Shown here piece by piece: positions 1 to 52,859 of a DNA stretch of 52,859 bases (the first letter of the stretch is position 1; each line of letters opens with the position of its first letter). The DNA comes from Octopus sinensis. Lineage: Eukaryota. The translations under genes were made by a program, and so were the position numbers. The stretch is taken from contig NW_021833350.1 of assembly GCF_006345805.1 (NCBI RefSeq), positions 1 to 52,859 of the forward strand. Direction: 5' to 3'. The notes under the pieces are model-generated. The model saw only the letters and a list, made by a program, of their open reading frames with translations, had not been told where the DNA came from and ran no database searches.

Positions 1-25390: not shown

Positions 25391-26007
25391 TATATATGTA
25401 TATACATATATATATACCACACACACATATATATATATATACACATATATATACATATACATATATACATATATATACATATATATACATATATATGTAT
25501 ATTGTGTTTTGTGTCGTCTTCTAAATGTTTCACGTTCTTGTCCCAGTTTGTATTTTTTTACTTTTATATATATATATATACCTATTTATATTTTTATATA
25601 TGTATACATATATTTTTATACATTTATACATACATTTTTATATATGTATACATACAATTTTATACATACATATATTTGTCTATGCATGTATGTATATATA
25701 TTATACATGTGTATCATTTGTATACACACACACACACATATACATATATGAATATTTATGTATATATATATTGTGTGTGTGTGTATGTATACATGTGTAT
25801 ATGTGCATATATATACACATATATATATATGTATGTATACATGTGTATCATATGTGTATGTATATATATGTATATATATTTGTATATATATGTTTACACA
25901 CACATATATTGCATATATAATATACATATGTATATATGTATGAATATATATTTGTCTTAATACATGTATGTATATATATATATATATATATATGCAATAT
26001 ATATATA

Positions 26008-26044
<37 letters not shown>

Positions 26045-26120
26045 TGCGCATGTCTTCCTGTAATATATATACATAAAGAAATTATTATTATCATCATCAT
26101 CAATATAATTATTATATTAC
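24480..26120. repeat. Long compound TA/CA/TG microsatellite field
   Basis: Direct reading. Confidence 0.9.
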
Positions 26121-26145
26121 AATTATATTACATATAAGATAGTGA

Positions 26146-26765
26146 AGGCGTGGCTGTGTGATAAGTAGCTTGCTAACCAACCACATGGTTCCGGGTTCAG
26201 TCCCACTGCGTGGCATCTTGGGCAAGTGTCTTCTGCTATAGCCCCGGGCCGACCAAAGCCTGTGAGTGGATTTGGTAGACGGAAACTGAAAGACGCCCGT
26301 CGTATATATGTATATAGGCGCAGGAGTTGCTGTGTGGTAAGTAGCATGCTAACCAACCACATGGTTCCTGGTTCAGTCCCACTGTGTGGCATCTTGGGCA
26401 AGTGTCTTCTGCTATAGCCTCGGCCGACCAAGCCTTGTGAGTGGATTTGGTAGACGGAAACTGAAGAAGCCTGTCGTATATATGTATAATATATATATTA
26501 TATATATTTATATATATATATAATATGTGTGTGTTGTGTGTGTGTATTTGTTATTGTTTGTGTGTCTGTGTTTGTCCACCTAGCATTGCTTGACAACCGA
26601 TGCTGGTGTGTTTACATACCCGTCACTTAGCGGTCCAGTAACAGAGACCGATAGAATAAGTACTGGGCTTACACAGAATAACTACTCCCGGGGTCGATTT
26701 GCTGGACTAAAGGCGGTGCTCCAGCATGGCCCGCAGTCAAGCGACTGAAACCAGTAAAAGAGTAA
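26146..26765 (+). mobile_element. Family A SINE with duplicated head
   Basis: Heads at ~26146 and ~26316, then one tail. Confidence 0.85.
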
Positions 26766-26769
26766 GGGG

Positions 26770-27395
26770 AAGAGTAATACCTACATATATACATATAGAT
26801 ATATATAGATATACATACATACAGATATACATACATACATACACACACATACATACATACAGATACACATATACATACATACACACATACATACAGATGT
26901 GCATACACACATACATACATACATACATACATACATACAGTTATACATACATACAGTTATACGTACATAAAGATATACATACATACTTACATACATACAT
27001 ACATACATACAGTTATACATACATACAGTTATACGTACATGCAGATATACATACATACACATACATACACATACATACATACATACATATGCACATACAC
27101 ACATACGTACATACATACATAAAGACATACATACATACATACATACATACATACATACATACATACATACACATACATACATATATACATACAGTTATAC
27201 ATACATACAGACATACATACATACACATATATACATACATACATACACACATGCGTACATACATACACACATACATACATATATACATACAGTTATACAT
27301 ACATACAGATATACATACATACACATATATACATACATACATACACACATACGTACATACATACATACATACAAACATACATACATACATAAAAC
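26770..27395. repeat. (CATA)n microsatellite field
   Basis: Direct reading. Confidence 0.9.
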
Positions 27396-27948
27396 AACAA
27401 CAAGCTGATAATTCTGAATAACTTTAAGTGGCAAGTGAGAAGTGGGTCAAGTCATGCATTTGAGGAATACTGCACCCTGAATAACCCCCACCCTAACGAC
27501 ACACAGAAAAGCAAATTATTCTCATGTAACCAGATAAGACGATTTCTATACACATTCCGGTGTGCCATGTGTGTATGTTGTAGTTAGATATATGCGTGTG
27601 TATGTTGTAGTTTGTATGTTGATGGGTTTATGTATGTGTGTGCTATAGTGTGTATGTCTAGGTATGGTGTGGGTGTTACCCAGTTTAGATAAATTCAGCA
27701 AGTTTCAATTGCGTCATTCAGTCTATTTCCATGGCAACATCCTGTTCCTAAAGTAAAATGGCCAATCAGAACCTGAAATGCTAATGATGAAAATCTAGTT
27801 TTATTTTCTAAGAATTTCAAGCAAGTAAATATCAGATATTTACATATCCCTACTCATTCCAGCTGGCTTTAGTTCATACATACATACATACATACATACA
27901 TACATACATAAACACATACATACATACATACACACATACATACATACA

Positions 27949-28375
27949 AGGCGCAGGAGTGGCTGTGTGGTAAGTAGTTTGCTTAACAACCACATGGTCC
28001 CGGGTTCAGTCCCACTGCGTGGCATCTTGGGCAAGTGTCTTCTGCTATAGCTATAGCCCCGGGCCACCAAACCTTGTGAGTAGATTTGGTAGACGGAACT
28101 GAAAGAAGCCTGTCGATATAATGTATATTATATATATATATATATATGTGTATGTGTGTATATGTTTGTGTGTCTGTGTTTGTCACCCTAGCATTGCTTG
28201 ACAACCGATGCTGGTGTGTTTACATACCCCTCACTTAGCGGTTCGGCAACAGATACCGATAGAATAAGTACTGGGCTTACAAAGAATTACTCACTGGGTC
28301 TATTTGCTCGACTAAAGGTGGTGCTCTAGCATGGCCGCAGTCAAATGACTGAAACAATTAAATGAGTAAAGAGTA
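27949..28375 (+). mobile_element. Family A SINE, full length
   Basis: Head to tail; shares private variants (GTAGTTTGCTTAACAAC, TTTGTCACCCTAG) with the copy at 29396, implying local duplication. Confidence 0.85.
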
Positions 28376-28458
28376 AGAGTATAAATACATACATACATAC
28401 ATATAGATAGACATACATACAGAAATATATACATACATATAGATATACATACATACAC

Positions 28459-28489
<31 letters not shown>

Positions 28490-28493
28490 GATA

Positions 28494-28525
<32 letters not shown>

Positions 28526-29395
28526 GATATACATACATACATACATACATATAGATATACATACATACATACAGATATATATATACATACATACATACAT
28601 ACATACAGATATATATACATACATACATACATACATACAGATATATATACATACATACATACATACATACAGATATACGTACATACTTAGACACATACAT
28701 ACACACAAAAAGATATACAGACATACATTCATACATACATTCATATAGATATACATACATACATACATTCGGATATACACACATACATTAATACATACAT
28801 ACATACACACCTACACACATACGTACATTCATACATACAGATATACTTACATGCATACAGATATACATACATGCATGCACACATACATGCTTTCACACAT
28901 ACACACATACACACATACGTACATACATACATACACACACATGCATACATACACACATACATACATACATACATACATACACACACATACATACATACAT
29001 ACATACACACACACATACATACATCATACATACATACATACATACATACATACATACATACACATACATACATACATACATACATACACACATACATACA
29101 TACATACACACACACATACAAACACACATACAAACACACATACATACATACATACACACATACATACATAGATACATACATACATACACATACATACATA
29201 CATACATATATACATATATACATACACACATACATGCTTACATACATACATACACACATACATGCATACATACATACATACATACATACATAATTACATA
29301 CATACATACATACACACAAACACATACATACATACACACATACACACATACGTACACACATACACACATACATACATACACACATACATACATAC

Positions 29396-29634
29396 AGGCG
29401 CAGGAGTGGCTGTGTGGTAAGTAGTTTGCTTAACAACAACATGGTTCCGGGTTTCAGTCCACTGCGTGGCATCTTGGGCAAGTGTCTTCTGCTATAAGCC
29501 CCGGGTCGACCAAAGCCTTGTGAGTGGATTTGGTAGACGGAAACTGAAAGAAGCCTGTCGTATATATTTATATATATATATATATTGTGTATATGTTTGT
29601 GTGTCTGTGTTTGTCACCCTAGCATTGCTTGACA

Positions 29635-29636
<2 letters not shown>
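29396..29636 (+). mobile_element. Family A SINE, 3'-truncated local duplicate
   Basis: Same private variants as the 27949 copy; ends at TGACAAC in (ATAC)n. Confidence 0.8.
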
Positions 29637-29667
<31 letters not shown>

Positions 29668-30013
29668 CAGAAGTTTTAATAGCGTCATTCTATCTATTTC
29701 CATGGCAACAAAGTTGCATGTTTCTCAACCAATCTCTTTTCATTTTTTTTGTCTAAATCCCTTTTCAAAAGTAAAACGGCCAATCAGAATCTGAAATACT
29801 CGTGCAGTTTTGCATGCTCAAGATGAAAATCTAGTTTACATTTTCTAAGAATTTCAAGCAATTAAATTTCAGATATTTTAGCCAATTAGAAACTCGATTT
29901 CCGATCTTGTTTGCCTTCAACCGTCGAGCTGACGAAATTGTTTGGACGCCTAGAAAAATGCTTAGCGGCATTTTGTCCGTTTCAGAGTTCTGTCTTGAAA
30001 TTCCGCCTAGGTT

Positions 30014-30076
30014 GCATGCTTTTTGATCTATTATAACCTGTTCGTCGAACAGGTTATAATAGATCAAAAATCATGC
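30014..30076. repeat. Long palindrome (25-bp perfect arms, 1-nt centre)
   Basis: TTTTTGATCTATTATAACCTGTTCG-T-CGAACAGGTTATAATAGATCAAAAA (30020-30070), extendable by GCATG/CATGC after one mismatch. Confidence 0.95.
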
Positions 30077-30084
30077 GATATAAA

Positions 30085-30218
30085 GTTTGCCTCGATTCTG
30101 TATTCATATCTGAAGCGTTCTTCCTTTTCAATTTTCACGGCTCGGTCACATTGAGTTTTGTACACCTCAAAAGCTGCAGTCGAATCCAGATGTTTGAATC
30201 AGCCCAAGCAATATCTGA
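30085..30218 (-). mobile_element. Inverted duplicate of CR1 segment 30476-30608
   Basis: Reverse complement aligns with AGATATTGCTTGGGCTGA...GGAATCGCGGCAAAC with few mismatches. Confidence 0.9.
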
Positions 30219-30399
30219 ATATTTATTTACCGTTACGTTACAATTCGTATGGTAAATAAATATTTCCTTCAAATTCATGCATTGTTCATCTTCCACATCC
30301 TACAGTATGCAATTATATATAATTTTTATCGTTACAACTGCTAACTCCGACATAAATAATATTGTTTACTAATCGATTTCCTCCAGCTACATATATATT

Positions 30400-32392
30400 T
30401 AGTTCCCATTGGGCTTCCCAAGAGAAGAAGCACAAGCCCTGGCTGACGAAGAAGGTTAAACGAGACCTTCAACTCAGAGATATTGCTTGGGCTGAATTAA
30501 AAAATCTGGATTCGACTGCAGCTTTTAAGGTGTACAAACTCAACGTGACCGAGCCGTGAAAATTGAAAAGGAAGAACGCTTCAGATTGAATGCGGAATCG
30601 CGGCAAACGCCAGTAGCAATCCAAAAACCTTATTTGCCCATGTCCAACGGAATTCCCGCTTGAGCAACCAAATTGCAACGTTGGTAGACTCAACAGGCGT
30701 ATCGATTGAGGACCCTTATCACAGAGTCAATTATTGCCGAGGCTTTTTCAACTATTTTCAAACAATATATGGTTTTGAACCCCCTCCATTTGATAGATCA
30801 GTACCTCCAATGCTTTGATTGGTCATCACGCGGGACAAAGTCGAACGCGTTATTCAAGCCCTCGATGTCAACAAGGGTCACGGCCCTGACAGCATAACAC
30901 CCAAGGGTTATGAAAGCGTTGGCTCTGGTCATCTGCGAGCCCTTAACACGTCTATTCAATATGTCATTGGCGACGGGTGTTATACCTGCGGACGGAGAAA
31001 CAGCGATAATCTGCCCATTTTTCAAAAAAGGGAGCCGCGAAGACCCGCTTACTACAGACCGGTTTCTCTTACATCAATAATCAGCAAGATGTTCGAAACC
31101 ATCCTTAAGAAAAGTATGATGCTCCACCTCCTAAACACACAGCCTCGATCACATGATCCCAACACGGCTTCGTGCCGAAAAGATCATGCTTGACCAGCTT
31201 ACTGGTAATGGAAGAATTGGTGACGCGCATCCTCGATGATAGTGATGCTGTTGACATCGTTTTATTGGACTTTGCCAAAGCTTTTGACTCGGTAAACCAC
31301 CGCCTATTACTTGTCAAGCTTCAAGCATATTTTCTATCCGGATATTGTACGATGGGTTGGTGCCTTCCTCTCAGATCGCTCCTTCCAAGTCCAAGTTAAT
31401 GGTTCGCGGTCCGGCGTCTCCAGTGCAAGCAGTGGCGTGCCTCAAGTTCAGTGCTTGGGCCGTTATTGTTCTTAGTCTTCATAAATGATTTGCCCTTCTA
31501 TTTGCCGACGATTTCAAACTGGTCGCTCCTCGCGGTGGATATAGAGGATCTTCGTCGATGCCTCCACCAAATTTGAGATGGTCTAACGAATGGGACCTGT
31601 GTCTGAACGTGTCAAAGTGCTGTCATCTGCCTGTTGGCTCTCCTCCTCCTGCAACTCACTTGATTTCGAACCGGGTCGTCTGCTGCTGGAGAGGACCGAT
31701 CAGGTAAAGGACCTGGGTATCTTGGTGATCCCTCCTTTTCGCCTTCGGCCCAGTGCGTCCATGCTACCAACAAAGCACGAGGAGTTCTGTTCTTGATTCG
31801 ATGGTCATTCGGAATGCTCACAGCAGCCATATTCCTACCGCTCTATGTCATGCTGGTGAGACCCATATTGGAGTACGGGATTCAAGCCTCTTCTCCTTAT
31901 CTCCTCAAAGACATACAGCATATCGAAAAAGTCCAGAAGCTGGCTACCCGCATGGTTCTTGGTCTCAAGTATTTGTCTTATGAAGAAAACCTGAAGACGC
32001 TCGACCTTTATTCTCTAGAAAAAACGATGACGCTGTGGTGATCTCATTCTCGCCCACAACATCATAAGCGGAAAGTGTAACCTCTCGAAAAAGCTGTTCT
32101 TCACTCCTGCTCCAGAGCGTCGGCTGCGGGGTCATTCCGACAAGCTCTATCTGCGACGATTTCATCTCAATCGAAGGAGAGGGGGCTTTCTCCGTCCGGG
32201 TTGCGGATCCGTGGAAGAAGCTGCAAGACGAGATAGTGAAGATGCCGACGACCGCTCATTTCAAATTCTCCCTTAACCTCAAGTGGCCTGAACTCTTTGC
32301 ATGAACACCACTCTGTATATAACTCCATGTCCCCCTACATGGCCTTGCTTTTTGATTTTTGAGCCAAAAAATTAACTAACTAACTAACTAAC
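30400..32392 (+). mobile_element. 5'-truncated, degenerate CR1-clade LINE (RT region + 3' end)
   Basis: KPWLTKKV, GPDSITPK, YRPVSLTSII, DFAKAFDSVNH, SGVPQ, FADD, VKDLG, LVRPILEYG, IEKVQKLATRMV across frameshifts; ends in a (TAAC)n tail. Confidence 0.9.
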
Positions 32393-32561
32393 ATGTATGT
32401 ATGTGTTGTGTGTGTGCCTGTGTTGTATGTGCGTCTGTGTGTGTGTTTGTATGTCTATGTGTATCTGTGTGCACGTATGTGTCTGCATGTATGTGTATAG
32501 AGCATGTATCTACCAATACCTCTGAATATATGCACGCAGTGTCTATATGTATGTGGATTAT

Positions 32562-32618
<57 letters not shown>

Positions 32619-33457
32619 CTGTGTTTGTGTCTGTGTGCACGTTACAAATGCTTTTCCACGAAAAGAAATTAAGGAAAAGAAAATGGGTCAAATGACGGAG
32701 AAATGGTGGTGTATTTGGTGATATAGTAATATGAGACGCAGACAGGAAGGAGTGTTTAGAAGTGATTTGGCATGGCAGTTATTCTTTACAGAGAGCAGGC
32801 AAGCGTTAGTTGGCTGACATATACACACACTCTGTGACATACAAATATGTACATAGACACTACATTATACATGTACACGACGACATACACACTACGACAT
32901 ATAGATATACATGATATCAAACACTAACACACACACACACACACACATAACACACGCATTCTTATATGAGGAGATGACATTTAATATTTTTAAATTGCAG
33001 TTGCTCTTAAAGTTAACGGAGCTGACCAAGCGTTCCTGAGACAAACACATTAAACTAAAACTAAAACTCAACGATCAACTTTGCTGGTAAATATTTCATT
33101 TTTGTTTATATTTTTAAGTAATTATTCTAATTAAAACATGGTTTAATAATTCATTAACATCGTTAAATATCCACGAGAACTAGTTCAAACACTATATACA
33201 CAAATATAGGGATACACATATCTCCCCATATATGAAAATGGAGTCATAACCCTGAAATATTGAGTACAAGATAATTCTACATTGATGCACATATTTGTTT
33301 TCTTGTGATTTACCTTGCATTTACTTCGCATTGTTTTGGTTTTACACACGATCACTTATACGATATATATAAGAGAGAGATAATTTTCTTTGAAAATTAA
33401 ATATACATACATACATACATAAATACATACATACATATATATATATGTGTGTGTGTG

Positions 33458-33813
33458 TAGGAGTGGCTGTGTGGTAATTAGCTTGCTTACAACACATTGT
33501 TCCGTGTTCAGGCCTTGTGAGTGAATTTGTAGCAGACAGAAACAGAAAGAAGTTCATCATATATATTATATATATATATATATATATACATGTATTGTGT
33601 GTATAAGTTTGTGTGTCTGTGTTTGTCCCCTAGCATTGCTTGAAAACCGATGCTGATGTGGTTTACGTCCCCGTCACTTAGCAGTTCGTTAAAATTGACC
33701 GATAGAATAAGTACTGGGCTTACAAAGAATAAGTCCCAGGGCCGATTTGCTCGACTAGAGGCGGTGCTCCAGCATGGCCGCAGTCAAATGACTGAAACAA
33801 GTAAATGAGTAAT
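33458..33813 (+). mobile_element. Family A SINE with internal deletion
   Basis: Head jumps from GTTCAG to GCCTTGTGAG; full tail. Confidence 0.8.
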
Positions 33814-34437
33814 GAAGAATTCAAAGATTTTAACACATCACTCTGAATATTTCAGCCTCCATAACAAAGATATGTACCTCTTTTAAAGAAAATAAAATAT
33901 AATACATTGAAAGATATAAACCCGTGTGACTATTTGTAACAAAATATTTTAGCACCTTAAAACAACAGCAAACACTTCTTTAATATAATCAATCTGACTC
34001 TAATCAACGAGATTCTTCCTACATCTTGTTTGCCGTTGACATTGTCGTCATACTCAACATCATCATCATCATCATCATTATCATAATTAAGGTGGCCGGC
34101 TGACAGAATACATACATATATACATATATGTACGTATGTATATATATATGCATATATGTATATATATATATGTATATATATATGTATATATATATGTATA
34201 TATATATATATATGTATATATAAATAATACATATATATATATATATAATTAATTAATAAGGGTGAGAGAATTAGATACTAATTTAATAGTATTTTATTCA
34301 ACACCAAGTGGCCTAGTGCTACGAGAAAACCTGGATTATTATAATATTTTATACATATTATAATATTTTTACAAAATAATAAGAGAGAGAGGTCAATATA
34401 TTGCTCACTCTAGCACCAGTTAATCCAAAAGGTTTCA

Positions 34438-34514
34438 GACGAGCTACAAATGGATTTTTTTGTAAGTAATATACATTTAATTCATTAATAGCGAAACAAT
34501 TGTCCCAAAATAAT
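34438..34514 (+). ncRNA. 5'-truncated hammerhead, probably inactive as a monomer
   Basis: Core reads CAGACGA because the inverted arm replaces TTGGCT; stem II, GAAA and GTC are intact. Confidence 0.65.
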
Positions 34515-34954
34515 CTGTATTTTTGTTATTTTTTACTTGCCCTGTCCGTGTGAGCTAACAGTCGTACTGGCTTTCATGGAAACATGTATTTTCGTGGTTG
34601 AAACCTTTTGGATTAACTGGTGCTAGAGTGAGCAATATTTGACCACTCTCTTATATTTTTTTGTAAAAATATTATAATATGTTATAAAATATTATAATAA
34701 TCCAGGTTTCTCGTAGCACTAGGCCACTTGGTGTTGAATAAATATACTATTAAATTAGTATCTATTCTCTCACCCTTATTAATTATTATAATTATGCTGC
34801 ATTTACTTCTAAATGCTGTATTTGTTTTCCGTGAAAGTTTGGCGCGCTGTTGGTTGGGGCATTTGAATTATAACGTCGGATGTAATCAATTGAACCACAC
34901 CGTATTTATCGTTATATGGTAAAATCTGGCGTGTGATTGAGTGGATTTCATCCA

Positions 34955-35046
34955 GATAGTCTTGGCTGACGAGCTACAAATGGATTTTTTTGTAAGTAAT
35001 ATTACATTTAATTCATTAATAGCGAAACAATTGTCCCAAAATAATC
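34955..35046 (+). ncRNA. Type I hammerhead ribozyme, predicted cleavage after C35035
   Basis: Stem I TTGG/CCAA (distal GAT/ATC); core CTGACGA 34966-34972; stem II GCTA/TAGC with long extension; GAAA 35024-35027; palindromic helix III ACAATTGT; GTC triplet. Confidence 0.85.
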
Positions 35047-35488
35047 TGTATTTTTGTTATTTTTTACTTGCCCTGTCCTTGTGAGCTAACAGTCGTACTG
35101 GCTTTCATGGGAAACATGTATTTTCGTGGTTGAAACCTTTTGGATTAACTGGTGCTAGAGTGAGCAATATATTGACCACTCTCTTATATTTATTTTGTAA
35201 AATATTATAATATGTTATAAAATATTATAATAATCCAGGTTTCTCGTAGCACTAGGCCACTTGGTGTTGAATAAATATACTATTAAATTAGTATCTAATT
35301 CTCTCACCCTTATTAATTAATTATAATTATGCTGCATTTATTTCTAATTGCTGTATTTGTTTTTTCGTGAAAGTTTGGCTGCGCTGTTGGTTGGGGCATT
35401 TGAATTTATCGTCGGATGTAATCAATTGAACCACACGCGTATTTATCGTTATGGTAAAATCTGGCGTGTGATTGAGTGGATTTCATCA

Positions 35489-35580
35489 GATAGTCTTGGC
35501 TGACGAGCTACAAATGGATTTTTTTGTAAGTAATATTACATTTAATTCATTAATAGCGAAACAATTGTCCCAAAATAATC
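35489..35580 (+). ncRNA. Type I hammerhead ribozyme, second intact copy, predicted cleavage after C35569
   Basis: Same motif: CTGACGA 35500-35506, TAGC-GAAA 35554-35561, CAATTGTC, CCAA. Confidence 0.85.
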
Positions 35581-35770
35581 TGTATTTTTGTTATTTTTTA
35601 CTTGCCCTGTCCGTGTGAGCTAACAGTCGTACTGGCTTTCATGGGAAACATGTATTTTCGTGGTTGAACCTTTTGGATTAACTGGTGCTAGAGTGAGCAA
35701 TATATTGACCACTCTCTTATATTTATTTTATATATATATATATTATGTATATATGAATACAGCCATACAA

Positions 35771-35807
<37 letters not shown>

Positions 35808-35844
35808 GTATATATATGTATACATATATATAGATATATAAATC

Positions 35845-35876
<32 letters not shown>

Positions 35877-36061
35877 TATATACATGCGTGTGTGTGATAT
35901 ATATAATGATCTATAGATATATATCATATAAATATATATAAATATATATATATATATGTGTGTGCGTGTGAGTATATATAGACCATACAGACACATATAC
36001 ATGAGGAGGTCGTGCCTACTACATCCTGTTTCATTAGAAGTTTCCTTTTAACTGTTGGCAG

Positions 36062-36156
36062 TGTCACATTTTCATCGTCGTTTGAACAAAGCAGACGCTG
36101 AATTTTTCTGAGAGAGAAAGACTTCAACTCGAACCAGGACATAATCTTCGAATTTG
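36062..36156 (+). other. Candidate internal exon (unassigned)
   Basis: Pyrimidine tract + CAG acceptor and G|GTAAAT donor; 95 nt, open only if one T is added to a T5 run (then a 96-nt phase 1-1 exon). Confidence 0.2.
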
Positions 36157-37469
36157 GTAAATAAGTTTCTTTTGATATATATTTGTTTAACACAAATGTT
36201 CATCTAATGATACAATATTTTAGGTAGTTAACACTGGATTTCTAACTCTCGAGTGAAATTTAAAATATTGTTTTTTGATAACTTCTTTTTTTCAAAGCTT
36301 AGTAAGCGAGAATTTTACTATCCACGCATTTCAACTTATAAAATATAGGTCTACGTTAATAGAGTGATTTCACTTCACAAAATATAGGACTACATTAAAT
36401 ACTTTAAGGCCTCGCGTCCAATATCTAATTCCAGAACACCACCACTTCAGACTGATCTTTTTTTTTAAAACTTTCATAATAAAAATCAAATTTGACCTTA
36501 GCAGATTTGAACCCAGAATACAAAGAGTTACATTAATACCAATAACAACTCTACTAATTTTATCTTCTTGGTCTTTCAATCAATGAATTTTTTTAATGAT
36601 TTTATTTCAATTTTATAATGTGATAATTATAAACAGTAATATGAATCAAGAATGGAGTGTCTGAAATGTAGCGTGAGGTTACAATCAGATAAAAAAGAAT
36701 ATGGGAAGGTCATGGTTAGAACGCCTTTGGTCTTAGTGTTACTGGATAAGAATTAACTTAAGTTAAACATACAATTAAGTTAAAAGATTATAGTTTTATA
36801 GATTACATTTAAGTATGTATTTGAGAAAAATAATCTATATAATTTGTTAAATTTCGAAATATTATTGATGAATTCTGTGAAATTGTCCAGTGAATGAAAG
36901 AGAAATGGAATAATTATGTAAAAGTGTAGATTGTAGATGAGGAAGAAAGACATGAATAATAATTGAAGGGTGAGTGTGACGTTTGTAGATGGATATAAAT
37001 TAACAGAGAAAATGGTGGTGGCAGTGGAGAGATTTCAAGCTATATAATATGTGAGTTAGATGTTTTAATCATTGAGGCGTGGCCATCCAGGAGCATTAAA
37101 TTGGTATATTTGATCGATCATATGAACCCCACTATTTCTCTCTAAGTCTGGCGCATATTTTAAGTGTATCTATTTGTGGAAATACTATATTCGGAAATCT
37201 AGCAAGTTTATCAGGTACTAACACATTTACAGCATGCTTCAATGATGGATTTTCTATACATACATACATACGTACACAAAGCTTGCTTGGTGAGGAGGGT
37301 TTTTACTGAACTCCCTAAGGGATGAAAAACAAAATACGCTAAATGGCGGAGGACTTCTTGAGTATCAACACCCATCCAATAAATGTGTAATTATATATTT
37401 ACTGTATATCTGATTTTACACACTAATTTTTATTATTGTATATGTTTATAGTTTGCTTATTATATAAAT

Positions 37470-37605
37470 TTTTATATACTTCACATACATACATACATAC
37501 ATACAAACATACATACATACATACATACATACATACAGAGAGATAGACATACATACATACATACATACATACATACAAACATACATACATACATACAAAC
37601 ATACA

Positions 37606-37639
<34 letters not shown>

Positions 37640-37697
37640 CATACATACATATATACATACATACATACATACAAACATACATACATACATACAAACA

Positions 37698-37731
<34 letters not shown>

Positions 37732-37995
37732 CATACATACATACAAACATATATACACACGTACATATATACATACATATATAATACATACATTCATACA
37801 TACATACGTACATACATACATACATACATACATACAAACATACATACATACATACATACATACATTCATACATACATACTTACAAACATACATTCATACA
37901 TTCATAAATACATACATACAAACATACATACATACATTCATACATTCATACATACATACATACATACATACATACGAACATACATACATACTACA
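37470..37995. repeat. (CATA)n microsatellite field
   Basis: Direct reading. Confidence 0.9.
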
Positions 37996-38276
37996 TGAAC
38001 ACGAACATATATACTGGTTTCTCAAATCATTTATAAACAATAAAATTGTGTCCAGGATTTCAAGTATGTTTACAAGAAGAGAATGTTTATATGTTTTTAA
38101 AGAATCTCAAAAATAGTTGATAAATTTGAAAGAAAGAAATGTTTTGGATTTTTATATTCAAGGAAGTTCAAAATTTGTGAATCAATTTTTCCTGAAGTAG
38201 AAAATATAAAGCTTGTCTTCTTCATATACTTTAATTTAATCTGTACAATAAATCTCTCGCCATCAGCTAAAAGGTG

Positions 38277-38361
<85 letters not shown>

Positions 38362-38834
38362 GTATGGGGGCGTGTATGGAAAACATAAGATAGAGAATAC
38401 TAAAATAATTTTCAATCTTTGAGACTCTAGGCGTTGGAGTGGCTGAGTTGTAAGTAGCTTACTTACCAACCACCTGGTTCCGAGATCAGATGTGCGCGAT
38501 CCAAATTATGAGATCAGGAAATTAATGTTTTCTTTGTACGTTATGAAACTTACAAGGGCGTGGCCGCTTTGTTGGGGACAGAGATGGAGGTAACACAGAG
38601 TAGGGTCTCTGTTCAATAGCCTGAAATGGTAGGGTTTTGTGTATATGTTTTAACAAGGGTGGATTTCTCCGCTGTGGAATCTGGATACCATTTATTAAGA
38701 GAAGTGGTCCCGGGGCGCGCAACTCGTTTACTCGCGCATCCGCGCTAGCTAGTCGTGACAAGTCGATCCTACAACGACTACTAGCAAAGTAAATGAAACA
38801 CAAAACAACAAAGTAGGATCGACAAGTCCCGACT

Positions 38835-39000
38835 AACTAGTCATCTATCCTTAGTGTCCTCATTGACCACCAGATAAGGGATCGGGGGACCCTGTCGAAA
38901 GCTTTCTCCATGTCAACAAAAGCCAGGTACAGGGGCTTATCTTTGTAGGTGTTTCTCCTGCTGATGCCTTACCAGGAATATAGCTTCAGTGGTACTTTCC
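38835..39000 (-). mobile_element. RTE-clade RT fragment
   Basis: Minus strand gives AIFLVR..QEKHL / KDKPLYLAFVDMEKAFDRVPRSLIWWSMR with one frameshift. Confidence 0.8.
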
Positions 39001-39180
39001 CTGGCCGATATATATGTATTATATATTATATATATATAATACATACCCCATATATTAACACACACACACACACATATATATATTATATATGTATATATAT
39101 ATATATATGTATATATTATATATATATATATATATATCTATATATATATATTATATATATATTATATATATATATAATAT

Positions 39181-39225
<45 letters not shown>

Positions 39226-39655
39226 ACTAGGTTAGTTGAAATATGTTTCTGATATATTCCACTGTTGAACAGAAGGTGAAAAGTTATAAAAACGACCTAT
39301 GTGTCCAGTGCCGCCATCTCAAAACGAAAGTGCTAGAAACATCAACATCTGTGATCCTGGCACTGGACAGAAATGGCGTTTTTTATATACTTTTAGGTGA
39401 AGGTGAATTCTCACCACGGTGTAACTGCTGTAATTTGCCTTTTAACAATTGAAATATATATTAACTAGAATAAAATTTGCATAATACTGGAAATTCTTTA
39501 ATGAACGGACAATATTAATATTAATTAATAATTCATGTAATGACACGATGATGTTGATGATGGTGATGACAACTATAATGGTAGTGACGGGGGTGGGGTG
39601 GATGTATTCAGTTTTATACTGAAAAATATAAAAATACTTGAAAACAATTGTTTAG

Positions 39656-39809
39656 AAAAACAAAACACTTCAGATGGCCAGAATTTGTCGATGGAATAGT
39701 TATCAGCATCCACCAGTTGGTCAAATTTGGAGTGTCAGCACTTAAGAAGGAAAAACAAAATGCGAACCTTAACATTCCCCGATCTGCTATTAAACGGATG
39801 CCATATGCT
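39656..39809 (+). other. Candidate coding exon (unassigned)
   Basis: Open frame KTKHFRWPEFVDGIVISIHQLVKFGVSALKKEKQNANLNIPRSAIKRMPYA ending at a strong GCT|GTGAGT donor; acceptor TTTAG (39655) or TTCAG (39673). Confidence 0.3.
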
Positions 39810-40017
39810 GTGAGTATTAGAAACACACAGACAAACACATGAAACAGACACACACACACACACAAACACAGACGTGATTTGTTTGCCTGTAAACTCAAGT
39901 GGTTGTTTAGCATAGGATGGGTGGATAAATTTTGTATCACAGAAATACAATGTTAATTATTTAACAAGAAACGAACCAATATTTTTGCACACACTAACGC
40001 ATCTCTCTCTCTCTCTG

Positions 40018-40103
<86 letters not shown>

Positions 40104-40160
40104 CCTATCTATCTATCTATCTATCTATCTATCCTATCTATCTATCTTTCTATCTATCTA
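40018..40160. repeat. (TATC)n microsatellite
   Basis: Direct reading. Confidence 0.95.
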
Positions 40161-40629
40161 GATATCAATCTCTCTCTATTCATATATATATATATATATG
40201 TATGTATATATATATGTATATAATATATATATATATATATATCCTTTTACTGACTATATATATATATATATATTATATGTAATATATATATATATATATA
40301 TATAAATATATGTACATACATATATATATATATATATATATGTATGTATATGTATATATATATATATATTTACATGTATATATATATATTTACATGTATA
40401 TATATATGCATTTTGAAATATCGATATATAGAATGATATAGACACATGAATAAAACTATATATGCATTATGCATATACGGGATTGTCAAGCTGCTATTTC
40501 TGTTTGGTTAGTAATTAAAGAGATAATTACAATGTTCGTGCTGGAACCGAATTCAGTGGGACTGAACCCGGAACCATGTGGTTGGTAAACAAGCTACTTA
40601 TCAAACAGCCACTCCTATGCCTATGTGTG

Positions 40630-40670
<41 letters not shown>

Positions 40671-40830
40671 GAGAGAGAGAGAGAGAGATACATATATGTG
40701 TGAGTGTGTGTGTATGTTCGTGTGTGTGTGTGTCTGTGTGTGTTTTTTGAACGCCGTACACTTCTGCATGTACTCACACACACACACATTCGTTAGACGC
40801 CAATATATACTTTAATATATACATATATTA

Positions 40831-40936
<106 letters not shown>

Positions 40937-40979
40937 TGTATATAAATTTACATATATGTATATATATATATATATATAT

Positions 40980-42410
40980 ACACAAACGTACTCACACAAT
41001 CTAAACTGTTGTTTGTATATGGAATAATAATAAATTGGTATGCGGATGCTCACGTGAACTTAGGGAATTAGTACCGTCTTTACCCTCTAGTACCTGCATC
41101 TGCCGTGTGAGTCCTGCGACAAGTTACACAGGGTGAACTGGACGCCCCTAAATATTTGAGGGTATGTTGTACTTGAGATAACCCATGTACATGAAAGTTA
41201 AAATATGCTAAACACACATAGAGAGTAAACCACGTAGAATATCACTTTCATTCTTCTGCAAGTAGCAGAATAATTCAGTCCTAGATGTTATTTAATAAAT
41301 TGATGGTTTATCTTGATAGTAAGGTCGGACTTATATTTCGGAGAGAGCTATGGAAATTAACATCCACTTTATGTGATGTATTACAATAATTATTGAAGAT
41401 GTAGGTGTCAGGACTAATGAATGTCCATTACTTGAACATTTACGCTATCAGCCCTGTCGTAGGCATTTGAGACAATGATATTCCATTGTCTCACTCTCTA
41501 CCGTCTTAACCAAGGATAGAACACAACGCACATTGCAAAATAAGTAAATCGACAGGGTGATCATGACCGAAACGCCTCTGATCATAGTCTTGTCATCAGT
41601 GAACAACAAGCATCCTTTACAACCAACTGAAATATATTCTGTGAAACGAGGAAAATTCGTCGGGTTTGCATTTTAGTAACTAGAGAGATGAGGTTGTGCA
41701 TTTGTGCAGATATCGCCATCCCAATAATCGATAAAAACAATGGCGTTTGTTTTAGAAATGTGTCAAGTAGATAAGAATATTCTCTGGGTGTTGTCAGGAC
41801 ATATGAAAAATAAAGTTTTGGTAATATAATAAAAGTCGTGATTAGGGATACTATTCACGATAACAAGTTCGTGATTTCAAATACAGGACCGAGATGTGTA
41901 TTGCGCAGAAGATACTTCATCTCATGTTACACAGCGACTATTTCAACACTTGACGTGTAGGGATGGTGACTAGCTGGAAAATGGATTCATTTTCCGGATA
42001 TTAAAGAATTTCAGCCAATCACATACATCAAGGGAAAATACTGCCACTCTCGTTTAAAAAAAATAGAGAATTATTACAACAGCGTATTTCATTCAGTATG
42101 CTTATCGGATAGCAGCCGGAACGGGAGACTAAAAATTTATATGAGGCAATAGAATATTCAGATAAGTGGATAAAACTTTTAATTTCTGTTAAAAATTCAA
42201 ACTGAAGTACTATTTGGAGCCGGTGTTATAAAGGTAAACCAATTTTTGTTACTTTTCTTTTAAGATTTAACATTTGTATCTACACACACATATATATATG
42301 ATTTATTTTTCCCTCTCTCACTATCATTCTAGAAATATGAGACTTAATACAATAACGTTGTTCCTGACGATCATTTGTCGGTGAGCATTTGGTTCCAAGC
42401 AACCATAAGA
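40980..42410 (+). repeat. Segmental duplication, copy 1
   Basis: Collinear with 48365-49780 (e.g. ACACAGGGTGAACTGGACGCCCCTAAA and GCATTTGGTTCCAAGCAACCATAA in both). Confidence 0.9.
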
Positions 42411-42412
42411 CC

Positions 42413-42675
42413 CCCCTTAACATAGCGGATCGGCAAAAGTGACCAATGAAATAACACATACAAACATTTGTGTGTGTATGTTTATTCTCCATTCACAGCT
42501 TGGCAGCATGGTTTTATTTACAACTCTCTTAACATAGCGGATCGGCAAAAGTGAGCAATAAAATAACACATCAACGTGTGTGTATGTTTACTCCACACAC
42601 TTGGCAGCATGGTTTTATTACAACTCTCTTAACATAGCGATCGCAAAAGTGAGCAATAAAATAACACATACAAAC
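42413..42675 (+). repeat. ~100-112-bp tandem repeat, about 2.5 units
   Basis: TTAACATAGCGGATCGGCAAAAGTG at 42417, 42529 and 42629. Confidence 0.85.
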
Positions 42676-42711
42676 ATATAGACACACACACACATATATA
42701 TTTATACATAT

Positions 42712-42875
42712 ATACGACGGGCTTCTTCCAGTTTCTGTCTACCAAATCCACTCACAGGGCTTTGGTCGACCCGAGGCTATAATAGAAGACACTTGCCTAA
42801 AGTGCCACGCTGTGGGACTGAACCCGGAACCATGTGATTGGTAAACAAGCTACTTACCACACAGACACTCCTAAG
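42712..42875 (-). mobile_element. Family A SINE head
   Basis: ACGACGGGCTTCTTCCAG...CTTACCACACAGACACTCC. Confidence 0.8.
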
Positions 42876-43403
42876 CCTATGCATATATATATATATATAT
42901 TTATATATATACAGAAACGTACATAATTGCACACATTCACATACTCAAACACACACAGGTACATTTACACACACACACATACACGCACATATATTTGTGC
43001 TTTTTTATGTATGTATATATATCCTGATGCATCTTTATATAACCATACGTGATTACATATGACACCGCGTAGCAATTCTTTGTCCTGAAATCCTAGATTG
43101 CCGCTCATATAATGTTTACTCTGGCTTAGGTAGAATGCCAGTGGTTGTTGTTTTGTGGGGGAAGTGGTCAGTCTACTAATTGGATTTTAGCACCTCTGAG
43201 AAATGAAAGGCAAAGGGGAGTTCGACAGGAAAGGAACTCAGAACGCGAATAGACAACGGAAACGCTGCAAAGCAATTTGTAAATTTGTGTACAGGCATTG
43301 TGTACAGGCATTGCCGACTATTTTGCTTGGATATTCTTGTTTAATATTATATTTTTTATTTAAGCTTTATACTTTTTAACTGTACAACTTATTTTTTTAT
43401 TAG

Positions 43404-43460
43404 AAAGTCCTGCGGGGACGGGAAGGTGGCGAAGCATTCAGATCTGAGGAGTTTACAAGC
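43404..43460 (+). other. Candidate exon start (end uncertain)
   Basis: Branch-point-like TTAAC, T-rich tract and TAG acceptor at 43401-43403, followed by GC-richer sequence open in two frames. Confidence 0.2.
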
Positions 43461-44149
43461 ATGTATTTAGTAGTATACACACAAGTGTCCTATGAGTTTT
43501 TGGTTGCATGTGTACTTAAGCAATTGAATTCAAGGAAAACCCTGCTCACCTAGAGACTGGAGACAATGCTATATAACTAAATGGATCGGAAGATGACGAC
43601 CGGATGTCCTCTGATCATAGCTTTACTCAATCAGGAAACATTGGCTTGTGACGCAGATATGTTTATAATGTTTTCCATCAAACACCTGGAAATAGCTGCG
43701 AAATCTCTTTCCAATCACACACTCTTATTTTAGACAATGGAGGACATGGTTGCTAATGTTGGAATAAAAAAAATTTAGTTGGTTATAGTTGGAATGCCTT
43801 TGTGCAATATTACGATCAGTCAGGGCAAACAACAACGTCGACAACAACACCCTAAGTAAAACACACAAAAATCAAACAAAGATATGTACCTAAAATTGGC
43901 CTCGTTCTCAGAATTTGTATCACCACATCAAATTCCGCAATTTTCTGCGTCAGACTTTCTATCATTATATGATACAACGCCATATCTTTAGCTGACAAGA
44001 GACATCTCTTAGGAGTAACGCTCAGATCTTTTTGGGGTTCCATGAAAATTCAGTGGGTGTTGCTTCAGGAAAACGCCTAGTAGATAAGAAGGATTTCTGG
44101 GATGCTGTCACGCCTACAGATGTCATGTACCATGTTTAATAATATAATT

Positions 44150-44620
44150 GGTGTCCAAGGCGTATGACCACGCTGTTAATGGTGCTGCATTCGCGATAAC
44201 GAGATGGCTGTTTCAATTCCCGGAGCGGGAGTTGTATTGCTTTCTTAAGCAAGACACCTCATCTCATATTACTTTGCGTCGTGTAGGAATGGTGTATTGC
44301 TGGAAAATTGATTTATTTTCCGGATATTAAAATACATCGAATCGCATACATCGACAGAAACTACTGACACCGCTGTTAAAAAATAAAAAACACACATAAC
44401 GGGTTATAACAAATGTGTACTTCAATCCGTATTCTTATCCGATACAAGCCGCAAAATGAGACAATAAACTTTCATGAGGTAATAGAATATTCAGATAAGT
44501 GGAGAAACCCTATTTAATTTCTGTAAAAAATTAAAATTAAAGTCTTATTTGGAACCGACATTATCGAGGAAAGTCAATCTTTGCTATTTTCCTGTTAAGA
44601 TTTAAAATTAATTTTTATAC
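44150..44620 (+). repeat. Older partial third copy of the duplicated segment
   Basis: TTTTCCGGATATTAAA, AATAGAATATTCAGATAAGTGG and TATTTGGA match 41850-42280 and 49250-49640 at lower identity. Confidence 0.75.
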
Positions 44621-44983
44621 ACATACATATCTACACTGGCGAAATTAAATTTAAGACCGATGATAATAGTCCTATATCTAAAAAATATTTTGTTACTAAC
44701 ACCATACCTATATTTTACACATTATGCAGAATTTATTTCTCTTTCGAATGATGCAGACAATAACTACTTTTATACAACTTGAAGAATGCATGAAAGTACT
44801 CGTTCAATCAGAGTGGATATTTAATATTCTATCGCTTCATTATGTTATCTTATCTTATCATATATTATTATAAGATTGTAAATAAATCATGAAAATCAAA
44901 GTTGGAATTTCTTTCAGTAATGTATTCTTCTATACACAATCATACACACCTTTGTATTAGTGAATATATATATATATACTCAC

Positions 44984-45035
<52 letters not shown>

Positions 45036-45313
45036 TGTATGTATGTATATATATACATATATATATATCTATGTATGTATGTATGTATGTAAATATATAC
45101 ATATATATATATATACGTATATTTATGTATGTATATGTTTCTATATATATATATGTATGTATATATATGTATATATATATATATAAGGATATTATTACTT
45201 CCAATAATATCAAGTGGCAAGCATGCGTTAAAAAATCCCATAAGGTAAAGCAACATTAATTAATAATTAAAGGTCCTACAAGAAGCACCAGCACACTAAA
45301 AACAGCAGCACGA

Positions 45314-45350
<37 letters not shown>

Positions 45351-45505
45351 AGTAGAGAAAAAGACAGAGAAATAGAAAGTGTGGAACAGAGAGAGAGAGA
45401 GATAGAAAGAGAAAAAGACAGAAAGAGAGAAAGAGAGAGAGATAATTCGAAAAATAATTAGACAGATAAACAAACAGAAACTTCTATAAATAGATTGATA
45501 GATAG

Positions 45506-45544
<39 letters not shown>

Positions 45545-45787
45545 ACACACACTCACACACACACACACACATACATATATAAATGGTAAAAAAAGCAATA
45601 AAAGATTCGGACTGATAGACGATAGAAAGGCGCACAGGAGAAACACCGATTAGAAGGACAGGCAAAAAAAGAAGGCTCATTCGTGGCTTTCTTTCCCATA
45701 AGTCCCACAAGTCACGACCAACTCGGGCAGTTACACTTCAGACGGTTCGATCTGGTTGCCCCCACAAAAGTCTCTCTCGGTTCGATC

Positions 45788-46110
45788 AGCCATGTTGGAG
45801 CTCCGCCTTTAGTCGAACAAATCGACCCTAGGACTTAATTTTTGTAAGCCTAGTACTTATTCTATCAGTTTCTTTTCCAGAACCGCTAGGTTAAAGGGAC
45901 GTAAGCACACCAACATCGGTTGTCAGGGGATGGTGGAGGGACAAATATAGACACATACATACGACGGGCTTATTTGTGTTTCCTTCTATGAAATCCACTC
46001 ACAAGGATTTGGTCGGCCCTAGGCTATAGTAGAAGACATTTAACCAAGGTGTCATGCAGTGGGACTGAATCCGGAACCATGTGCTTCTTACTCTACGCCC
46101 ACTCCTATGC
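45788..46110 (-). mobile_element. Diverged family A SINE
   Basis: Tail, core and head recognisable on the minus strand. Confidence 0.75.
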
Positions 46111-46687
46111 CAATATATGTCTGTCTGTATGTATCAGTCTGTATGTGTCCTTGTGTCCGTGTTTGTCCCACCGCTTGCCGACTTGTGTTAGTGTGTTTAC
46201 GTTTCGGTAACTTAGCGGTTCACCAAATACGCCAATAAAATAAGTACCACGCTTAAATAATTAAGTACAGAGGTCAATTAGTTCGACTCAAAAATTCTCA
46301 AACCAGAGGCATCTCTATATATACACATAATCCTTTCCGTGCCATGTTCGTTAAAGCAATTGTTCGTCACACAAGTAATTGAAGTACATATAAATAGAAG
46401 AAATCCGTTTCATGCCACTCCCCAAAGCCACATAAAAGTATATATTATACCTTAGCGTTGATACAAAAGAAAATCATGTAAAAGGTCGTATGTAGTGTGA
46501 CTGCTCAGTTTGGTTTACTACTAAAACACCGGCTTGAACAGAAAAATGTGGTGCAGAAATTGTGTATCAAAGGTGATATGAAGTGGTTGATCATTGAGCG
46601 GAGGGACATAAATTATAACAGATAATGATCAAGAAAAACATTTAGCGTTAATCAAGAACATTCATTTTATAATTTATAATATAAGTA

Positions 46688-47068
46688 TAGGTGCAGGAGT
46701 GGCTGTTTGGTAAGTAGCGTGCTTACCAATCACATGGTTCGGGGTTCAGTCCCACTGCGTTGCATCTTGGGAAAATGCGTTCCACTATGACCTCGGACCG
46801 ACCAAAGTCTTGAGAGTGGATTTGGGAGACGGAAACTGAAAGACATCCGTCGTAAGTGTGTGTGATTGTGTGTGTGTGTGTGTATGTTTGTCCCCCCACC
46901 CTCTCTTGACAAGCGATGTTGTTGAGTTTACGTGTCTGTAGCCGAGACGTTCGGCAAAGGAGACCGATAGAATAAATACTAGGCTTACACAATAAATCCC
47001 GGTGTCCATTTGTTAGATTAAAAGGCTGTGCTCCAGCATGGCCGCTGTGAAATGGCTGAAACAAAAAA
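46688..47068 (+). mobile_element. Diverged full-length family A SINE
   Basis: GGTGCAGGAGTGGCTG...GGCTGAAAC. Confidence 0.8.
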
Positions 47069-47619
47069 AAGAACTGTGCAGAGTGGTTACAAATATGCAC
47101 AAAGTCTCTTAGAGCTGTTTCTAGAATAGCTAAGCATGTTATTGAGTAAAGAATTCCATCTGAGCAAATCATTCCGTTATTGGAGAAAGAAGAAGAAAAT
47201 GCAGAAATGCATAATATCCTTAATCGAGGATATTATTCGTTCCCAGTCTTTTGGGAAACCATGGAGTTCTCAGATAAATGTGTCTGGTATTTTCGTGATG
47301 GAAGAGTTAGTAAAGTGTCCAGGAAAGTCCCTGGCAAAGGATAATGGAAGTTAACAGTTGCATCTTTGAATAGAAAGTGAATCAGATTTGGAAGGCCTTG
47401 GAAGAGTCTATTATTTGGCGAATGAGAAACATATGAGAGTATATAGAGATTAGTTTTTATAGTGAGGATGTGTTTGACTTAGGGGTTAAGGGGACGAATG
47501 TATACACACACATGCATAGAGAGAGAGACCTACATATACATACACGCACTAACATATGCACACATACATGGCATATTCCTATATATATTCACACATAAGT
47601 GTGTATATCTATAAGTACA

Positions 47620-48335
47620 AGAATTGTAAGATTCTTCAGCAAAGATATAGGAGTTTGGCATAGATATGTGCGCCACATAAGTCATAAAAAGGGGACAGAT
47701 AGTCAGCAGTGAAGGCCAGATAGCAAGAGAGTAAAATCACTGAAGGCAGAGAATCATAAGTGCTTCGGAGTATTAGAATCTGAGAGTGTACTAACAATGG
47801 AAATAGATAAGGAGTACGTCGGAAGGGTGAATAAGCTAATGAAGGGAAGGCTAAGTGTTCTAAATCTAGCAAAAGTTGTAAAAACGTTGGGAAGTGTCGT
47901 TATTTCGGTATTCAGCAGATTTTGTTGATTGGAAAAGATCTCAAATTGCAAATCTTGACAAAATGACTAGGGAGGAATTCAATATGAATGGAGGACTTCA
48001 GCCTAGATTAGGAACAGCAAGATTGCAGATACTTAGAATAACGAAGGTAGAAGAGGTTTAATATCAGCAGAAGGTACCATACAGTTAGCTAGAGTTGATG
48101 TATATAATAGTGAAGAAAATTTATGATTTGCTAGAGTTACAGTAGGAGACAGGAAAGGAAAAAAGCCAAATGAAATTAAAACCAGGAAAAAGAAGGGAGA
48201 TTATATAACTGACAAGAGAAAGTTTTTCCCTGGTAGATTGGCAAAGATAGTTGCAGGAAATAGTAATTTTGAGACATGGTTATGGTTGCTGAAAGGAAGC
48301 TGAAAGGGGAGACAAAGTTTGTAAGCAAAATCTTA
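47620..48335 (+). mobile_element. Degenerate R4/Dong-like LINE RT C-terminal fragment
   Basis: Across frameshifts: VRFFSKDIG/EFGID.CA..VIKRG, KEYVGRVNKLMKGRL, W.VSLFRYSA, LDKMTR, EGRRGLISAE, ETWLWL.KG.LKGET. These resemble R4-type RT C-terminal motifs as recalled. Confidence 0.7.
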
Positions 48336-48364
48336 ATTGTGTATATATATATATATATATATAT

Positions 48365-49780
48365 ATACAAACGTTCTCACACAATATAAACTGTTGTTTG
48401 TATATGGAATAATAATAAATTGATATGCGGATTCTCACGTGAACAGCTTAGGGATTCAGTACCGTCTTTACCCTCTAATACCTGCATCTGCTGTGTGAGA
48501 CCTCCGGCAAGTTACACAGGGTGAACTGGACGCCCCTAAACCATACAGAGAATGCTGCACTTGAGATAACCCATGAACATGAAAGTTACACACATGGAGA
48601 TTAAACCACGTAGAATATATCGCTTTCATTCTTCTGCTAGTAGCAGAATAATTCAGGCCTAGATGTCATTTAATAAATTGAAGGTTCATCTTGATAGTAA
48701 GATCGGACTAATATTTCGGAGAGATCTATGAAAATTAAAATCCACATTATGTGATGCATTACAATAATTATTGCAAATATAGGTTTCAGGACTAATGAAT
48801 GTCCATTACTTGAACATTTGCGCTATCAGCCCTATCGTAAGCATTTGAGACAATGATATTCCTTTGTCTACCACCCTACCGTCTTAACCACGGAAAGAAT
48901 AGAACACACATTACGATGTAAATAAATCAACGGGATGATCATGACCGAAACGCCTGTGGTCATAGTCTTTCCGCCAGTGAACAACTAGAATACTTTACAA
49001 CCAACTGAAATATATTCTGGGAAACGAGGAAAATTGGTTGGGTTTGCATTTTAGTAACTAGAGATGAGGTCGTGTCTTTGAGCAGATATCGCAATCCCAA
49101 TAATCGATAAAAACAATGGCGTTTGTTTTAGAAAAGCGTCAAGTAGATAAGAATATTCTGTGGGTGTTGCCAGGACATATGAAAAATAGCATTTTGGTAA
49201 TATAATTGAAGTCGAGGACACATGAAATCGTGATTAAGGTCATGATTTCAGATCCTGGGACGAGTGGTGTATTGTGCGCAGGACACTTCATCTTACGTTA
49301 CACAGCGACCATTTCAACACTTGACGTGTAGGGATGGTGACTAGCTGGAATATGGATTTATTTTCCGGATATTAAAGTATTTCAGCCAATCACATACATC
49401 AAGGGAAAATACTGCCACTCTCGTTTAAAAAATATAGAGAATTATTACAACAGGATATTTCATTCAGTATGCATTTCGGATAGAAGCTGGAAGGTGAGAC
49501 AAAAAATTTATATGAGGCAATAGAATATTCAGATAAGTGGATAAGACTTTTAATTTCTGTAAAAAAATTTGAAACTGAAGTAATATTTGGAGTCGGCTTT
49601 ATGAAGGTAAATAAATTTTTGTTACTTTTCTTTTATGATTTAGCATTTGTATCTACACAAACATACATATGATTTATTTTTCCCTCTCTCTCTATCATTC
49701 TATAACTATGCAACTTAATAGAATAATGTTGTTCCTGACAATCATTTGTCGGTGAGCATTTGGTTCCAAGCAACCATAAC
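48365..49780 (+). repeat. Segmental duplication, copy 2
   Basis: See copy 1; homology resumes at 52735-52859 versus 42910-43040. Confidence 0.9.
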
Positions 49781-49864
49781 ATTGTTACATGCACGTCAGA
49801 ATTACTATTTAAATATTTGTTTGTCTTGTTCATCCTGTATAAAGACTTATACATAAACACACAT

Positions 49865-50025
49865 GCATAGACGTGGCTATGTGGTAAGATAGATGGTTCG
49901 CAAGCAGATAGATCCAGGTTCAGTTTCACTGCATGGCAATTTGGGAAAGTGTCTTCTATTATAGCCTCGGGCTGACCAAAACCGTACGAGTGGATTTGGT
50001 AGACGAAAAAACCGAAAGAAGTTCG

Positions 50026-50117
<92 letters not shown>

Positions 50118-50370
50118 ATGCATAAGTGTGTGTGAGTTTGTTTGTTTGTGTATGTGTGTTTCTGTCTTTGCGACTATGTTTGTTACCCTTTCATATCTTG
50201 ACAGCAGGTTTTCACGCCCCCTCCTTAACATTGCGGTTCGGCAAAAGAGGCCAATAAAATAAGTACTTGGCTTACAAAGAATAAGCCCTGATGTCAATTT
50301 ATTAGGCTTAAAGGCTTTTGATATGGTGCTCCATCATGGGCGTAGCAAATGACTTCAACAAGTAACAGAA
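49865..50370 (+). mobile_element. Diverged family A SINE with long internal (TA)n
   Basis: GTGGCTATGTGGTAAG head, GTGGATTTGGTAGACG core, eroded tail. Confidence 0.7.
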
Positions 50371-50479
50371 TTAAAGAAAAAGAATACACATTTATATATG
50401 CGTGTGTATATGTCTAAACGCGTATGAATATATATATATGTATTTATATACCTATATATATTTATATATAAGTGTGTGT

Positions 50480-51825
50480 TTGAATGTTTCGCCTCGTACC
50501 CTTGTGCATGTATTCACATACATGTAGATACACGCTCACATATACATTCATATATAATATATATATATATTATATATATATATACACACACACAGACATA
50601 CACCCATACACTCACACTCACACGCATACACACACACACAAACACACACGGACACACACCCATACATAAATCTACACACACACGCCTACACACATACATA
50701 CACACATACATAAACACACACACATACACATATACACACATACGCACACACACATATACTTATACACATGCACACACACACACATACATACATACACCCA
50801 TATACATACACACACACATACCCACATACTCCTATACGCACATACATACACACAGACATACACACATACACACTCACACAAACATACACACACACATACT
50901 TACACACACACTCACCTGCACGCGCACACACATGCATGACAAACACCCATACACTCACACTCACATACGCACACACCAAGATAAACACGCACACGCACAC
51001 GCACACACACACCTACACTCCCACACACATACACACGCACCTACATACACACACGCACGCATACACACGCATACACACATACATTACACACGTACACACA
51101 CACCTACATACACATGCATACACACACACACACACAAACATGCACGGACACACCCAGACATACACACATACACCTATATACACACACCCACACACCTACA
51201 TACACACACATATACACACGCCCACACACCTACATACACACACATACATACACACACATACACGGACACACCCATACATACTTACATACATACACCTATA
51301 CACACACGCCCACACACCTACATACACACACATGCATACACACACACACATGTACGCACACACACACATATATACGCACATACATATATACCCACACACA
51401 TGCACACACACACACACATACGCACATGCATGCATGCATGCATGCACACGCGCACACCTACGCGCATACACACACACACACGCACGTACACATACATACA
51501 TACACACACGCATACATACACCCATACACATACATGCATCCTACACACACATACATACACACTCACACATACACACACACACACACTCACTCACACACCT
51601 GTATGTACGCGCACACACATGCACATACACACACTTCCCCACACCCACACGTACATACATACACACTCACACACATACACACACACACACACGGACATAC
51701 ATCTATGCACACACATACATACACACATACTCACATACATTCATCGGACACACTGCCACCCGGTCATACACACAGACACACTCACACATCCACACACATA
51801 CATACTTACGCACATACTCGCAGGC
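50480..51825. repeat. (CA)/(CATA) low-complexity field
   Basis: Direct reading. Confidence 0.9.
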
Positions 51826-52369
51826 TCGCGCACGCACGCGCTTGCGCCGGTTCGCGTACGCATACGCTCCGCAGGCACCTCGCTCTTGGAACCGACAAGA
51901 CCTCCCGCCCGTTCCTGGGTCCGTCGCGTGTCGTTGGGTTTTCCCACGCCCGCCTCCGCGGGACCACTCTTCCATCTTCCCCTCAGCTGGAGTCCTTTTT
52001 CCTTACCCCCCCTTTTTCGTTACACACACGCGCACACATATACACACATTGCTTAAATATATACATTACTCTTACACACATTCAATCTACTCGCCATTTA
52101 TACCACCAAGACACTGGACACACACACACACTACTACTCAACAAACACTGGCACGCTACATACGCCCCCACCCTTCCCCTCCCTCCCTTCCTCCTTCCTT
52201 CTTTTTCTTACTACTGACCTTTGTCTGCTAAGCTGACCACTATCTCGCCCTACCTCACACGCCTACACACAGACGCACACACTAACACACACATATATAT
52301 CTTTTTGTTTTTCATCTCGCCTCACACACACACATACACACACGCACACGCACACACTCACACATACAC

Positions 52370-52662
52370 ACACATCTGTTGCGTTACCAACCTTGTCTCC
52401 ACTCTTTTGCCTTTAAAAACCCACTTTGCTCTGTTTTCGTAAACATCCGCCTTTCACCATGTGCAACTCGTAAACACCAGTCGTCTTTTTTCTCTTTCCC
52501 TGTTGCCCGCTCTGGGATCTTTCTTTCCTCTCTCTTCCTTCTTTATGTTTCCGACGAAGAGCTCCGCTCGAAACGTCATACCTCCCTGCTTCCTTTTCCT
52601 GAGCGCCTATTAATAATAATACTGTAATTGTTCCATTGTTGTTGTTTTTTTGTTTCCCGTTT
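52370..52662 (+). mobile_element. Probable Penelope-like element 3' end (pLTR) with minimal hammerhead-like motif
   Basis: Pyrimidine-rich tract containing CCGACGAA-GAGC-TCC-GCTC-GAAA-CG-TC (52551-52577), the shape of Penelope-associated minimal hammerheads, ending in (TA)n. Confidence 0.55.
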
Positions 52663-52667
52663 GGATT

Positions 52668-52738
<71 letters not shown>

Positions 52739-52859
52739 AACGTACGTACATACGCACACTCACATGCACACACACTCATACACACACATATATTTGTGCG
52801 CGTTTGTTTATGTATATATATCCTCATGCATCTTTATATATCCATACATGATTACATAT

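What the first reader, a model, noticed from the sequence alone, without database searches (positions are those of the whole stretch)
34244..35729. Tandem hammerhead-ribozyme element: a candidate cephalopod retrozyme making a ~534-nt self-cleaved/circular RNA
Seen: a ~532-bp, AT-rich unit with no convincing ORF, repeated ~2.4 times with only a few indels between copies. Each unit holds a hammerhead motif; two are intact, and the predicted GUC sites after 35035 and 35569 are 534 nt apart. Established: tandem non-coding units each with a type I hammerhead define non-LTR retrozymes (newt satellite 2, schistosome Sm-alpha, cricket pDo500, coral and mussel retrozymes), which yield monomeric linear and circular RNAs. 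Inference: read-through transcription would excise monomer 35036-35569 for circularisation and RT copying. The unit is longer than most animal retrozymes I recall, and I do not recall one described from octopus (not verified).
Basis: partly seen in the sequence, partly recalled or inferred. Interest (0 to 1): 0.92.

Follow-up and report, generated by a model that had tools for sequence, protein, structure and literature searches.

The report
Hammerhead-ribozyme retrozyme inserted Penelope-style
This is a small non-coding mobile element, about 534 bp repeated head to tail, each copy carrying a complete self-cutting hammerhead RNA motif; it is a new example, from an apparent cephalopod genome, of the already known animal "retrozymes", not a new kind of thing.

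Summary
34438-35729 is a head-to-tail array of 2.42 units of 531-534 bp, 96.7% identical. My descriptor finds these two and nothing else in the window; the chance rate is 0.007 per shuffled window and 0 in 5000 shuffles of the unit.

That junction, not mutation, truncates the third hammerhead. Both outer ends lie in a (TA)n microsatellite. Partial tandem, inverted truncated copy and a TA-rich target form the published insertion signature of Penelope-like elements (PLEs), now argued to mobilise animal retrozymes.

Helix III is a 2-bp stem with a palindromic AAUU loop, the dimer-dependent animal type. The monomer RNA is strongly structured (z about -4.5) and hides the ribozyme core.

Limits: Rfam hammerhead models give no hit, probably because of a ~43-nt extension of helix II. 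No other copy was found in any collection, so core conservation is untested. Cleavage and circles are untested.

Verdict: probable non-autonomous PLE-type retrozyme, a new member of a known kind, of moderate interest.

The parts
34108..34243 (.). Left flank: TA-rich microsatellite (TATA/TATG type). With the right flank it forms the target into which the element inserted.
   Evidence: TRF rows 34108-34247; sequence
34244..34437 (-). Inverted, 5'-truncated partial unit (unit positions 96-291), joined head to head with the direct array. Its 3' end faces the left microsatellite.
   Evidence: blastn 95.9% over 197 columns, minus orientation; alignment A1; with 34600-34790 it can form a ~195-bp hairpin, -307.8 kcal/mol, z -32
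34438..34504 (+). Partial unit 0 (unit positions 467-534). Its hammerhead is truncated by the junction and lacks C3, U4 and the 5' strand of helix I. It keeps helix II, GAAA, the ACAAUUGU palindrome and GUC (34502-34504).
   Evidence: blastn 98.5%; sequence; alignment
34505..35035 (+). Full unit 1 (531 bp), bounded by GUC sites after 34504 and 35035.
   Evidence: blastn 96.7% to unit 2; alignment
34953..35048 (+). Hammerhead 1 (type I). Helix I: 34962-34965/35036-35039 plus distal 34953-34957/35044-35048. CUGACGA 34966-34972. Helix II 34973-35023: 4-bp base GCUA/UAGC plus a ~43-nt extended hairpin. GAAA 35024-35027. Helix III 35027-35034: 2 bp plus AAUU loop, palindrome ACAAUUGU. Predicted cleavage after C35035.
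   Evidence: descriptor hit; shuffles; folding
35036..35569 (+). Full unit 2 (534 bp). This is the monomer predicted to be released between two complete hammerheads.
   Evidence: Linear fold -138.8 kcal/mol, z -4.49; circular fold -133.4 kcal/mol, z -4.5, 68.5% paired
35487..35582 (+). Hammerhead 2 (type I). CUGACGA 35500-35506, GAAA 35558-35561, predicted cleavage after C35569.
   Evidence: descriptor hit; its core, helix II, helix III and the helix I pairs are identical to hammerhead 1; the one indel (C34952) lies just outside the distal helix I pairs
35570..35729 (+). Partial unit 3 (unit positions 1-160). This is the 3' end of the insertion, abutting the right microsatellite.
   Evidence: blastn; alignment; sequence
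35730..35957 (.). Right flank: (TA)n microsatellite, the other half of the target.
   Evidence: TRF row 35718-35957; sequence

Best explanation
The locus is one insertion of a non-autonomous, hammerhead-bearing retroelement: an animal non-LTR retrozyme, in current terms a non-coding derivative of a Penelope-like element (PLE).

Shown by the sequence:
- A 534-bp non-coding AT-rich unit is present as 2.42 head-to-tail copies.
- An inverted, 5'-truncated copy sits at the 5' side.
- Both outer (3') ends lie in a (TA)n microsatellite.
- Each full unit carries a complete type I hammerhead whose helix III is a 2-bp stem capped by a palindromic AAUU loop.

Inferred mechanism of insertion: a PLE reverse transcriptase / GIY-YIG endonuclease supplied in trans cut both strands of the TA-rich target. 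It then primed reverse transcription on both strands from a multimeric or circular RNA of the element. One strand gave the 2.4-unit array and the other gave the short inverted copy. Both cDNAs stopped before their 5' ends and were joined head to head at 34437/34438.

Inferred RNA behaviour: when the array is transcribed, two hammerhead domains pair through the palindrome ACAAUUGU into a double hammerhead with an 8-bp helix III. They cut after C35035 and C35569, releasing a 534-nt RNA with 5'-OH and 2',3'-cyclic phosphate ends. A host RtcB-type ligase can circularise such an RNA. In double-hammerhead geometry the catalytic core of one domain cuts the site of the other. The truncated copy's GUC (after 34504) may therefore also be cut by the core of hammerhead 1, releasing a second monomer, 34505-35035. 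The released monomer refolds into a compact structure in which GAAAC...GU pairs with unit positions 6-20. This keeps the ribozyme off.
For: - Tandem anatomy and the inverted copy.
- Hammerhead: all core positions are present (C3 U4 G5 A6 C7 G8 A9, G12 A13 A14, A15.1-U16.1, C15.2-G16.2, C17, G10.1-C11.1), with three helices.
- Chance: only two descriptor hits in the window, both in the array. The chance rate is 0.007 per shuffled window and 0 in 5000 unit shuffles.
- Dimer dependence: the monomer hammerhead fold is -19.0 kcal/mol against an MFE of -24.6. The double-hammerhead fold is -48.9 against 2 x -19.0 for two separate monomers and -52.7 unconstrained.
- Helix III matches the published canonical metazoan type I architecture of a 1-2 bp stem with a 2-4 nt palindromic loop that is active as a dimer (PMC4209133).
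- Monomer RNA: z -4.49 linear and -4.5 circular. The plus strand is 35 kcal/mol more stable than the minus strand. The core is sequestered in the circle.
- Published PLE signature: partial tandems, an adjacent inverted 5'-truncated copy, and (TA)n or microsatellite bias (PMC8557442). The Poseidon PLE cuts and extends both DNA strands at AT-rich sites and initiates reverse transcription internally, downstream of the hammerhead (PMC11167929). Here the array ends 160 nt downstream of the cleavage site.
- Retrozymes co-occur with PLEs and are related to their pLTRs (bioRxiv 10.64898/2026.07.22.740005).
- No coding capacity and low G+C.
Against: - No Rfam hammerhead family matches, at gathering score or at E up to 10. 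My explanation, the ~43-nt helix II extension, is not proven.
- No second copy exists in the window. None was found in viral, prokaryotic-genome or metagenome collections or in the protein collection. Multi-copy status and conservation of the core are therefore unknown.
- Within the array the hammerhead segment has 1 difference against about 17 in the rest of the unit. This is not significant.
- The proximal helix I is only 4 bp, and the thermodynamic optimum closes the core.
- PLE-type hammerheads cleave poorly in vitro. Cleavage was dispensable for PLE insertion in vitro, and no RNA-seq reads began or ended at the PAc hammerhead cleavage site.
- The two 3' ends of the insertion, unit positions 160 and about 291, differ by about 130 nt. 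This is larger than the published 30-40 bp PLE tail.
- No PLE ORF is present in the window.
Confidence: 0.7

Rival explanations
1. This is a dead remnant of an autonomous Penelope-like element, not a member of a separate non-coding family. On this view the 534-bp unit is a pLTR plus the first codons of the ORF, left after internal deletion of the RT/EN gene at this one locus. It has never propagated as a retrozyme.
For: The insertion architecture is PLE-like. An ATG (34980-34982) lies near the start of stem II, followed by a 34-codon ORF. [quoted passage not shown] No other copy of the unit was found.
Against: The tandem period is exactly the short unit in both full copies, and the inverted copy is collinear with it. 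The short form was therefore the template that was copied, not the product of a later deletion in one copy. No trace of RT or GIY-YIG coding sequence is present in any frame. The collections searched hold essentially no cephalopod DNA, so absence of copies carries little weight.
Confidence: 0.15
2. This is a local tandem duplication or minisatellite unrelated to retrotransposition. The hammerhead-like motif arose by chance and has no activity.
For: Rfam models do not match. A genome of a few gigabases would hold a few hundred chance descriptor hits at 0.007 per 52.8 kb. The window is full of tandem arrays.
Against: The chance of such a motif in this particular 534-bp unit is below 1 in 5000. 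The motif also has features the descriptor did not require. These are the perfect 8-nt palindrome at helix III, the G10.1-C11.1 pair, GAAAC/GUC, a distal 5-bp extension of helix I, and a fully paired extension of helix II. The inverted truncated copy and the microsatellite target are not expected from replication slippage.
Confidence: 0.07
3. This is an assembly artefact. The inverted junction at 34437/34438, the copy number, or both come from a chimeric or fold-back long read or from mis-assembly of a repeat inside a microsatellite.
For: 13 of the 18 differing columns between units are 1-2 nt indels, mostly in homopolymer or dinucleotide runs. This is typical of uncorrected long-read errors. 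PLE tandem/inverted structures are known to cause assembly problems.
Against: The inverted copy carries its own substitutions relative to all direct copies, so it is not a simple fold-back of the same read. The architecture is the one expected biologically. The hammerhead finding does not depend on the junction.
Confidence: 0.05

Closest known systems
Metazoan non-LTR retrozymes (coral, mussel, axolotl; Cervera and de la Pena 2020, PMC7229834)
   Same: Head-to-tail repeats of a few hundred bp. Low G+C. No coding capacity. One type I hammerhead per unit. A short, palindrome-capped helix III that favours dimeric cleavage. A structured monomer RNA.
   Different: The unit of 534 bp is above the ~170-400 nt RNAs of that paper, though within the 51-972 bp range of later work. 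Helix II carries a ~43-nt extension instead of a 4-bp stem with a small loop. Helix I is 4 bp plus an internal loop plus 5 bp. Rfam hammerhead models do not match. Expression, circles and copy number are unknown here.
Penelope-like elements and their pLTR hammerheads (PMC4209133, PMC8557442, PMC11167929)
   Same: Partial tandem plus an adjacent inverted 5'-truncated copy. Insertion into TA-rich microsatellite DNA. A hammerhead with a short helix I (4-5 bp), a larger than usual helix II and a small palindromic helix III. The 3' end of the insert lies downstream of the hammerhead. An ATG lies near the start of stem II.
   Different: There is no RT or GIY-YIG ORF. The unit is 0.53 kb rather than about 3 kb. 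Helix III is the canonical 2-bp type, not the minimal form with no helix III. The two 3' ends differ by about 130 nt rather than by a 30-40 bp tail. Homology to a PLE of the same genome could not be tested.
Newt satellite 2, Schistosoma Sm-alpha, cave-cricket pDo500 (classical animal hammerhead repeats; from my own knowledge and as summarised)
   Same: Tandem or dispersed non-coding repeats with type I hammerheads. A weak helix III with a palindromic loop. Double-hammerhead cleavage of multimeric transcripts.
   Different: Those units are about 150-350 bp and occur in very high copy number with demonstrated cleavage. Here only one locus is seen and nothing has been demonstrated.
Plant LTR retrozymes (PMC4918200)
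   Same: Non-autonomous retroelements whose transcripts are cut by hammerheads into circularisable RNAs of 600-1000 nt.
   Different: The plant elements have type III hammerheads inside true LTRs, with a primer binding site and polypurine tract and G+C above 55%. They are mobilised by Gypsy-type LTR machinery. None of that is present here.

Membership tests
Hammerhead ribozyme, type I | Conserved core: C3 U4 G5 A6 N7 G8 A9, G12 A13 A14, A15.1-U16.1, H17 (not G) | tested here: met
   CUGACGA, GAAA and GUC are at the stated coordinates in both full copies. G10.1-C11.1 and C15.2-G16.2 are also present.
Hammerhead ribozyme, type I | Three helices around the core, with helix I open and helices II and III closed | tested here: met
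   Helix I is 4 + 5 bp. Helix II is a 4-bp base plus an extended hairpin. Helix III is 2 bp plus an AAUU loop. Unconstrained MFE folding recovers helices I and II.
Hammerhead ribozyme, type I | Match to a curated covariance model (Rfam hammerhead families) | tested here: not met
   No hammerhead family hit at gathering score over the window or at E up to 10 over 34200-35760. The ~43-nt helix II extension is a likely but unproven reason.
Hammerhead ribozyme, type I | Conservation or covariation of core and helices among independent copies | tested here: inconclusive
   Only the copies of this one array are available. There is 1 difference in the hammerhead segment against about 17 elsewhere, which is not significant. 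No relatives were found.
Hammerhead ribozyme, type I | Site-specific self-cleavage | not testable with these tools
   Needs in vitro transcription of monomer and dimer constructs.
Animal non-LTR retrozyme | Head-to-tail repeats of a short non-coding unit, each with a type I hammerhead, and low G+C | tested here: met
   2.42 units of 531-534 bp at 32% G+C. The longest ORF is 64 aa, with no relatives.
Animal non-LTR retrozyme | Multiple copies dispersed in the genome (a transposable family) | tested here: inconclusive
   No other copy in the 52.8-kb window. The public collections available hold no matching DNA. The source genome could not be searched.
Animal non-LTR retrozyme | Monomeric linear and circular RNAs in vivo | not testable with these tools
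   No transcriptome access. Only the predicted compact fold of the monomer is available.
Insertion made by Penelope-like element machinery | Partial tandem plus an adjacent inverted 5'-truncated copy | tested here: met
   The direct array runs 34438-35729. The inverted copy 34244-34437 is joined to it head to head. The feature is defined in PMC8557442.
Insertion made by Penelope-like element machinery | AT-rich or microsatellite target | tested here: met
   TA-type microsatellite on both sides, 34108-34247 and 35718-35957. Literature.
Insertion made by Penelope-like element machinery | 30-40 bp tail at one end, reflecting two adjacent RT start sites | tested here: not met
   The two 3' ends map to unit positions 160 and about 291, which are about 130 nt apart. 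No 30-40 bp extension is recognisable.
Insertion made by Penelope-like element machinery | Sequence relationship of the unit to the pLTR of a PLE in the same genome | not testable with these tools
   No PLE ORF in the window. No route to cephalopod PLE loci with the available collections.

The most novel reading that the evidence does not exclude
The element is the founding member of a cephalopod retrozyme family with a hammerhead variant that current covariance models miss, because helix II is extended by ~43 nt and carries a vestigial PLE start codon. This locus would also preserve in one insertion scar the direct mechanistic link between retrozymes and PLE double-strand target-primed reverse transcription. 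That scar is a head-to-head inverted copy plus a rolling tandem, with both 3' ends in (TA)n. If the family is expressed, it would add an abundant ~534-nt ribozyme-derived circular RNA to cephalopod transcriptomes. Transcripts entering from the left would form a ~195-bp perfect hairpin, a natural substrate for RNA editing or small-RNA pathways.
Probability: 0.25. Interest if true: 0.5.

Novelty: new member of a known kind. Interest (0 to 1): 0.35.

Why it matters
Hammerhead retrozymes are known from corals, mussels, insects, fishes and amphibians. Finding one in a cephalopod-like genome extends the host range but does not change the picture.

Two points would interest a specialist.

First, the motif escapes all Rfam hammerhead models, so genome surveys based on those models probably undercount such elements.

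Second, the locus shows the full Penelope-type insertion signature on a non-coding hammerhead unit. This is structural support for the recent proposal, so far phylogenetic and mostly from vertebrates, that PLEs mobilise animal retrozymes.

If transcribed, the locus predicts specific, easily tested RNA species: 531- and 534-nt linear and circular monomers, and a long hairpin.

Tried and rejected
1. Rfam over the whole window at gathering score, and over 34200-35760 at E up to 10. No hammerhead or other ribozyme family matched, only four chance-level hits to unrelated families.

2. Looking for relatives through spurious ORFs. A 348-aa concatenate of eight unit ORFs was searched against 5.8 billion proteins, with no hit at E up to 0.01.

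3. DNA pattern scans. The pattern CTGANGAGCT-N(35-65)-AGCGAAACAATTGTC gave 0 hits in viral, prokaryotic-genome and metagenome contigs. The 24-mer GGATTAACTGGTGCTAGAGTGAGC gave 0 hits in metagenome contigs. These collections are not expected to hold cephalopod DNA, so the negatives say little.

4. Identifying the source genome.
- Exact look-up of the window's LINE RT ORF: not on record.
- The homology search found only relatives of about 50% identity; the named ones are from cuttlefish.
- The closest relatives, at 81% and 68% identity over about half the query, lie in unnamed contigs of 767 and 722 bp; a third contig fetched (1535 bp) carries a hit of only 52% identity.
- The one long contig fetched (L002) shares no SINEs with the window and no unit sequence.

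5. Reaching a cephalopod PLE to compare pLTRs. A partial Poseidon_Ac protein was seen in a paper supplement. I ran no further search on it, because only the best 120 hits are listed and they would be vertebrate PLEs.

6. Conservation of the hammerhead within the array: too few differences to be informative.

7. A target-site duplication: not discernible, because both flanks are the same microsatellite.

8. A relaxed descriptor gives one more hit at 14414-14492, inside the LINE RT ORF (helices 3/3/1 bp). The expectation is 0.06 per shuffled window, so I treated it as chance.
Full report
**1. What is in the sequence**

Self-comparison of the unit 35036-35569 against the window and a five-way alignment give this anatomy:

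| Coordinates | Strand | Unit positions | Note |
|---|---|---|---|
| 34244-34437 | minus | 96-291 | inverted copy, 95.9% identity |
| 34438-34504 | plus | 467-534 | partial unit 0 |
| 34505-35035 | plus | full, 531 bp | unit 1 |
| 35036-35569 | plus | full, 534 bp | unit 2 |
| 35570-35729 | plus | 1-160 | partial unit 3 |

- The two full units are 96.7% identical. They differ in 18 of 539 columns, and 13 of these are 1-2 nt indels, mostly in homopolymer or dinucleotide runs.
- The direct array is therefore 2.42 units.
- No other copy exists in the window.
- Both outer ends abut TA-type microsatellite, TRF rows 34108-34247 and 35718-35957. No target-site duplication can be read.
- The unit is 32% G+C.
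- Its longest ORF is 64 aa. A concatenate of eight unit ORFs has no relatives among 5.8 billion proteins.

**2. The hammerhead motif**

In hammerhead 1 the elements are:

| Element | Coordinates | Detail |
|---|---|---|
| Helix I, 5' strand | 34953-34957 and 34962-34965 | pairs with the 3' strand |
| Core | 34966-34972 | CUGACGA |
| Helix II | 34973-35023 | GCUA/UAGC base with G10.1-C11.1, a 2x2 internal loop, then an 8-bp and a 5-bp stem |
| Core | 35024-35027 | GAAA |
| Helix III | 35027-35034 | A15.1-U16.1 and C15.2-G16.2, capped by AAUU |
| Cleavage site | after 35035 | C17 |
| Helix I, 3' strand | 35036-35039 and 35044-35048 | |

Hammerhead 2 is the same, shifted by 534 nt.

- A descriptor of my own required CUGANGA, GAAA, U-H, helix I of at least 4 bp, helix II of at least 4 bp with a loop of up to 80 nt, and helix III of at least 2 bp. 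It finds exactly these two sites on both strands of the whole window.
- In 300 dinucleotide shuffles of the window the mean is 0.007 hits. In 5000 shuffles of the unit there are none.
- The motif is therefore far beyond chance for this unit. A whole genome of gigabase size would still hold a few hundred chance hits, so the context matters.
- The third motif, in unit 0, reads CAGACGA. The reason is that the inverted/direct junction at 34437/34438 lies between U4 and G5. It is truncated, not mutated. It still carries helix II, GAAA, the palindrome and GUC (34502-34504).

**3. Rfam**

No hammerhead family matches, either at gathering score over the window or at E up to 10 over 34200-35760. The four matches listed are chance-level hits to unrelated families.

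The most likely reason is the ~43-nt extension of helix II, where the models expect a short loop. This is my inference and was not tested. I record it as a membership criterion that was tested and not met.

**4. Folding**

| Structure | Energy (kcal/mol) |
|---|---|
| 101-nt hammerhead segment, unconstrained MFE | -24.6 |
| Same segment, constrained to the hammerhead fold | -19.0 |
| Two segments as a double hammerhead | -48.9 |
| Two separate hammerhead folds | -38.0 |
| Two segments, unconstrained dimer | -52.7 |
| 534-nt monomer, linear, plus strand | -138.8 (z -4.49) |
| 534-nt monomer, linear, minus strand | -103.6 (z -4.04) |
| 534-nt monomer, circular | -133.4 (z -4.5, 68.5% paired) |

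- The unconstrained MFE of the hammerhead segment keeps helices I and II exactly as drawn. It pairs GACGA with UUGUC across the core, so the core is closed.
- ACAAUUGU is a perfect palindrome, so two domains can form a double hammerhead with a continuous 8-bp helix III.
- The active fold is thus disfavoured in a single domain and nearly competitive in a dimer.
- This is the behaviour described for canonical metazoan type I hammerheads, which have a helix III of 1-2 bp with a 2-4 nt palindromic loop and are active as dimers (PMC4209133; axolotl data in PMC7229834).
- The plus/minus asymmetry in stability fits G-U pairs on the hammerhead strand.
- In the circular fold GAAAC...GU pairs with unit positions 6-20, so the ribozyme is switched off in the monomer.

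**5. How the locus was probably made**

Three published features of Penelope-like elements (PLEs) match this locus.

- PLE insertions are partial tandems. [quoted passage not shown] They show microsatellite bias, (TA)n for Naiads and proposed for Neptune (PMC8557442).
- The purified Poseidon PLE of Anolis cuts and extends both DNA strands. It prefers AT-rich DNA. It starts reverse transcription at internal RNA sites downstream of the hammerhead (PMC11167929).
- A 2026 preprint reports that animal retrozymes co-occur with PLEs and are sister to their pLTRs. It gives retrozyme consensus lengths of 51-972 bp.

The present locus has the tandem, the inverted truncated copy and the TA target. Its 3' end lies 160 nt downstream of the cleavage site.

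I therefore infer double-strand target-primed reverse transcription of a multimeric or circular RNA of the element, by a PLE enzyme supplied in trans.

Some features do not fit neatly:
- The two 3' ends, unit positions 160 and about 291, are about 130 nt apart rather than 30-40 bp.
- Both ends lie at the edge of AU-rich stretches of the unit. This suggests priming by annealing of the nicked (TA)n DNA, which is inference.

A weak further parallel is an ATG at 34980-34982 near the start of stem II, opening a 34-codon ORF. [quoted passage not shown]

**6. What the RNA would do (inferred, not shown)**

- Read-through transcripts would be cut after 35035 and 35569 to release a 534-nt monomer.
- In double-hammerhead geometry the catalytic strands of one domain act on the cleavage site of the other. 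This is established for dimeric hammerheads (Forster et al. 1988, as summarised).
- The intact site after 34504 could therefore be cut by the core of hammerhead 1, releasing a 531-nt monomer as well.
- Circularisation would depend on a host RtcB-type ligase (PMC7229834).
- Against a necessary role, hammerhead-dead mutants of Poseidon still insert in vitro, and no RNA-seq reads beginning or ending at the PAc cleavage site were detected.

**7. What could not be done**

- None could be reached. The collections at hand are viral, prokaryotic or metagenomic.
- The source genome is not in the protein index.
- Taxon evidence is indirect. A degenerate LINE at 13215-16242 has its closest named relatives in the cuttlefish Acanthosepion pharaonis, at 54-57% identity. 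An octopus origin is plausible but unverified.
- Literature searches found no paper describing a hammerhead repeat in a cephalopod. Only open-access papers and preprints are searched.

**8. Verdict**

- The retrozyme reading is the best explanation (about 0.7). The PLE-type insertion scar strengthens it.
- The claims about cleavage and circular RNA remain predictions.
- It is a new member of a known kind. Interest is moderate (0.35), mainly for two reasons: the motif escapes Rfam, and the locus gives structural support to the retrozyme-PLE link.

Noticed in passing
window 34244-34790: The inverted copy and the first direct copy form a ~194-bp near-perfect inverted repeat with a 162-nt spacer. 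As RNA it folds into one long hairpin (-307.8 kcal/mol, z -32). If transcribed from the left it would be long double-stranded RNA, a possible substrate for A-to-I editing or small-RNA production.
   Followed up: partly
window 34980-35084 and 35514-35618: An ATG near the start of hammerhead stem II opens a 34-codon ORF (MDFFVSNITFNSLIAKQLSQNNLYFCYFLLALS...). The position recalls the Poseidon PLE, whose ORF starts at the start of stem II. The peptide has no relatives. It may be a vestige of a PLE start codon or may be chance.
   Followed up: partly
window 34505-35569: 13 of the 18 differing columns between the two full units are 1-2 nt indels, mostly in homopolymer or dinucleotide runs. This is an unusual indel-to-substitution ratio. 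It suggests uncorrected long-read errors, or slippage, rather than age. True divergence may be nearer 1%.
   Followed up: no
window 13215-16242: A degenerate non-LTR retrotransposon (LINE) split over four ORFs: Exo_endo_phos endonuclease, RVT_1 in two pieces, and zf-RVT. The nearest named relatives are cuttlefish proteins at 54-57% identity. An ENA contig (L001) is 77% identical in DNA.
   Followed up: partly
window 21875-24148: About 11 tandem copies of a ~205-bp unit. Each starts with (ATC)n and carries a G+C-rich SINE-like body, with (TA)n between copies. No Rfam hit.
   Followed up: no
window 6433-6977, 26146-26488, 4790-5308 and about 40 dispersed fragments: A very abundant ~180-300-bp SINE-like repeat, whose ORF translations contain ...[26 protein letters not shown].... 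It occurs dispersed on both strands and as short tandem arrays, often next to TA microsatellites.
   Followed up: no
window 14414-14492: The relaxed hammerhead descriptor (helices 3/3/1 bp) gives one extra hit inside the LINE RT ORF. The expectation is 0.06 per shuffled window, so it is at chance level.
   Followed up: yes
window 30819-31193: A 124-aa ORF with a reverse-transcriptase-like motif (YRPVSLTSIISKMFE...) has no Pfam hit at E up to 0.001. It is probably a decayed LINE fragment.
   Followed up: partly
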